Position numbers and translations under genes: made by a program. Under the pieces are notes generated by a model that did no database searches, was not told the DNA's origin, and was given only the letters and a program-made list of their open reading frames with translations. From sequence record ON287370.1: a stretch of DNA of 64,000 nt. One strand, written 5' to 3'. This document shows, in pieces, positions 1 to 64,000 of the stretch. How positions within the stretch are numbered: the stretch's first letter is position 1; the number at the start of each line of letters is the position of its first letter.

Positions 1-238
1 AAACAGGTTTACCAGTAAGTTCTGAAAGTTTAGGCACACCCGTTGAAGGTTCCCAATCCTTTCCTCTTACTAAATCAATCCCACCTCTGATTACACGAAG
101 AGTGTTGTCCCCATACATCGGGCCTTCTTCTGGTACAATCCAAGGTGCTGAAATCTTAGCAAGATCTACAATGTCTTCTTTCTTAAACTCTGCTTTCTTA
201 GCCGAGTAATCAATATCGACAATATCTAAATCTTTCAT
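1..238 (-). CDS. Partial (3'-truncated by window edge) tail fibre/baseplate-associated protein, paralog of the two neighbouring genes
   Basis: Hand translation from ATG at 238 (SD GAGG upstream): MKDLDIVDIDYSAKKAEFKKEDIVDLAKISAPWIVPEEGPMYGDNTLRVIRGGIDLVRGKDWEPSTGVPKLSELTGKPV. It is open to base 2 and shares the IVP..GP.Y...DL....D......L...TGKPV pattern with the N-terminus of 293..4027. Not in the supplied ORF track. Confidence 0.75.
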   Translation of the reverse strand, partial: MKDLDIVDIDYSAKKAEFKKEDIVDLAKISAPWIVPEEGPMYGDNTLRVIRGGIDLVRGKDWEPSTGVPKLSELTGKPV

Positions 239-292
239 TTCAACCTCGATAATAAACTATTGGAGCGATCAAAAGATCGCCCCAGTAGTTAT

Positions 293-3200
293 TTAGTTTT
301 CAGGTAAGAAGTCACCAGGTAACAGAATAGCATCTGTATCGCCAATTTCAAATACAGAACCAGTGGAACCAAGTACAGACGAACCTTGTCTGGTAGTTGT
401 AAATGTAGCCCCATCCAGAGAGAACCGGTTATACGGGATAATGCGGTCTATCTGTGTAGGTCCACAATAAACAGTAGCAATCAAGGACTGAGATGCGCTC
501 TCAGGTCTAACTTCTAAACCAACCGAGTATTTCGCTAAACCACCACTATAGTAGAGGTAAACGTAATATGTCTTGTTGGCTGGATCAGGATCGATATCCA
601 GAATGTCGATATACTGAGCAGGAATGTTGTACATTTTACCTGCTAACAGAATGTTCGTCATTTTCTGGAAATAGATGGTATAGGCAGGAGTGATAATATT
701 CGTCGCCCCAACTACCATGGGTCCTGAAAAATCATAACTAGCGATGGCTTGGTAGATCGGTATGTTTTGATTTGTGGCTGTACCTGCGTTACCTGCAGTC
801 TCAAATAGATTAAGCCCTTTATCGGTGTTGATCATACCGTACCATGGGGAATGGTCGAGAGATCCGATGATGTTCCAATATGTACCGTACATCTGCATGC
901 TATTCATGATCTGATGATTGGCGGCATTAACTTCCAGAACAACGTTTACACGACCATCACCATACTGAGCATTATACTTAGAGTCAAAACGGAAATTAAT
1001 AGTGTAAGTCGAATCGTCAACTACTTGACCATTACCTGGGTTGCGAGCTTTATATGGTACTGATGTGCAAGCACCTTGATAGATCTTAGACCCACCTAGT
1101 TCATTAAACCAGGTAAATGTATAGTCATCCCCACCTTGAGCAGCTAATTGGTCAGTTACTATGGTGTGAACTTCAGATGCCTGATTCCAAATAACATCGC
1201 GGTAGTATTGATAACCATCTTTGTTAGTTGGAGTTGAATATCCACCAAGCATACCGATAACAAATGCCGCTGTACACTTACTCCCTTCGATTTTGTACAC
1301 CCCGAATATTTCTCTGATATACCCACGTGTATCCACAAACCGACCAACAGTCCATGAATTAGTGACTTGAGAAGCATTAAAGCCATAAGGTGCGAATAAC
1401 TGGACCAACTGATTACGGACAAAGGTATTTAAATCGAATACAACTTTAGGAGTAAAGTTAATAACATTATTGACCAGCTTGGTTTGCATTTCCCAGACTA
1501 AAAGTCCATCCCCATTAAAACCACGACCTCCATTACCTTTACCTGTAATGTAAGTACCTGCTGAGGCACCTAACATAGACACGGCATAGATATTTGGTCT
1601 GTTATATGGGTTGTTTACACCGGCTGGTTTAGAAATGTTATTAAACCGTACCTGCTGACCTAAGTTAGTCTGATGAACTTCAGATAGGTAAGGATAGTGC
1701 TCAACATTTTGGCCGCCGTATACTGAGATCTCTGGTGGTTTACGAACACTATAATCGGTATTATAGATATCGGCTTTACGAGCAATCCACTGAGGGACCA
1801 TCTTACCATCTTTAACGATTAACTGTTTAGTCATCAAACAGCCAGACTTAGGATCATCACTATCCATCGGATAATAATAGTTCCCAACAAACCCGGCTGA
1901 TAAACCAATAGGGTTCAGTTCATCGAAGGTACGATAACCATCACCATCATAATAACGGTTTTGACCACCCGCCATCAGAATGTTTTCTGGTGTTTTCAAC
2001 CAGTCACATTGAAGCATGAAGTAAGGGCTTGGGAATGTACCGTTTGCTGCACCATCCGCAAATACAATAAAGTTATCCGCAATCATTGCGTGACCGACTA
2101 AGTCACATCCATCTGGATAGCTACCGGTAAATACCCATTTATAATAATCGTCATATTCCTTAACACCAGGTTTACGGTTATAAGGATCTATGGTGTAAAG
2201 CTTATCAGAGCCTTCAGATGGTTTAATGTGGACAGTGACATTATCACCATTAAAGTCAAATGTTAGTCTGGCTCTATATTGAGCATGGAACCCATTCCAT
2301 CCACCAGGTTTATCAGTTTCAGCAGAAGTAATCTGAAGTTTAAAATTCCAGACATCTTCATTCTGCATTTTCTTCCAATAACTGAATATGGTACGGTGAC
2401 CCCAGATACTTTTACTAGGTGGATCGTAGCGAGCATAGTGAGATAGGATCTCATAATCCTGGTCCCCGTCCTTACCAAACTCAGGCCACCAAGGTGTAAA
2501 GTATTTATCATTCTTATTACCAAACACAGGGTGAGTAAAATCTACATTAGCCCTGATACCTTTACTAGAAAGGTTATGGAAAACGATGAATGAGAAACCA
2601 GCTTCACCTAAGTTAATACCTCGAACGTTATACCAATTAGAAGGGTGTTCTAATTGACGACGTTCTTCAAACTGCCAGAGGTTATAACCCTGAACGATAC
2701 ACCAAGTATTGGGGTAAGTCGAGTCAGCTAACAGACACATCTTAGAAGTAGGGTGGTCAATCCATCCACCACGCTTATCAGCGAGGTCTTCATCAATCCA
2801 AACACCAGTAATACGATGGAGTACGTGGCGGTTAGGGTTAAAGGTACCTTTGGTCTCACACCAATACCAGATATTCTTAACTGAGTCGCCAACAACCATG
2901 ATGTAACGGTTTGAACCATTCATGATGGTATCTAACTGAGCACCATCTGCTGTTGCAGTTGGGTGAACATACTGATACGAAGTAAACTCGTAGTCAGGAT
3001 TCTGAGAACGCCAGTTAACGGAGCGAATAAAATAGAGACCACGAATCTTACCGTTGTTACGGTGCTGAAGCATCAACAGAGTACCATCAGTTTCAACAAT
3101 CGCACCTGACTGTCTATTTAAACCACCAAGACCTTCGAAGGAACCAGAGATGGTTGGAGGAATGAATGTGTCAGACCCGTATCGCAGAATAGGTAGAGCA

Positions 3201-4027
3201 CCTGCTGGATATAGTCTCTCATTCGTCCCTGAAGCTGCCATAGCGGCACGCTTAGCATTAAATGGTGTAACTGTAAGATCGTCTCGTAAACCTTCCAGAG
3301 TCTCTTGCAGGTTGGCTGCTGGGATGTTATCTACTAAGTCAAGACCTATCTTAGTTTTGTCAGTACCGTGGGCGTCATGCTTGTTGTTGATATGTGACTG
3401 GACAAGATCATTAATAACTTTTTTGTAACCTTCTACGTATACCTTGAGGTGATCCTTCAACATCTGAACCATGAAGTCTTGTGCAGACACCATAGTTGCT
3501 TGCAGTTCAGCAATACGATTCAGTTCACGAACCAAGTCAGTGAAACCATAGATCTGATATGCTAAATCATGCTGGTGAATTTCTGGAATAAACCAAAGCG
3601 GTCTGTTTTGAATATTTTCAAAATCAACATAACGATCATCTTCATGAATGCTTTTCAGCATATTCAGAATTTCATTGGTGATCTTGTTAAAGTTACCAAC
3701 AACTTGATAATCGATATACCACTCAGTGATTTCATCTTTAAGGATGCGAATAAAGAGACCTACAGGTTTACCAGTAAACTTAGTAAGCTTACCCATAATT
3801 CCATAGAACTCGTAATCCTCATTCTCTACCAGTGGCTTTCTATTCTTATCGTACAGTCTTACAGACTTCTGATAGAAAGGAGCATAATTGGGAATGACGA
3901 TGTTATTATTCTTTACATCCTGACGATACATGAATTCCTGATTGACTTTATTAAAACGGTCTTCACCGGTTAAGTCAAGCTTATATAAAGGAATGTCTTC
4001 TTTGATCATTGGATATAACCTTTTCAT
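293..4027 (-). CDS. Large tail fibre / baseplate-associated virion protein (phiKZ gp145/146-like family); likely start 4009
   Basis: 1244 aa ORF with a conserved N-terminal domain, then an H..GTDK..IGL..VDN fibre-type motif, then a long beta/aromatic-rich body. Met7 (4009) has an AAGG SD; Met1 is directly preceded by a hairpin. Confidence 0.7.
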   Translation of the reverse strand: MKRLYPMIKEDIPLYKLDLTGEDRFNKVNQEFMYRQDVKNNNIVIPNYAPFYQKSVRLYDKNRKPLVENEDYEFYGIMGKLTKFTGKPVGLFIRILKDEITEWYIDYQVVGNFNKITNEILNMLKSIHEDDRYVDFENIQNRPLWFIPEIHQHDLAYQIYGFTDLVRELNRIAELQATMVSAQDFMVQMLKDHLKVYVEGYKKVINDLVQSHINNKHDAHGTDKTKIGLDLVDNIPAANLQETLEGLRDDLTVTPFNAKRAAMAASGTNERLYPAGALPILRYGSDTFIPPTISGSFEGLGGLNRQSGAIVETDGTLLMLQHRNNGKIRGLYFIRSVNWRSQNPDYEFTSYQYVHPTATADGAQLDTIMNGSNRYIMVVGDSVKNIWYWCETKGTFNPNRHVLHRITGVWIDEDLADKRGGWIDHPTSKMCLLADSTYPNTWCIVQGYNLWQFEERRQLEHPSNWYNVRGINLGEAGFSFIVFHNLSSKGIRANVDFTHPVFGNKNDKYFTPWWPEFGKDGDQDYEILSHYARYDPPSKSIWGHRTIFSYWKKMQNEDVWNFKLQITSAETDKPGGWNGFHAQYRARLTFDFNGDNVTVHIKPSEGSDKLYTIDPYNRKPGVKEYDDYYKWVFTGSYPDGCDLVGHAMIADNFIVFADGAANGTFPSPYFMLQCDWLKTPENILMAGGQNRYYDGDGYRTFDELNPIGLSAGFVGNYYYPMDSDDPKSGCLMTKQLIVKDGKMVPQWIARKADIYNTDYSVRKPPEISVYGGQNVEHYPYLSEVHQTNLGQQVRFNNISKPAGVNNPYNRPNIYAVSMLGASAGTYITGKGNGGRGFNGDGLLVWEMQTKLVNNVINFTPKVVFDLNTFVRNQLVQLFAPYGFNASQVTNSWTVGRFVDTRGYIREIFGVYKIEGSKCTAAFVIGMLGGYSTPTNKDGYQYYRDVIWNQASEVHTIVTDQLAAQGGDDYTFTWFNELGGSKIYQGACTSVPYKARNPGNGQVVDDSTYTINFRFDSKYNAQYGDGRVNVVLEVNAANHQIMNSMQMYGTYWNIIGSLDHSPWYGMINTDKGLNLFETAGNAGTATNQNIPIYQAIASYDFSGPMVVGATNIITPAYTIYFQKMTNILLAGKMYNIPAQYIDILDIDPDPANKTYYVYLYYSGGLAKYSVGLEVRPESASQSLIATVYCGPTQIDRIIPYNRFSLDGATFTTTRQGSSVLGSTGSVFEIGDTDAILLPGDFLPEN

Positions 4028-4030
4028 ATA

Positions 4031-4060
4031 CTTAACCGGAACCCGAAGATTCCGGTTAAG
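4031..4060 (-). promoter_or_regulatory. Stable cUUCGg-capped hairpin just upstream of the tail fibre gene
   Basis: Minus strand CTTAACCGGAA-TC-TTCG-GG-TTCCGGTTAAG: 11 perfect pairs plus a U-G and a C-G closing a UUCG loop. No U-tract follows. Confidence 0.6.
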
Positions 4061-4071
4061 GTGAGAGTTAT

Positions 4072-4836
4072 TTAACGCCAGTCACCACGGCTATAACCAC
4101 GAATAGCTTCTTTCATTACAGCCATGTTGATGAGTAGTTCAGTAGAGTTACCTTGAATATCATCAGTAGTGGCCATTGCCCAGTCTTTAAGGTGTGCAAC
4201 ACCAAGCATTTCCAAAGTAGCTTTGTGAGCGTGCTGGAGATCTGCTTCTAAGTGGGCTTTGAATTCGCTAACGAAGCTTACACTGGTATCATTATCTGTG
4301 ATAGCATCCAGATATGACTGCATCCAAGCAATCAAGTCACCATAGTTCATGGTATCAGATGCAGGATGGTCATGTGGATCTGGTGGCCATACCAGAGGCA
4401 GGTTAACGATATCGTTCCAGTCAATCGTACGTGGAGCAGTGAGTGTATTTGCAACTGCGGCTGCATAAGCTGCGTCGTTCAGTACAAAATCACCACCAAT
4501 GGTGTCATACTCGATCACATAGTCAGTTGGAGTAGCAACACCTTTAACTACAATAGCGCCCCAGACTAAACGGTTATAACGTTTGATGAAAGCACCGAAT
4601 GGGTGAATGAAACTATATTCACCAGCTTCCATACTAAGAGGGCGATCAGACCCTTTCTTTTTAATAACAAAATTACGACTGAAGAATGGACCATTACGAG
4701 GAACAATAATAGTTCCTTTGTCTCCACCTTCAACATGAGCTGATTCATTAGTAATCCGGCAATCAGCCAAATCCTGGAACGGATTCCAAGGATAGACTAT
4801 TTTACCAGATACCTGAACCCTTGAATCTTTTGACAT
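4072..4836 (-). CDS. Virion structural protein sharing the N-terminal domain of the adjacent tail fibre genes
   Basis: 254 aa; IIVPRNGPFF...RPL..E.GEY and IDWNDIVNLPLVWPPDPHDH parallel IVIPNYAPFY...KPLVENEDY and VDFENIQNRPLWFIPEIHQH in 293..4027. Confidence 0.7.
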   Translation of the reverse strand: MSKDSRVQVSGKIVYPWNPFQDLADCRITNESAHVEGGDKGTIIVPRNGPFFSRNFVIKKKGSDRPLSMEAGEYSFIHPFGAFIKRYNRLVWGAIVVKGVATPTDYVIEYDTIGGDFVLNDAAYAAAVANTLTAPRTIDWNDIVNLPLVWPPDPHDHPASDTMNYGDLIAWMQSYLDAITDNDTSVSFVSEFKAHLEADLQHAHKATLEMLGVAHLKDWAMATTDDIQGNSTELLINMAVMKEAIRGYSRGDWR

Positions 4837-4865
4837 TAGCTATGTTCCTCTATAAGGTTTAGAAC

Positions 4866-6095
4866 ATGTATACATACAAATACTCAGTGGGGCGATACAG
4901 AAACTATAGACCAGGCTATCACATTGTTGATATTGCTGACTATAGTGTCGCTGATCTTGAGAAACTGTTTGACCTTCTTTACATTGTCATCGATGACAGC
5001 ATGTTTAAAGATAAAGTCTGCATTACTCTTCAAGACTACCGACTTGACTTCGCCAAAAATCCAACCTTAACAATTCAGAAATGGTTAGACACCAAAGTAA
5101 ATGATGTCTTGACTTTATCTGACGTTATGCCTGGTGATAAGTACCGTTATGTTAAGTTAGAACGTATTTTCACCTATGGCTACTTCCACTATCCGGCTAA
5201 CATAAACCTCGCAAATGATAGACAGGACCTACTCACTTCTGATGGTGCACCTGACATTAGAATAGAACAATACAGGTATCAAAATATCGACTATAACCAT
5301 ATTAATGATTACGCCTTGTTCCAAGTGAACGGTGTATTCACCAGATCGGTTGGTCGTAAAGACGGTATCTATTTGTTGGGTGCTGGACTGGACTATATCA
5401 AGAATCGTAAAGATTTAAGAATCGGTGCGCTGAATTTCCAGAAAATCGGTAAGATCAAAACTATTCCTATCACTAAAGATATCTTGCAAGAAGTCTCTAC
5501 CACGTCTAATAAACGTTGGGAGATCAAGGTAACTGATGATCTAAGTGCTAAAACAATTTATGTCGTCGTTAATGGTCAGTTGTTAGTAGACAACAGTATT
5601 ACTTACAAAGTTGCTGATGATCGTATTGCTATTGATTTAACTTCGTTTGATGTCATTCATCATTACTTCAATTATCAACACTATACCAGAACACCTAAGT
5701 TAACGAACCTCACTAAGTTCGATACTTATAAACAGCAAGCTCTTTTAGCTGACAACAGTTTCATCGTGTTAATCGATAACCCTAGTGTGGGTGTGGATGT
5801 TAGTCCTATGACTACTTTCCATTACCCGACTGTACTCCACACTGAAGAGAAGTTCCAACATCCTTTAGTTGTGGATAATGGGATGTTCCCAGTTCCTTAT
5901 ATTCGTACTTACGGAATTGGACAACGTCTCTGGTCTCATGACTTGCGTATCTATAACAAATATCCTACACTAACTACTGGTACCTTAGATGGCAATGTGG
6001 TTCCTAACGACACTGTCAACCCAGGTAATCCCGGTGCCTTGATGAAAGGGTGGATGTTTAAGATTCACGCAGTTGATCTAGGAAAAACAAGATGA
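4866..6095 (+). CDS. Conserved hypothetical, probably virion structural protein
   Basis: 409 aa ORF, beta-rich, in the tail/lysis block; its stop overlaps the next start (ATGA). No catalytic motif recognised. Confidence 0.55.
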   Translation: MYTYKYSVGRYRNYRPGYHIVDIADYSVADLEKLFDLLYIVIDDSMFKDKVCITLQDYRLDFAKNPTLTIQKWLDTKVNDVLTLSDVMPGDKYRYVKLERIFTYGYFHYPANINLANDRQDLLTSDGAPDIRIEQYRYQNIDYNHINDYALFQVNGVFTRSVGRKDGIYLLGAGLDYIKNRKDLRIGALNFQKIGKIKTIPITKDILQEVSTTSNKRWEIKVTDDLSAKTIYVVVNGQLLVDNSITYKVADDRIAIDLTSFDVIHHYFNYQHYTRTPKLTNLTKFDTYKQQALLADNSFIVLIDNPSVGVDVSPMTTFHYPTVLHTEEKFQHPLVVDNGMFPVPYIRTYGIGQRLWSHDLRIYNKYPTLTTGTLDGNVVPNDTVNPGNPGALMKGWMFKIHAVDLGKTR

Positions 6096-6541
6096 ACGAG
6101 TCATTTAAAAATAAGCTAGCTGCTTTGAACACCATCGCTTTATGGATATTGGTGTTGTTCATTGGTGGTTGGTTAATCTTTAAACAGGATAGTACTGTAA
6201 GTAAAGATACCATTGATAAACTGACTACAGCTGTTGACCGTATCTCTGTAACTGCGGAGAATATGACTAAAACAGCCAATGCTCAGCGTGAATGGACGGA
6301 GAACTTACAGAAGTCTAGTTACGCTAATAACCTTAAACGTGAAGGTGAATATGAAGACCTTTATCAAAAATATGGATATGATCCTAAAAGGGATGCTGGT
6401 AATTTGTCTGAGCTTTATGATCTGCGCTTGCAGCGGTCCGAAGATATCGGAAGCGGAAACGTACGTGGAAGCAAAGACGGAGCTTCAAAAGCTCAACCTG
6501 TACAAAAGCCAGCTAGTAACACTAAAGCCATCTCTAACTGA
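6092..6541 (+). CDS. Inner-membrane spanin (Rz-like)
   Basis: 149 aa with one N-terminal TM helix (LAALNTIALWILVLFIGGWLIF) followed by a helical, coiled-coil-like periplasmic part; overlapped by a lipoprotein ORF. Confidence 0.7.
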   Translation: MNESFKNKLAALNTIALWILVLFIGGWLIFKQDSTVSKDTIDKLTTAVDRISVTAENMTKTANAQREWTENLQKSSYANNLKREGEYEDLYQKYGYDPKRDAGNLSELYDLRLQRSEDIGSGNVRGSKDGASKAQPVQKPASNTKAISN

Positions 6542-6836
6542 TGTACCAACCAACATATATACTTATGATTGGAAACCTATAGAACCAATGATTGGTAATT
6601 TGGATCAGTTCCTGGCTAACAATGATTGCTTGGCTGCTGATGACTTTAAAATGTGTTATCTACATACCCGGCTCCTGTTAATCGGTACTACTAAGGAGCT
6701 TGATGCTTCTAACGATCGTATCAATGGACTGAACGAAGTTGTTGGCCGACTACGCAGTAACATAAACCAGATCATCGATAACTTTGATGACGGTTCTACA
6801 GAGAAAACTAAACTCTCTTTGAAGTTGGTTAAATAA
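6351..6836 (+). CDS. Outer-membrane lipoprotein spanin (Rz1-like), starting inside the i-spanin gene in the +1 frame
   Basis: ATG 6351 is preceded by GAAGGTG. Signal peptide MKTFIKNMDMILKGMLVICLSFMICA-C-SG ends in a lipobox-like Cys, followed by a helical domain with two further Cys. Confidence 0.7.
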   Translation: MKTFIKNMDMILKGMLVICLSFMICACSGPKISEAETYVEAKTELQKLNLYKSQLVTLKPSLTDVPTNIYTYDWKPIEPMIGNLDQFLANNDCLAADDFKMCYLHTRLLLIGTTKELDASNDRINGLNEVVGRLRSNINQIIDNFDDGSTEKTKLSLKLVK

Positions 6837-6846
6837 GTAAGCATAA

Positions 6847-6879
6847 CCCCTACCCCTCCAATTAAGGAGTGGGTAGGGG
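6847..6879. terminator. Bidirectional intrinsic terminator, conserved hairpin family
   Basis: CCCCTACCCCTCC-AATTAA-GGAGTGGGTAGGGG between convergent genes (6836 and 6890). Confidence 0.8.
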
Positions 6880-6889
6880 AGTATGTTGT

Positions 6890-7546
6890 TTATTTTGGTT
6901 GTATCCAACTAGCCAGCTTAGTACGGAACTTCTCAAGTTTATTAGCACCTTGAATAACGGTATTAATCGTAGCACTTGCCCGAACAAAGTTCCAGGAAGT
7001 AACCACTGGACCTATGACGACTAATAGTAACTCTGAATTACTCGGAAGAGGTTTACCAGAGATCATAGAGTCGTGTATCGTCCAAGTAAACAACAAGCTA
7101 CAGAAACAAATGACATGTGTGGATACAGCACCAGCTATTGCTCTTAGAATAACTGATGTCGGTCCCACTAGTTCACGCTCAATAGCAAAATCGTTAGCAG
7201 TAACAATGGATGGTATCTGAGGCACCACTATTTGTTTAGCAACGGGTTCTCCACCTGGATTATCTTCAGGTGATGTTAATATAGTTGTTATGATCGCTCT
7301 TGCGTTGACGAAGTTCCATGCGATGATAATAGGTCCCATCATCATGATAAGCGCTGTGAGTATTCCAGGCCACGTTGAAACACCTCCTGTAACAGAGAGA
7401 TGTATGGACAGAATAAAGATAGCACTTTCTGCGTTAACTGTTATACAAGAACTAAAACCAGATATCGCTTTTAAGGCTATTGGGAATTTATCCCAACGCT
7501 TTATATCATTTTGGATATTTGGTGGTTTTATCGATGTCTTTTCCAT
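6890..7546 (-). CDS. Multi-pass membrane protein with an internal duplication; holin candidate
   Basis: About 4 hydrophobic segments in two similar halves (GPIIIAWNFVNA / GPVVTSWNFVRA). ATG at 7546; the track start at 7549 is TTG. Next to the spanins. Confidence 0.55.
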   Translation of the reverse strand: MEKTSIKPPNIQNDIKRWDKFPIALKAISGFSSCITVNAESAIFILSIHLSVTGGVSTWPGILTALIMMMGPIIIAWNFVNARAIITTILTSPEDNPGGEPVAKQIVVPQIPSIVTANDFAIERELVGPTSVILRAIAGAVSTHVICFCSLLFTWTIHDSMISGKPLPSNSELLLVVIGPVVTSWNFVRASATINTVIQGANKLEKFRTKLASWIQPK

Positions 7547-8099
7547 CAAGCACGTCCCAACCTAAGTCTCGGTAATACTGAACCGCAGTATAAAGACCTA
7601 ACAGTATAGCATCATTGGCGTGCTCAGTTAACTTGTTCAGATCAAATCCATTCAAGTCTAAGAAAGGACATTTCATAAGACCCTTGGTAACATCGTCCTT
7701 GGTCGTTCCTCTAAAGTCAGCATCTACGATCTTTTTAGCAAGACGTGGAAGCACTTGTCTAAAGGCAACATCTTTCTGATTAGTAACTGTGTACTGGTGG
7801 ATGAAAGAAACTATTTCGATGAGGCGTTTAAAACTTGATGGGGAGATCCCTAAGAAGTTATCCTCACAAGAAACTACAGCAGGGTTAATCATTTCAAATA
7901 CATGCCCATAGACTCGTGTAAGCCCAAGAGCACGTACCTGTTGTGGGTTGTCCTGTCTAACACCAAACTCATTATACTCACCCTGTAAGGTATCAGCATA
8001 AATCAGTTTGAATGGTTTCCTTTCATAACAGTCTACTTCCAATGCCGCCGCACCAAGATTAGTAATACCTGGATCTATTCCTAGTATGCGTACTGTCAT
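7506..8099 (-). CDS. ruvC: RuvC-like Holliday junction resolvase
   Basis: ILGIDPG (catalytic D), VVSCED (E) and EHANDAI (two acidic positions) match the RuvC RNase H fold motifs. Confidence 0.85.
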   Translation of the reverse strand: MTVRILGIDPGITNLGAAALEVDCYERKPFKLIYADTLQGEYNEFGVRQDNPQQVRALGLTRVYGHVFEMINPAVVSCEDNFLGISPSSFKRLIEIVSFIHQYTVTNQKDVAFRQVLPRLAKKIVDADFRGTTKDDVTKGLMKCPFLDLNGFDLNKLTEHANDAILLGLYTAVQYYRDLGWDVLDGKDIDKTTKYPK

Positions 8100-8103
8100 A
8101 GCT

Positions 8104-8721
8104 TTATCCTACAAAAAGTGCATGGGTTTTATAACCCCCATACGTCGCTAACTCCACCACAACTAAAAGACTAGTATCTCGGTTGAAGTTATAAATATCC
8201 GGTGCTTTAGAACCCGGACCAAAATAACGCATCATAAAGTAAGCTGTGGTATTACCGCCATTTGGATTAGCGGACCAACCATCACCTACACCATAACGGT
8301 TAAGAAGATCAGCCAACTTACGTGACTTATCTGCGTTGAACTGGCTTGAATCGTAATAGACATTTAAAGGAAGATCTTTAAGGAACATCAATTCCTTTTC
8401 AGTATTAATCGTAATACCAAAGTTATTCACAACTTCCTGATAAGGGAAAACTTTAGGATTATCAAGCGTTGTGTTTTGACTAAGTTGCCGAGTAATAGTG
8501 TATCGATCTTTAAATACCCAGATTGTTTTACCCGTACTTATCTCAACCACTTCAAGAGTTAGTAGACCATCTTCAGCTACATAAGCTAAACGATCTTCAT
8601 AAATCCGTGGATCAATAAGATCACCATACATTTCATAAACAGAACTGGCCACGGCCGAAACCGTGGTCCATTTAGAAAGTTTTAGATGGCGTGGGGTGAG
8701 TGGAAGTTCTTGTTCAGTCAT
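8104..8721 (-). CDS. Hypothetical protein, probably virion-associated
   Basis: 205 aa ORF with an SD, inside a co-oriented structural operon. Confidence 0.55.
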   Translation of the reverse strand: MTEQELPLTPRHLKLSKWTTVSAVASSVYEMYGDLIDPRIYEDRLAYVAEDGLLTLEVVEISTGKTIWVFKDRYTITRQLSQNTTLDNPKVFPYQEVVNNFGITINTEKELMFLKDLPLNVYYDSSQFNADKSRKLADLLNRYGVGDGWSANPNGGNTTAYFMMRYFGPGSKAPDIYNFNRDTSLLVVVELATYGGYKTHALFVG

Positions 8722-8738
8722 TCCTTTGCCCCTTACGG

Positions 8739-9671
8739 TTATTTAATCCCAGCGCCGCCCAAAGATACGGCTGATGGATCAACCAACAGCGGCAGGGAGT
8801 TACCGTACCAGAAGAAGTAAGGCATTTTGCTGTTAGCGTTAGCATCACGAGCATATGCTTCGGTAATCTGGAAGGACACACAAGCTGACTGCAGTTCTTT
8901 ATATTCTACAGTACCACCACCCGCGATGGAACCGGTATTACGAGATTCGATACCATAAGCCAGGTACATTTCGTTGATTGCAGCTTTACCTGCATCGTTG
9001 AACAGTACACGACAAACGTTACGAACTTCTTCCAGGTCATTCCCATTCAGGGACAGATCCATTTTACCAGTACCGTTTACGTAGGTGTTGGTAATTGGGA
9101 TGTTGTTAGTAGACAGCAGTTCGTATGGCTTAGGAGTCAGGTCTTCTTTAACTGGAATGTATGGACGTTCGGTTTCGTTACCAGTTGCTGGATCACGTTC
9201 ACCGATCTTCATGCTTGGATCGAATTCAGTCCAACCAATCAGTTTCAGGTAATACATTACGTAAACCTTATCACCGATTTTGCGAACAACGCGAATACGG
9301 TAATTATCACGCATCACTGGATCGATGTCATCTGCAATTTCACGGATAACAAATGGGATCGGATAGAAAGCACCAAAGTCAGTTGCTTTGTGCTGATAAA
9401 CTTTACGACCTTCCAGGCCATTAGCGTCAGTACCGATAGAGCGAGAACCACCGATACCAATACCGTAGTAAGCTAGCTTGAAGTCTTTACCATTTTTACG
9501 ACCAACTGATTCATCAGCAAGGATGTCATACAGTTCGTTCATAGTGGTCCATTTTGGAATATCAACAGTCTGCCCAGTAGAACAAGCGGCGTTGATAATC
9601 ACACCCAGCGCGTTCGGAGTAACTAACTGGTTAGGAAGTTTCTGGGAGTCGCGCCCACTTTCATTAGCCAT
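8739..9671 (-). CDS. Conserved virion structural protein (phiKZ gp139-like)
   Basis: 310 aa with strong codon bias and a YYGIGIGGS...HKATDFGAFYPIPFVIR motif; position matches phiKZ-like gene order as recalled. Confidence 0.6.
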   Translation of the reverse strand: MANESGRDSQKLPNQLVTPNALGVIINAACSTGQTVDIPKWTTMNELYDILADESVGRKNGKDFKLAYYGIGIGGSRSIGTDANGLEGRKVYQHKATDFGAFYPIPFVIREIADDIDPVMRDNYRIRVVRKIGDKVYVMYYLKLIGWTEFDPSMKIGERDPATGNETERPYIPVKEDLTPKPYELLSTNNIPITNTYVNGTGKMDLSLNGNDLEEVRNVCRVLFNDAGKAAINEMYLAYGIESRNTGSIAGGGTVEYKELQSACVSFQITEAYARDANANSKMPYFFWYGNSLPLLVDPSAVSLGGAGIK

Positions 9672-9676
9672 CTGAA

Positions 9677-10015
9677 TTATCCTTCGTTTACGTATTCACG
9701 ATATTTGATTTTAAAGGTACCGTAATGAATCAAGCAATGAGGGTGAATATTGATTTCATACCCACCTGTAATCTCTTTGATTGATTCAATATCGGTTGAA
9801 TAAAGAGTAACACCCAAAGGACGTACTAGTCTCACAACATCGGAAGGTCTCAAAGTTTTGAGATCTGTCTTGATGGAATGCTTATTGATAAATGAGAGAT
9901 CTTGTTTCTCATATTCAACATGTCGTGAATCCATTAACAACAAAAGTTTAGTTTCATTATTAATGAGTACGTCCAAACGTTGTTCGTTCGGGTATTGTCT
10001 AAGGAGTCTGTCCAT
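9677..10015 (-). CDS. Small hypothetical protein
   Basis: 112 aa ORF overlapping the upstream gene end, in-operon. Confidence 0.55.
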   Translation of the reverse strand: MDRLLRQYPNEQRLDVLINNETKLLLLMDSRHVEYEKQDLSFINKHSIKTDLKTLRPSDVVRLVRPLGVTLYSTDIESIKEITGGYEINIHPHCLIHYGTFKIKYREYVNEG

Positions 10016-12128
10016 TAGTTTTATCTTCTCTCAATGTCATAGCAGAATTAATCTGATTGACGGATACCTGAGGAAGCGTCTCGATACGATACAGAACCAT
10101 AGGAAGATCTATTTTACCGCAACCGATAGACTCAGCGTGAACTGTACCCCAATCATCTCCTGGGAGTTCACCTGTAAGTTCTTTAGCTGTTAATGATGCT
10201 TCTGGAACACCGTGGTTGTGCACAGGGATAAAGACCAAGTCATTATCATGTTCCAAAGAAGTTTCGCCATCAGGTAACCAATAGTCACCGTCAAGCAACA
10301 TCATATATGGTAAGTTAAATTGACCATCTAATGTTTCTGTTGATCCGATATACTGAACGGTGTAACTTGTTAAGTCCTTCATCAAGTTAATCAGCATACG
10401 CTGCTGTTCACCGATAGATTGTATATCGTTATATTCCCATCCAGTAGCTTTGCTCCAGATAGACCATGCCAAGTCCAAACACTCATCCTGATTATAGTCT
10501 AAGAAGTCTAAATCAAGCTTGGTGAGGAATTCGTCATAAGTCTTGTAATTACCTATCTTAGCTAAACCATCAGCATAGCAGGCCGATACGGCGTTCTCAC
10601 GACGGGTTGCAGAGAATAGGTTAAGTATTCTGGAGTAGAGCTTCTTATGTGCCCACATTCCATCTTGCACTTCTTTACATTTGTTAAAGAAAGCATCAGG
10701 GGTGATCAACACAGGGAAGTCGACATGAACTTTCAGAATGTCTTTACAAACAGTTTCTGTCAGTATGTCTTTATGACCGAGTAAACTTAGCTCTTGCCAA
10801 GTCGGATCTTTGATCTTTCTGACATGCCAATATTCGTACTCTGGGATCTTACCAGGTTTGTTGATACCGCGTGCTCTGTCAATCAAATAGTGCCAGAGGA
10901 TCACAGCATCAGGCATCGCTAAACGGAAGCGTTTACCAGTACGTATATCAGTTACGTCGATATTGATGTTGTAGAGTTTATTGAAGGTCAGGTAGATCCA
11001 TTCATTGTGTAAAACTCTCATCAAGCGATCAGGGTTACGACCTGTGGTATCTGTCATGTTGGATTCAAGTACCTTAGAAGGCACTTCACCGAATAGACCA
11101 TACCGAATTAAGTAATCAGTCTGAGATTCACCTTCTGGGTAGTTATCCTCGTTATCGAGTGCCAGTGGGTTTTCTTTCTTGAGTACATCCGGTACCGTAA
11201 ATAGCCTATTATCCATACCGAAGTCTTTTATCAAGTTAATAGGACGTCTGAGCATCATTGGTTGAGGCTCAAATGTCTCTTCCATACCTTGAGTGGTTTG
11301 GATAGTTTCATAACGTGATAAAGGTATACGGCGATGTGTAAGGACTATTTCCAATACATCATCAAAGGTTGCTCTACGTCCAAGCTTACGAAGAACATAA
11401 TCGATATTGCGGAATAACCACATTGTCTGTTTATGATCTAAGAACTTTTTATAGACGCTTGAAATACCTACAGAGTTTAATTTACTCCAGATATAAAAGT
11501 CATGAGCATAGCGACTGTAAGCTGCTTCTTTCCTTAACATTAAAATGTTGGAAACTAATGAAGCATGTAAAGTCATAAGCAATGCAGGAAGCATCAAGTT
11601 ATCGGTAAGAAGATATTCTGTTTGGAATGATCCAAGTACCATTGCATCGATATGTTTCTGCAAAGCGGGCATTAATTGGTATTCGTTCCACTGAACATAA
11701 TCAGTATTATAACGTAGGATTTGGTAATCCTTTGCTGGTACAGATTCGGACTGCGGTATCGGGTTTATTACACCATTAATAAGATTTGACTGGGACGGAT
11801 ATTTTTCGACTAGTCTGGTGTAGTAATAAGAACCCAGACGATAAGCTCGTTTAGTTGCCAAGTGCAGATCTAAATTGGCTTTAGTAAACTCTATCGTATC
11901 GCCGTTGTCCAAAGACTGTACGTACATCATTTTATCTGTTACGTGATATTCGCCGTTCAGGTTCATGTAGTACCGCCACTTAGCTGGGTCAGTACCTGGG
12001 TTTAACCCATAGTGTTGCTCCATCAACCTGTTATCAAGAAGGGCAATATCATTACATTTTATAACGATAGTTCTTGCGAAAGCAATCGTATTTTTAATGT
12101 AAGCTTTAAACTCGATATTGTTAAGCAT
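9999..12128 (-). CDS. Large virion structural protein (phiKZ gp128-like); start re-assigned to 12128
   Basis: ATG 12128 (MLNNIEF) has an AAGGGA SD; the track's upstream extension overlaps the divergent portal gene. About 709 aa, divergent from the portal as in phiKZ-like genomes. Confidence 0.65.
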   Translation of the reverse strand: MLNNIEFKAYIKNTIAFARTIVIKCNDIALLDNRLMEQHYGLNPGTDPAKWRYYMNLNGEYHVTDKMMYVQSLDNGDTIEFTKANLDLHLATKRAYRLGSYYYTRLVEKYPSQSNLINGVINPIPQSESVPAKDYQILRYNTDYVQWNEYQLMPALQKHIDAMVLGSFQTEYLLTDNLMLPALLMTLHASLVSNILMLRKEAAYSRYAHDFYIWSKLNSVGISSVYKKFLDHKQTMWLFRNIDYVLRKLGRRATFDDVLEIVLTHRRIPLSRYETIQTTQGMEETFEPQPMMLRRPINLIKDFGMDNRLFTVPDVLKKENPLALDNEDNYPEGESQTDYLIRYGLFGEVPSKVLESNMTDTTGRNPDRLMRVLHNEWIYLTFNKLYNINIDVTDIRTGKRFRLAMPDAVILWHYLIDRARGINKPGKIPEYEYWHVRKIKDPTWQELSLLGHKDILTETVCKDILKVHVDFPVLITPDAFFNKCKEVQDGMWAHKKLYSRILNLFSATRRENAVSACYADGLAKIGNYKTYDEFLTKLDLDFLDYNQDECLDLAWSIWSKATGWEYNDIQSIGEQQRMLINLMKDLTSYTVQYIGSTETLDGQFNLPYMMLLDGDYWLPDGETSLEHDNDLVFIPVHNHGVPEASLTAKELTGELPGDDWGTVHAESIGCGKIDLPMVLYRIETLPQVSVNQINSAMTLREDKTNGQTP

Positions 12129-12156
12129 AAAGATCCCTTGGAGGAGAATCCCGTCA

Positions 12157-15042
12157 ATGACTAGTAGATTACCCAAAGGGGTAAAACCGATCGACAGGAC
12201 TAAAGTAAGAGGTAGATTGAAAAATCCATCTCCTTTAGACAAAAGCATGCGTTCGTTGCTAGTAAAAGATAGCACCATTCGTAATGATAAAGATAGAGAG
12301 AATATGTCTAAGCCACCAGTGGCTAAAGTTAAAAGTCTCTCTGACATCATCAGTAATAATATCCAGGCTAATAACGACCTGCGTACTATTACTCACTTTA
12401 TCAAACGCGCTGAACAGATCTGGACTACCCTTCTGCTGAAGCCCAATGGCGATCAGCGAAATCTTCTCATCTATGATACAGAAAGTTCTGATATCAAAAA
12501 CAGTAAGCTTCATGAGCTTTTGATCCAAAAAGTAGAAAACTACTTTACGACAAAATACCCTTTTGAAGAGTTAGCGCCTCAAATTATTAAAGATGTTCTT
12601 TTCCGTACAGGTTCATACGTCCATTTAAGCTTATCTCATGCGGCTTTGGACCATTTGATCAACGGTATGGAAGTTGAGGTTTCCGGTAATGAATCCTTAG
12701 TCCGTAGTACTACCGCTAAAGTACTTACTGAACAGTTTGTTAATGGTAACTGGAATACCGCTAAGAACGTTGGCTATATTCGTAAGGAAAGGAAAAGCAC
12801 AGCCGGTAGCTTTGTTGGTTTCGAAGCACTGTATGGCGATGTAGGGGAACGTGATCCAGAATACCATTTGGTTCACCCTGATCTTAAATTTACCTTTACG
12901 GATAACCCCGTTGTTCTCAAGGTAGGTGAACTGGCTTCTAGACTTCGTGAAGAACGTCTTAAGAAGATCGGTGGTATGGAAGGTATTGATGACGCTATCA
13001 ATAACCGTTGGGTTAAAGAGAAAGGTAAACGTCACAAAACCAACAATAACCATGTCAATGCCATTTCCAGAAAAACTCTGGAAGATGAACTGGATACTTT
13101 ATATCCTGATCGTCATTATGATAAGAATGAAACCTTATCTGTACGTAAGGGTAAATACTACACTGGTGATGGGCGTGGTATTGGTATTGATTACCACTGG
13201 CCTTCTGAAGCTGACATCCCTGTTAACATTAATGGTGAAATCGGTAAACCATTTGGTCACATTCTTTTGCTTGATCCAGAAACTGGTGAACCACTTAAAT
13301 CCACGACTGATGTTAAATACTATCAGAAGACTAAAGGTGCTCAAGAGAACACTGATGGTCCGAAGATGGGTTCTATTAATGATATCGTACAGCATATCCG
13401 AAATGTAGCTCAAGGTTCTGAGTGTAATGAAGATATGGAGTGGATGGTTAACTTTGCTTCCGCTACTCTTGAGAAAGAACTGATTGAAGGTTTCTTGAAT
13501 GGTGATCTTCATAAAGATGTTACCATTTCTCTGACTGAAGAGAACAAGAAACTGTTCTGGTCTCGTGCTATGCGTGATCAAGGTGTACGTGCTGTATTCG
13601 TACCTTCTGATTATGTTACTTATGTAGCTATCGACTTTAACCGTTTAGGTACTGGTCGTTCTCTGGTTGATGAAGCTAAACTTCACATCACTCGTTTAGC
13701 AGTTCTTGATACTGCTGATGCTCTTGCACAGGTAGAGAACTCTATCTCTCATACTCTTCTGGAGATTACTCCTGAGCGTGAAGATATCGATGTTCGAAAC
13801 ACTATTGCTATGGCACGTGATGAGTGGTTTGCTAACAACCCTACATTGCACGACATCATTGGTTATAACAACGTATCCATTGATGCTGTTCTTGACCGCT
13901 TTAAAGAACAAACCCTGACTATCAAAGTCAATCCAGGTGATAACCCTTATGTGGCAGCTCCAGAATTCCAAGCTGGTCAGATGCAACGTGAACCACTTAA
14001 ATCGATTGACCGTGATACTCGTGATAACTTATTAAATACCATTGCAGGTTACTTTGGTCTGAAACGTAGTTGGCTGGAAGATACTGGTGAAGGTAATGAC
14101 TTCGCAATTGAGGCACTTGCTGACCAGGAATTACTCCGTAACCAAACTAACGATTACTCTCGTACCTTCTCTCGTTACTTCACTGACATTATGCGTAAAC
14201 ACATGCGTGTCAATGAACCTCTTATTGGTGAGTTAGTAGACATCATCAAAGAGAACAAGAAACTGTACATGAAACCTGACCAAGGTGCGTTGGACATCAC
14301 TGACGAAGTTAAAGAGAAAGTTAACGAAGATGGTGATGATGAAATCTCAGCAGAAGAAATGGATATCATTCGTGTTGTTCTGAAAGACTTCATGAATACT
14401 TTCTATGTTGTACTTCCTACTCCAGCGATTACCGATTCACTTAACAAACTTGAAGACAAGATTGAAGCTGTTGAGAAACTGGCTACAACTTGGGTTGAGT
14501 TGGGTGGTGGTGTTAAGATGCTTCGTAAACGTGCTGAAGAAGTTGGTCTGGATGGTGAAGCTATCATCGAGTCAATTAAAGCTGTACTGTTGAATGAAGC
14601 GTTTACTCGTTTCAACCTTCCAATGCCATTTGAAGATATCTTGAGCAATGGTCAGGCAGGCGGTATTCTGAATATCATTAACAAGGCTTCTGACCTTGAT
14701 GCCAACGTTGTTAAGTTCTTGGCTGATTACCATAAGTCTGGTAAGAAGACTGAGAAGAAAGTAGATAAACTCAAAGAAAACATTGAGAAGGAAGAACAGG
14801 ATAAGTTCAATGAAGGGGCAGATGAAACTATCCCAGGTCAAGAAGAACCTATCCTCTCTGAAAATCCAAATGAAGTAAGTTTGGAAGAGAATCAAGAACA
14901 AGTTTCAGATGAGCAAACTGGTGCCGAAACTCCTTTAGAGCAAAAGGAAGAAGGTCAGGCTGAACTCGATGATGCTGAAGCTACAGATTTAGAACCAGGT
15001 TCTGAACTTAAAGGAACTGGTGATGATATCTGGGACGTGTAA
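12157..15042 (+). CDS. Portal protein (phiKZ gp129 / SPN3US gp81-like)
   Basis: ATG 12157 has a GGAGGAG SD. About 961 aa, helical, with a very acidic C-terminal tail; size and synteny near the nvRNAP subunit and capsid genes fit the Chimalliviridae portal. Confidence 0.7.
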   Translation: MTSRLPKGVKPIDRTKVRGRLKNPSPLDKSMRSLLVKDSTIRNDKDRENMSKPPVAKVKSLSDIISNNIQANNDLRTITHFIKRAEQIWTTLLLKPNGDQRNLLIYDTESSDIKNSKLHELLIQKVENYFTTKYPFEELAPQIIKDVLFRTGSYVHLSLSHAALDHLINGMEVEVSGNESLVRSTTAKVLTEQFVNGNWNTAKNVGYIRKERKSTAGSFVGFEALYGDVGERDPEYHLVHPDLKFTFTDNPVVLKVGELASRLREERLKKIGGMEGIDDAINNRWVKEKGKRHKTNNNHVNAISRKTLEDELDTLYPDRHYDKNETLSVRKGKYYTGDGRGIGIDYHWPSEADIPVNINGEIGKPFGHILLLDPETGEPLKSTTDVKYYQKTKGAQENTDGPKMGSINDIVQHIRNVAQGSECNEDMEWMVNFASATLEKELIEGFLNGDLHKDVTISLTEENKKLFWSRAMRDQGVRAVFVPSDYVTYVAIDFNRLGTGRSLVDEAKLHITRLAVLDTADALAQVENSISHTLLEITPEREDIDVRNTIAMARDEWFANNPTLHDIIGYNNVSIDAVLDRFKEQTLTIKVNPGDNPYVAAPEFQAGQMQREPLKSIDRDTRDNLLNTIAGYFGLKRSWLEDTGEGNDFAIEALADQELLRNQTNDYSRTFSRYFTDIMRKHMRVNEPLIGELVDIIKENKKLYMKPDQGALDITDEVKEKVNEDGDDEISAEEMDIIRVVLKDFMNTFYVVLPTPAITDSLNKLEDKIEAVEKLATTWVELGGGVKMLRKRAEEVGLDGEAIIESIKAVLLNEAFTRFNLPMPFEDILSNGQAGGILNIINKASDLDANVVKFLADYHKSGKKTEKKVDKLKENIEKEEQDKFNEGADETIPGQEEPILSENPNEVSLEENQEQVSDEQTGAETPLEQKEEGQAELDDAEATDLEPGSELKGTGDDIWDV

Positions 15043-15066
15043 AAAAAAATAAGTAACTAAGTTAAT

Positions 15067-15096
15067 CCTCCTACTCACCAATCGGTGAGTAGGAGG
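15067..15096. terminator. Bidirectional terminator, conserved hairpin family
   Basis: CCTCCTACTCACC-AATC-GGTGAGTAGGAGG is a perfect 13-bp stem with an A9 tract upstream (U-tract for the minus strand), between convergent genes. Confidence 0.85.
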
Positions 15097-15103
15097 TTAG
15101 CTA

Positions 15104-15802
15104 TTACAGTTCGCTGATTGCAGCTTCTTCTTTGTTGAACATTTCAGTTACTGAATCAGTAACTTTACCGGCTGCGCCATTCAGCATTTCAACCAGGCTG
15201 TCACCGAAGATTGCATCAGTTACGCTCAGACCATTAGCAATAATTGCTGTAGCCATCAGACCATAGCTATCATCAGTTGCTGTTTTAGTTACCAGCTTCT
15301 GAGTAGCCAGGCTCAGGCCAGCTGCAGTTGCAGCAACCGCGATGGTACGACCTGCGATTTCCAGAGCGCTGTGTTTATTTTCTTCTTCAGTTTCCTGAGT
15401 GTTTTCAATGAGCAGGCGGCTGCCCACACTTACTGCACCGATAACACCGGAAGCAACAACTGCATTCCAGTTAACTGAACGCGCTTTAACAGCAGTTGCG
15501 ATTTCTGCAGCTTCTTTCAGTTTGTCTTGGGTTTCAACGGTCATTGCTTTCTCTTCCATGGTTTGTTCTTCGGTTGGGTTAATTACTTTTTCCACGTTAG
15601 TGCGGATTACTTCTTCTACTACCGCTACTTGCTCAGGAGCAACTGCAGCGCCAGCATTGATTTCCATTTCGATAGCTTGAGTGTTTACGTTTTCCATTTT
15701 GATTTCCTTACTAGAGTTTAATTGATTAGTTTGTTTAGATTCTACAGTCTCGGCAATTACCGGTTTACAGTTAGAACCTAAGTACTTGATATTACGAGAC
15801 AT
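15104..15802 (-). CDS. Early hypothetical protein with Ala/Gly-rich hydrophobic helices; possible second start at 15697
   Basis: ATG 15802 has a GGAG SD and the in-frame ATG 15697 has a TAAGGA SD. The C-terminal half has three A/G-rich hydrophobic segments. Confidence 0.65.
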   Translation of the reverse strand: MSRNIKYLGSNCKPVIAETVESKQTNQLNSSKEIKMENVNTQAIEMEINAGAAVAPEQVAVVEEVIRTNVEKVINPTEEQTMEEKAMTVETQDKLKEAAEIATAVKARSVNWNAVVASGVIGAVSVGSRLLIENTQETEEENKHSALEIAGRTIAVAATAAGLSLATQKLVTKTATDDSYGLMATAIIANGLSVTDAIFGDSLVEMLNGAAGKVTDSVTEMFNKEEAAISEL

Positions 15803-15833
15803 ATAGATCTCCATGTATAAATATTTATTGTCT

Positions 15834-15862
15834 TATACACTTAAATGATATAGACCTAAAAT
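15834..15862 (-). promoter_or_regulatory. Putative early (virion RNAP) promoter
   Basis: Minus strand TTTTAGGTCTATATCATTTAAGTGTA matches a motif found at five other intergenic sites and resembles the phiKZ early TATATTAC-type element. Confidence 0.65.
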
Positions 15863-15891
15863 TTCTTTCAACTGAAATCTGAGACTATAAT

Positions 15892-16074
15892 TTATTCAAA
15901 GTCTTCGGGAACACTTTGATAATCTTCAAAATGTTCATCCATCAACTCTTCAAGTTCACTTCTGTTTTCTTCACCAGAGATACTAATGATCTCTTCCATT
16001 TTAGATTGAATCTCAGCATAGCTTGAATCAGGGTTAGCTGCTAAGAAATCTTCAAACTCTTCTACACCATTCAT
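15892..16074 (-). CDS. Small, very acidic protein (60 aa)
   Basis: Strong SD (TAAGGGG); 20 of 60 residues are D/E, with only one K and one R. Confidence 0.7.
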   Translation of the reverse strand: MNGVEEFEDFLAANPDSSYAEIQSKMEEIISISGEENRSELEELMDEHFEDYQSVPEDFE

Positions 16075-16086
16075 TTCAAATTCCCC

Positions 16087-16515
16087 TTAACGATATTCTA
16101 CCATTTGACGTTCACGGTTACCGATGCTGTGCCGAATCAGACGACGCAGGTCTTGGGCACCGAAGTTACGCAGTTGTAATTCTTTCCCACCTTTCATACT
16201 CATTAGGTTAGGAGATTTAATACGCCATTGAGCGAAGCGGAATACTTCTGGTTTCTCAGGCTCAACAAACATAAAGCGAACTTTACCTGCAACTTTATTA
16301 CAGCCACGCATTTTAATCTCGTGACGTTCACGGAGTCCATTCACAATGAGAATGAATTCTTCACCTTCCTGAACATCATCCAAACCACCATGCATCAGGT
16401 TATCTGGAAGTGGGACAGGTTTGTTCAAATTGCTTGCCAGTTCCAGTCTATCAATCAGGTTCATTTCTTCTTTAGTTACGGAAGGAACGAAGATGGAAGT
16501 GGTAAAGGTTTTCAT
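16087..16515 (-). CDS. Hypothetical protein
   Basis: 142 aa ORF, SD AGGA, codon usage like its neighbours. Confidence 0.65.
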   Translation of the reverse strand: MKTFTTSIFVPSVTKEEMNLIDRLELASNLNKPVPLPDNLMHGGLDDVQEGEEFILIVNGLRERHEIKMRGCNKVAGKVRFMFVEPEKPEVFRFAQWRIKSPNLMSMKGGKELQLRNFGAQDLRRLIRHSIGNRERQMVEYR

Positions 16516-16728
16516 TGCTATTTCCTATATATGTTTAACGGTTATGTAAGAGCTTCTGAGAAGCTTTATCTATAAAAGCTAATACTTATCAGTCTTTATA
16601 ACTAAAGTCTCTATAGGTCGATACAGACAGCAGAATGGAGAACCGAGCCTCCGCCCAGTTCTCCAGTCAATAGCTATTTTAATTCATGAATTAACTTAGT
16701 TAATTTTTCTATCGTTTCCTTTACTCAT

Positions 16729-19134
16729 TTAGTCCATGATCGGATATGGGTGGCAATATGCTTGAGTTGAATCAATCGGTCGCAATGTCACAACAGACTC
16801 AGGATCGAATCCACTTGGAGTTACAGTGAAGACTTTGTTGCCGGAATCGGTTTCGAAACGAACCAACACTTGCGGAGTATCAGTGAAATGCTTCGCGGTG
16901 ATTTTGGTTGCTTCTCGGATCATTGCAAAGAGTTCAGGGTTAACTGATTCTTTAATTGTGATTGCTTCTACGGTATGTGGAGCTGGTTGTTTACGGATGT
17001 TGAAGAATACGGTATTGCGTTTAATGATTACAGCTTTCTCTGCAGACTTCATCATTGCAGCTACAAAGATTTCATCATCGTCTTTACCATACTTCTCAGT
17101 ATACACATCTTTCACTTGCTCAGCACTACACAGTACTTCAATACCCATGCGCATGAAAGTATTGAAACGATAATCAGCAAATGCACGCAGAGTTGGGAGA
17201 TCACTTTCTTTCAGGCAAGCTACCCAATCTTCCAGATCTTCAAAGATGTCAGAAGACTTCAGATAAGAGATATTGCCAGAATCGATGGATTCCTGTTTGG
17301 TCTCTGCATAACCACGAACTTCGATCAGATAACGGTTAACCAGATTAGTTACATATGGTTTAACGAAATCTTTGAACTCTTGATCTTCACATTCGTTATA
17401 TGCACCACGGATCATTCGCAGTACTTGCAGGGTGTCGTCCATACCTGCAGTGTTGCCTTGTACCATTACACGGAACTGAGAATAGAAACGTTCCATGTTT
17501 ACTTCTGGAGCCATCTGCCATTCGCGAGTAATCACCATTGGCATTACAAATGCATCCAGTTTCTTTTTCGGATCATAAGTTTGAGTGAATACGTCCATGC
17601 GATTCAGGATGTGTTCATTACCCTGGTTAGCCTTCATCGGTTTGTTACCGATCAGGATATCAGGTTCTTTCTCCAGCTCTTTCATTTCACCTACTGGGAT
17701 AACATGTCCTTCATTAGTGAACTTGTTAGTTTCCAGGATGGTTGGATCGAAAGTAGTTTTCTGAACACCATCTTCTTCATACATGTACGGTAACAGTTTA
17801 TCAGGATTACTGATCAAAGTTCCCATGATATCAAATGCCTGTAATTTATGTTTAACAAGACGGAAGTTGAATGTACCGTTTTGCCAGTCGAAACGATAGA
17901 CAGGAATTGCACCTACACAACGTGTATCACGAACGCGGAATGGAATGCCATCGTCCATATCCATAACACGAGCAAAGTGCACCACATCCTTCTCACGAAT
18001 TACCCACCACTCTGTACCAGGAATCTGAGAACCCCATTTGTCAATGGAATAACGCAGACGGTTTTCACGAGTCATGTCTTCCAGTTTCAGATCAGGTTGA
18101 TCATAACCACCATAGGTCGTTTGCAGAATACGATCTTCCTGCTGAACCGGGGCCGGCTGTGGAGTATAACCTGCTGCTTTCTGACGGACATATTCCTGGA
18201 GTTCACGAAGACCGGCATCGTTAGTCTGACCTGTCAAACCAGCCATGTTTGGATTATAGTTAGGATCGTAATACGTCCCAGCAAAACCCATGTCCATGAT
18301 GTTACTGCTATCCAGAAGTGGGTTAGCCTGAGTTGTACGCTGTTGCATTTCACTCAAGCGACCTTTACGCCATGGACACTGAACATTCACAAAAGTAAAC
18401 TTACTCAGAACCATGTCATACAGTTTAGGTTCCAGATCATTGAGCGTCTCCTTAACTACTGGGGATGCATTATAATAAATCTGACTACCATCTGGATGCT
18501 GAGCCAGATAATCGAAATACTGCATGTAAATACCATCTACAGTACAACGATAATACATGTCATCAACAACACTTCGATCAGACCGCACGCGATCATCACC
18601 ACGCATAATTGCGTTAGCGAATTCTGCAGTAAACATGATGGAGACGTTTGCCAGAATGAACTGATACAGAATCTGGTTACTATCGATCTCATCAATGAAT
18701 GCACTCAGAGTTTGATCTGGTGGCATATTCTTACGAGGGGATTTGAAACGCTCCTTAGCTGCGCAGTGTACACGATAGAATGGGTTCTGAACGATACGAC
18801 GTGCACAAATGTTAAAGATGTTTGTAGCCAGGTTCCCAGCATCTGCCAATGCTTGGGCTTTCATTTGTTCTTCAGCCGCATTATCTTCCAGACACAGTAA
18901 ATGTGCATAGTTGTTGCGAGATGTTGCGGTGGAATACAAACTGGTTTGGCTGTTTGGATTATTAACTTGACCTGCGATCTTTGCAGAGAACCCCGCCAAC
19001 TGAGCCAGAGGGTTATTGTTCTGCTGCATTTGCTGGGCCTGAGGTTGACCACCCAGGTTGCCATTCTGTTGGTTACCCATCAGAGTTTGTTGCTGGTTGG
19101 TACGACCGGTCAGTACTTGTGCGCCATTGTTCAT
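16729..19134 (-). CDS. Conserved hypothetical protein downstream of the nvRNAP beta subunit; Q/N-rich N-terminus
   Basis: 801 aa ORF co-transcribed with the RNAP gene; no catalytic motif recognised. Confidence 0.7.
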   Translation of the reverse strand: MNNGAQVLTGRTNQQQTLMGNQQNGNLGGQPQAQQMQQNNNPLAQLAGFSAKIAGQVNNPNSQTSLYSTATSRNNYAHLLCLEDNAAEEQMKAQALADAGNLATNIFNICARRIVQNPFYRVHCAAKERFKSPRKNMPPDQTLSAFIDEIDSNQILYQFILANVSIMFTAEFANAIMRGDDRVRSDRSVVDDMYYRCTVDGIYMQYFDYLAQHPDGSQIYYNASPVVKETLNDLEPKLYDMVLSKFTFVNVQCPWRKGRLSEMQQRTTQANPLLDSSNIMDMGFAGTYYDPNYNPNMAGLTGQTNDAGLRELQEYVRQKAAGYTPQPAPVQQEDRILQTTYGGYDQPDLKLEDMTRENRLRYSIDKWGSQIPGTEWWVIREKDVVHFARVMDMDDGIPFRVRDTRCVGAIPVYRFDWQNGTFNFRLVKHKLQAFDIMGTLISNPDKLLPYMYEEDGVQKTTFDPTILETNKFTNEGHVIPVGEMKELEKEPDILIGNKPMKANQGNEHILNRMDVFTQTYDPKKKLDAFVMPMVITREWQMAPEVNMERFYSQFRVMVQGNTAGMDDTLQVLRMIRGAYNECEDQEFKDFVKPYVTNLVNRYLIEVRGYAETKQESIDSGNISYLKSSDIFEDLEDWVACLKESDLPTLRAFADYRFNTFMRMGIEVLCSAEQVKDVYTEKYGKDDDEIFVAAMMKSAEKAVIIKRNTVFFNIRKQPAPHTVEAITIKESVNPELFAMIREATKITAKHFTDTPQVLVRFETDSGNKVFTVTPSGFDPESVVTLRPIDSTQAYCHPYPIMD

Positions 19135-19142
19135 ATTAATAC

Positions 19143-20840
19143 CTATTTATGTTCTCTAAACTTAAGTCTGTGTTCAGTAGCTTCATAAAGCTCTCGGTCT
19201 TCAGGTCGCAAACCAGTATACTTATCGTCGACCAAATGAACACGCGGCATAAAGAAGCCACGAGAATCTGGACTCGGTTTAGTAGAGAACTGATAAGACA
19301 CCACGAATGGCTGAGAAGCATGAATGATACTACCGGGATGGTTGGGATCAAATTCTTCCTTCTTCTTACCAGGACCGCGATTGACGGTGGATTTGGTTTG
19401 AAGGATAATTCCCAGACCATAGTCGATGAATGGATTATCGGTACCAGTCTGTTCGAGTATGGTATTGTTTTCACGTACGGATTTATCAGCATTAAACAGA
19501 CGGAAGTGTGCGTCAAGTTCACGGTTGATAATCTTTGGTGTGATATTACTTTTATTACGAATCATGAACTTAAAGTCGTTCGCTTGGTGAATCAGGAAGT
19601 CAACGATGAATTCCATAGAAGCTACTTCTTTATGTAACATGTTCGCAGGATCATACAGCTTGATCAAGTTAGAATAGTTCATCATCAAATAGTTCAGCAA
19701 CTCATAAGTGTCACGAACTTCAATGTCAAACTTATTATACTTGTCGATGGTGATATCATCAGCATATTCTTCTACAGAACTGAAGTGCTCGTTCATCTGA
19801 CGCAGATAGACATCAGGTAGAGTTTTAGCTGGAAGGCGAATAGAACATCTGCCAATGATCAGACGCCAATAGTTAATGTCATCCAGACGACGAATATCTA
19901 ATTCATGACTGAAGACACCAAACATAAACAACAGGCCAGCAGTATACTGCAATGCCAAGTTGGATATCTCACCACCTTTATTAGCACTTTTAATTGCAAT
20001 GGCTGGTTCATCTAACAGCGGAGCACCTTTAGGGCGATCGAATGCTTTTGGATGAATACAACCTGTGTTGGAATAGATCTGCCAACCTTCAGACTCTGGA
20101 CAGATGTCGAGCAGAGTGTCAAGGGTATCGATCATGTAATCACATTCTGCAAATTGTTTCATGCAGTGTGTGAACCCATATTTACCAAACACATACCAGG
20201 CCAGTAATGGGATAGGAACTTTCTTACTGGTAATCTTGCGATCGTTTTTGGAGTTATAGAAACGGTTTGCTGGAAGCGTCATATTGATCGCGCCAGTGTT
20301 GATTTTATTACCGCTGCGGAATACCCGGTTAAAGGTGTGGATCTCTTTAGTTACTTTAAACTTATAACCCAGTACCCTGATGAAGATCGTTTTATCACGA
20401 CCACCATCAACAGACGGACCACGTTCGGACAATACATACTGCATGGAATATGTAGAGTTACGAGTATAGACGTCGCCATAGATATTGGTATAAGGTAAGA
20501 ACATCAGAGGGCATTTAAGTTCAGATTCGATTCCGGTTACTGGATCTTTAAAGTGGTTCTTAATGCGAACACCAAAGAAACTGTTCTTGGCAATCTCAAA
20601 GTCCTTAGTCCCACTGCTACTAGATCGAGTGATAGAGTTATAAAACTCCAGAGGACAAACTTCCTCAATCCCATCGAAATAATAACCCTTTTCCTGTAGA
20701 GACCTGAACATGTTTTCGAAACACTTGGTCAGGTGTGGTACAATCCTGTCCATGTCCTTCTTATGCCACCCATCAACCAAAGCCTGGGTAAAGCCTCCGC
20801 GTTGCTTTCTCACCATCTTCAGAAATTGTGGATCCATCAT
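19143..20840 (-). CDS. Non-virion RNA polymerase beta subunit, N-terminal part (phiKZ gp123 / SPN3US gp77-like)
   Basis: PLMFLPYT...TYSMQYVLSERGPSV resembles the RpoB PLMT..GTF.ING.ERV..SQL.RSPGV region. IIHASQ...STKPSPDSRG resembles RpoB DVHPTH...ETPEGPNIG. Size (565 aa) and position two genes from the capsid gene agree. Confidence 0.75.
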   Translation of the reverse strand: MMDPQFLKMVRKQRGGFTQALVDGWHKKDMDRIVPHLTKCFENMFRSLQEKGYYFDGIEEVCPLEFYNSITRSSSSGTKDFEIAKNSFFGVRIKNHFKDPVTGIESELKCPLMFLPYTNIYGDVYTRNSTYSMQYVLSERGPSVDGGRDKTIFIRVLGYKFKVTKEIHTFNRVFRSGNKINTGAINMTLPANRFYNSKNDRKITSKKVPIPLLAWYVFGKYGFTHCMKQFAECDYMIDTLDTLLDICPESEGWQIYSNTGCIHPKAFDRPKGAPLLDEPAIAIKSANKGGEISNLALQYTAGLLFMFGVFSHELDIRRLDDINYWRLIIGRCSIRLPAKTLPDVYLRQMNEHFSSVEEYADDITIDKYNKFDIEVRDTYELLNYLMMNYSNLIKLYDPANMLHKEVASMEFIVDFLIHQANDFKFMIRNKSNITPKIINRELDAHFRLFNADKSVRENNTILEQTGTDNPFIDYGLGIILQTKSTVNRGPGKKKEEFDPNHPGSIIHASQPFVVSYQFSTKPSPDSRGFFMPRVHLVDDKYTGLRPEDRELYEATEHRLKFREHK

Positions 20841-20849
20841 AACTCCTAG

Positions 20850-21938
20850 TTACATCGCTCTTAATAAAGAAGCAAAGCTAATGAATGTTTTAATGTTGGT
20901 GACCACGAGACTTATTAATCTCGAAATTCCACCTAAAGCATTATTAACGTTGTTTTCTTTTAGATTTTCCGTAGTGACTGCGTGTTTAAAATCACTGTGG
21001 GCTTTATTGATCTTATCGATAACTGATCTACTTTCCAGCTCATCAATTTTACTTGCGAGTTTCTTGTTCTCAGTTCTCAGATCTTTACATTCTTTTCTTA
21101 TTTTGTCTCTCTCGGTCATAACCGTTATGGTATACTCTCCTAAGCCAAATTTTCTGGCATCTATTTCAGTACGATGTATATTCAGTCCTAACATTCTTTT
21201 AGGTTGAATAAGTTCTTCAATCGGAATAAATTCTTTATGCTCTAATCCTAGTCCGCCGGCTAAATATAGCCCTTCTGCTTGCTCCTCATCTTTTACTGGG
21301 ATAATCCTGGTCACTTCGCCGAACCCTGTGGTCCATAAAGTACCAACTCGATTATGGTTATCAATTAATCTGGCAGAGAACAAAGTACGAATACCTTTAT
21401 CTGTACCTCCATCAGCTTTCTCATCAACTTCTTTCAATTCCTGCATTATGATATCGTTGATATATCCTTCTGGAGTATTGCCATGCGATTTATCAACAAT
21501 GTTATTTGTTGCACGGATGGTAATTCCCAACAGGTTGGATTTAGCAACTGTATTCTGCAGATAGAAGTCTAAACGTATTTCTGCCTGACAAGGTACTCGA
21601 ATCTGATTGTGTTCAGATTCATAAGCCCCTATTCTATTTTCCCTTGCATGATCGACAGCTGCCTTGAAAGATTCAAGATACATTCTGTCTGCAGCAAGTT
21701 GTGCATCCGTACTTGGAACCCTAACACGTCTAGGATCGATTAAGCGAGTTACCCTGATGATTACCTTCCCTCGGTCCTCCAACCTTGCTGGGCGTTCATC
21801 AGATCGCAGTACTTCACATTCTACACCTAACTTATCAGTGATAGTGATATCAAAGTCAGTATAGTTGAAATACTCGATTCCTTCGACATATGGAGTGTCC
21901 CAGCCGTGATGCCAATTATCACCGCTAACTTTGGCCAC
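20850..21938 (-). CDS. Conserved hypothetical protein with a C-terminal coiled coil
   Basis: 362 aa, SD GAGGA, between the capsid and nvRNAP genes; heptad-like ERDKIRKECKDLRTENKKLASKIDELES. Confidence 0.7.
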   Translation of the reverse strand: MAKVSGDNWHHGWDTPYVEGIEYFNYTDFDITITDKLGVECEVLRSDERPARLEDRGKVIIRVTRLIDPRRVRVPSTDAQLAADRMYLESFKAAVDHARENRIGAYESEHNQIRVPCQAEIRLDFYLQNTVAKSNLLGITIRATNNIVDKSHGNTPEGYINDIIMQELKEVDEKADGGTDKGIRTLFSARLIDNHNRVGTLWTTGFGEVTRIIPVKDEEQAEGLYLAGGLGLEHKEFIPIEELIQPKRMLGLNIHRTEIDARKFGLGEYTITVMTERDKIRKECKDLRTENKKLASKIDELESRSVIDKINKAHSDFKHAVTTENLKENNVNNALGGISRLISLVVTNIKTFISFASLLRAM

Positions 21939-21971
21939 TTATATATCCTCTTATTTATAAACGATCATACG

Positions 21972-22002
21972 TTTACAAGTAGATAATATCTGCCTAAACA
22001 TT
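21972..22002 (-). promoter_or_regulatory. Putative early promoter driving the nvRNAP operon
   Basis: Minus strand GTTTAGGCAGATATTATCTACTTGTA; same motif as at 15834, 51764, 52459, 59378 and 63960. Confidence 0.65.
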
Positions 22003-22027
22003 TTTAGAGATAATTTTCGATAGACAG

Positions 22028-22068
22028 CAAAAACCCCCTACCCCAGGCTATGCCCAGGGTAGGAGGGA
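22028..22068 (-). terminator. Intrinsic terminator after the major capsid gene
   Basis: Minus strand CCCTCCTACCCTGGGC-ATA-GCCTGGGGTAGGGGG followed by TTTTTG. Confidence 0.85.
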
Positions 22069-22106
22069 AGCTATTGCTTATTTGAGAGATCGTTTACAAT
22101 GTACTA

Positions 22107-24278
22107 TTATGGTACATCGATAGCGATTTCTTTACCAGTGCCTTCAGTCTTGCCTTCAACAGCAATCTTACCACTGATTTCAGCCAGGTGTTTGTTCACT
22201 TTAGTGATCAGACCTTCGTCGCCCAGCAGAGACTGGATGTCTTCGATGGTTACGCGGCCAACAACTGGGCACAGCGGGTGGTGCTGGTAAGCAGGCTGAG
22301 TGATGATCATGCGGTATTGACGATCAGCCTGGTTTACAGAGCCTTCGATAACCAGCAGTTCTTTAGCTACACAAACACCCATACCACCGAAGATGTCAAC
22401 AGAACCTTCTTTAGTCATGGAGGTTGGAACGATCCACATACGACCTACTTCAGAGCTGATGTTAGTTTCAACGATGTTGAACTTAACATTTTCACCGAAG
22501 GTACGGTAGTCACCGGTGGTCATCAGGAACGGAGCCAGCGCAGCGTGAGCTACGATGGTGTAAGACTCAGGACGGTTGTCCAGTTCTTTCAGAGCAGAGA
22601 TGTTCGAGTTAACACGCAGAGCAGTGATCACGTCGTAGATCTTGTTGACGAGGGTTGCTTCGATGTTGTCACGAGTATCTTTGCTATCCAGGGTAGATAC
22701 TTCTTTAACCAGGTTCAGAGTTGCTTCGATACCAGTGGTACCCAGGAAGTGCTGACCAGGCAGTACGGAAGAGGAATCGTCGTTGATGTTAACGATCTTC
22801 ATACCGTTGTTGTCGTAGACGTAGTTAAAGTGGATATTAGCCGCTTTAAATGCATCGTGAGACATGTTACGGGTAACCATTACGTCCATCTGCTGTACCA
22901 GCATTGCCAGTACGTCAGCGTTGTTATCTTCGTTCAGCATTGGATACTTAACAGAGATAGGTTGACGACGGTTGATGTTGTAAGATTTAACGGTGTTAGC
23001 GTAAACAACAGTAGTACCATAACGGCTACGGTTGGTGTTCGCGTGGTTCAGTTTCAGCAGGATACCGTGGATAGAAGCTTCCAGTGCCTGAGCAGTGATC
23101 AGAGCAGTGATGTCTTCTGGCATGCCTGGAGTACCTGGGACCAGTTTGTCGCCGTCTTTGTTAATCACGTAAGCGATAGCAACAGGAGAAACGGTTGGAG
23201 ACCAGCTACGGGTAGAACGGCTGTAAGTAGCGCTCAGCTCGAAGCTCAGGAATACTTTCAGACCAGCGTCAGTCAGAGACTTGAACAGTTCGGTAGCTTT
23301 ACCGTCTTTGTCTTTCAGGTTGGTTACATTGATGCCGTTCAGAACGAAGTTGATCTGACGTTTTTCATCGGAAGTAACACCAGTAGAAGGACGAGCAGCA
23401 ACGCCAGCCATGTTTTCGGTGTCCAGAGTTACAAAGCCTTCACCATCTTTGGTTTTAACTTTGAACAGCAGGGACTGCAGACGGATCGAAGAAGCTTCGA
23501 TTTCATCGTTCTGCTCGAATGGTGCAGCACCAGGTGCACGGCACAGGCTCAGCAGGTTGTTGATTTTGCGAACGGCCAGGTAGTTGGTTTTATGAGTTTC
23601 ACGGCCCAGCAGGTCGTTAGCGTCATAAGTAGCATCCCATGGAGCCCAATCAGCAGAAGGAACGAACATAGCGGTGTTCGCATCAGCTGGGTTAGCAGGC
23701 AGTACAGGAACCAGTTTCAGGTCGTCACCAGCGTTGAAGGTGGAGTCAGCCAGAACGGAAGCGATAGGACGCAGATCTTCCCAAGCTTCGTTAGCGTTAC
23801 CAGAGCTGTTATATGCACCAACACCAGCGATGTCGATTGGCAGAACCAGAGCTTCTTGATCGTAAGGAACAACCAGAGTCGGGAACAGAGCTTCAGCAGC
23901 AGCCCACTGACGGTTAGAACGGGCGTTCAGGTCGATGGTGGCAGCTTTCTGACGAGCAACAGCACCTTGATCCAACTGCATGGAGAAGGATTCCATACCG
24001 CCGTGTTTGATCATGTCCTGCAGCTGTTGTGCACGCTGGTTGAAGTTCTGAGTACCGTTGATTGCAGAGCTAACTGCATTCTTCTGGTTGTAACCCATGG
24101 ACTTTTCAAAGTTACGCAGGGTAGAACTCATGGATTCTTTACCAACGATGCTTTCCAGACCCAGGTTAGCGCCAGTGTGCGCAGAAGGGTTGGTGGAGAA
24201 ACCGTTGATCAAGGCTTTAAGATCAGCACCAGATTTAGAGGTGATGAAATGGAAGTTCTTAGAAATTTCTTGAGACAT
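22107..24278 (-). CDS. Major capsid protein (phiKZ gp120 / SPN3US gp75-like)
   Basis: 723 aa with extreme high-expression codon bias (stop-free antisense frame), an N-terminal propeptide with GxE sites, and a strong terminator. It lies between the DnaB-like and nvRNAP beta genes, as in phiKZ-like phages. Confidence 0.85.
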   Translation of the reverse strand: MSQEISKNFHFITSKSGADLKALINGFSTNPSAHTGANLGLESIVGKESMSSTLRNFEKSMGYNQKNAVSSAINGTQNFNQRAQQLQDMIKHGGMESFSMQLDQGAVARQKAATIDLNARSNRQWAAAEALFPTLVVPYDQEALVLPIDIAGVGAYNSSGNANEAWEDLRPIASVLADSTFNAGDDLKLVPVLPANPADANTAMFVPSADWAPWDATYDANDLLGRETHKTNYLAVRKINNLLSLCRAPGAAPFEQNDEIEASSIRLQSLLFKVKTKDGEGFVTLDTENMAGVAARPSTGVTSDEKRQINFVLNGINVTNLKDKDGKATELFKSLTDAGLKVFLSFELSATYSRSTRSWSPTVSPVAIAYVINKDGDKLVPGTPGMPEDITALITAQALEASIHGILLKLNHANTNRSRYGTTVVYANTVKSYNINRRQPISVKYPMLNEDNNADVLAMLVQQMDVMVTRNMSHDAFKAANIHFNYVYDNNGMKIVNINDDSSSVLPGQHFLGTTGIEATLNLVKEVSTLDSKDTRDNIEATLVNKIYDVITALRVNSNISALKELDNRPESYTIVAHAALAPFLMTTGDYRTFGENVKFNIVETNISSEVGRMWIVPTSMTKEGSVDIFGGMGVCVAKELLVIEGSVNQADRQYRMIITQPAYQHHPLCPVVGRVTIEDIQSLLGDEGLITKVNKHLAEISGKIAVEGKTEGTGKEIAIDVP

Positions 24279-24391
24279 AGTTAAAATACCTTTTACAAAG
24301 TCTTTTTGAAAACAAATATATTTGTTCGCGTTAGCTAATATTTTTACGCATAAGATAGATATACGCTAGATATCAACTGTTACACAAAGTA

Positions 24392-24943
24392 TTAGCTGAT
24401 AACTTTAGAAACTAAATAACCGAGATCAATATAGTTTCTTTGGCTTACTGTTTCTTTTAAATCTTTGGTTGGACGGAAGTACAATTCAAAAATACTAAAC
24501 GAAGACAGCAGTGCCTGGTAAAGAGAACTGGCCAGGTTCCCCTGCACATTTGTAAACCAGTTGCTATTCACAGTATTATTACTGTTAAGGATAAACAACT
24601 TACCATTAAAGAGATGGTAGTAGAACTGATGACCTAAATTAATACGAGAGTCAGAATTAATTACTTCATCATATTTTGTTTTATAGACCACGCCTTTACG
24701 ATTAATGTCACCGATTGTAATATCACTGGCATAATCATAAGTTGTACTCTTGAAACCACATAATTGTTTTTCTACACCACGTTGGAACTTAAGCCATTCC
24801 AGACAGTCTTCATCTGAGACCTCCGGGAACTTCGGTAGCAACGGCAATTGTGAGAGTTCAAGACCTAAAGAATTCAACAGTTCGAAGTGATGTTCTTGAA
24901 GGAAGTACACCTCGATGTCACTTTGACCAGATTTAAAGATCAT
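24392..24943 (-). CDS. Hypothetical protein between the capsid and helicase genes
   Basis: 183 aa ORF with an AAGGT SD; syntenic position. Confidence 0.6.
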   Translation of the reverse strand: MIFKSGQSDIEVYFLQEHHFELLNSLGLELSQLPLLPKFPEVSDEDCLEWLKFQRGVEKQLCGFKSTTYDYASDITIGDINRKGVVYKTKYDEVINSDSRINLGHQFYYHLFNGKLFILNSNNTVNSNWFTNVQGNLASSLYQALLSSFSIFELYFRPTKDLKETVSQRNYIDLGYLVSKVIS

Positions 24944-24980
24944 AACCTTACCTTTAAAGTTTTATACCTAGGAGCAATAA

Positions 24981-26519
24981 ATGAACAACCTGATTCGTCT
25001 AGTCAAACTGGCACAAGCAATGTTCCAAGCTTGGCGTTTAGATGACAAAGATTTAATGGATGAAATCCTTTTGTTATCTGAGGACGTTCCTAAAAGCAAA
25101 GAAAGCTTAGTTCAACAAGATAAGAAAACAGAAGCCCTGCTCCGTAAATTACTAGGGTGGTTTAGAGAGCAACCGAATGACTCTAACATCATAACATCAC
25201 TGTTAACCCCTAAGGTAACTGAGATTATTCTTCTTTCTCCTGAACTTGAGAAGCTGCTCAACGAAGCATTCAAATCAGATTTGGGTAATGAAGATGCTAG
25301 ACAGCTAATCTTCCAAATTATTAAAGAGTTACGTGATATTGCTTCAAGTAACAAGTTCGCTATTCAATTTAAGAATATGGTTCGTCCTTTCTTATTTGAA
25401 GGTGAGAGTGATTTGAGTAAAGAAGACTGGATGAAGCTCAATGAACTCATTGATGAAAAGATAGCTGATTTAAACGATAACACTTTTGATAAAGCAGTTG
25501 TTGAATCAACAGGTTCTGATGACCCTACCTCTATCATGAATGTTATCGATCAACTTAAAGTTGAAACCTCACCAGAAGGTATTATCAAAACTGGTTTAGC
25601 TGGTTTGAATGAAGCTCTGTATCCAGATTGTGGATTACGTCGCGGCCTGATGTACATGATCGAAGCACTGACTAACCGTGGTAAGTCATTTGGTCTTGCT
25701 CACTTGATCGCTTCTGTTCCACTCTATAACAAACCGGTACTTCGTAATAAGTCCAAGATTCCAACAGTTGTATTAATGTCAGCTGAGGATAGCTTGGGTC
25801 TGATCTTTAAACGTATGTATGAATTGTTCGTTACAGCTAAGACCGGTGTTAAACCAGACTTCTTCTCAGCAACTACTGAGGATGTTGTAAACACTATTCT
25901 TAATACCTTTAAAGAGAATGGTTGGTCCTTCAAGTTCTACCGTGTTAACCCGTCCCATGATAGCATTCATGAAATCATGCAACGTATCCGTACACTGGAA
26001 CTGAAAGGTCACGAAATCATCGTAGGTGCGTATGACTATCTGGCAATGGCAGATCTTACTGGCTGCCAAGGTGAATCACGTTCTGATAAACTACAGAACC
26101 TGTACAACCGTGCTCGTAACTTCTTTACTTCTCGTGGCGCTGCTTTCTTAACTCCTCACCAGCTTAACCCAGAAGCTAAGAAATTCATTCGTGAACAAGA
26201 TGATGATTCTGAAATTTACTTTATCCGTGATGTTGGCGGCAAGTCAATGACAGAAGGTTCAACCAAACTGACTAACGAAGTTGACTGTGTAATCGGTCTG
26301 CATGTAGCTAAACTTCAAAACAATGAGTGCTGGTTCACTTACTACGTCGGTAAGATGCGTGGTGAAGGTGCTCAAGAAAGTTCTCGCTTTGGTATCTATC
26401 CTCTCGACCCAACTAACGGTCTAGTTCATGATGTTAACTTTGAGAAGAAAACATTCCGTAAATCTTTAGCACATAGAAGTGAAGCAATGGGCGGTGGCTC
26501 AGACTTTGATGATATCTAA
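24981..26519 (+). CDS. dnaB: DnaB-like (SF4) replicative helicase (phiKZ gp118-like)
   Basis: Walker A-like ALTNRGKS, VVLMSAED, IIVGAYDYLAM (H2/Walker B), LTPHQLN (H3) and GKMRG (arginine-finger region). SD AGGAG. Confidence 0.85.
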   Translation: MNNLIRLVKLAQAMFQAWRLDDKDLMDEILLLSEDVPKSKESLVQQDKKTEALLRKLLGWFREQPNDSNIITSLLTPKVTEIILLSPELEKLLNEAFKSDLGNEDARQLIFQIIKELRDIASSNKFAIQFKNMVRPFLFEGESDLSKEDWMKLNELIDEKIADLNDNTFDKAVVESTGSDDPTSIMNVIDQLKVETSPEGIIKTGLAGLNEALYPDCGLRRGLMYMIEALTNRGKSFGLAHLIASVPLYNKPVLRNKSKIPTVVLMSAEDSLGLIFKRMYELFVTAKTGVKPDFFSATTEDVVNTILNTFKENGWSFKFYRVNPSHDSIHEIMQRIRTLELKGHEIIVGAYDYLAMADLTGCQGESRSDKLQNLYNRARNFFTSRGAAFLTPHQLNPEAKKFIREQDDDSEIYFIRDVGGKSMTEGSTKLTNEVDCVIGLHVAKLQNNECWFTYYVGKMRGEGAQESSRFGIYPLDPTNGLVHDVNFEKKTFRKSLAHRSEAMGGGSDFDDI

Positions 26520-26528
26520 ATAAAGAAT

Positions 26529-26560
26529 CTAGAACTAGGGGCATCAGCCCCTAGTTCTAG
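26529..26560. terminator. Bidirectional terminator
   Basis: CTAGAACTAGGGGC-ATCA-GCCCCTAGTTCTAG is a perfect 14-bp stem between convergent genes. Confidence 0.85.
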
Positions 26561-26566
26561 TAGTTG

Positions 26567-27910
26567 TTAATCAACTTTAAATTCTGCTCTACGTTTAACA
26601 AACAGTTTTAATATAGTTGTTCTTTTCAACATTGGCTTAGCATAGCTAGTGATCGGTATGTAGTCTGTACGGTATCCTAACAGAACACCACGTCTTACCA
26701 TCATCTCACTATCGCTATACATATACTGATAGCGCACAGGGTGTCCTGGCTCCAAATAGCCTACATCACCATTACGCCATTCAACTTCTATGATCTCACC
26801 TTCGTTAATTGCGTTCTGAGAAAGTGGAACACATAAGTTACCAGTGGGTGCTTGGTTAAGTGGAATCCATTGTTCACCATCACGCCGGTTACTAAGTTTA
26901 TACTCTTGTACTGTATCAGCACGTGTTGTAATAGCTCGACCATTGTTATAGTGATAACCAGTGTCACCAGCAATAGCGTCACCCATTACTAACCTTTGAC
27001 CAATACCTTCGTTCTGTTTGTGAATGTCAGCATTGTCAGTATGTGAAGCTTTACCGCAAGCTATGATTGTCATTGCAACATTGGAACGATAGAAAGTAGA
27101 ATCCAAATCAGGAATCTTGTTTTCTGGCACACGGATAATATCCAAAGGTCTTGGATGAGTATCAACTAGCTCTGTGTTATAAAGTGGAACAACCCACCAA
27201 TAGTTCTGTTTGTAGTAACAGCAGAGTCCTTTCGTATAAACACCATAGTCATTATCATTCTGGAGGATAACCGGAACATTAATAAGTTTAGTACCATTAG
27301 GAATCTCTATAGAGTCGTAACGGTTGGTGTTATCGATAGGCTGATGGAATTGCATTCCCTTATAAGAATCCCAACCTGTGAGTCCTGCCTGTCTGGAATA
27401 TGTTTCCATGACGGTGGCAATAACATCAGCAGTGGTGGTCATCTGATAGATGTTGGACACTGGGACGTTCTTTAACTTAGCAAATCCACGAGACATCAAC
27501 TGGAACTCATAAGGAACTAAGTTAGTCTCGTCTAGAGCGTCTATGTTAACGGCACCAGTGTTATTCCCCTCAGCTCTCACGTCAGTGGATACAAGTGGCA
27601 CCGCAACGAACTCTCTTAGTACCCGATCAGATTCTGAATCAACAAAGAGTTGAACAGTCAAGTCATCACGGAAAGGAACAAGCTTGTTAAAGTAGATACC
27701 AGGCTGCAGCCTTACACGGATCTGAATAAGATCAGAGCGGTTATTTAGAAAATCCCCATACTCCATAAACCTTTCAACACCTAGGGCCGTATATTGACCC
27801 TCAGGAGTTATAAACACTGCAGTCATGGTAACTGTACTTGCAGCATTGTTGGCGTAATCAGCAGTAGACTTAGCTTGTTTAAGGAATGCTTGAATTTGGG
27901 TGGCTAACAT
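26567..27910 (-). CDS. Virion structural protein, possible baseplate hub (phiKZ gp101-like)
   Basis: 447 aa, beta-rich; the C-terminal IEVEWRNGDVGYLEPGHPV segment is reminiscent of gp27/gpD-type hub proteins. Assignment from recalled synteny. Confidence 0.5.
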   Translation of the reverse strand: MLATQIQAFLKQAKSTADYANNAASTVTMTAVFITPEGQYTALGVERFMEYGDFLNNRSDLIQIRVRLQPGIYFNKLVPFRDDLTVQLFVDSESDRVLREFVAVPLVSTDVRAEGNNTGAVNIDALDETNLVPYEFQLMSRGFAKLKNVPVSNIYQMTTTADVIATVMETYSRQAGLTGWDSYKGMQFHQPIDNTNRYDSIEIPNGTKLINVPVILQNDNDYGVYTKGLCCYYKQNYWWVVPLYNTELVDTHPRPLDIIRVPENKIPDLDSTFYRSNVAMTIIACGKASHTDNADIHKQNEGIGQRLVMGDAIAGDTGYHYNNGRAITTRADTVQEYKLSNRRDGEQWIPLNQAPTGNLCVPLSQNAINEGEIIEVEWRNGDVGYLEPGHPVRYQYMYSDSEMMVRRGVLLGYRTDYIPITSYAKPMLKRTTILKLFVKRRAEFKVD

Positions 27911-28548
27911 TACAGACCCCCGATTCCATTCAGTAATCCACTTGCACTACCGAAGGACATTCCCGACCCACCGGTTTGACCTGTGGCAGATCTGTATTCA
28001 TCCACATGGGAAATGAATGAAAGTTGTTCATCCATATCAGACCCAAACATCATTCTACCACGTAAAGCATCCAATAGTGTCATTTGGCCGCTGTGACCAA
28101 CGCCAAGCGCTTTATTGATCTTCTCATAGTGGTAGTGGGCATATGCACTAAATAAGTGCTTAGCGAGCCGCTCAATGAGTTCTAGCTCACTTAGATCAGG
28201 AGTTCGTAAATAACCGATATCTCTTTTGATTTCAATCCAGTACTGTATCCAGGTTTGGATTGAGTTGTAGAGGAAGGGAATATCCTGACGGGCATTGCGG
28301 AAACCAATTTGAAGGTCATCCCCCATTATCTCTACTGCTTGTAAAATACGCTGGACTGTGAAAGGACGTTCCACTGGAATTTCCAACGTTTCAAATCCCG
28401 TCAACGGAGGATTATTCTTCGCTCTGTCTAATTGCTTAAGTGTCATGAAAGAACTTAAGGGAATCGACACAATGAATGTTTGTTCGGTAAGAATCACATA
28501 GAGTTTACGCAATTCATTACGAAGATAAGTGTAACGTTCTAATTCCAT
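27910..28548 (-). CDS. Conserved hypothetical / virion protein
   Basis: 212 aa ORF, translationally coupled (TAATG) to the next gene. Confidence 0.6.
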   Translation of the reverse strand: MELERYTYLRNELRKLYVILTEQTFIVSIPLSSFMTLKQLDRAKNNPPLTGFETLEIPVERPFTVQRILQAVEIMGDDLQIGFRNARQDIPFLYNSIQTWIQYWIEIKRDIGYLRTPDLSELELIERLAKHLFSAYAHYHYEKINKALGVGHSGQMTLLDALRGRMMFGSDMDEQLSFISHVDEYRSATGQTGGSGMSFGSASGLLNGIGGL

Positions 28549-28558
28549 AATTTTACCT

Positions 28559-29860
28559 TTATGTGTAGCTGCTATTAGTGATCAAGGCTTGCTTGATTGC
28601 ACCAACATAAATGCCCGACATATAAAGTTTGGTCTTATCGTCCAGAGTCCAATATTTCTCAAGCACTTGTACCAGACCATATTTATCGATAGTTTTATCT
28701 CTAAACATTTTCCAGACAAATTGCTCAGTCTCATTACCCGCACCATCATAGAAACCATCAGAGAAGAAATAGCTGTAAGCTTCGCCAGGTGTACGTGGGC
28801 CATTATAACCAGGTGGGACTAAGTTAGGAAGTAATGCACCAGTAAATGAGTAAGGGCCTTGTTTAGCCGAGTCCTCAAATACGTTGATCATTCTATCCAT
28901 CTTGGAGAAATACACGTTACCGTACATACGGGTGTTTAACATGTCCCGACGATCGTGAGTCCAATACTTTTGTTCGTAGCGTTTAGGCATGCTGAAGTCA
29001 TTACGATAGAACATATCCCAAACTGTTAAAGGTTGGTTAGCTCTGCGACTATCAACATAGTAGTTAGGATCCAGCAGTCTGATCTTTCTACGTGCACCGA
29101 CAACTTTCTGTGGGAATACGTAACTTAAGAATTTTGCCAGGTATGGATCGTACAGACGATCGTCCTTTTCATTAGGGATAATGATTGTATCTTCATCCAT
29201 AAAGTAATGGTTGGCAAGAATATCATCCACAATAGCAAACTCAAAATCATAGAGCTTCTTATTGAGATTATAATCATTCTTAGTCAGTACTGCGTTACCG
29301 CCGTCTACAGCTGTGTCTTTGGAGTAGTAAAGTTCTTCAATAACTTTCTGGTCCAAGTTCAGCTGTATTTCATTGGTCATTATCGCTGTCAGTTCAGCTT
29401 CAAGATAATAACATTTATCAGCGTGGATAGTTCTCAGTTCAGGCTGTTGAGTTACGACATATAACCCAGCTTTACCATCACCAATATCTTTAACAAACAA
29501 GTCACCTTTGTTTGGTGTCAAGTCAAACAGAACATACCCAGTAAGTTGGTTACTACCTTGACCGTTAACAGGATCAAAGTTGTAGTTACCATTACCATTA
29601 TCGATCTTGATGATCAGGTTATGGATGCGTTTATAAGAAGAATAGGTTTGGATTGATTCAGGTTCGAATCCTTGTTGTTCTTCATCACGACCTAATGACT
29701 GACGGTAGTAGATCGTTCTGGTTGGCATGCCAGGAACAAACGAGAGTAAACTGGTATGAGGAATATAGCGAGACTCAATGATCGTATTCTCATACGACTT
29801 AGGTAAAGTTACTTCCTCTTTAGGTTTCTCAGGTTGTCGGCCAATAATAGTCTGCGCCAT
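28559..29860 (-). CDS. Virion structural protein (neck/tail); start re-assigned to 29860
   Basis: MAQTIIGRQ start with a GAGG SD; conserved structural block. Confidence 0.6.
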   Translation of the reverse strand: MAQTIIGRQPEKPKEEVTLPKSYENTIIESRYIPHTSLLSFVPGMPTRTIYYRQSLGRDEEQQGFEPESIQTYSSYKRIHNLIIKIDNGNGNYNFDPVNGQGSNQLTGYVLFDLTPNKGDLFVKDIGDGKAGLYVVTQQPELRTIHADKCYYLEAELTAIMTNEIQLNLDQKVIEELYYSKDTAVDGGNAVLTKNDYNLNKKLYDFEFAIVDDILANHYFMDEDTIIIPNEKDDRLYDPYLAKFLSYVFPQKVVGARRKIRLLDPNYYVDSRRANQPLTVWDMFYRNDFSMPKRYEQKYWTHDRRDMLNTRMYGNVYFSKMDRMINVFEDSAKQGPYSFTGALLPNLVPPGYNGPRTPGEAYSYFFSDGFYDGAGNETEQFVWKMFRDKTIDKYGLVQVLEKYWTLDDKTKLYMSGIYVGAIKQALITNSSYT

Positions 29861-31421
29861 TAATAATGCCTCTTTCTTTAAGTGATATGTATTTCTGGTA
29901 GGTTTCTGAATTATGAGCAATGATAGTAAGGCCCATCATACCGTAAGGCAGATAGAAGTCTATTTCATCACCATCACCTACATCAATACCATTATGGATT
30001 TCCCACCAATCATCAATCCCACCATTACCCCAATCATCACGGATATGCCAGTGAGGATACAGGATACCAATAATCCATCTCATATAGTCAGGATCATCCA
30101 GGAAGTCTTTGATACAGATTTCACTGTATAAACGTAAAGCATAATCTAAGTTAAAGGTAACTCGATAGATGCTAGACATTCTTGGTGGTCGAGTAATAAC
30201 TAAGTCGCCATTCTCTCTCAACTTAATCTGACTATTCAGAACTTCTGTTTCATCAGAATAAACTTTGAATTGAAGTGGACTGTTATGCCGGTTAGTTACT
30301 CGGTCATGGTACTTCATGATATAATGGATAAAGGTTGGATCCCAATCAAATCCATAAATATCTTTGATGTTGATAAGAACTTGCTCTTGCACATCTTCAA
30401 CATTAGTAACTATCTGTAACTGAGGAGAGATCCATTTGGTTGGTTCTGGTCTCCAGTTATCAAAATCAGGTAGTACATGATAAAGAGGCATGATTTCCGA
30501 TCTACCCCAAATAGCCTTAGCCGCTGAAGATTCAAAGAACCCTCTATTGGTGTTAGATTGGATGTTCTGTTCGAATACTTCTGGCATATATTCAACAGGC
30601 ATTGGTTGCTGATAAACTTGAAGCGGATACTCAAAGATCCAGTTCTTGTGTTCAGACCAATAGAACCAATATTGGAAACTTACTTCGAACTTACCAATAT
30701 AAGCGCCACTTGTTACAGTAGCCATATTGGGGTTTTCCATATTGATTCCAATCTGTTCGATGCACTGTTTGAAAGCAAACACCGGGTTGTTACCGATAAT
30801 GTTTCTCAGGATACCTGATGGAATAACTGAGTTCTTTAACATCCAGTCAATGAAGTTAGTATCTTCAGGAACTTGCTTAGCTACAATGAGTCTGTCGAAG
30901 ATCTCTTTGAAACACTGAAGAACAGGATAGGTAACCGGGTAATGGGTTTCCATATCAAACAGGCTATTGAAGTTGACACCAAAGGTCTTAGCTCTAATGT
31001 TCTCCAAGTACCGTTCTGCCGTAACACGGTCTTTCATGTACTTGTTAACAGTGATGCGATAAATGCGTGTGCTAAACTTAGGTGTGATTCTAGACTTAGT
31101 GATTGGTTCAAACCAGACAGGTGGAATCGTGTCATCCGTTGTATTCCCGTCGAGTTCATTGTTATAATCACCAATATCTCTTTCTAGTTCAACAAAGATT
31201 TTGTTATCATAACCCACATCGGTCTTTAAGTCACCACCACGTTTATCGTTGTACTCCCCGCCTAAGAGTTTAGATACTTCTGCTTCGCCATTGAAATAGA
31301 TCTTCTGATTCAAATCAATATCGAAATACTCAAGCATTTGTTTGAGCGAAGTCAAGACAACAGGTCTTGTTGCTATCTTGTAAGTCTCAAAGGAAGGAAT
31401 CTTTACTTTAAACATAATCAA
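29829..31421 (-). CDS. Virion structural protein (neck/tail completion-like)
   Basis: 530 aa, SD GAGGA, first gene of the structural operon after a long intergenic region. Confidence 0.6.
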   Translation of the reverse strand: MIMFKVKIPSFETYKIATRPVVLTSLKQMLEYFDIDLNQKIYFNGEAEVSKLLGGEYNDKRGGDLKTDVGYDNKIFVELERDIGDYNNELDGNTTDDTIPPVWFEPITKSRITPKFSTRIYRITVNKYMKDRVTAERYLENIRAKTFGVNFNSLFDMETHYPVTYPVLQCFKEIFDRLIVAKQVPEDTNFIDWMLKNSVIPSGILRNIIGNNPVFAFKQCIEQIGINMENPNMATVTSGAYIGKFEVSFQYWFYWSEHKNWIFEYPLQVYQQPMPVEYMPEVFEQNIQSNTNRGFFESSAAKAIWGRSEIMPLYHVLPDFDNWRPEPTKWISPQLQIVTNVEDVQEQVLINIKDIYGFDWDPTFIHYIMKYHDRVTNRHNSPLQFKVYSDETEVLNSQIKLRENGDLVITRPPRMSSIYRVTFNLDYALRLYSEICIKDFLDDPDYMRWIIGILYPHWHIRDDWGNGGIDDWWEIHNGIDVGDGDEIDFYLPYGMMGLTIIAHNSETYQKYISLKERGIINGADYYWPTT

Positions 31422-31451
31422 TTCCTCTCTAGAACAATCATAACATTTAAC

Positions 31452-31481
31452 CCTCTTACTCCCTTTTTGAGGAGTAAGAGG
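31452..31481 (-). terminator. Hairpin of the conserved family
   Basis: CCTCTTACTCC-CTTTTTGA-GGAGTAAGAGG. Confidence 0.7.
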
Positions 31482-31688
31482 AGTTTGTTAAACTTTAAGT
31501 ATTAATCGTTTTCTTTTCTCTTAGTAATTAATCTAACTAAAAGAGAAAGGATAGGAAAGAGATATCGCTACGCTCTGCTGTATATAATAAATCCCCTTTC
31601 CCCTCACTCGGTTTCTCCGCAACACATCTAACTCAACCTAACTAACACCACTCTCGCAGTATCAGTCTCAAGATCAATACCATCGTTT

Positions 31689-32396
31689 TTATTTAAGAGC
31701 ATAACGAACAGTGATTAAACCTTGGTAAGTTTCAATAAGAATAATGTCAGAGATTCCGTCATTAAAAAGATCAATTACTTTAGCATCTGAAAGAATATAA
31801 CGATATCCATCAGAAGCTCCTGGGTAAGTTTCTTTGTCCATATCGGAAACTAATGGCTCAATAACATCTGAAGGCATTACGTCGCCAACAGAAAGAGTAT
31901 TAGCAAGACAAATCAATTTACCCATGAAATAAGATTTAGCTTTTAACTTGTTGAGATAAGAACTACCATCAATATCAGTTAAATCTCTTATTGGGGATTG
32001 GGTCCCGTTAGATAGATTGTGTTTGACAATATAACAACGAAGATTACCATGGAAAGCACAACAAGAGTCACTAACAGGAAGTTCTACATAAGTAGTGTCT
32101 CCTGTAAAGCTCAAGATTGCGCTGTTATAATAATCCACGTTCTTCTGAAGACCCAGGCCATAACGCTTGCTAAGGACGTCATAGAGATCATTATAGGTAC
32201 TGTTCTCTGGCAGTGGAATAGTCGGTATCTTGTTAAAGTAACTTCCTATATCCACTTTAGCCATTTCCAGTTGGTACTTCACCGCTTCTTTAACGGTGTG
32301 CACGATTGTGGTAGTTGGCGAGCCAGAGACCATCCTAATAAACTGATGCCCTATAGGTAGACTCTTAATAACCTCATCTTGAAATGAGTAAGTCAT
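31689..32396 (-). CDS. Hypothetical, probably virion protein
   Basis: 235 aa ORF at the end of the head-protein operon. Confidence 0.6.
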   Translation of the reverse strand: MTYSFQDEVIKSLPIGHQFIRMVSGSPTTTIVHTVKEAVKYQLEMAKVDIGSYFNKIPTIPLPENSTYNDLYDVLSKRYGLGLQKNVDYYNSAILSFTGDTTYVELPVSDSCCAFHGNLRCYIVKHNLSNGTQSPIRDLTDIDGSSYLNKLKAKSYFMGKLICLANTLSVGDVMPSDVIEPLVSDMDKETYPGASDGYRYILSDAKVIDLFNDGISDIILIETYQGLITVRYALK

Positions 32397-32397
32397 A

Positions 32398-33243
32398 TTA
32401 ACCCTTGAACTTTGGCTCTACTGGTTTTTCTTTAACGCCTTTAGCTGTGCGGCTAATTGCATTTAAAGCACCCACAAACTTATTGCGGACACCGCCAACC
32501 AGTCTAGCCTTTTTGGTTTCTTCTTTTGCCTCTGCAACTACTTCAGCATTCTCAGCTTTGATAGCTGACTTAACTTCCGCAGTATCCCCGTCTTTAGGGA
32601 TTTTAGCATTCTGAAGTTTGCGAGAAGCTTGTTCAGCAGCACCTAAAGTTTTACGTAAAGTATCGGTTACCACTTTATTACCTGCGGTGGCTGCTTTACC
32701 AATCTCAGTATAGACACTACATAATTGTGCAACAGTAGCTGCATCACGTACTTTCATAGCTGCTGATTTAACTTTATCGATGGCAGTACCTAAAGCAGTG
32801 TTCTCATCTTTAAGTTCATTAAACTCGACACCACCTTCTAAAGGTTTAATGTAGGTATCAGGATTACGAGCCGGAGAGTCTTCAGGAATAGGTGTATCAC
32901 CACGCATTTCCATCAGAGCACCGATAGTGGCTTCAGCATTAGCCTGTGCTTGATCAGCAGCCTTTTCGCCATCACCAAAGAAGTATTCACGAATACGCTT
33001 TAGCATGTTGGTGATATTGTCATACAGAGTTCTAGCTGCTTTCTTAATACCGTCAGCAAACTTATCTTCCATGCCGGCATAATTACTAGCATCAAGATGT
33101 AAGCAGTAATAGGACTCTCCACCCATCATTGCTTTAAAGTCAGCTTGAGTATGATTATTGAGCAGAGACTCCATACCACCATAGCACCAGTCTAGGTAAT
33201 CGAAATCAGCATCCAGGGATGTCTGAGTCTGGTCCATTCTCAA
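32398..33243 (-). CDS. Internal head (ejection) protein, paralog family with a propeptide
   Basis: 281 aa; GME, GGE and GME sites in the first 60 aa, followed by an amphipathic helix as in the neighbouring paralogs. Confidence 0.65.
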   Translation of the reverse strand: MRMDQTQTSLDADFDYLDWCYGGMESLLNNHTQADFKAMMGGESYYCLHLDASNYAGMEDKFADGIKKAARTLYDNITNMLKRIREYFFGDGEKAADQAQANAEATIGALMEMRGDTPIPEDSPARNPDTYIKPLEGGVEFNELKDENTALGTAIDKVKSAAMKVRDAATVAQLCSVYTEIGKAATAGNKVVTDTLRKTLGAAEQASRKLQNAKIPKDGDTAEVKSAIKAENAEVVAEAKEETKKARLVGGVRNKFVGALNAISRTAKGVKEKPVEPKFKG

Positions 33244-33814
33244 CTCCTTTCACATCGTTAGTAAAGTTAAAGATCCACTCCACCAACTCAACACCATTGC
33301 AAAGAACGATAGCTTGCTCTAAAGTCATACCTTCACGACCTTCAGCCCAACGACGAATAGCAGTTAGTGCTTGTTCAGTTTTAGCTATCAGTTCACCAGC
33401 TCGTTCACGACCATCGATATAGAAGTTTCCATCTCTCAGGTTTTCTGCATGTTCTTGCACATACTCTTCAGTAAGAGGATAGTGAAGAATACAGTCAGCC
33501 AATGCATCACGGTCTTCGAGTTTAATGATGTAATCATTTTCCCAGCAGTCGGTAGGAAGCTTACCGGAAGATAACCCACTTAGATGATTACAGATTGGAT
33601 CGAGGTACAGGTAGATCGACCCACCACGGAGTAAACCATATGGGATCGTAAAGTTATCTTGGATCTCAGTAATGAGTTGGATTACTTTACCTTGTTGTTC
33701 TTCCAGTGTAAGTGGAGAACCATTAACATTTAGATTAGCCTTTTTAGCGACTAAACAAATCGTTACAAGCAACTGTTTAAGAAGCAAGTACCGATCTTGG
33801 TTATCATAGATCAT
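33206..33814 (-). CDS. Hypothetical protein
   Basis: ATG 33814 overlaps the upstream TGA (ATGA coupling). Confidence 0.6.
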   Translation of the reverse strand: MIYDNQDRYLLLKQLLVTICLVAKKANLNVNGSPLTLEEQQGKVIQLITEIQDNFTIPYGLLRGGSIYLYLDPICNHLSGLSSGKLPTDCWENDYIIKLEDRDALADCILHYPLTEEYVQEHAENLRDGNFYIDGRERAGELIAKTEQALTAIRRWAEGREGMTLEQAIVLCNGVELVEWIFNFTNDVKGVENGPDSDIPGC

Positions 33815-34323
33815 GCGATGACCTCTATAGAACCGCAAAATAGTTTATTACCTTGGTTGACTTGAATTCTCAAGTTACCATTATGGCGGACTAATGTCAC
33901 ACTACCAATATCAAGTTCCCAGAAACCGTAAACACCACAGAACAAAAGAAAGTCTTTAACATCTCTAACAGCAAAAGGTGTTTGAGACTTAAGAACATCC
34001 ATCTCTGGACTCACTAGACGTCTACCATGCTTCTCATTGAAAGAAGATGCATCATCGCCTTCCATAATAGTTAAAACGCCCTGTGGAGCTTTGTAGGGCG
34101 TTATATCAATAGTATTAGGGAATAGGTCTGCAATGTTTATCTTCTTGATCAAAACACCTGATTTAGTGGTAGGGTTTTGAAGCATAGTTGTGGTTTCACA
34201 GATTCTTTCTGGTTCTAAGGAACTGACATCAACAGTAGCACGACAACCATTAGCCGTTTCATATAAGTCAACCGCGTAGTTTCTTATATCTTCACGACTA
34301 ATGGAAATTACGTCAACTGTCAT
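33811..34323 (-). CDS. Hypothetical, probably virion protein
   Basis: 170 aa, coupled to both flanking genes. Confidence 0.6.
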   Translation of the reverse strand: MTVDVISISREDIRNYAVDLYETANGCRATVDVSSLEPERICETTTMLQNPTTKSGVLIKKINIADLFPNTIDITPYKAPQGVLTIMEGDDASSFNEKHGRRLVSPEMDVLKSQTPFAVRDVKDFLLFCGVYGFWELDIGSVTLVRHNGNLRIQVNQGNKLFCGSIEVIA

Positions 34324-35378
34324 TTATCGATTCCTGCATTAACGAAATCAATTGCCGCATCCAGTTCAGACATGGTGTACTGAATAACAGTATTCATCAT
34401 TCGTTTGTTAAACCGGATAAGCCATTCGTAATACTTACGTTCTTCTGAATCAATCTTTTCTGTTTTACTATTCTCGAACTTACGAACTGTCTTTTCAAAG
34501 TTACGAGAAAGCTGGGACATAGTAGATTGGTTAGAACGGATTTCTTTGATGACCGAATTAACTTTATCCAGAGTGCTATCCAACAGGTTACTTGTTGGGT
34601 GGAATGTAGTAGAAGGAAGTTTAACTGCAACGTTAACCGTGTTGAAGTAAACATCTATCTTAGTTGGTTCTTCTTGAGCTGGTGCAGATACAAGCAGTTG
34701 TCTCACACCTGGTAATGTATCGGTCTGGTAGTTACCAGCGCTGTATGACATTCCCATAGCGTCAGAGAACCCTTTAACAGATTCCTTGATAGTTGAATGA
34801 AGATCACCTTCAAACTTATCAATACGACTACTCAGATATTTGTAACCTTTAACAGAATTCTTATAAAGATCAAGAACTTTGTCTAAAGACTGAGGAACCC
34901 AGTTAGGGTTAGTGCCGGTTACTTGTGGAAGTACCAAACGACGGATACTGGCTGGATACTTAGCCTCGCCATCTTTGATACCCGAACGTTTACGCTCTAG
35001 TCCGGTACGATGAGCACGAACATCCAAACGAGCAATACGGTTGTTAATAAAGTTAAGAATAAACTCTACCGCATCCTTAGCTGCTTGAATAATGATATCA
35101 ATAAACTTCTTAGCTTTACCAGAAGCTTCTGTACCGGCTACCATGCCATCTTCATCTACTTGGATGAATGTCGGTTTACCATAACTGGTAAAACGTTGTA
35201 CAAGGTTTTCCAGGCCATCTACAGTACCAGCATCAATATCTTTGACGTTGGTCTTATCGATATCTACTTTCTCATTAAGAAAGAAGTTCATGCGATCTTC
35301 GTACTTGGCTAAGCGCTTACCATAAATATAATCCGTCGACTCTTTTGGAGCGTTCGGTTTAGGAAGAACTTGTGTCAT
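34320..35378 (-). CDS. Internal head protein, paralog family
   Basis: 352 aa; GLE and GTE sites followed by the helix KAKKFIDIIIQAAKDAVEFIL; SD AGGAG. Confidence 0.65.
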   Translation of the reverse strand: MTQVLPKPNAPKESTDYIYGKRLAKYEDRMNFFLNEKVDIDKTNVKDIDAGTVDGLENLVQRFTSYGKPTFIQVDEDGMVAGTEASGKAKKFIDIIIQAAKDAVEFILNFINNRIARLDVRAHRTGLERKRSGIKDGEAKYPASIRRLVLPQVTGTNPNWVPQSLDKVLDLYKNSVKGYKYLSSRIDKFEGDLHSTIKESVKGFSDAMGMSYSAGNYQTDTLPGVRQLLVSAPAQEEPTKIDVYFNTVNVAVKLPSTTFHPTSNLLDSTLDKVNSVIKEIRSNQSTMSQLSRNFEKTVRKFENSKTEKIDSEERKYYEWLIRFNKRMMNTVIQYTMSELDAAIDFVNAGIDK

Positions 35379-35437
35379 TTAGAATAACTCCTATGTGAGA
35401 TCAAAGTATTCTTAAAAACAAAATAAACAAGCATATA

Positions 35438-35465
35438 AGAGTAGGAGCCCGAAGGCCCCTACTCT
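35438..35465 (-). terminator. Intrinsic terminator with a UUCG loop after the high-copy head protein gene
   Basis: Minus strand AGAGTAGGGGCC-TTCG-GGCTCCTACTCT followed by a U-rich tail. Confidence 0.85.
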
Positions 35466-35495
35466 CATTAAGCATTATGCTTTAAAGATCGAGAA

Positions 35496-36722
35496 TTACT
35501 TCTCTTCTTTTTCTTCTTTAGGTGCAGAACCACCCAGGTGAGCTTTAACGAACGCCAGCTGACCATCCAGTACATCACCGCCCAGGCCGAATGCACCACG
35601 GATCAGTTTCATACCAGCACGGTGGCCGTTCTTAATAGCTGCAACGCCAGACTTAACGTTTTTACGGTCTTCGTCTTTCTCAGCGCCACGTTTTTCCATC
35701 TGAGCGATAGCTTTGTCGCGGGAAGCGGTCAGAGCACGGCTATCGAATTTAGCGATCTGCAGTTTCTTAGCGTCTTTAGCAACTTCATTACAGATTGCTT
35801 CCAGAGCTGGTTTACCCAGTTTCTCGCCTTTACCAGCTTCGCCAGCTGCTGCTTTAACGGTGAAAGCAACTTTAGGCAGATCAGCGTCATCTTTAGGAGC
35901 GTGGATTGCAACTACGCCACCATTGATGTGGATTTCAACGACGTCGCCGTTTACTTTCTTAGTACCCATCTTAGCCAGTTTATCGATAACACGATCGATA
36001 CCGTCTACTACGCCACCTGCGTTGATGGTGTCCATGGTTGCAGCCAGGGTGTTACCAGCTTCAACGATAGAGTCAGCAACTTTAGGAGCGTGACCGTTAG
36101 CATCCAACCAACGCATGTTACCAGTACGGGTAACTTCGCCTTTGATTGCAGCAGCATCTTTGCCAGCAACCTGAGCTTTAACGTTAGCAGCTTTCTTCTC
36201 GATGCCTTTGAAGCGGTTGAACAGACCAGTGATAACAGCGATGAAACCGTTGTACAGTTCAACGAAGAATTTCTTCGCAGCTGCAGCAGCTTTACCAGCA
36301 GTTTCTTTCATGGACTCAACACCAGCCAGGGCGTTCAGGTTAGCGGTAGAAGCGTCAGCGTAGGACTCAGCACCGTGCAGTTCAACTGGAGCACCCATTT
36401 TAGCTACGATGCGAGCACCTTGAGCGTACTGGTGAGCGAACAGGCCAGCGTTGAACGGAGTAGCGCCAGACATCTGAGATTCCAGACCGTCAACGATTTC
36501 TTCCAGTTCTTCAACTTTTTCTTCAATAGCTTCGATAGCATCTTCGTGCTTCTCGATGCAGTGATCGTGTTCAGCGATCTCTTTATCTTGTTCAGCCAGT
36601 TCTTTGTCGATTACAGCTTCTGCTGCTTCTTCAGCAGTTACTTCGACGATACCAGCCAGTGCCGGATCCAGATCTGCAGATTCTTGACCAGCGATAGAAG
36701 CGAATACGTTCTTCAGAGACAT
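35496..36722 (-). CDS. Abundant internal head protein (SPN3US gp53 / phiKZ gp93-family-like)
   Basis: 408 aa with very strong codon bias, an acidic N-terminal propeptide carrying four GxES sites, and a basic, Ala-rich mature part. Confidence 0.75.
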   Translation of the reverse strand: MSLKNVFASIAGQESADLDPALAGIVEVTAEEAAEAVIDKELAEQDKEIAEHDHCIEKHEDAIEAIEEKVEELEEIVDGLESQMSGATPFNAGLFAHQYAQGARIVAKMGAPVELHGAESYADASTANLNALAGVESMKETAGKAAAAAKKFFVELYNGFIAVITGLFNRFKGIEKKAANVKAQVAGKDAAAIKGEVTRTGNMRWLDANGHAPKVADSIVEAGNTLAATMDTINAGGVVDGIDRVIDKLAKMGTKKVNGDVVEIHINGGVVAIHAPKDDADLPKVAFTVKAAAGEAGKGEKLGKPALEAICNEVAKDAKKLQIAKFDSRALTASRDKAIAQMEKRGAEKDEDRKNVKSGVAAIKNGHRAGMKLIRGAFGLGGDVLDGQLAFVKAHLGGSAPKEEKEEK

Positions 36723-36760
36723 AATTCAATACCTTTTTCTATAGAAAGAGTTAAAACGAT

Positions 36761-37723
36761 TTAATTAAATTGTTTACTTAAGTAGGACGACAATGTATCC
36801 ACATAATCGTCGAGGCGAACCATTACCTTTGGCAAAGATCCGACAAAGAATGAAAAGACTAGTTGGTCCCCATTCAAACGGTCCTTGAGATCGTTCAACA
36901 AACTAGTTGAAATCTCACCTTTAAGAGAGTCCAAATGTTGGAATGATTTAACCACCACAGTATTGAAGGTTTTTAAATGATTCACATAACTATCAGATAA
37001 CTTAGAGGCGTCTTGGTAAAGTGATGTCAAAGTATTTAACTTAGTCAGCAGAGTCTTAACGTCAGCTACTGTCAGAGTATCTTCGACTTCAGTCGTTGAG
37101 AATTCATTATCATCGACAATGGTCAGAAGACCAGTATCATGATTGAAACCAAACGCATATCCACCTGGCAACCACTCACTTTGAGACATAGAATTAACTT
37201 GTTCCTTCAACTTCATTGTCGGATACTGTAATTCATCTAAACGATTAACTAATCGAGCAGCGTCTTCAGTGGTTTTAATTTTGGTAATGCCTTTAAGAAT
37301 TTCTAACTCTTTGGCATAATGGGCTTCGAGGTCTTTACCGTATTTGAGTATAGACTCAACATTACGGATCAGTACATCAATGGATGGAATCAGATCATCG
37401 GGATTACCATCACGAGTGGTTTTAGCGAGAAGTGTCTTAGGGAAAGTCACTTCAATTTGACCACGCTCATCTTTCTTAGCTTTACTAAAGAGATGAGAGA
37501 TAAACAGTCGGCGAGTACCGAGCAGTTTAATGAGTTCAGTGTTTGCACGCTTAAGAGCGGACGCAGTAACGTCTACAGCTTTGTTGGCCACACTCTTACC
37601 GATTGTAGCTCCAGCTTCTTTAACTTTACCATAAGCATCACCGAGGAGGGATTCGCATCCCTCCACAGTGTGCAGATGCTTGGTTAAATCACGTTGAGCT
37701 TGACGGAAGTCATTACTCGACAT
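36761..37723 (-). CDS. Internal head protein, paralog family
   Basis: 320 aa; GCES near the N-terminus; C-terminal LPGG region as in its paralogs. Confidence 0.6.
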   Translation of the reverse strand: MSSNDFRQAQRDLTKHLHTVEGCESLLGDAYGKVKEAGATIGKSVANKAVDVTASALKRANTELIKLLGTRRLFISHLFSKAKKDERGQIEVTFPKTLLAKTTRDGNPDDLIPSIDVLIRNVESILKYGKDLEAHYAKELEILKGITKIKTTEDAARLVNRLDELQYPTMKLKEQVNSMSQSEWLPGGYAFGFNHDTGLLTIVDDNEFSTTEVEDTLTVADVKTLLTKLNTLTSLYQDASKLSDSYVNHLKTFNTVVVKSFQHLDSLKGEISTSLLNDLKDRLNGDQLVFSFFVGSLPKVMVRLDDYVDTLSSYLSKQFN

Positions 37724-38987
37724 TATAGCATCCCAGGTGTTGATTCAACATAGTGATCAGATGACTAGCTTCAACAGTCAGCATGTTGGAAACCTGAGTT
37801 TTAAACTGGTTAACATCATACTGGTAGTCAGCAGTAATAAGACCGTACTGATAGGCACGACCGTCACCAGTACCATCAGAGTTCTTCAGTGTGTTCAACA
37901 CATCTTTAACGTCATCAGGATTAAAGTTGACTGGATCTTCTTCCAGGTTCATGGTCTTCAGTTTGTTGATGATGGTAGCGATAACATCACGGACAACATA
38001 CATCTGAGAGATTGGCATTACCGGAACAGTGGTTTTACCAACACGACCTTTATCAGCCGAAGGTTTAACACGATATCCAGTATAAGACAATGCATCAGCA
38101 TAAGTCGTACCATCAGCTTCTGATTTGATATTTGCCTTGATCCAACTAGGTTCTAAGGTAATACCTTCAAAAGCATGATCATCCAACATAGGACGAGTCA
38201 TCTTACCAGTCAACATACCTTGGTTGTCATCTGCCAACTTATAACGTTGATCGAATAACTTAGGAAGCTCACGAGTAATATCAGTGATGTCTTTGTTACG
38301 TTCATTACCGAAGTAACGAATAACAGAGTTCTTAAACTTAATCTGTTCCATCTCCCAGGCACGCAGGCACAGCATGATGTAGTTGATTTCACCTTGCAGT
38401 GCTTTACCAACATCACCTGTTAATACACGGCCATTCTTGGAGATAGAACGAGCAATAAGCTCATTAAGCTCAACATCAGTAATACCGTCAACGATACCAG
38501 TAACAAGGTCCAGAGTGGCATCCAGGGATTCTAGACGAGACTCCAGAACTTCAGTAGTGGTCATCAACTCAACCCAGCGAGTTTGGAAGTTATCAGAAAG
38601 CTGGTTAGCCCAACGTTTGATATTCCGATAAGTCTCGCTGAGGATTTCTTTCAGCGCAGCAGTACGAGTTGTACGCCATTCAGAAGGCATTAGGGTTAAC
38701 CCGAAAGCTTCTGTACCGCTAACAATAGGCTGACCGTCTTTAACAACCACATTGGAATACTTGTTAATGATTTCATCAACAGCTTGTACAGTACCCAGAT
38801 CAAGTTGATAGTCAGAACGTTGGTTAACGGTATTCAGAGCATTTTCAACTTGCTCTTTAACGTTAATGTTAGTTCTGAAGTTATCCATGACTGCACGAGC
38901 ATCGCTGGCCAACTGGTTGATGTCTGGCACTTTGGCCAGACTAATTTCAGCCATCTTCAGATCGTTAATAACTGAGTTATCGGTCAT
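37713..38987 (-). CDS. Internal head protein, paralog family (gp54-like)
   Basis: About 424 aa from ATG 38987; a GTEA site followed by a long helical region. Confidence 0.6.
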   Translation of the reverse strand: MTDNSVINDLKMAEISLAKVPDINQLASDARAVMDNFRTNINVKEQVENALNTVNQRSDYQLDLGTVQAVDEIINKYSNVVVKDGQPIVSGTEAFGLTLMPSEWRTTRTAALKEILSETYRNIKRWANQLSDNFQTRWVELMTTTEVLESRLESLDATLDLVTGIVDGITDVELNELIARSISKNGRVLTGDVGKALQGEINYIMLCLRAWEMEQIKFKNSVIRYFGNERNKDITDITRELPKLFDQRYKLADDNQGMLTGKMTRPMLDDHAFEGITLEPSWIKANIKSEADGTTYADALSYTGYRVKPSADKGRVGKTTVPVMPISQMYVVRDVIATIINKLKTMNLEEDPVNFNPDDVKDVLNTLKNSDGTGDGRAYQYGLITADYQYDVNQFKTQVSNMLTVEASHLITMLNQHLGCYNVE

Positions 38988-39507
38988 AGTAGATCCCATC
39001 CATGCTTAAACAGAATTTAGCTGCAAGCTCAGGACCGATCAAAGCCATGAAGTCATAGAAGTGACGATTCTCAATAATGGAGAAGTCTACGTTCTCAACT
39101 TTGAATTGATCACGCGCACTATCATACTCATTATAGATTACAGATGTCTTAATAGGCTCATTACGGAGCGAGACACCTTTCAGGCTGTTAATGTCGATAC
39201 CCAGCTGGTTCAGTACGGTACGTTCGGAAAGACGTCCATCAATCCAGCCAACGATTTTGCGACACAGTTCTTTACGAGCACCACCACCATTACGGAAGTT
39301 AACGATCAACCAGTTACGGAAGTCGGCACCAATATAACGACGAGTAGTGATAAAGATCTCAGCATGAGCACTTGCATCATCCATAAGCTTATAACCAGCA
39401 AACTGCGCTAGGAACGCTTTGATGATAGTCTCTGAGTTTTCAAGTGTTGCAGTATCGAAGGAAGAAGGCACTAAACCGAATTTAAGATGTTTAAACTCTG
39501 TCGCCAT
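38977..39507 (-). CDS. Conserved hypothetical / virion protein; start re-assigned to 39507
   Basis: MATEFKHL start with a GAGG SD. Confidence 0.6.
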   Translation of the reverse strand: MATEFKHLKFGLVPSSFDTATLENSETIIKAFLAQFAGYKLMDDASAHAEIFITTRRYIGADFRNWLIVNFRNGGGARKELCRKIVGWIDGRLSERTVLNQLGIDINSLKGVSLRNEPIKTSVIYNEYDSARDQFKVENVDFSIIENRHFYDFMALIGPELAAKFCLSMDGIYYDR

Positions 39508-40375
39508 TGTACTTAGCCTCGATTGCGATGTTCTGGGCGCGTTTCTTAATAATAGCGTCCTGATAGGTTTCGATCTGACGATCCAGTGATGGGTTGTCAG
39601 CACCATTGCGACGGTTGTTCAGACGAGCTATCTTCATAGCCAGCATGTTGATGCTTTCAACGTTAGATTGGATCTTGTTGATGTCTTTACGCATACGGCG
39701 CATTTTGTACCAGTGCAGTGGGTTCAGCTGGTGAGGAGCCAGATTACGCTGTACAGATACGGTGTCGATACCGGTAGAAGCTTCGATGATCTTTTCAGAT
39801 ACTTCATCGTAAGTTTCATCAGACAGGTTATCGATCATAGCTTCCAGATTCTTAATAGAATCAGAGAACTTAACAGTCAAGTGACTGAAGTACTTAGGAG
39901 TATCGTTGAAGAACTGCAGATCGACTTTAGTCAGCAGCTTAGATACATCCTGTTGTTTGGTAGCTTGATCAATGATGATATCGATAGCCATAGTCGCATA
40001 ACGGTTCCAGAAATTAATACTGGAGATCGTATCCAACACGCCTTTCTCACGGAAGGTAATGGTTTCTTTATCATAGATCTTGGTAGGCGACTTAACTACA
40101 CGCTCACGCAGCTTAGGAAGCCACAGGTTCAATTGATCCAGTGCATCCTCAATACCAGACATCAAAGTGACTGATGGCGACAAGGTGCGTTTCAGATCGT
40201 TTTCAATGCCACGCAGAACAGCGTTCTTCTGAACAGCTTCTTCTGCCAGTTTCATGTTTTCAGGATCACCATCTTTCAAGAGATCGATAGTGTCACGGAG
40301 ACCAGCGACTGTAGCTATCTCAGTATCGATAGCAATCAGTACGTCCAGTTTAGGAGTTTCTGAGATAATGATCAT
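39491..40375 (-). CDS. Head / inner-body protein (phiKZ gp90-like)
   Basis: 294 aa, helical, with a GIED site; recalled synteny. Confidence 0.55.
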   Translation of the reverse strand: MIIISETPKLDVLIAIDTEIATVAGLRDTIDLLKDGDPENMKLAEEAVQKNAVLRGIENDLKRTLSPSVTLMSGIEDALDQLNLWLPKLRERVVKSPTKIYDKETITFREKGVLDTISSINFWNRYATMAIDIIIDQATKQQDVSKLLTKVDLQFFNDTPKYFSHLTVKFSDSIKNLEAMIDNLSDETYDEVSEKIIEASTGIDTVSVQRNLAPHQLNPLHWYKMRRMRKDINKIQSNVESINMLAMKIARLNNRRNGADNPSLDRQIETYQDAIIKKRAQNIAIEAKYNGDRV

Positions 40376-40378
40376 TTA

Positions 40379-41467
40379 TTAACGCCCACCAAACATTTTC
40401 ATGAGAGACGCTAAGTCAAGAGAAGTATCTTTCTTAGCAGTCACGGTAATTTCACGACGAGTATAAACTTCAGGACGAGAAGTCGCAGAAGAATAGAAGG
40501 TAAAGATACCCATGCCGTCATCAACAACAACGATGGTATTTGCCAGAACAGATTTACGGATCTTAGCGATACCTTTACTATCAAAGCCCACGCCCAGTTC
40601 CAGCTCAATGTTGCGAGCAGTATCTGCAGACATGACAATGGTGTTAGCTTCAGTGTTAACCGACATTACACCAGTACGCAGAGAAGCAATACGGTTCTTC
40701 TCAGCACGAGCGTTAGCTTCTGCGTAATAACCAGACAGGTCATCTTTACGGATGTTGAACTCACGTTTGATCTCATCAGTACCCATCAGGAACTCAGGAC
40801 CAGTGATCTCACCAGCACGCCACATCATAAAGCGGGCATACATACCGTCTTCAGGACGAGCAGCTTCAAAGATCGTTTGAAGATCATTTGCAGAGACTGG
40901 TACTGGAATTTGACGGAAGTTCAGCGGGAAGGTAACGTTGTGACCATCGATGAATACAGATGCTTCAACAGTACGACCAACAGCCAGAGGTTGGTATTCA
41001 GTCAGATCAGCCATTTGTTTACCATTAACGGTAACACGACCTTCTACAACCTGATTACCATTTTTACCTGATTTAGTCGCAGGAGCGCCGAAAGCTTCAG
41101 CACCAGCCAAGGACAACAGACCAGCACGACGTGGATTGATTGAATCAACCAACTGGCTAATCTTGATGCCATTGACTTCACCCTGCATAGACAGGTGAGT
41201 TAAGGTATCTTTAATATCGCGGATATTGATGACTTGCATCAGATCACTCATGTACTCCTGGTGGATCAGAGTGTCTTCAATAGCGACCATTGGTGCGATA
41301 AGGGTTTTGCCAGCTGACTGGGAAATACTGCCTGTTTTTAGGACATCATATGTCGCAGCAGCACCTTCCAATACCGTTTTAGCTACGTCTGCCTTATCCT
41401 TATTAGCGCCAAAGCTTTTGGCGAGCTGGGCGATCATCGGCCCAAAGGTAAGAATTTGAGGAATCAT
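40379..41467 (-). CDS. Head / inner-body protein (phiKZ gp89-like)
   Basis: 362 aa with a GAEA site and strong codon bias; first gene of the head operon, divergent from the baseplate genes. Confidence 0.55.
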   Translation of the reverse strand: MIPQILTFGPMIAQLAKSFGANKDKADVAKTVLEGAAATYDVLKTGSISQSAGKTLIAPMVAIEDTLIHQEYMSDLMQVINIRDIKDTLTHLSMQGEVNGIKISQLVDSINPRRAGLLSLAGAEAFGAPATKSGKNGNQVVEGRVTVNGKQMADLTEYQPLAVGRTVEASVFIDGHNVTFPLNFRQIPVPVSANDLQTIFEAARPEDGMYARFMMWRAGEITGPEFLMGTDEIKREFNIRKDDLSGYYAEANARAEKNRIASLRTGVMSVNTEANTIVMSADTARNIELELGVGFDSKGIAKIRKSVLANTIVVVDDGMGIFTFYSSATSRPEVYTRREITVTAKKDTSLDLASLMKMFGGR

Positions 41468-41492
41468 TACATGCTCCGTTCGAGGTTTATAT

Positions 41493-42578
41493 ATGGATCA
41501 AGATGAAAATAATTTTACAAATTATTCAGGGGAGAACCTAGAAAAGCGCAGAGAGATCTTTGACGCTAGCCTTTTGATGGGTACTTCACCTGGTTATACT
41601 TCACCACTTATCAATTCCTTAAGAGGACTAAGGATACTTGGTAAAGGCCCGGCAATGATGCCTTTGGCCGATAACACCATAGGATTGGCCCTTGTTACTC
41701 GACCGCAACTTAACTTAACCGATGATAATATCAGTCGGTCTGAAAAGTTAGTTAGCCTGTATGGTGCTGGACAATATAGCATGTCGGGTTACATTCGTGG
41801 AATGCTAGATGAACGTTGGGCTGCGAGTAATCCCAATGTTGCTCTAGATAACAAAATGCCATTCATTACGTGTTTAACTGAGTACCTAAAAACCTCTACT
41901 GGATTTGGGGACTTGCAACTTCAAATTGACACTTCAGATCCCGGCTTACGTCAGCAGGTTTATCAACGTGTTTCTAGTAAGCTTGAAGATAACAGTGCTT
42001 TCACTATTAACCAAACTTACTTCAACCCTAAACCTTCAGTTATACAAGGTCTGTTCCAAATCTGGGAAGATTACATTTCTGAAGTTGTTTCTGGGGATAG
42101 ACAGGTCTCTCCTCGCGATTGGTACTTACTGGCCAACCGTATAGATTATGACTGTCGCATCTATCACTTGATAATGAACAAAGATACAGAATATCTGGAA
42201 CATATCTTTGCTACTGTTCAATCCATCCCTGTAACTTACCCTGCTGGTTCTATTGCTGATATCGATAACACAACGAATACTCTTCGTGGTGAAGGTCAAG
42301 ATGATTTCACAATTCAATTTGCATCGGTAGGGATGAGATTCGATGAATGGGGTTTAATCCAGTCATTCAATGAACATTCATTTATGTACAACCCAAGACT
42401 TAGACCAGAAATGCGTAATACGTATTATCGTGAGTTAAATGCCAAAGAGTACATTCCTTACAACTATGGAGCCTATCCTTTATTACTTCCACGTCAAGGT
42501 GAAGTAAAAGGTGAGGGTGGTAGGACTTCTCTGCGTACTGGTATTAAACTGACCTGGTGGGTCCCTAAAACAGCATAA
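41493..42578 (+). CDS. Baseplate / tail-tube-fold structural protein (phiKZ gp88-like)
   Basis: 361 aa; the FTINQTYFN...LFQIWEDYI...DYDCRIYHLIM...PVTYP...FTIQF pattern follows the tail-tube (T4 gp19/gp48/gp54) fold layout. Confidence 0.55.
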   Translation: MDQDENNFTNYSGENLEKRREIFDASLLMGTSPGYTSPLINSLRGLRILGKGPAMMPLADNTIGLALVTRPQLNLTDDNISRSEKLVSLYGAGQYSMSGYIRGMLDERWAASNPNVALDNKMPFITCLTEYLKTSTGFGDLQLQIDTSDPGLRQQVYQRVSSKLEDNSAFTINQTYFNPKPSVIQGLFQIWEDYISEVVSGDRQVSPRDWYLLANRIDYDCRIYHLIMNKDTEYLEHIFATVQSIPVTYPAGSIADIDNTTNTLRGEGQDDFTIQFASVGMRFDEWGLIQSFNEHSFMYNPRLRPEMRNTYYRELNAKEYIPYNYGAYPLLLPRQGEVKGEGGRTSLRTGIKLTWWVPKTA

Positions 42579-42586
42579 GGTAGATT

Positions 42587-45574
42587 ATGGATTTCGATGA
42601 GTTAAATCGCATCGCCAATAACCCTGCTCGTGTTATCTCCACTGTCTTTAATGATATTGAAGCTAACTTTGAGCAAGGGTTTGGTACTCTTAATGGTTCT
42701 GGACATCCATTCAGCTATATGGTTGACTTGGTAGTAGGAACTAACTTCGGTTTCATTTCTCGACTGGGTGATACTGAAGCTCGTGGATATGCGGTACATG
42801 CACGTAACATTTCTGACTTAGCTCAGGTAATGGCAGATGAAGACTGGTATGGTGTATTTGCCGATCCATCCAGTACTGCTATTCGTTTTATTATCAGTGA
42901 TGAATCTCTTGATCGTTATTCTGTTCGTTATAATGACGTGAGTGCTAACCTGGATAACTCTTATCGTAAATTAGTTATTCCTGGTGATACTCGTTTCATG
43001 ATTGCAGATATTCCTTTCTTACTGGAAAATCCAGTTGAGATTCGTGTAATGGACCATGGCGGTTATCAGGTTGTTTATGATGTTGCAAGACAATCCCCAC
43101 TTAACCCTCTGAGTTCCAATACCCCGGATGTGGATTACTTGAATATTGATCGTCGTCAATATCTCTCGATTCATCTCCCACTGCGTCAGTTAGAGATCAC
43201 TGAATTACCAAACCGTCCAGTTAACCAGTCTTCTGGTTTCCGTGAACAAGTTCAGTTTGCTGACAGTCTTTATGCGGTACGTGCTTTCATTACACCTGAA
43301 GGTACCAACATCCGTAATGAAATGGCCGTTGTCTTTAACAATGACATTTACGATCCAGCACAGCCAACCTTAACGATCGATCTGCAAGACACTAATGGTA
43401 CCACCGATTTAGGTACTGGTAGTTTCGTAGCATCTCTTCCTTCTGTCTATGTTCAAAATGGAACTGGCATCGGTCGTATCACTATTTTAGTTTATACAAC
43501 GAAAGGTCAGTACTATCGTGACTTGACTACGTTGAAAGCTCAATACCACAGTGCTGAGTATTATAACTATAATAATGACAAAGGTAAGCTGAACCAATAC
43601 GAAGCTCCTTTCCGTTCTATCAACGACGTATTGATCGATTCACTTGAACCAATTACTGGTGGTCGTAACTCCATGCCGTTCCCCCAATTGAAGGAACAGA
43701 TGATCTATGGACACCGTCGTCGTTTGATCCCAGTAAGTAACTCTGATGTGTCGCAGTTCTTGCTGGAGAATGGTTACTCTTCTGTTAAGTCAATTGACCA
43801 GGTCACAAGCCGTCTGTATCGCGTTACCAAGAACTTACCACTGCAAGATGATAAACTGTATCAGGATGATACTGTTGCTCGCTTTAACAGTTCTATCGGT
43901 ACTCACGTTGGTTCATTGACAACTTCTCTGGAAAGTATGATCGGGACTGGTTGGGGTATTGATAATGGTAAGCGCGTTACTCTGTTAGCACGTTCCGTAT
44001 TCGACATTACTCAACAAACTCCATTCTTAGTCACTAAGACCGACTATAATACATTAATGGGTTTGTCTAACCAAGGTAAGATTGACGCACTTGCTAACAA
44101 GACAATGTGTTATAACCCATTTGCATATGTAATCGATACAACTCAGGATCGTGTTGCTTGTCGTATTTATCGTCTGTCTAAACCTACGATCAAATATCAG
44201 ACCTTCCGGTTTGAGAACGTTAACTTGGGTGTACAAGTTGGTGTTGGTGCGGTTACTGTCAAAGCAACTGATAAAGATTATCAGATTGAAATCAGAACTC
44301 AGTCCAGTGAAGCTTATAAGAAGATCCCTGACAACCAGTTAGGTGTCCAGCTTAGTCTGACTCCTACCGGTACAACTTCACCTGCTACGGCTCGTGCAGA
44401 ATACCTAGGTAAGACTGAGGAAGGTGAGCGTATCTTCAGATTCACCATGCCTACTCGTTTTGATGTCGATTCTAATGATCAGATCGATTTGGGTGGCTTC
44501 AATCAGTTCGGTCGTCAACAAGAGAAAACTTATGTTGACTTGGATACTGTTGCTAACTTCATCTTTACTTATAGCGGTAAGAACTTAGAGCTGAAGTCAG
44601 CTTCTGATATGAAGATTGACCAGACACTGTTTAAGTCAACGACTATCGCCATGATCGAAACTGATTATGTTCTTGAGTTTGGTCGTCAGCTTAAATCTCT
44701 TTACACTCGTATTCGTCCTATTACTGGTCTTGCTCAGTATAAGAAATATACTGCTAACGTTCCTGCAGTCTATGAAGAAACCGAGTATAAGTATGAGACG
44801 GTGATTGTCAATGGTAAACCAATGCAACAATTGGTTATTGATCCTAAGACTAATCTGCCAATCATCACCCATAAGAAAGGTGAACAACGATTCACTCCAG
44901 ATGGTAAGCCTGTTTGGAAATTCACTAAAGGTCAGACAGTCTATAATGACTTGGGTGAACCTGTATTGTTAGAACCTCGCAAGATGTTGTACTACTTTGA
45001 CTTCATCGGGTTCGACTTTAACTACATGGTTTCTCAAGACGAATACGATACTGACTATATGGATCGTATCGATGACTTCTTCGTTGATGAAGTTATTGCT
45101 CAGTTGGATCAATTCAACAAGATTACTCTTGATGAAACCAGACTGGTGTTCAAACCTCGTTCTACTATGGGTTACACTCGTTGTATTATCAACGAAGCTA
45201 TCGAGCGCATGCTCAAAACCGATCTGTCGTTCACCGTTACCTATTCTCTTACCAGAGAAGGTCTGCGTAATCAGAACCTCAAAGATAACCTGGTTATTGC
45301 AACTCACCGCATTCTTAACACGATTCTTCGTAATGATACTGTCAGTGTCAGTGAAGCTATCACGGAACTTAAGACTGCAGGTGGTAGTGATGTTATTGAT
45401 GTTAAAGTTACCTCTTCTGCAGGTACTTCGGCAATCGATATCATTACTAACGTTGATACTACGAACGGTTTCTCTGTACGTAAAGTGATTGACCAAACTG
45501 CTGACCGTTATCTGTCTATTAAAGAAGATATCGATATTCAGTTCAAACGTCACATGCCAGAAAACATGAACTAA
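42587..45574 (+). CDS. Baseplate wedge-like large structural protein (phiKZ gp87 / SPN3US gp48-like)
   Basis: 995 aa, co-transcribed with the tube-fold protein; recalled synteny. Confidence 0.55.
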   Translation: MDFDELNRIANNPARVISTVFNDIEANFEQGFGTLNGSGHPFSYMVDLVVGTNFGFISRLGDTEARGYAVHARNISDLAQVMADEDWYGVFADPSSTAIRFIISDESLDRYSVRYNDVSANLDNSYRKLVIPGDTRFMIADIPFLLENPVEIRVMDHGGYQVVYDVARQSPLNPLSSNTPDVDYLNIDRRQYLSIHLPLRQLEITELPNRPVNQSSGFREQVQFADSLYAVRAFITPEGTNIRNEMAVVFNNDIYDPAQPTLTIDLQDTNGTTDLGTGSFVASLPSVYVQNGTGIGRITILVYTTKGQYYRDLTTLKAQYHSAEYYNYNNDKGKLNQYEAPFRSINDVLIDSLEPITGGRNSMPFPQLKEQMIYGHRRRLIPVSNSDVSQFLLENGYSSVKSIDQVTSRLYRVTKNLPLQDDKLYQDDTVARFNSSIGTHVGSLTTSLESMIGTGWGIDNGKRVTLLARSVFDITQQTPFLVTKTDYNTLMGLSNQGKIDALANKTMCYNPFAYVIDTTQDRVACRIYRLSKPTIKYQTFRFENVNLGVQVGVGAVTVKATDKDYQIEIRTQSSEAYKKIPDNQLGVQLSLTPTGTTSPATARAEYLGKTEEGERIFRFTMPTRFDVDSNDQIDLGGFNQFGRQQEKTYVDLDTVANFIFTYSGKNLELKSASDMKIDQTLFKSTTIAMIETDYVLEFGRQLKSLYTRIRPITGLAQYKKYTANVPAVYEETEYKYETVIVNGKPMQQLVIDPKTNLPIITHKKGEQRFTPDGKPVWKFTKGQTVYNDLGEPVLLEPRKMLYYFDFIGFDFNYMVSQDEYDTDYMDRIDDFFVDEVIAQLDQFNKITLDETRLVFKPRSTMGYTRCIINEAIERMLKTDLSFTVTYSLTREGLRNQNLKDNLVIATHRILNTILRNDTVSVSEAITELKTAGGSDVIDVKVTSSAGTSAIDIITNVDTTNGFSVRKVIDQTADRYLSIKEDIDIQFKRHMPENMN

Positions 45575-45582
45575 TCATATCC

Positions 45583-45610
45583 CCCTACCCCTCCGTAAGG
45601 AAGGGTAGGG
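45583..45610. terminator. Bidirectional terminator, conserved hairpin family
   Basis: CCCTACCCCTCC-GTAA-GGAAGGGTAGGG between convergent genes. Confidence 0.8.
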
Positions 45611-45621
45611 AGTATGTTTGT

Positions 45622-46275
45622 TTAGAACACTAAGAAGCTTTCCAGATATTCCAGATAGGAACACAGAGAACGAATAACATTCAAGTTGTCAAGTTCCATA
45701 CCAGCATAAGTGGTATCGGACCATTCAACGATACGTTTCTCATTCTTAATGCCATCGGTCAGTTCTTCCAGCGTTGTAGTGAGATAGTTGGTCCATTTGT
45801 ATGGTTCAACATTAGCCCACTGTTCTGCCGTAATAGGAGTCTGCAGAGAGTAACTAGTTGCTGTAATCAAACGAGCTACTGCACGCCGCAGATAAACCTG
45901 ACGTTCTGGTCTGTCTTCAAGGGTGGTTTCTTGAATACGTTTAGACATATCCAGGATATAGTCGGCAACTTTAGTCATGATCATCAGACGAGCGTCGATC
46001 AGAGCTTTGTTGTACCCTTTGGTTATAGGATGACTGAGAATGAAGTCAGCAGCCTTCAGAGAGTTACCAGTTGTCTTGGAAGACAGTAACTGGATGGCTA
46101 GTTGATTCTTGCCAGCGATCTCTGGTAAGTTAAAGACATCTTCAATAAAGGAGATGATCCCTTTCTTACAACGAGGTTGAGAAACAAAGTCACTAACATA
46201 GTCGGTGAACTTATTATATTTCTCTTGATCGAGATACAGTTGGTCAAGAAGCGCAATGATTTCTTCTTTCTGCAT
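45622..46275 (-). CDS. Hypothetical protein
   Basis: ATG 46275 with an AAAGGT SD, 1 nt after the upstream stop. Confidence 0.6.
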   Translation of the reverse strand: MQKEEIIALLDQLYLDQEKYNKFTDYVSDFVSQPRCKKGIISFIEDVFNLPEIAGKNQLAIQLLSSKTTGNSLKAADFILSHPITKGYNKALIDARLMIMTKVADYILDMSKRIQETTLEDRPERQVYLRRAVARLITATSYSLQTPITAEQWANVEPYKWTNYLTTTLEELTDGIKNEKRIVEWSDTTYAGMELDNLNVIRSLCSYLEYLESFLVF

Positions 46276-46276
46276 T

Positions 46277-47857
46277 TTAAATACCTTTAGCAATGCCGAT
46301 CTTTTTCAGTTCTTCATTGATGCTGTTGATGATCCCGATGTTCTTCTTACGGAAGTTCATAACTTGACCACGCCATGCTTCAAGGATACCGGACAGTTTA
46401 GGATGCTTGTTAATAAACAATGCATCATAATCCACATCCAGAGTAGAACGTTTACGTTCACCACCATTTTCAGCACGAACTTCATCAATAGCTTCTGGAG
46501 GGAGAACCAAAGCTTCAGTATCCAAAATGTTCTTAACATCGCGACTGATATAAGCAAGCATCAGTTTATCAACTTTGTTAGCCCAGTTAACGATACCGGC
46601 AATAGAACGACGAACCTGAGAAACGATGGTAATCAGATATTCCAACTGACTGATGTAACGAGTGATCAAACCAGAGTAAGCTGAGTAGCTTGCGGTAAGA
46701 ACACCAGAACCTGGAGCAAATGCTTCAACAGCTTGTACCAACTCTGCATCTTTCACTTCGATCAGCGATTTAAGATTAGCCAGTTGATTTGCATCGTAGC
46801 GTTTCTTAGAAGAGTTCAGCAGGATTTTACCAAGCTTGCTAGCTACGTTACGGTAGTCTTGATAAAACTCTTCATTCAGGCGTACTTTGGTAGTTGCTTC
46901 AATGGCAGCACGGTTTTGTTCCATGACGGCTTTGAAGTTGGTTTCAATACCAATGTCACCCAGATCCAGACCCCAGACTTTCTTAACGATATCGGATACC
47001 ATATCAGCCAGTGGTTTGGCATCAAGTTCTTCCAGAATCTCACGGTCAAGTGCATGGCGATATTCAAGAATATCTGCTTCACTGAAAGTATCTTTGTTCT
47101 TGAAAGCTTGTTCCAGTTTACGAGTAGCCTGCTGATAACGACTTGCAGAACCACGAGCACGCTGGCCAGCAGACAAGATAACTTCTTCAGCACGTTCCAG
47201 ATCTTTATTTACATTAGTCAAAGCTTCTGCTTGTTGTAAAGTAGTTCTGTTTTTGTGTTGAATGATAGTGAATGCATCTTGAGCGGATAAGTTACCTGGG
47301 AGGGCAGCAAAGAGTTCTGGTGCATCAAGCTTGACACCATCTTCATTAGCCATCATAGCCAGAAGTTTAGCCAACTTAACTTTAACAGAATCAGAGTACT
47401 CAGCAACAATGGCCAGTTCCTTCTCGGTCTTCTCGAAACCAAGCAAAGTACGAACACGCAGAACGATCCAATCTACTACTGCAATGCAGAAACGTTTAAC
47501 TGCTTTGATGATAGTGATGAAACCTTTCTTCAGAGTTTCCAGGAATGATTCAGCACCTTTAACAGCATTGATGCGATCGTAACCAGGAACCAAACCTTCC
47601 ACACCATCAATACGCAGAGCGCTGAATGCACTTTTACTCAGACGTTTGCTTTTGATATATGCACGGCAGTTATCTACAACCTGTTGGAAGGACTCCTGAC
47701 CAGTTGTACTATAAACGTCGTCCAGTGAGATGTATTCTTCCCCATCCTTACCACGAGTAATGGTATCTACTTTATTAGTAGGTGTATGAGGAGCAAGCTG
47801 GAGTACAGACCCCAGCTCTACAGAATCATCATCTTTAACTTGTTTAACTTCAGACAT
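46277..47857 (-). CDS. Internal head (ejection) protein (SPN3US gp47 / phiKZ gp86-like)
   Basis: 526 aa; GQE, GVE and GAE sites in the first 103 aa, followed by an amphipathic helix. Confidence 0.65.
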   Translation of the reverse strand: MSEVKQVKDDDSVELGSVLQLAPHTPTNKVDTITRGKDGEEYISLDDVYSTTGQESFQQVVDNCRAYIKSKRLSKSAFSALRIDGVEGLVPGYDRINAVKGAESFLETLKKGFITIIKAVKRFCIAVVDWIVLRVRTLLGFEKTEKELAIVAEYSDSVKVKLAKLLAMMANEDGVKLDAPELFAALPGNLSAQDAFTIIQHKNRTTLQQAEALTNVNKDLERAEEVILSAGQRARGSASRYQQATRKLEQAFKNKDTFSEADILEYRHALDREILEELDAKPLADMVSDIVKKVWGLDLGDIGIETNFKAVMEQNRAAIEATTKVRLNEEFYQDYRNVASKLGKILLNSSKKRYDANQLANLKSLIEVKDAELVQAVEAFAPGSGVLTASYSAYSGLITRYISQLEYLITIVSQVRRSIAGIVNWANKVDKLMLAYISRDVKNILDTEALVLPPEAIDEVRAENGGERKRSTLDVDYDALFINKHPKLSGILEAWRGQVMNFRKKNIGIINSINEELKKIGIAKGI

Positions 47858-47871
47858 GATGATTCCTTATA

Positions 47872-48306
47872 TTAAACGATCTGATCGGTTTCCATGAACT
47901 GAGGAAGCTTATAGTTAGCTTCATCAACTAACTGCTGGACCAGAGACTTATAAGTTTCCAGTTCAGTGTATTCCAAATCAGCTGGGTTCTCTACATAAGG
48001 AACGATCTGAATCTTTAGCACACAATCAGTGAAAGTGTGTTGCAGGAAGTTATCCAGATTGCGGAAGAAGTCACCGATGGTCTTCATAACGATCAGACCG
48101 TTAACAGGTGTGGTTTCATTCCAGTAACTCAGCACATAACGGTTAAACTCGATGCACTGTTCTTCATCCAGTTTATTGGAAGTGTTAACAGTAATCAGAG
48201 CTTTAACATAGGCAGTACGAGCGATAGCGATTTGAGTCTCAGGGTTAGTTACACCCTCAGCGATCAGGTTCTGTTTCAGTTTTACAATGTGAGCTAAGTG
48301 ACTCAT
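47872..48306 (-). CDS. Small head protein (gp46/gp85-like)
   Basis: 144 aa ORF in-operon, SD AAGGA. Confidence 0.6.
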   Translation of the reverse strand: MSHLAHIVKLKQNLIAEGVTNPETQIAIARTAYVKALITVNTSNKLDEEQCIEFNRYVLSYWNETTPVNGLIVMKTIGDFFRNLDNFLQHTFTDCVLKIQIVPYVENPADLEYTELETYKSLVQQLVDEANYKLPQFMETDQIV

Positions 48307-48315
48307 GATAAATCC

Positions 48316-49716
48316 TTAAAAGGCATCTTTATAGATAGACAGAGAATGGGCAACCAGTTCATCTGTATAGTGTTCAAACTCAGCGGCTTTGAAATCACTG
48401 CCAGAGAAGATCCAACCCAACAGACGTTGAACCGCAGTACCTTCAAAGAAAGGTTTGGATTCAGAGATCATTTCTTCCAACTCTTTAGCATCTTTCAGCA
48501 TTTGAGCTTTGGTGCGGTTATCAATATATTTGGCACCATTCAGAGCGATGATCTGATCGCGTAGCAGGTTCTTCACTCGACGATAAGGGGAGTCGTAAAG
48601 TTCATTAGGGTTAACCATTGCGTGGGCATGGAGTAAACCTGACAGTACACCGATAACTGCTGACAATACAGCGAATACTGGCATTACAGCAATAGCAGAA
48701 GCAATAGCAACGCTGGTCATAGAGATACTGAAACGTTTCAGGATATCACCATAGTCCAGAGCCAACAGAGCACCTACCAGTGCTTTAGGGACGCCGCAAC
48801 GTACTGCGAACAGATCGGCATAGATTTCAGCACCACGGTCAGTTGCACCCAATGACAGAGTACGACGAATATCGCGAGTGTTGATGGCTTTATCAAACAT
48901 CACGATGATTTCCTGACCACCCATTTTATCCAGTTCTTCTACAGTTGGACGAGTAGTACATTCCAACTCGCTCAAAGTCTGGTGGATAATGGCGGAACGC
49001 TCTTTACCGTATTTGCGACCATCAATGACCATGCGAGCAGCAATAGCTGGCATAATAGTGTCAATGACATTACGAGTTACAAACAGGAAGGAAGTAAAGA
49101 TATGGCCTACTTCATGAAGCAGGAAGGCAGCGACACCTTCTGACATGGTGAGGTTATACCGACTCAGGATATTTGACTTCAAGAATGAATCGATATATTT
49201 GCTAGTATAAAGGGTAAAGGTAACTTTACTGTAATCGCCACCAACTTTACCTTTGGCTGTATCAACCCAACCCCTCAGTACATCAGTACGGAGACGACGG
49301 AATGCACGACCGATATTACTATCGGAAGGATTCATTACACCGTCAAGACCTTTATTGTTGAATACGTGGTTAGGACTAAACCAACCAGAATCAACAGCCA
49401 TGTTGTCAACGGTTTCAGATGGTGCACGAACATCGGTCTTAATACCAAAGGTATTAAAGATAAGTTCTTCAATAGCGATGAGTGTATCACGTCCACCAGT
49501 AAAGGCAACGCGGTTACCATTTTCGGTAACTTCATCAACCAGGGTTTTATTGAAGATGCTAACCAAATCGAGGTAGCACTTCTGGTCCTGGTAATCCATA
49601 AATTCCACACCAGCTACGGTGATCGGCCGTGGCGGTTGAAGGAAATCGATTCCTAACATATGAGTAAAACTCCGGAGTAATTTAAAAGGGCAAGCTGAAT
49701 AGTTTAGAAAATTCAA
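48316..49716 (-). CDS. Head protein with a zinc metallopeptidase (HExxH...ExxAD) signature (SPN3US gp45 / phiKZ gp84-like)
   Basis: LLHEVGH (49116-49102), later EIYADLFA...G (48828-48814), then a long hydrophobic segment; GVE site near the N-terminus. Confidence 0.6.
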   Translation of the reverse strand: MNFLNYSACPFKLLRSFTHMLGIDFLQPPRPITVAGVEFMDYQDQKCYLDLVSIFNKTLVDEVTENGNRVAFTGGRDTLIAIEELIFNTFGIKTDVRAPSETVDNMAVDSGWFSPNHVFNNKGLDGVMNPSDSNIGRAFRRLRTDVLRGWVDTAKGKVGGDYSKVTFTLYTSKYIDSFLKSNILSRYNLTMSEGVAAFLLHEVGHIFTSFLFVTRNVIDTIMPAIAARMVIDGRKYGKERSAIIHQTLSELECTTRPTVEELDKMGGQEIIVMFDKAINTRDIRRTLSLGATDRGAEIYADLFAVRCGVPKALVGALLALDYGDILKRFSISMTSVAIASAIAVMPVFAVLSAVIGVLSGLLHAHAMVNPNELYDSPYRRVKNLLRDQIIALNGAKYIDNRTKAQMLKDAKELEEMISESKPFFEGTAVQRLLGWIFSGSDFKAAEFEHYTDELVAHSLSIYKDAF

Positions 49717-49747
49717 CTTAAGACGTCATAACATTCGGGTATTTATA

Positions 49748-51487
49748 ATGACAGATCAAACTGACAATCCAATTGTTGGGCGCGTTTGTAAACATGCTTA
49801 CTTATCGTTCAACAAATTTATGGACGGTAATGATTTACTTACCGCCAAAATTACCGATATCCATAAAGATGGAACTCGTAAAGATCGATTAGTAAAAATA
49901 GAAAACTTTAAACGTGACTTTTATATAGTCAAGAAGAAGTACCAGACTTTCCAAGATAAGCGAGATTACATCGAGATAGCTAAGTGTGATAAACACAGCT
50001 CCAATGAATCTCGTCTTGCAATGCAGATCAGTAAATGTCTATATGGTCGACCAGATCGTAAAGCACAGATTGGTGAACTAAAGAATAGCCCTTATGTCTT
50101 TGGTTGTCAGGAAACTGTTCCGGTTATCTTTAAAGAACGGTTCTATAAGAAGTATCCAGATCATCAACCACAGGAAGCTTATAAAGTAGCAGCATACGAC
50201 GTTGAAACCTACATCAATCAAGATGGTTCAACTGGCTGCGTTAATATGGCTTCTATTACCTGTGGCGATACAGTTTATTGGGCTGGGATACGTAGCTTCT
50301 TCCCTGGTGATGACGATGAAACTATTTATCGTAAACTGAATGAAGCAGCTGAAGAACATTTAAAAGAGTACATGGAAAAACACAAAGTTAAAATTGTGTT
50401 TGAACTCTATGATACTCCAGGTCAAGTTGTTTATAATAACATCCAAGCATTCCACCGCATTGGTCCTGATTACATTGTTAGCTGGAACGCAAACTTTGAT
50501 ATGCAGGCCAACGAAGATGCTTTAACTAATGAAGGTTATAACTTAGCTGAAGTTTATAGTGATCCTGAAGTACCTGAGCCTTATCGTGATTACTTCTACT
50601 TTAAAGGTCGTGAGTTCAAGACTAAGGTTGATGGATCTAAATCCCCATTAGAAGCACAAGAACGTTTTCCTGTTTTACAAGCACCTGCTAAATGGCAGTG
50701 GTTTGATGGGATGTCTTTCTATGCAATTAAACGTGCTCCTGGTGGTAAGAAGGAATCTTACTCTTTGCAGAACACAGCTAAGGCTGAAGGGGTGGAAGGT
50801 AAGTTATATACTCCAGAGGCAGATCATCTTCAAGCAGGTTCTACTGAATGGCACAAGTTCATGCAGAAGAACTTCCCTTATATCTACGCAATGTATAACA
50901 TTCGAGATAACTGGGTAATTGAGGATCTTAACCGTGTAACTAATGACTACTCTCTGTCATTACCTTCTCTGATTACTTCTTCTGAACTTCGTTCATATCA
51001 GTCACAGCCTTCAATGATTTCTGATAAGTTATCATTCATTGCTTTGGAACATGGATATGTTTGGGGTACTGTAGGTCGTAAGAAGGAAGATGTCTGGAAA
51101 GAGATCAAACCAGATCTTCGTGACTGGATCGCTCTGCTGCACGCTGAGCTTAATGAAGATAAAGGCAAGCCAATCTATGCAGGTCTTCCTTCATGGCGTT
51201 CTCGTGGTCGTGGTGATACGGATGATATCGACGTAACTGGTGCTTATCCTCACATTACAGTTTCACTTAATGTATCCAACAAAACAACTAAGTTGGAAGT
51301 TTGTGAGATTGAAGGTCTGGATCGTTTCGAGTTCCGTCGTGTTGGTGTGAACTATGCATCATCTCCAATCGCTAACGCAGTTACACTGTGCAATACTATT
51401 TACGGTATGCCTCAGTTGACTGAGATCAATAGTTTCTATGAAGAGTCTGTAATTCCATTCATCAAAGAGGCTAAGAAAGCAGCATAA
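49748..51487 (+). CDS. Split family-B DNA polymerase subunit (3'-5' exonuclease plus palm motif A; phiKZ gp82-like)
   Basis: ExoI AAYDVETY, ExoII SWNANFDM, ExoIII YNIRD, then motif A DIDVTGAYP. Motifs B and C are absent. Confidence 0.8.
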   Translation: MTDQTDNPIVGRVCKHAYLSFNKFMDGNDLLTAKITDIHKDGTRKDRLVKIENFKRDFYIVKKKYQTFQDKRDYIEIAKCDKHSSNESRLAMQISKCLYGRPDRKAQIGELKNSPYVFGCQETVPVIFKERFYKKYPDHQPQEAYKVAAYDVETYINQDGSTGCVNMASITCGDTVYWAGIRSFFPGDDDETIYRKLNEAAEEHLKEYMEKHKVKIVFELYDTPGQVVYNNIQAFHRIGPDYIVSWNANFDMQANEDALTNEGYNLAEVYSDPEVPEPYRDYFYFKGREFKTKVDGSKSPLEAQERFPVLQAPAKWQWFDGMSFYAIKRAPGGKKESYSLQNTAKAEGVEGKLYTPEADHLQAGSTEWHKFMQKNFPYIYAMYNIRDNWVIEDLNRVTNDYSLSLPSLITSSELRSYQSQPSMISDKLSFIALEHGYVWGTVGRKKEDVWKEIKPDLRDWIALLHAELNEDKGKPIYAGLPSWRSRGRGDTDDIDVTGAYPHITVSLNVSNKTTKLEVCEIEGLDRFEFRRVGVNYASSPIANAVTLCNTIYGMPQLTEINSFYEESVIPFIKEAKKAA

Positions 51488-51510
51488 AAAAAATAAGTAA
51501 CTAAGTTAAC

Positions 51511-51536
51511 CCTCTACCTCCAAATGGAGGTAGAGG
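51511..51536. terminator. Bidirectional terminator, conserved hairpin family
   Basis: CCTCTACCTCCA-AA-TGGAGGTAGAGG with an A8 tract upstream, between convergent genes. Confidence 0.85.
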
Positions 51537-51542
51537 TAGTTA

Positions 51543-51695
51543 TTACATCAAGCCAAACTGTTCAACCAGTAGACGATCTTTCTCTCGCTGAACTGTTCTT
51601 TCCTTCCAGTTGGTCTGACGACCTTCTTCGAAGTTATAATAATACAGATGTGGTGATTGTATGCGAGCAACAGCCGCAGCGTAATTTTCAAACAT
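51543..51695 (-). CDS. Small early protein (50 aa)
   Basis: ATG 51695 with a GAGGT SD, downstream of an early promoter motif and ending at a terminator. Confidence 0.55.
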   Translation of the reverse strand: MFENYAAAVARIQSPHLYYYNFEEGRQTNWKERTVQREKDRLLVEQFGLM

Positions 51696-51763
51696 GAGTT
51701 GATACCTCAGTTTATAATTGATGAACTGGATGCTGTAACATCCAGGTAATAACATTATTGCTA

Positions 51764-51792
51764 TTACACTTTAATTATATATGTCTGAAAAA
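51764..51792 (-). promoter_or_regulatory. Putative early promoter
   Basis: Minus strand TTTTTCAGACATATATAATTAAAGTGTAA. Confidence 0.65.
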
Positions 51793-51810
51793 TAATGTGA
51801 ATAAAGCATG

Positions 51811-51841
51811 CCCCTACCCACTCCGAGAGGAGGGGTAGGGG
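51811..51841 (-). terminator. Terminator, conserved hairpin family
   Basis: CCCCTACCCACTCC-GAGA-GGAGGGGTAGGGG. Confidence 0.8.
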
Positions 51842-51850
51842 TTATGTTTG

Positions 51851-52408
51851 TTATTCGAGTGCTGTCAGGTGATACTCACCATCCATTGCCGCTTGATGAA
51901 TCACTGCATTGACCACACTGTACAGATCTTCGGCGCGGTCGATAAAGCCTTCATGAGGGATGTTAGCTACCACCACCCCATTAACACGAACCCGGTACAT
52001 TTGAATCGCCTGTTTGGTTTCACGACGTTTCTGAATATCGATACTACCTGATACATAGGTTGGATGAACCATACCAGTTGGACCACCCAGAATGTGAGAC
52101 GTAATGTCATCCACCTTCTGCAAGATATCTTTACCCACGATACGAGTAAGGCTTTCAATTACCATATCAAGAGAAACACCTTTGCTATGGAGTATGATCC
52201 CTTTACGTTTACCATTGGCATAAACCACATAGGTTTTACCAGAACGTTCCAGAGCGGTTTTAAAGGACCATGTCCCTGGAGGGGTGACCTTAACTACCAA
52301 AGAAATGTCATCATTGACTTCAATGGAATAATCTTCAGGGCCTGCCTTGTTGATGGACTCAAGAATTTCTTCTGCCAAGGCTACAATGTTTTCTTTATTG
52401 ACTAACAT
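51851..52408 (-). CDS. Early hypothetical protein
   Basis: 185 aa, SD AAGGAAG, flanked by a promoter motif and a terminator. Confidence 0.7.
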   Translation of the reverse strand: MLVNKENIVALAEEILESINKAGPEDYSIEVNDDISLVVKVTPPGTWSFKTALERSGKTYVVYANGKRKGIILHSKGVSLDMVIESLTRIVGKDILQKVDDITSHILGGPTGMVHPTYVSGSIDIQKRRETKQAIQMYRVRVNGVVVANIPHEGFIDRAEDLYSVVNAVIHQAAMDGEYHLTALE

Positions 52409-52458
52409 ATTTTCTTCCTTTTATTGGTGAGGTTTACTACTTAATAAATTTGTTTCCT

Positions 52459-52488
52459 TATACACTCTAATAATATCTACTTGAAAAC
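52459..52488 (-). promoter_or_regulatory. Putative early promoter
   Basis: Minus strand TTTTCAAGTAGATATTATTAGAGTGTATAA. Confidence 0.65.
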
Positions 52489-52507
52489 ATATAGACAACA
52501 TAAAAAC

Positions 52508-52537
52508 CCCTACCCCTTCCTTGCGGAGGGAGTAGGG
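52508..52537 (-). terminator. Terminator, conserved hairpin family
   Basis: CCCTACCCCTTCC-TTGC-GGAGGGAGTAGGG with a downstream TTTTT on the minus strand. Confidence 0.8.
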
Positions 52538-52543
52538 AGTTTA

Positions 52544-53086
52544 TTAACGGTAGACGTAATTAGTCAGACGTTGTTTAGTGATCGGATCAAACATGCTAGT
52601 GAACTTAACCATGTCGTAGTTAGCCAGGAAACGTTGGCGGTTACGTGCATTGTCAGACAGCATGGTGATGAACAGCATGAAACGCTTATAACGTTCCACT
52701 TCAACTTTGTTCAGTTGAGATTCGATGCTACGCAGCGGAGCCAGCACCTGACTATAATCAAAGACATCGCGGTTCTCTGCGATGGTCAGCAAGAAGTGAT
52801 CCAGAATGATCTTAACTTGATTATCAGACAGGCGCAACATAGCCGGCACAGAGTTGAAGAAAGTACGTTGGAACTTCTGACGTTCTTCGAGGGTACCTGA
52901 AGAGATATTACCTTTCAGGAAATCAGCGAACTCAGTGATGTTCTTCTTGTACAGATCTTCGGCACTCATCTGCATGTTAACAGAGCTTACACCCAGTACA
53001 CGGTCAGCTTGTGCTTCATCTTTAACTTGTTTAACAACGGTATTTTCACGTTTCTCCAACTTAGGAGGTTCGTAGGAGTTACCCAT
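52544..53086 (-). CDS. Conserved hypothetical protein
   Basis: 180 aa, strong codon bias, SD AAGGA. Confidence 0.7.
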   Translation of the reverse strand: MGNSYEPPKLEKRENTVVKQVKDEAQADRVLGVSSVNMQMSAEDLYKKNITEFADFLKGNISSGTLEERQKFQRTFFNSVPAMLRLSDNQVKIILDHFLLTIAENRDVFDYSQVLAPLRSIESQLNKVEVERYKRFMLFITMLSDNARNRQRFLANYDMVKFTSMFDPITKQRLTNYVYR

Positions 53087-53091
53087 GATCT

Positions 53092-53487
53092 TTATCCTTT
53101 ACTCTTTTGAGCTAAAGCAATGGCGGCCTTCTGAGGGTCACCATTACCACCTTGTCGAGTAGCTTCACGTTTGACGGCGTCCATCTTAGCTTTAATAGCA
53201 GCTTGCTCGCCTTCAACTAAGCCTTCAATGAAGTCCTCTATAAAATCCACAGGCATTTCAAGATAATCTTTGAAAGGCATGAATTTACTATATTCCCTTA
53301 CCCCGAACGTATGGCCAATTATCTTTGCGGACCATGGGTGGAAGAAATCCCTGGTATTGGTGTTATACCGCAAATGGGAACTCATCGATTCCTGTTCAGA
53401 GATATACCCATATTTAATCATGAAAAGCCGTCTTTCCAAGACGGCTAATTTAACATGATCTTTTTCTTTGGCTGCTGCAATGAACAA
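53092..53487 (-). CDS. ORF lacking a good independent start; probable -1 frameshift extension of 53532..55145
   Basis: The track start is TTG without a clear SD. The frame stays open up to 53655, overlapping the upstream gene in the -1 frame across a slippery heptamer. Confidence 0.6.
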   Translation of the reverse strand: MFIAAAKEKDHVKLAVLERRLFMIKYGYISEQESMSSHLRYNTNTRDFFHPWSAKIIGHTFGVREYSKFMPFKDYLEMPVDFIEDFIEGLVEGEQAAIKAKMDAVKREATRQGGNGDPQKAAIALAQKSKG

Positions 53488-53531
53488 CTCACTGCAACGG
53501 TTCAGAACACGAGGGTCTAAATCAGAGTCAC

Positions 53532-55145
53532 TTAAGAAAGACCGTCCTCTTGTAAACTCTGCTGACCGGTTCTGATTGAGATCATCATTCGGGTATGGGC
53601 GAAAAAATTCAGAATAGGATCGATTGGGGTAAACGAGTGGAGTTCTTCCTGATCTTTACCTTCTGACTTCTTCTTACAGTTAGGGCATTCATCGTCACAA
53701 ATACCGACAAAGGTATAGGACATGCGAGGAGCGATGGTGATAACTTTCTCCAGGGCACGATAATACATTTGATCGTCTTTGTTGAAGATATCCATCAGAC
53801 CTTCATCGAACTCTTTCGGGTTCTCTTCACGATAGATAACTTCTTTGGTACCTTCTGCTTCAGCCGGTGGATCGAACTCCATGGCACGGAACCATTGGAT
53901 ATATTCATGACCGCGCATCTGAGCAAGATACTCACGACGTTTTTCATCAAACACTTTCGGGTTAGCGAATTTAACAGCCAGCTCACGTAACTCAGGGTTA
54001 ATACGAGCAGCCATCTCATCATAAGCCATAAAGTACTCAGAGATATAAGGTACATCAATAATCAGACGACCATTACCTTCAGTGAGTTCTACTTTATTAT
54101 CCAGCACGTTACCTTCTTTGTCTTTATAGACAGGAGGGTTGTTAGCCAGATCTTCAGGAGATAACTTCAGACCTTCGTTAACCAGTTTGAACAGAAGAGT
54201 ACGACGTTCTTCTGGTTGATCTTCTTCAACATACAGAAGCATGTTAGCTGGATCAATAACGCTGTTAGCAGACCAACCACATTTATTAGCTAGACAGTTC
54301 ATGCGGAAAGTCACACCTTTAGGAGAAGTGATTTTCAACATAGCTTGGGCCATGTGGTTAATGTCGTTAGCCAGGATATAATTCTTCAGCTGAATTGGAT
54401 CATCAATACCTTTAACACTATGGTAGCTGACACGATCCAACATGAAGTCAATCAGAATCTGACTGATACCAGCACGTTCCAAGTGAATGGAAGTTTGGTT
54501 ATAATGCTCACCGTACATGTGAAGCTTAGTAGCCACATCGTTGATCAGTCGAACCAGATCCAGTGGGGTAGGGATCTTAACGCGCAGGAAGATCAATGAG
54601 TTAGCCAAGATGACGTTAAAGCTATCTGGAGATCCCGATGCTTTCAGGAAGGTGCGACGCATACGTTCACGCACACCCATTTCACTCTTAACGGTAGGAG
54701 TGATAGCTGAGATCAAACCTAAACGACCACCATTCTTAAGAGGAACAGTGTTGACCAGTTTACGATCACGCACTACATCTACTGTAGCATTACGGACCAG
54801 ACCACGATCGAAACCATTGAAGTAGAAACGGAAGTAGTTGGTAAGCATGTTACCAAGCAGTTCTTCTTCCACACCTTCAAAGTGAGCTTCACGGAGTTCT
54901 TCAAAACGATCTTTCAGAACGTTGGCTTGACGTTCTTCACCAGCAGCAGCTGCATCACGCCAACCCAGGAAAGCCACTGCAGTTTTGTAGATGGCTTCAT
55001 GTTCTTCTTTCAGAGTACCGACGAAGAGTGGGAGTGAAGGATCGTAGTCATCTGCTGGACCAACGAGAGCATTAGTAAGCGTAATGATTGCTGCTTCCTT
55101 GTTCACGTTTTCCTGCATTTCAGTTTGAGGAATATTCTCAGACAT
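53532..55145 (-). CDS. Tail/baseplate assembly chaperone-like protein (T4 gp26-type Cys-motif protein)
   Basis: 537 aa with CLANKC and CPNC motifs and a near-terminal ..ILNFF, resembling the ..DFF end of T4 gp26-type and myophage tail chaperones. Confidence 0.5.
   Translation of the reverse strand: MSENIPQTEMQENVNKEAAIITLTNALVGPADDYDPSLPLFVGTLKEEHEAIYKTAVAFLGWRDAAAAGEERQANVLKDRFEELREAHFEGVEEELLGNMLTNYFRFYFNGFDRGLVRNATVDVVRDRKLVNTVPLKNGGRLGLISAITPTVKSEMGVRERMRRTFLKASGSPDSFNVILANSLIFLRVKIPTPLDLVRLINDVATKLHMYGEHYNQTSIHLERAGISQILIDFMLDRVSYHSVKGIDDPIQLKNYILANDINHMAQAMLKITSPKGVTFRMNCLANKCGWSANSVIDPANMLLYVEEDQPEERRTLLFKLVNEGLKLSPEDLANNPPVYKDKEGNVLDNKVELTEGNGRLIIDVPYISEYFMAYDEMAARINPELRELAVKFANPKVFDEKRREYLAQMRGHEYIQWFRAMEFDPPAEAEGTKEVIYREENPKEFDEGLMDIFNKDDQMYYRALEKVITIAPRMSYTFVGICDDECPNCKKKSEGKDQEELHSFTPIDPILNFFAHTRMMISIRTGQQSLQEDGLS
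53601..53607 (-). promoter_or_regulatory. Candidate -1 ribosomal frameshift slippery site T TTT TTC
   Basis: In-frame AAT TTT TTC (N513-F514-F515) fits X XXY YYZ; a -1 slip enters the open frame of 53092..53487. Confidence 0.6.
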
Positions 55146-55177
55146 GTTAATACCTTATATAAGGATGAGTGAGTGAA

Positions 55178-55933
55178 TTAAACCTGTGGGACAAATGGAG
55201 CTTCATCCGCACCAGACAGGTGTTGTTCTGCTTCTGCTGCTTCGCGTTGTTCCTTTTCAACTTTAGCATCGTGCAGTTTCAGTTCCGCCAGGTATTTGTA
55301 AGCAACTGCTTGCAGAGCACGCATACGGCGTTCTTCTGGAGAACCTTCGGTGATTTCCAGAGACATACGGGAAATCGCTTCTTCCATGATCAGGCTATGT
55401 TTTTCCATACGTGCAACTTCACCGTACAGATCTTCAGAGATATTAGCCAGGTTGGTACCGATATCGAATGCTTCAGTTTCGATAGCCACATCATCACGTT
55501 GATCTTCAGGAGTCTGGTTCATGTACTCCAGGCGACCAATACGGCTGTCGAAGTTCATCAGTACACGAGAGATGTCATCCAGAGGGATCTGAACTTCATG
55601 TTGCATTGCACCAGAGTCAGCCAGAGTTTTACCCAGGGTTACGTAGCAGTACAGTTTGAATACCTGACCAATCGCTTCTTTAATACCCTTAATCATATCA
55701 GTTGAGTTCTTAAACTCGGACTGAACTTGTTTACGCTTGTTGATATCCAACACTGCATTTTCCAAAACAGTATCGAAATCAGCAATACGACCATCAGCAT
55801 TCAGTGCGCCACGAAGCTGGCGATGTTTGATGGCTTGAGGTGTCGCTTTAGCTTTTGCTACAGATTTTGCTTTGGCTTTAGCACGAGCAGTACGTTTAGC
55901 AGCTTTAGCTTGAGCAATGTTTTTCTTGGACAT
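55178..55933 (-). CDS. Hypothetical protein with an Ala/Lys-rich basic N-terminus; start re-assigned to 55933
   Basis: MSKKNIAQAKAAKRTARAKAKAKSVAKAK; SD AAAGGG. Confidence 0.7.
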   Translation of the reverse strand: MSKKNIAQAKAAKRTARAKAKAKSVAKAKATPQAIKHRQLRGALNADGRIADFDTVLENAVLDINKRKQVQSEFKNSTDMIKGIKEAIGQVFKLYCYVTLGKTLADSGAMQHEVQIPLDDISRVLMNFDSRIGRLEYMNQTPEDQRDDVAIETEAFDIGTNLANISEDLYGEVARMEKHSLIMEEAISRMSLEITEGSPEERRMRALQAVAYKYLAELKLHDAKVEKEQREAAEAEQHLSGADEAPFVPQV

Positions 55934-55970
55934 GTTATGAACCCTTTTAATATAAGTGATAGGTAAACCT

Positions 55971-56852
55971 ATGTCAGAAATGATCGATCTTACCAACGTA
56001 GATTTAGGTGTGGAAAATCTTGGTGAGATGTGGCAGGACTTTATTGCTCGCTGCACACCTGAACACGCTACACAATACAACCAGGCGTATAATTTAATTG
56101 CAATCAGTTTTCCTGAAAGCTTTATCGATAATACGATTACTCATATCCTAGTGGATGAATCTATCGGTACGGCAGACATGATGGCACATATTCGTATCCT
56201 CTTTATTGATACGATCATCGATGCCTTGCAGATAATGGGAATCATCATTGATAAAGACTGGATTGATCCAAACTCTTTACCTGAGTTGATCGTAGTATTG
56301 GATACCATCTTCATGGTTGACGGTATGACCGACCTTATTGGTCTGTATGATACTCTTAACGATGAAGAAGCTGATCCTAAAGAACGTTTCATTCGTGTAG
56401 TAAGAATGACTCAACCTCAGTTCGATATGGAGAACATGGAATACCACATCAAAGAAGTTTCCACTAACGTTATTCGTGGTATCTTGATTGGTATTAATGT
56501 TATCGAGCAGGATGATGAAACTTGGGTTGATCCATGGTTACAGAAACGCATTAAAGCTAATGCTGAGTTATTGAAAGGAACTATGGGTGGGGAACACATC
56601 ATTAATGGTGGTGGGGTGGGTCAAGACTTTGACGGATACCATAAGTTATTTACCAACCAATTGGCTAAAGCTTTAGTAGATGATGACGCTACTGTTTATC
56701 TCACTAATGTCCTGAGCCTGATGTTGATTTCCTATATGACCGATGAAGATATCACTGGTCAGTTTAGTGCTTTGGTAGAAGAACATTGTAATACTATCGA
56801 AGAAGCCTATAAAGGAACAAGCATTTTGAATAAGGTTAAACTCGATGCATAA
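55971..56852 (+). CDS. Acidic conserved protein preceding the vRNAP beta-prime gene (gp79/gp41-like)
   Basis: ATG 55971 with an AGGT SD; overlaps the RNAP gene start. Confidence 0.6.
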   Translation: MSEMIDLTNVDLGVENLGEMWQDFIARCTPEHATQYNQAYNLIAISFPESFIDNTITHILVDESIGTADMMAHIRILFIDTIIDALQIMGIIIDKDWIDPNSLPELIVVLDTIFMVDGMTDLIGLYDTLNDEEADPKERFIRVVRMTQPQFDMENMEYHIKEVSTNVIRGILIGINVIEQDDETWVDPWLQKRIKANAELLKGTMGGEHIINGGGVGQDFDGYHKLFTNQLAKALVDDDATVYLTNVLSLMLISYMTDEDITGQFSALVEEHCNTIEEAYKGTSILNKVKLDA

Positions 56853-58152
56853 ATTAGATTATCTCTTCATGGCTTTCAGGAATCGTGCTTACATCCGTAA
56901 GTCATTCTTGATGTCTATCTTTAGTTTGGTCCATGATGATCCTGCAAACCGCAAGATGTTGGAGGATGTACCGTATGCTGCCATTCGCGATGATGAAACT
57001 AAAACTGTATACTTCCTTGATGAGAATCGTCAGAAAGTTACAATCGAAGGAGGCAATTATGCACTGCCACTTTTCGATAAGAATGAAAAGATTACAGTTG
57101 ACACTGAAGCCCATGGTTTTATCACTGAGAAAATGGAAACTACGATAGGTATCTTTTTAACCAATATCGTAGTACTGTTTGAATCTTTCCAGAATCGTAC
57201 TAATTACTTTAATGGTAAGATTGCAGGTGGGACCATCCAAGGTATTATTGATGGACTGATGGTTGATAACCCAGAACCAGGTCAAGAAGTTCCTGAAGGT
57301 AAAGCATCTGTAGACGACTGCCTGAAAGTGACTAAGCAGCTTGATTACTTGGAAGGCATGAACCAAGTATTCGTTAAAGCATCATCCATAGACGTCCTGA
57401 CAGTTCACCCAGAGGTTTTAAAACTCAGAGATGAACTACTCAAGCAACTGGAAGATGAAGGCAAGCTAGACGATCCTACAGCCGTTGCTGTGGCCATCGA
57501 TAAAGTAATTGCCCTTGATGCTAAGATCCAGTACTCCGGCCCATCTAAAGACTTCTTCATTAACGGTAAATTTATCGATAACGCCCGTAAGAAGATGTTC
57601 ATTATCTTTGATATGGTACCTGACTTCAACACCGGTAAATATAACTTACTCCGTAAGTCACTGGATGAAGGTTGGGATCCTAATCATTATCCTGAATATA
57701 TCAACACCGCTATTTCTGCTTCCTTTGACCGTGGTAACGCAACAGGTGAAGGTGGTGCTGAGGTTAAGGTTGCCATCCTGTTAACTAACCGTATCAGGGT
57801 AGCTGGTGAAGATTGTAAAACACCAAGAACTGAAACTGTTAAGTTGAATAAACATAACTTTAAAGGTTGGATTGGTGGATTCTACATGGATGGTGGAGTT
57901 CCTAAGAAACTGTCTAAGTCTGATTCCGATATGATTGGTAAAACTGTGGAAATGCGTGTTCCTCAGTACTGCACTCAACCAGAAGATAACCTTTGCCATG
58001 TTTGTTGTGGTGAGAAACTGGGTAAGATAGAAAACCGTGTTTCAGCTGAAGCTGTTTACATCTTTACACAGTTTATGTTAACTCGTATGAAGGCAATGCA
58101 TGTTTCTCAACTACGTACAATATCTATGACAATGGATCAAATTTTAAGATAG
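56845..58152 (+). CDS. Virion RNA polymerase beta-prime subunit, C-terminal part (phiKZ gp80 / SPN3US gp42-like)
   Basis: DCKT...MRVPQYC...LCHVCCGEKLG matches the RpoC Zn site (DCGT...RS...C...VC..CYG). TQFMLTRMKAMH matches the trigger loop TQLTMRTFH. Confidence 0.85.
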   Translation: MHKLDYLFMAFRNRAYIRKSFLMSIFSLVHDDPANRKMLEDVPYAAIRDDETKTVYFLDENRQKVTIEGGNYALPLFDKNEKITVDTEAHGFITEKMETTIGIFLTNIVVLFESFQNRTNYFNGKIAGGTIQGIIDGLMVDNPEPGQEVPEGKASVDDCLKVTKQLDYLEGMNQVFVKASSIDVLTVHPEVLKLRDELLKQLEDEGKLDDPTAVAVAIDKVIALDAKIQYSGPSKDFFINGKFIDNARKKMFIIFDMVPDFNTGKYNLLRKSLDEGWDPNHYPEYINTAISASFDRGNATGEGGAEVKVAILLTNRIRVAGEDCKTPRTETVKLNKHNFKGWIGGFYMDGGVPKKLSKSDSDMIGKTVEMRVPQYCTQPEDNLCHVCCGEKLGKIENRVSAEAVYIFTQFMLTRMKAMHVSQLRTISMTMDQILR

Positions 58153-58160
58153 CATAACAG

Positions 58161-58189
58161 ACCTCTACTCCCATCACGGGAGTAGAGGT
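58161..58189. terminator. Bidirectional terminator, conserved hairpin family
   Basis: ACCTCTACTCCC-ATCAC-GGGAGTAGAGGT between the convergent RNAP and HNH genes. Confidence 0.85.
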
Positions 58190-58194
58190 TATGT

Positions 58195-59259
58195 TTACTT
58201 ACCAAATAGTGTAACTCTTTGTTCTTCAGTTATTCCTCTAGGTAATGTCTCTGCCTTTCTTAAATCAACATACTCCCAAACACATCCGCTTCTAACTATT
58301 GATGGATCTTTGGTGGCCCTGCTCACATGGGCTTGCTGGAAACCATACTTAGTTAGTTCTTTACCACCGTAGCATACGAACTTATCACCTTGGTGTTTTC
58401 CAGGAATTACTATAGTCCCCATAACTGGTTTGGTCGTGGATAGTAAAGTTACACCATCATTAACCATTCTATCAAGTAATTGAGGTGGTATTGTGTTTGT
58501 ATACGTGGCAGCTTCTTCCCTGGTTATATATGACCATGAACATCCATATGTAGTTTTAGCTTTACCTGACACTGTCTGTTGAATGGATGCTGGATCTAAA
58601 CCAAGATTCTTTATAGCGGTTCTACCATAAATAACAAACTGTGTTCCCTTCCACATGCTATCTACTACGACTGTTCCAAGTACTGGTTTAGTATTTGGAT
58701 CATCAATTCCAGACTTAACTAATCCAGTATCTATTGCATGTTGTCTATTTTCAGATTGGGTACTCCATTCTAGATTACCGAAATGAGGGCATAATTTATT
58801 ACCATCTTTATGGTTAACCTGAAGTTTAGAGTAAGGTATATCTTTATGCGATTCCTTTTTACTTATAAAGGTAGAAGCAACAGCACGATGAATGTAGATA
58901 TTTTTAAATGCTTCCTTTTCATCGTCATATATATGCGTCATCAGGTAATTAGCAGAATGAGTTCCGGTAGTGACGTGAACTTCATTTTCTTCTGGCATCC
59001 GCCAGGCTATCTCACCTCTAGATGAAACCATGATATATGGTTGATAGAGTTCCCCTTCTTTTAGATCACTATCTCTAGTCGTTCTATAGTAATTTAAATA
59101 ATCCCAGCAGTAATAGCGAGGGTTTTTCAATAGTTGTTCTTTGATATGTTCTTCTCTGGCTCTTACTTTTTCTTCTTCACTTAAATCATCTACTCCCAAT
59201 ACAGATTGAATTGGAGTGAACATATCGAAATTTGTATCTTTATAAATCAGTATGGTCAT
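58195..59259 (-). mobile_element. Free-standing HNH homing endonuclease (NUMOD4-like + HNH + two C-terminal DNA-binding repeats)
   Basis: IHRAVA.TF...QVNHKDGNK...NLEWST.SEN..HA is a classic phage HNH motif. Two repeats TKPV.GT.V......G..F..YG...L...G.........S.......GC.W.Y follow. Confidence 0.85.
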
Positions 59260-59377
59260 TATGCTTCCTATTTGTTAATATTTCATTATTAGTCATTTTA
59301 TCTAACACATAGTATTAAAATACTCTTCGTAGTAAAAAGATATGCATAGCCTTCATACTAACTTAATATGTGTAAGC

Positions 59378-59405
59378 GCATATTAATAATATAGGTCTGA
59401 AACAA
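59378..59405 (-). promoter_or_regulatory. Putative early promoter upstream of the HNH gene
   Basis: Minus strand TTTGTTTCAGACCTATATTATTAATATG. Confidence 0.6.
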
Positions 59406-59426
59406 AATAAAAGAAAGCATATAAAT

Positions 59427-59454
59427 CCTACTCACCCAATTAAGGGTGAGTAGG
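59427..59454 (-). terminator. Terminator, conserved hairpin family
   Basis: CCTACTCACCC-AATTAA-GGGTGAGTAGG. Confidence 0.8.
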
Positions 59455-59460
59455 TATGTG

Positions 59461-59910
59461 TTATTTACCGATTGCTAGTAGCAGAGTGTTGTGCAGGTTA
59501 TCAGTTTTAACTGGGTAAATTACTTTACCAACGCTATAGTAATGAACGTGAATTTCAACAACCGATTTAGTTTGAGCAGTATCTGCAGAGATCATCAAAT
59601 AAGCTCGTCGGACACCAGCTCGTTCAGGATTCAGTTCAATAGCTACTGCATCCAGACCTTCTACGATCTCTGAAATGAATGGAGTGTCTTCACATTCAAC
59701 AATCTGATTGATTGCTGCATAAACCAGATTAACATCGGCTACTTTGCTTACCAGGTAATGATCAAACAAGTTACCTACATCTGAATGATGACACAGGTTC
59801 TTGAAATCATGAATGAATTGTTTCTTAACATCTTTCATGATGTCCAGTTTCAACAGATCACGGAAGGATTGCTCTGCACGGTTGATAGCTACTTTATTGA
59901 ATTTGTTCAT
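59461..59910 (-). CDS. Hypothetical protein, tandem paralog of 60055..60510
   Basis: 149 aa, alignable by eye along its whole length with its neighbour. Confidence 0.75.
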   Translation of the reverse strand: MNKFNKVAINRAEQSFRDLLKLDIMKDVKKQFIHDFKNLCHHSDVGNLFDHYLVSKVADVNLVYAAINQIVECEDTPFISEIVEGLDAVAIELNPERAGVRRAYLMISADTAQTKSVVEIHVHYYSVGKVIYPVKTDNLHNTLLLAIGK

Positions 59911-60054
59911 TTCTATATTTCCTTGTTTAATTAGTTTACTTAAAAGAGAATAACCTAAGAGGATGTCACTATCGTTCCACTTATGTTTATATAACTTTCC
60001 TTCGGAATTAACCCCCTACCCCCAATATATAAGAAATAGAGTATAATAAAAATA

Positions 60055-60510
60055 TTAACCTAAAGCAATAATTAAAGCTTCTTTAAGTTTATTGTTAGGT
60101 ACTTTATAGACTGACTTAATCCCAGTCTTGAAATGAACATGGATTTCGATATCGAACTTATCCTGTTCTTTATCAGCAGACATTGCCAGGAAAGCTTTAT
60201 CAGCATTTAAACGGTCTGTCTTCAGTTCAATGACAATCCCGTCCATAAGAGTAAAGACTTCATCTTCCTCGTCCCAGGACATGGAGATCTTACAAATAGG
60301 ATCGCAACCAACGATATCTTTAACCAGTCTTACTTTGCCGTCTGGTTTAATAAACTGGTTAGCGAACAAGTTACCCAGGGACGAGTGGTAACACATGTTC
60401 TTGAAGTTGTGGATAAAGTCTTGTTTAAGATCTTTAAAGAACGGTTGAGTAACCAGTTGGCGGAAAGATAGTTCGGCTTCGTTATGTACTGGTTTGTTAA
60501 ATTTGAACAT
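60055..60510 (-). CDS. Hypothetical protein, tandem paralog of 59461..59910
   Basis: 151 aa; MFKFNK...FIHNFKNMCYHSSLGNLF versus MNKFNK...FIHDFKNLCHHSDVGNLF. Confidence 0.75.
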   Translation of the reverse strand: MFKFNKPVHNEAELSFRQLVTQPFFKDLKQDFIHNFKNMCYHSSLGNLFANQFIKPDGKVRLVKDIVGCDPICKISMSWDEEDEVFTLMDGIVIELKTDRLNADKAFLAMSADKEQDKFDIEIHVHFKTGIKSVYKVPNNKLKEALIIALG

Positions 60511-60543
60511 TAGGATGACCTGTAGAAAAAGTAAACATACAAC

Positions 60544-60570
60544 CCTTACCCTCCACTAGGAAGGGTAAGG
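60544..60570 (-). terminator. Terminator, conserved hairpin family
   Basis: CCTTACCCTCC-ACTA-GGAAGGGTAAGG. Confidence 0.75.
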
Positions 60571-60576
60571 AGTTGA

Positions 60577-61137
60577 TTAGGAAAGCATAGCTGCGATAGT
60601 TACTGACAGGATTTCAATGTTGGTATTGTAGTTATAGGTATACAACTCAATACGACTAAAGAATTCCATTTCACCATGAAGGGTGATGACGTCTTGGTTA
60701 AACTTGTCAGCTGCAATAGCGTTGCTGATATGAGCTACAATGCCACGGAACATTTCTTCCATGCGTTGATACTCTTCAGTGTTTTCATAGTCGTCAGGGA
60801 TCGTCCAGGCCGTTGCACAACCATCTGGAACCAGAGCTGCAGCTTCGGCTGTCATCTGGTGGCAATACAGAGCATAGGCGACTTCACCAACGATTTGAGT
60901 TTCGTGGTCTTGTTGCAGTTCTTCCGGAGTCTGTTCTGGTTCAGCTTCTTCGCCTTCCAGTTTAACCGTCTGAAGAACACCAGATGGACGACCAAAGATA
61001 ATGTTCAGTGCGCCTTCCAGAGCGATATGGGATTGCTCAGGAGTAAACGTTTCAAACAGATCAGCCAGCTCGCTAATCTTGAATTTATAAGTAACCATGT
61101 TCTCAGTGATGCCGCTAGCATTGGTAGCTTGTAACAT
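60577..61137 (-). CDS. Acidic hypothetical protein; start re-assigned to 61137
   Basis: ATG 61137 with a GGAG SD; the longer track ORF overlaps the upstream gene. Confidence 0.65.
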   Translation of the reverse strand: MLQATNASGITENMVTYKFKISELADLFETFTPEQSHIALEGALNIIFGRPSGVLQTVKLEGEEAEPEQTPEELQQDHETQIVGEVAYALYCHQMTAEAAALVPDGCATAWTIPDDYENTEEYQRMEEMFRGIVAHISNAIAADKFNQDVITLHGEMEFFSRIELYTYNYNTNIEILSVTIAAMLS

Positions 61138-61156
61138 TTGTAAATCTCCAGATAAA

Positions 61157-61552
61157 TTAATTTGATTGATCGATGGGATCGTTAAAGGCATGAGCATCGG
61201 CATAGACGTATAACTTGCTAAACCGATGTCTAAGTTCATATTCATATTTAAGGAAACACTCCCCACTGAGGAACAAAGAACGATAAGCTAACTCAGAAGA
61301 TATATCGGCTACTCGTTTCTCAATTTCAGCAATGATGGTTTCCACAACAGGTCGATCTAACGGATCTAACACCTGCAAGAGATAATCAAACATACGTCCC
61401 CTTATTTCAAAAGGATCAGTAGGTCCAAGCATGAGCTTCTCGCCTAATATAAAGACGATGATTTCTTGCAGAAATGTTTGATTGGTATAAATCGCACTAT
61501 TGACTCTTTGATTAGCAAACGTTAAAGAGACGATATCTAAGAAGTTGCTCAC
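61157..61552 (-). CDS. Hypothetical protein
   Basis: 131 aa, GTG start, in-operon. Confidence 0.55.
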   Translation of the reverse strand: MSNFLDIVSLTFANQRVNSAIYTNQTFLQEIIVFILGEKLMLGPTDPFEIRGRMFDYLLQVLDPLDRPVVETIIAEIEKRVADISSELAYRSLFLSGECFLKYEYELRHRFSKLYVYADAHAFNDPIDQSN

Positions 61553-61913
61553 CTTCTGGATTCTCCCTTACATACATCTTAATTATTCCTGGATACTCCA
61601 TCATCATGATATCTTCGACACCATTGACTTGGTTAGCCAGGGATTTTAAATCTTCACTCTGTGCTGCTAAGACAGTTGAGAGAGCATTGCTCGCTGCCTG
61701 ATAAACTCTTTCAAACCGAAGGTCATCAATAACCAGATCGCTACAATGGTCACCCATAGTTAGCTTTGCTTCTTCCATGACTAAGAAGTCTTCGAACTCA
61801 GTTCCCAACTTCTTATGACTATCAAACATAACCATAATGCCAGCACCAACTACTTGCAGGACATCTGTATCGATGATACCAGGCAGTCTGATATTGATAC
61901 TTATTAATTCCAT
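61512..61913 (-). CDS. Hypothetical protein; probable start 61913
   Basis: ATG 61913 with a GGTGAG SD; the track's upstream extension runs into an imperfect hairpin at about 61937-61970. Confidence 0.55.
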   Translation of the reverse strand: MELISINIRLPGIIDTDVLQVVGAGIMVMFDSHKKLGTEFEDFLVMEEAKLTMGDHCSDLVIDDLRFERVYQAASNALSTVLAAQSEDLKSLANQVNGVEDIMMMEYPGIIKMYVRENPEGEQLLRYRLFNVC

Positions 61914-61974
61914 ACTCACCGCCATTGCTATTAACATAGGACTCCAGGGACTCAAAGTCCCCAGAGCCTAGTTA

Positions 61975-63519
61975 TTAAATACGTGAACCTGAGTCAATCA
62001 GCGTGAACTTCTTCATCTTCTTATCAAAGATGGTTCTACGTTTACGGTGATAGTCTACCTGCTTAGGAATGTCTGGACAAACGAAGTACAGGAATATTGG
62101 ATCCAAATCTGGCCACCATTTATCAATTGGTCGAGTACGTCCAACCATCTGATCGTTACGCTGTGAAGAACTCACAGAGATAGGGCTAAACACGATATAG
62201 AGCTGAGGAATATCTTTACCGGTACCACAAGACCCTGGAGTTGTAATAACTACCTGGTGTTCCCTGTACGCGGTTTTAGTTTCCTTCTTACTACTTTGCT
62301 CACCTGTAAATACTATCGCATCTAAATCTGGATAATCCTGTTTAAGTCGTTTAAGGAACAGATCGCACATTTCGATTGTTGCAAAGAACCACATGGCCTT
62401 TTGCCCTTCTCGATACGTATCCATGTAATAAATGTCGAATGCCTCTTTGAGCATTTTGTAATACTCTTCGAAGACAAAGCTCCTTTTCATTATCCCCTGT
62501 TCAAACTTGACATGAGAATAACCACCAAACCCTTTAGCATTGATTCGGTATTTGTTTACATCCATCCGGTGGCTATAAGCGATAACATGAATATACTTGG
62601 TATATTCAGGAGGTCGCAGATAACAGTGAGCTGGGAAGATCTGACCATAGATAGAGTTTATGAAGTCATCATCACCTTTCAAGGTTGCCGACAACGCCAT
62701 CGTCTTCTGATGGTTCCCAAACATCAATGACATATAAACCGAATAAATCGATTCGTGTGCTTCGTCAATGATTCTCACACCACAACGCATGTCGTGGAAT
62801 ACCTCGTCCAATCCAGGAAGAGATGGATCCTCTTTCATACGTTTTATATAGACGTCTATTTTAGTTAATGGCAGAATAATGATTGATGGATTAATTAACC
62901 CGTCTTTCATTACTTGGTGTAGCTTCTCAACGCCAAATGTATCAGCCACTAAAATATCCGTTGGATGGATATCTAAGAATTCCCCAAATGCTTTAATCCA
63001 GATATCTACATATCTTGGCAGTACCGTGATCAATACACGTTTACCTAACTGTACAGCAGTCCATATCGCACAGAAAGTTTTACCCTGCCCAGTACCCATG
63101 TTATTAACAACTAACGGTTTGGGTCCACCCATGAATGCTGTATATTCTTCCTGCATTTCATTTCGTGGTTTGATATTAGGATCTTTCAGTTTCAAGTTAG
63201 CCGGAGCTGCGTCGATAACTGTTTCATCTATTACCTGGATTCGAGACTTACTATACCCATGTTCTTCCATGAACTTAATGAGATCTTGAAGTTTCTCAGC
63301 ATTAAACCTTAACTCGGTCTTGTCTTCATTGAACCTGGCAAATACATGACTCACTTCCTTTTTGAATGCATTAGGTCCACCACCGGGTATGGGGACCTTC
63401 TGAACCCTATAAAAGTTACGAGCACAAAAAGGACGAAGTATTTGCTGCACGAGTTCAGGTTTAAAGTCAGTCAAACGAACATATGTGCTCGCTTTATAGA
63501 TCACAACTGTTCTACGCAT
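61975..63519 (-). CDS. Superfamily 2 (DEAH, UvsW/RAD25-like) helicase (phiKZ gp75-like)
   Basis: Motif I MGTGQGKT, motif II IIDEAH, III ALSAT, V GTGKDIPQL and VI QMVGRTR. Confidence 0.9.
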   Translation of the reverse strand: MRRTVVIYKASTYVRLTDFKPELVQQILRPFCARNFYRVQKVPIPGGGPNAFKKEVSHVFARFNEDKTELRFNAEKLQDLIKFMEEHGYSKSRIQVIDETVIDAAPANLKLKDPNIKPRNEMQEEYTAFMGGPKPLVVNNMGTGQGKTFCAIWTAVQLGKRVLITVLPRYVDIWIKAFGEFLDIHPTDILVADTFGVEKLHQVMKDGLINPSIIILPLTKIDVYIKRMKEDPSLPGLDEVFHDMRCGVRIIDEAHESIYSVYMSLMFGNHQKTMALSATLKGDDDFINSIYGQIFPAHCYLRPPEYTKYIHVIAYSHRMDVNKYRINAKGFGGYSHVKFEQGIMKRSFVFEEYYKMLKEAFDIYYMDTYREGQKAMWFFATIEMCDLFLKRLKQDYPDLDAIVFTGEQSSKKETKTAYREHQVVITTPGSCGTGKDIPQLYIVFSPISVSSSQRNDQMVGRTRPIDKWWPDLDPIFLYFVCPDIPKQVDYHRKRRTIFDKKMKKFTLIDSGSRI

Positions 63520-63676
63520 AACTCAACCCTTCTTCAACTATTAGAGCACCAACCCTTTACCCGTGAGGGTTATAGCACAAAATATGGTTTTCTCTAATAT
63601 ATTGACCTCGTAGTATTTATAAATACCTCCTCCTTTTGGTACATTAAAAGGGAGACCTAAGCCTCCCACCTTTATA

Positions 63677-63946
63677 TCAGAATACGACAAACTCGCATTC
63701 TTTCCAGCCATAACCTTGGCCTTTAATGGCTTTGTCTTCTGGAACAAATTTCAGTGTCAACAACATACCGTCATAATTGTAATTGACATTTGCAGCGGAA
63801 CTCCAACCATATTCACCAGGGTAAGTTGGTTTGTTATAAGAACGACGTTCACCGTCATCCAAAGTGACACTTGCCAAATAACCGTGGGTAAACTTGGAAT
63901 CACCAACGACAGTGGTTTCACCATTCACAATTTTAATGACTTGCAT
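63677..63946 (-). CDS. Small early hypothetical protein
   Basis: 89 aa, SD AGGAG, directly after a promoter motif. Confidence 0.65.
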   Translation of the reverse strand: MQVIKIVNGETTVVGDSKFTHGYLASVTLDDGERRSYNKPTYPGEYGWSSAANVNYNYDGMLLTLKFVPEDKAIKGQGYGWKECEFVVF

Positions 63947-63959
63947 GCGTAACTCCTAT

Positions 63960-63980
63960 AGATAATATATACTTAAAAAT
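63960..63980 (-). promoter_or_regulatory. Putative early promoter
   Basis: Minus strand ATTTTTAAGTATATATTATCT. It is preceded by the truncated arm of another family hairpin at the window edge (CCCACCCTCCAATTA). Confidence 0.6.
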
Positions 63981-64000
63981 TATTACCCACCCTCCAATTA

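Follow-up and report, generated by a model that had tools for sequence, protein, structure and literature searches.

The 64-kb stretch of DNA that we analysed (the window) comes from the jumbo phage vB_SmaM-Sureiya of Serratia and carries, on its minus strand, a pair of genes that GenBank separates by an intergenic gap. The upstream gene, SUREIYA_02500 (53532..55145), encodes a protein of 537 amino acids. Close to its 3′ end, the 0-frame codons AAT TTT TTC (53609-53601) contain the heptamer T_TTT_TTC (53601..53607) in the X_XXY_YYZ phase of a slippery site, with 22 sense codons between the heptamer and the TAA stop at 53534-53532. The −1 frame, after a stop at 53658-53656, is open from 53655 to 53095 and closes with the stop at 53094-53092, leaving 48 open nucleotides 5′ of the heptamer and 169 codons 3′ of it. 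In a long form, a −1-frame extension of 169 codons (53095..53601) would replace the last 22 residues of the 0-frame product, giving a protein of about 684 amino acids (515 + 169).

The extension, likewise on the minus strand, begins in a dual-coding overlap (53535..53600) formed by the last 22 0-frame codons and its own first 22 codons, continues through a linker that GenBank leaves intergenic (53422..53531) and ends in a conserved C-terminal domain of about 109 amino acids (53095..53421), which is the annotated downstream gene SUREIYA_02490 (phrog_19747). GenBank starts this gene at the ATG at 53421, whereas the mechanically defined open reading frame opens with a TTG (53485..53487) that is not a credible start and is replaced by CTC in N1M2; neither codon is preceded by a Shine-Dalgarno (SD)-like motif. 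The neighbours of the gene pair encode the virion RNA polymerase β′ subunit, a virion structural protein, hypothetical proteins and DNA polymerase. An earlier reading made from the letters alone had stated that the pair is not adjacent to the tape-measure gene, which these neighbours bear out, and all of its sequence statements (open reading frames, heptamer and frames) held on re-checking of the window.

The 537-residue protein belongs to phrog_4585 (E = 6.6e-101), the family of the Chimalliviridae core gene cg18, whose members include phiKZ gp077, PhiPA3 gp074, EL gp47, Goslar gp081 and RAY gp267. This orthology is based on membership of the same PHROG, on tblastn searches chained through to EL and PhiPA3, on notes that accompany the PhiPA3 record and on synteny, with the upstream gene adjoining the virion RNA polymerase β′ gene. 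In the published core list (Table S3, PMC10299810), cg18 is a hypothetical protein and the downstream open reading frame (ORF) is not a core gene. An AF2 model of the 537-residue protein reached a pLDDT of 80.8 and a pTM of 0.82, and the 22-residue 0-frame tail forms a predicted C-terminal helix; the model of the 169-residue extension was too weak to use (pLDDT 53.8).

To extend these observations, we aligned orthologous loci, as the sequence-only reading had suggested for its proposal of a hidden programmed −1 frameshift. The sample of 33 related loci, whose proteins are 13-100% identical, represented approximately 17 clades and covered OBP, EL, phiKZ-like phages, PhiPA3, SPN3US, Goslar, RSL2, Ea35-70, Vibrio and Aeromonas phages and a Bacillus phage; scans of IMG/VR yielded just four additional loci. 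All orthologues examined retained the heptamer, an open −1 frame and a linker conserved as coding sequence, in line with that proposal. The downstream gene lay in the −1 frame in 33 of 33 loci, each of which also had a run of six to eight T located 11-24 codons before the 0-frame stop and encoding Phe-Phe or, in two of the 33, Phe-Leu. Between the site and a point 120 nt past the 0-frame stop, the −1 frame was free of stops in 32 of 32 loci, compared with 1 of 32 for the +1 frame. The first Phe codon was preceded by AAT, ACT, GGT, GCT, AGT, GTT or CTT in 31 of 32 loci; these codons specify seven amino acids, always with T at the third position, and judged from the alignment this constant T is the mark of selection at the nucleotide level. 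Within the window, TTTTTTC occurs once on both strands together (expected, 19.0 ± 4.7), and runs of six T or six A are depleted approximately 10-fold. The remaining A/T runs of six or more that lie outside coding sequence are at terminator-like sites. Collectively, these sequence comparisons confirmed that the frameshift arrangement is far beyond chance.

We looked for further signals associated with recoding. Stimulatory elements, either an upstream SD-like motif or a downstream structure, are common at −1 sites but not obligatory. No SD-like motif was seen upstream of the slippery site, and no structure downstream of it was conserved (mean z of 0.19, with 1 of 30 below −2). Natural in-frame fusions were absent from the 150 best of 827 profile matches, all of which ended within about 20 residues of the C terminus.

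The same long protein could also arise by transcriptional slippage, in which the phage RNA polymerase would stutter on the T-run and add one U to some transcripts. In 32 of 33 loci, the run is in the canonical phase T_TTT_TT(C/T/A), which speaks against this mechanism. The exception is PhiPA3, in which the run is out of canonical phase (GTG TTT TTT ACC), so that the strict invariant across the 33 loci is ‘at least six T’, up to eight, rather than the codon phase. Such an invariant is as compatible with slippage during transcription, or of a single tRNA in the P site, as it is with tandem slippage. The missing ribosomal stimulator favours the polymerase too, as do the location of the noncoding A/T runs and the depletion of such runs, which is expected if they are hazardous for the phage polymerase. 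The phages concerned use unusual multisubunit polymerases, which adds to the case. However, selection against ribosomal slippage would be expected to deplete the runs just as well, and known programmed transcriptional slippage mostly involves runs of seven to nine or more, against which six T is short. We therefore consider transcriptional slippage unlikely. We regard as improbable the more specific proposal that programmed transcriptional realignment on six to eight T by a non-canonical phage RNA polymerase is conserved in nucleus-forming phages and their relatives; if true, the ten-fold purge of runs would be the footprint of a polymerase property, and cg18 would have a universal, unrecognised long form.

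Substitution patterns indicated that the linker is under coding selection. In the comparison of Sureiya with N1M2, differences in the linker fell at codon positions 1, 2 and 3 in the numbers 2, 3 and 17 (P = 3e-5), and in 13 pooled pairs the −1-frame positions had 164, 118 and 275 differences (P = 4e-15). The undisputed domain showed the same third-position excess (410, 277 and 714), and the excess in the linker thus argues that its −1 frame is coding. The overlap was nearly invariant among close relatives, with 2 of 75 nt differing compared with 22 of 90 just upstream, a suppression of substitutions that is expected where two frames are in use. Both frames are conserved in the overlap, the −1 frame with two invariant Pro residues and the 0-frame tail with a conserved length and conserved residues. 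When the extension was used as a tblastn query, it aligned in one piece, from residue 1 and across both annotated coding sequences, in at least 29 records.

These patterns bear on a simpler account, in which the pair are two ordinary genes, the second starting at ATG 53421 or TTG 53487, and the −1 frame upstream of it is open by accident. This is how GenBank annotates the locus, and some start codons agree with it: the conserved domain frequently opens with a Met in the OBP-like clade (in many members, and at ATG 53421 here) and in the Aeromonas clades, and OBP and SXP01 have an ATG approximately 45 nt after the upstream stop. However, the linker 5′ of these starts has the −1-frame coding pattern, and the −1 relation with its open frame recurs in 33 of 33 loci with an overlap that is almost invariant among close relatives. 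No start column common to all clades and no conserved ribosome-binding site for the downstream ORF were found in the loci compared, and the linker has no shared start codon. The annotated downstream starts are spread from 8 to 236 nt past the upstream stop, and SD-like motifs, which precede 27 of 32 upstream-gene starts, almost never accompany the candidate downstream starts. Two genomes offer no usable start 5′ of the conserved domain: the phiKZ-like phage PA7 does not have an ATG, GTG or TTG until codon 86 past the site, and in Ea35-70 a stretch of 110 codons contains no ATG. We therefore consider two separate genes very improbable as the general arrangement, although the Met kept by many OBP-like members suggests that independent initiation may occur in addition in some phages.

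One feature seemed at first sight to separate the two genes, namely an 8-bp hairpin followed by TTTTC directly 5′ of ATG 53421 (53424..53446, minus strand), which we considered as a terminator. Because it is present in one subclade only and is embedded in DNA with a coding pattern of evolution, we dismissed it as evidence against a fusion; nor is it part of the frameshift signal. Finally, homopolymers are error-prone on some sequencing platforms, but there is almost no chance that such an error splits one continuous gene here, given that the same −1 relation occurs in 33 independently sequenced genomes that date from 2004 to 2025 and were obtained with several technologies, that runs of 6, 7 and 8 each keep the two frames apart and that the 0-frame tail has conserved length and residues.

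Recoding by one mechanism or the other, yielding a fusion product, is thus very probable from the comparative evidence, and we assign a probability of roughly 0.7 to a programmed −1 frameshift that is specifically ribosomal and produces forms of 537 and approximately 684 amino acids. Under ribosomal frameshifting, the gene pair would be one recoded gene. Most ribosomes would read the 537-codon 0 frame to its stop and make the short form, which ends in the 22-residue helix. A fraction would slip one base back with two Phe-tRNAs on the TTT TTC of T_TTT_TTC, both of which would re-pair on TTT TTT, and would then read 169 −1-frame codons through the ‘intergenic’ DNA and the annotated downstream gene. 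In the resulting long form, the terminal helix would be swapped for a Pro-containing linker of approximately 60 residues and the conserved domain of approximately 110 residues. Because no stimulator was found, the efficiency of the slip is probably low. The frameshift was annotated in none of the genome records examined, and we found no description of it in the literature searched, which agrees with the impression of the sequence-only reading that it had gone undescribed.

Comparable arrangements are known from the tail assembly chaperones of other phages. In both lambda G/GT and P2 E/E+E′, ribosomes that slip into the −1 frame a few codons short of the upstream stop make a minor long form, composed of the body of the short form and a C-terminal domain from the next, start-less ORF. 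P2 also slips on a T-run heptamer. The sequence-only reading had accordingly called the Sureiya pair a G/GT-type tail assembly chaperone, but our searches did not support family membership and leave the label as an analogy of mechanism only. The protein has no sequence or fold similarity to any chaperone family, including those of lambda and P2 (chaperone matches in BFVD had only E > 1); its short product has 537 amino acids, compared with approximately 100-150 for the short forms of lambda and P2; and whereas the lambda and P2 pairs lie between the tube and tape-measure genes, the Sureiya pair has RNA polymerase and DNA polymerase genes as neighbours. In addition, a published list of non-structural proteins present at 15 min of infection includes a Churi homologue (PMC11849849).

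Another precedent is T7 gene 10A/10B, in which a −1 shift at Phe codons close to the 3′ end produces a minor form that is longer at its C terminus. The Sureiya gene shares with this phage gene the late position of the site and the Phe codons. The T7 product differs in being a non-homologous capsid protein with a short extension that is not fused to a separate conserved domain.

Searches of Pfam, PHROGs and PDB sequences with the 537-residue protein, its profile and ten distant relatives returned no named family, and Foldseek of the model against PDB gave nothing below E = 1. Against BFVD, Foldseek weakly matched a ‘Baseplate hub assembly protein, bacteriophage T4-like’ (E = 1.2e-3; TM score of 0.50 by target and 0.30 by query). 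The distant member P0197 matched T4_baseplate (PF12322; E = 0.0076) and, over the same stretch, PHROG 150 ‘baseplate hub’ (phrog_150; E = 0.0092); the best relative scored 16.4 bits against PF12322, compared with a cut-off of 24.5, and the window protein had no match. All of these T4_baseplate and baseplate hub matches fall in the C-terminal half of the family and below curated thresholds. For the T4 gp26-type proteins, which the sequence-only reading had also raised, the searches thus give only weak, sub-threshold links to the T4_baseplate and baseplate hub family. The cg18 protein is about twice as long as the T4_baseplate protein, for which we know of no frameshift. In some records, relatives carry the annotation of baseplate hub assembly protein. 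Neither gp081 nor gp082 is named in the text of the paper on the Goslar virion structure, and the ‘gp77’ that appears there is a different protein. A role in tail or baseplate assembly, to which the weak matches with T4-type baseplate hub proteins point, is only a lead. By analogy with two-form phage assembly factors, the shared body may do one job while the extra domain tethers it to a partner.

The gene cg18 is one of approximately 70 core genes common to all nucleus-forming jumbo phages. If the frameshift is real, more than 250 deposited genomes would mis-annotate the locus, with a spurious intergenic gap and an arbitrary start for the small gene, and the small downstream ORF would become part of cg18 and hence of a core protein. 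The site would also offer a natural U-run frameshift signal without a stimulator for study. For cg18 itself, a pair of forms set apart by one C-terminal module, as in assembly factors, would provide a handle on its function. The family would gain its first conserved recoding event, and the retention of that event in Pseudomonas phages, enterobacterial phages and a Bacillus phage would argue that the proportion of short to long form is important.

The window matches Serratia phage vB_SmaM-Sureiya (ON287370.1), a jumbo phage of the OBP/N1M2 group, at 100% identity. On its minus strand, the upstream ORF SUREIYA_02500 (55145..53532; 537 aa, annotated as a hypothetical protein) contains the heptamer T_TTT_TTC within the codons AAT TTT TTC (53609-53601), in the phase X_XXY_YYZ and 22 sense codons before its TAA (53534-53532). 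A stop at 53658-53656 closes the -1 frame 5' of the site; from there 48 nt of open frame lead to the heptamer and 169 open codons follow it, ending at 53095. A slip would give a long form of about 684 aa (515 + 169). In GenBank the downstream gene begins at ATG 53421, with 110 nt before it left as intergenic, and the mechanically called ORF opens at TTG 53487. An SD-like motif is absent at both of these starts and present at the flanking genes. The sequence-only reading had described these ORFs, the heptamer and the -1 frame, and rechecking in the window confirmed that description. Judged from sequence, the locus is best explained as a programmed -1 frameshift producing a short (537 aa) and a long form.

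We compared the locus across 33 phages and contigs: Sureiya, Yubaba, N1M2, SXP01, OBP, Survivor, pEt-SU, Kc263, AH04 and four IMG/VR contigs; the Aeromonas phages PS1, AhC3_1, ZPAH34 and D3; the Vibrio and Photobacterium phages USC-1, PDCC-1, VP4B and 2 TSL-2019; Miami, KPN8, FishSpeaker, RisingSun, EL, PhiPA3, PA7 (a Phikzvirus), SPN3US, Goslar, RSL2 and Ea35-70; and Bacillus phage AgentSmith. Their upstream proteins share 13-100% pairwise identity and all belong to phrog_4585 / phrog_8054. At all 33 loci the downstream gene lies in the -1 frame, and six to eight consecutive T's, coding for Phe-Phe (Phe-Leu in two), occur 11-24 codons 5' of the 0-frame stop. The site is a canonical T_TTT_TT(C/T/A) in 32 of 33, the exception being PhiPA3 (GTG TTT TTT ACC), and the codon preceding the first Phe ends in T in 31 of 32 loci despite specifying seven different amino acids. 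Between the site and 120 nt past the 0-frame stop, the -1 frame is free of stops in 32/32 loci and the +1 frame is interrupted in all but 1 of 32. The extension, that is, the -1-frame reading after the site, spans 154-180 codons in every locus compared. In tblastn searches the Sureiya extension aligned in one piece from its residue 1, spanning the two annotated CDSs, in 29 or more records, none of which annotates a joined CDS. In PQ287644.1 (Pseudomonas phage HHBS8_1, EL-like), the match to the upstream gene is itself split into two pieces lying under separate annotated CDSs, which points to an additional frame break or an error in the assembly.

Substitution patterns indicate that the linker, the part of the extension that follows the 0-frame stop and precedes the conserved C-terminal domain, is translated in the -1 frame. 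Over its 35 codons, Sureiya and N1M2 differ at 2, 3 and 17 first, second and third -1-frame positions, respectively (P = 3e-5), and 13 pooled pairs give 164/118/275 (P = 4e-15), a pattern of the same shape as in the downstream conserved domain (410/277/714). This third-position bias begins already 5' of TTG 53487. Simultaneous use of two frames predicts a nearly frozen overlap with residues conserved in both, and the overlap differs at 2 of 75 nt between Sureiya and N1M2 (22 of 90 just 5') and at 2 of 75 between AH04 and L028 (23 of 90 just 5'), with conserved residues in both frames; those of the -1 frame include two prolines that never vary. The proposal that heptamer, open -1 frame and a coding linker would recur in orthologues was upheld across the 33 loci.

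The sequences compared offer no conserved independent start for the downstream gene. Annotated starts fall 8-236 nt past the upstream stop, and an alignment of the -1-frame products contains no start-codon column common to most clades 5' of the conserved domain. The ATG used by OBP and SXP01 is AGT in Sureiya and N1M2, and the Sureiya TTG (53487) is CTC in N1M2; PA7 lacks ATG, GTG and TTG for 86 codons 3' of the site, and Ea35-70 lacks ATG for 110. SD-like motifs are almost never found at candidate downstream starts, compared with 27 of 32 upstream-gene starts. In the OBP-like and Aeromonas clades the conserved domain often opens with a Met (in Sureiya, ATG 53421), and some additional internal initiation is possible there. 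Among related records, annotated downstream starts vary by up to 230 nt. Directly 5' of ATG 53421, inside coding-like sequence, lies an 8-bp hairpin followed by TTTTC (53424-53446, minus strand). N1M2 keeps this hairpin by way of a G-U pair and SXP01 keeps it with both arms changed; the remaining clades compared lack it. It might act in attenuation, in processing or in regulating internal initiation. Elsewhere in the region, a palindrome, CCTTATATAAGG (about 55153-55164, minus strand), lies just 5' of the 537-aa gene start, with similar motifs at the equivalent place in OBP, Survivor, pEt-SU and Kc263, and may serve this clade as a promoter or operator. In Sureiya, an HNH endonuclease gene (58195-59259; L001 2442-3506) adjoins the gene for virion RNA polymerase beta'; its positional counterpart in N1M2 is annotated simply as hypothetical.

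The main rival to ribosomal frameshifting is slippage of the phage polymerase at the T run during transcription, which would yield an identical protein. The sole strict invariant across loci, at least six T's, fits such slippage. Runs of at least six A or T are also about ten-fold depleted in the window (1-64000; 4 runs, where about 84 TTTTTT matches would be expected), and TTTTTTC occurs only at the site (19 expected), a depletion compatible with selection against slippage of either kind and fitting the ribosomal one equally. The other three runs are an A6 at 3419-3424, on the sense strand within a 1244-aa ORF (293..4027), and two, at 15041-15049 and 51486-51493, that look like terminators, lying after a hairpin or at a gene end between convergent genes; the fourth is the site itself (53602-53607, minus strand). 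We favour ribosomal slippage, in which two Phe-tRNAs would slip in tandem at the heptamer, because the canonical phase is kept at 32 of 33 loci and because six T's is a short run compared with known transcriptional slippage. No conserved structure was found 3' of the site (mean folding z-score of the following 70 nt, 0.19; below -2 in 1 of 30 loci) and no SD-like motif was seen 5' of it. Stimulator-less sites are known in phage tail chaperone genes, with efficiencies of a few per cent.

A profile search for the upstream protein returned 827 cluster representatives, with matches usually stopping just past the Phe-Phe motif and no in-frame fusion in the best 150. The PhiPA3 record equates PhiPA3 gp074 with phiKZ gp077, 201phi2-1 gp136 and EL gp47. 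Goslar gp081, phiKZ gp077 and RAY gp267 constitute core gene cg18, entered as 'hypothetical protein' and not confined to phages that encode chimallin, in a list from which the downstream ORF is missing (Prichard et al., Table S3, PMC10299810). A Churi homologue is listed with the non-structural proteins found 15 min into infection (PMC11849849). AlphaFold models the 537-aa protein confidently (pLDDT 80.8, pTM 0.82), with its last 27 residues as a helix beginning at the site, and four invariant cysteines (C284, C289, C487 and C490) suggest a metal site. No PDB entry matched the model. Beyond the family, the model weakly matches BFVD entries named 'Baseplate hub assembly protein, bacteriophage T4-like' (E 1.2e-3, TM 0.50 on the target). 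A distant family member hits Pfam T4_baseplate below its cut-off (E 0.0076) and, over the same stretch, PHROG 150 'baseplate hub' (E 0.0092). These three weak signals agree with one another, and none passes a curated threshold; the upstream protein may belong to the T4 baseplate hub family. Labels in related records include hypothetical, 'ZipA-like cell division protein', 'baseplate protein' and 'baseplate hub assembly protein'. For the extension, Pfam and PHROGs gave no family assignment and the predicted model is unreliable.

The locus resembles lambda G/GT and P2 E/E+E' in its -1 slip just 5' of a stop, its start-less second ORF and, as predicted here, a less abundant long form with the same body as the predominant short one. 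The protein itself does not fit either family in similarity, size or gene position and is not a member of them, and the original suggestion of a G/GT-type tail assembly chaperone failed on each of the three. We infer both the efficiency at which the long form would be made and the function of the two forms. The full-text literature covered, which leaves out most subscription journals, mentions no frameshift for the upstream gene or for Chimalliviridae. Programmed -1 frameshifting is known in tailed-phage genes; we rate the protein family as new for it, and its conservation as unusually deep.
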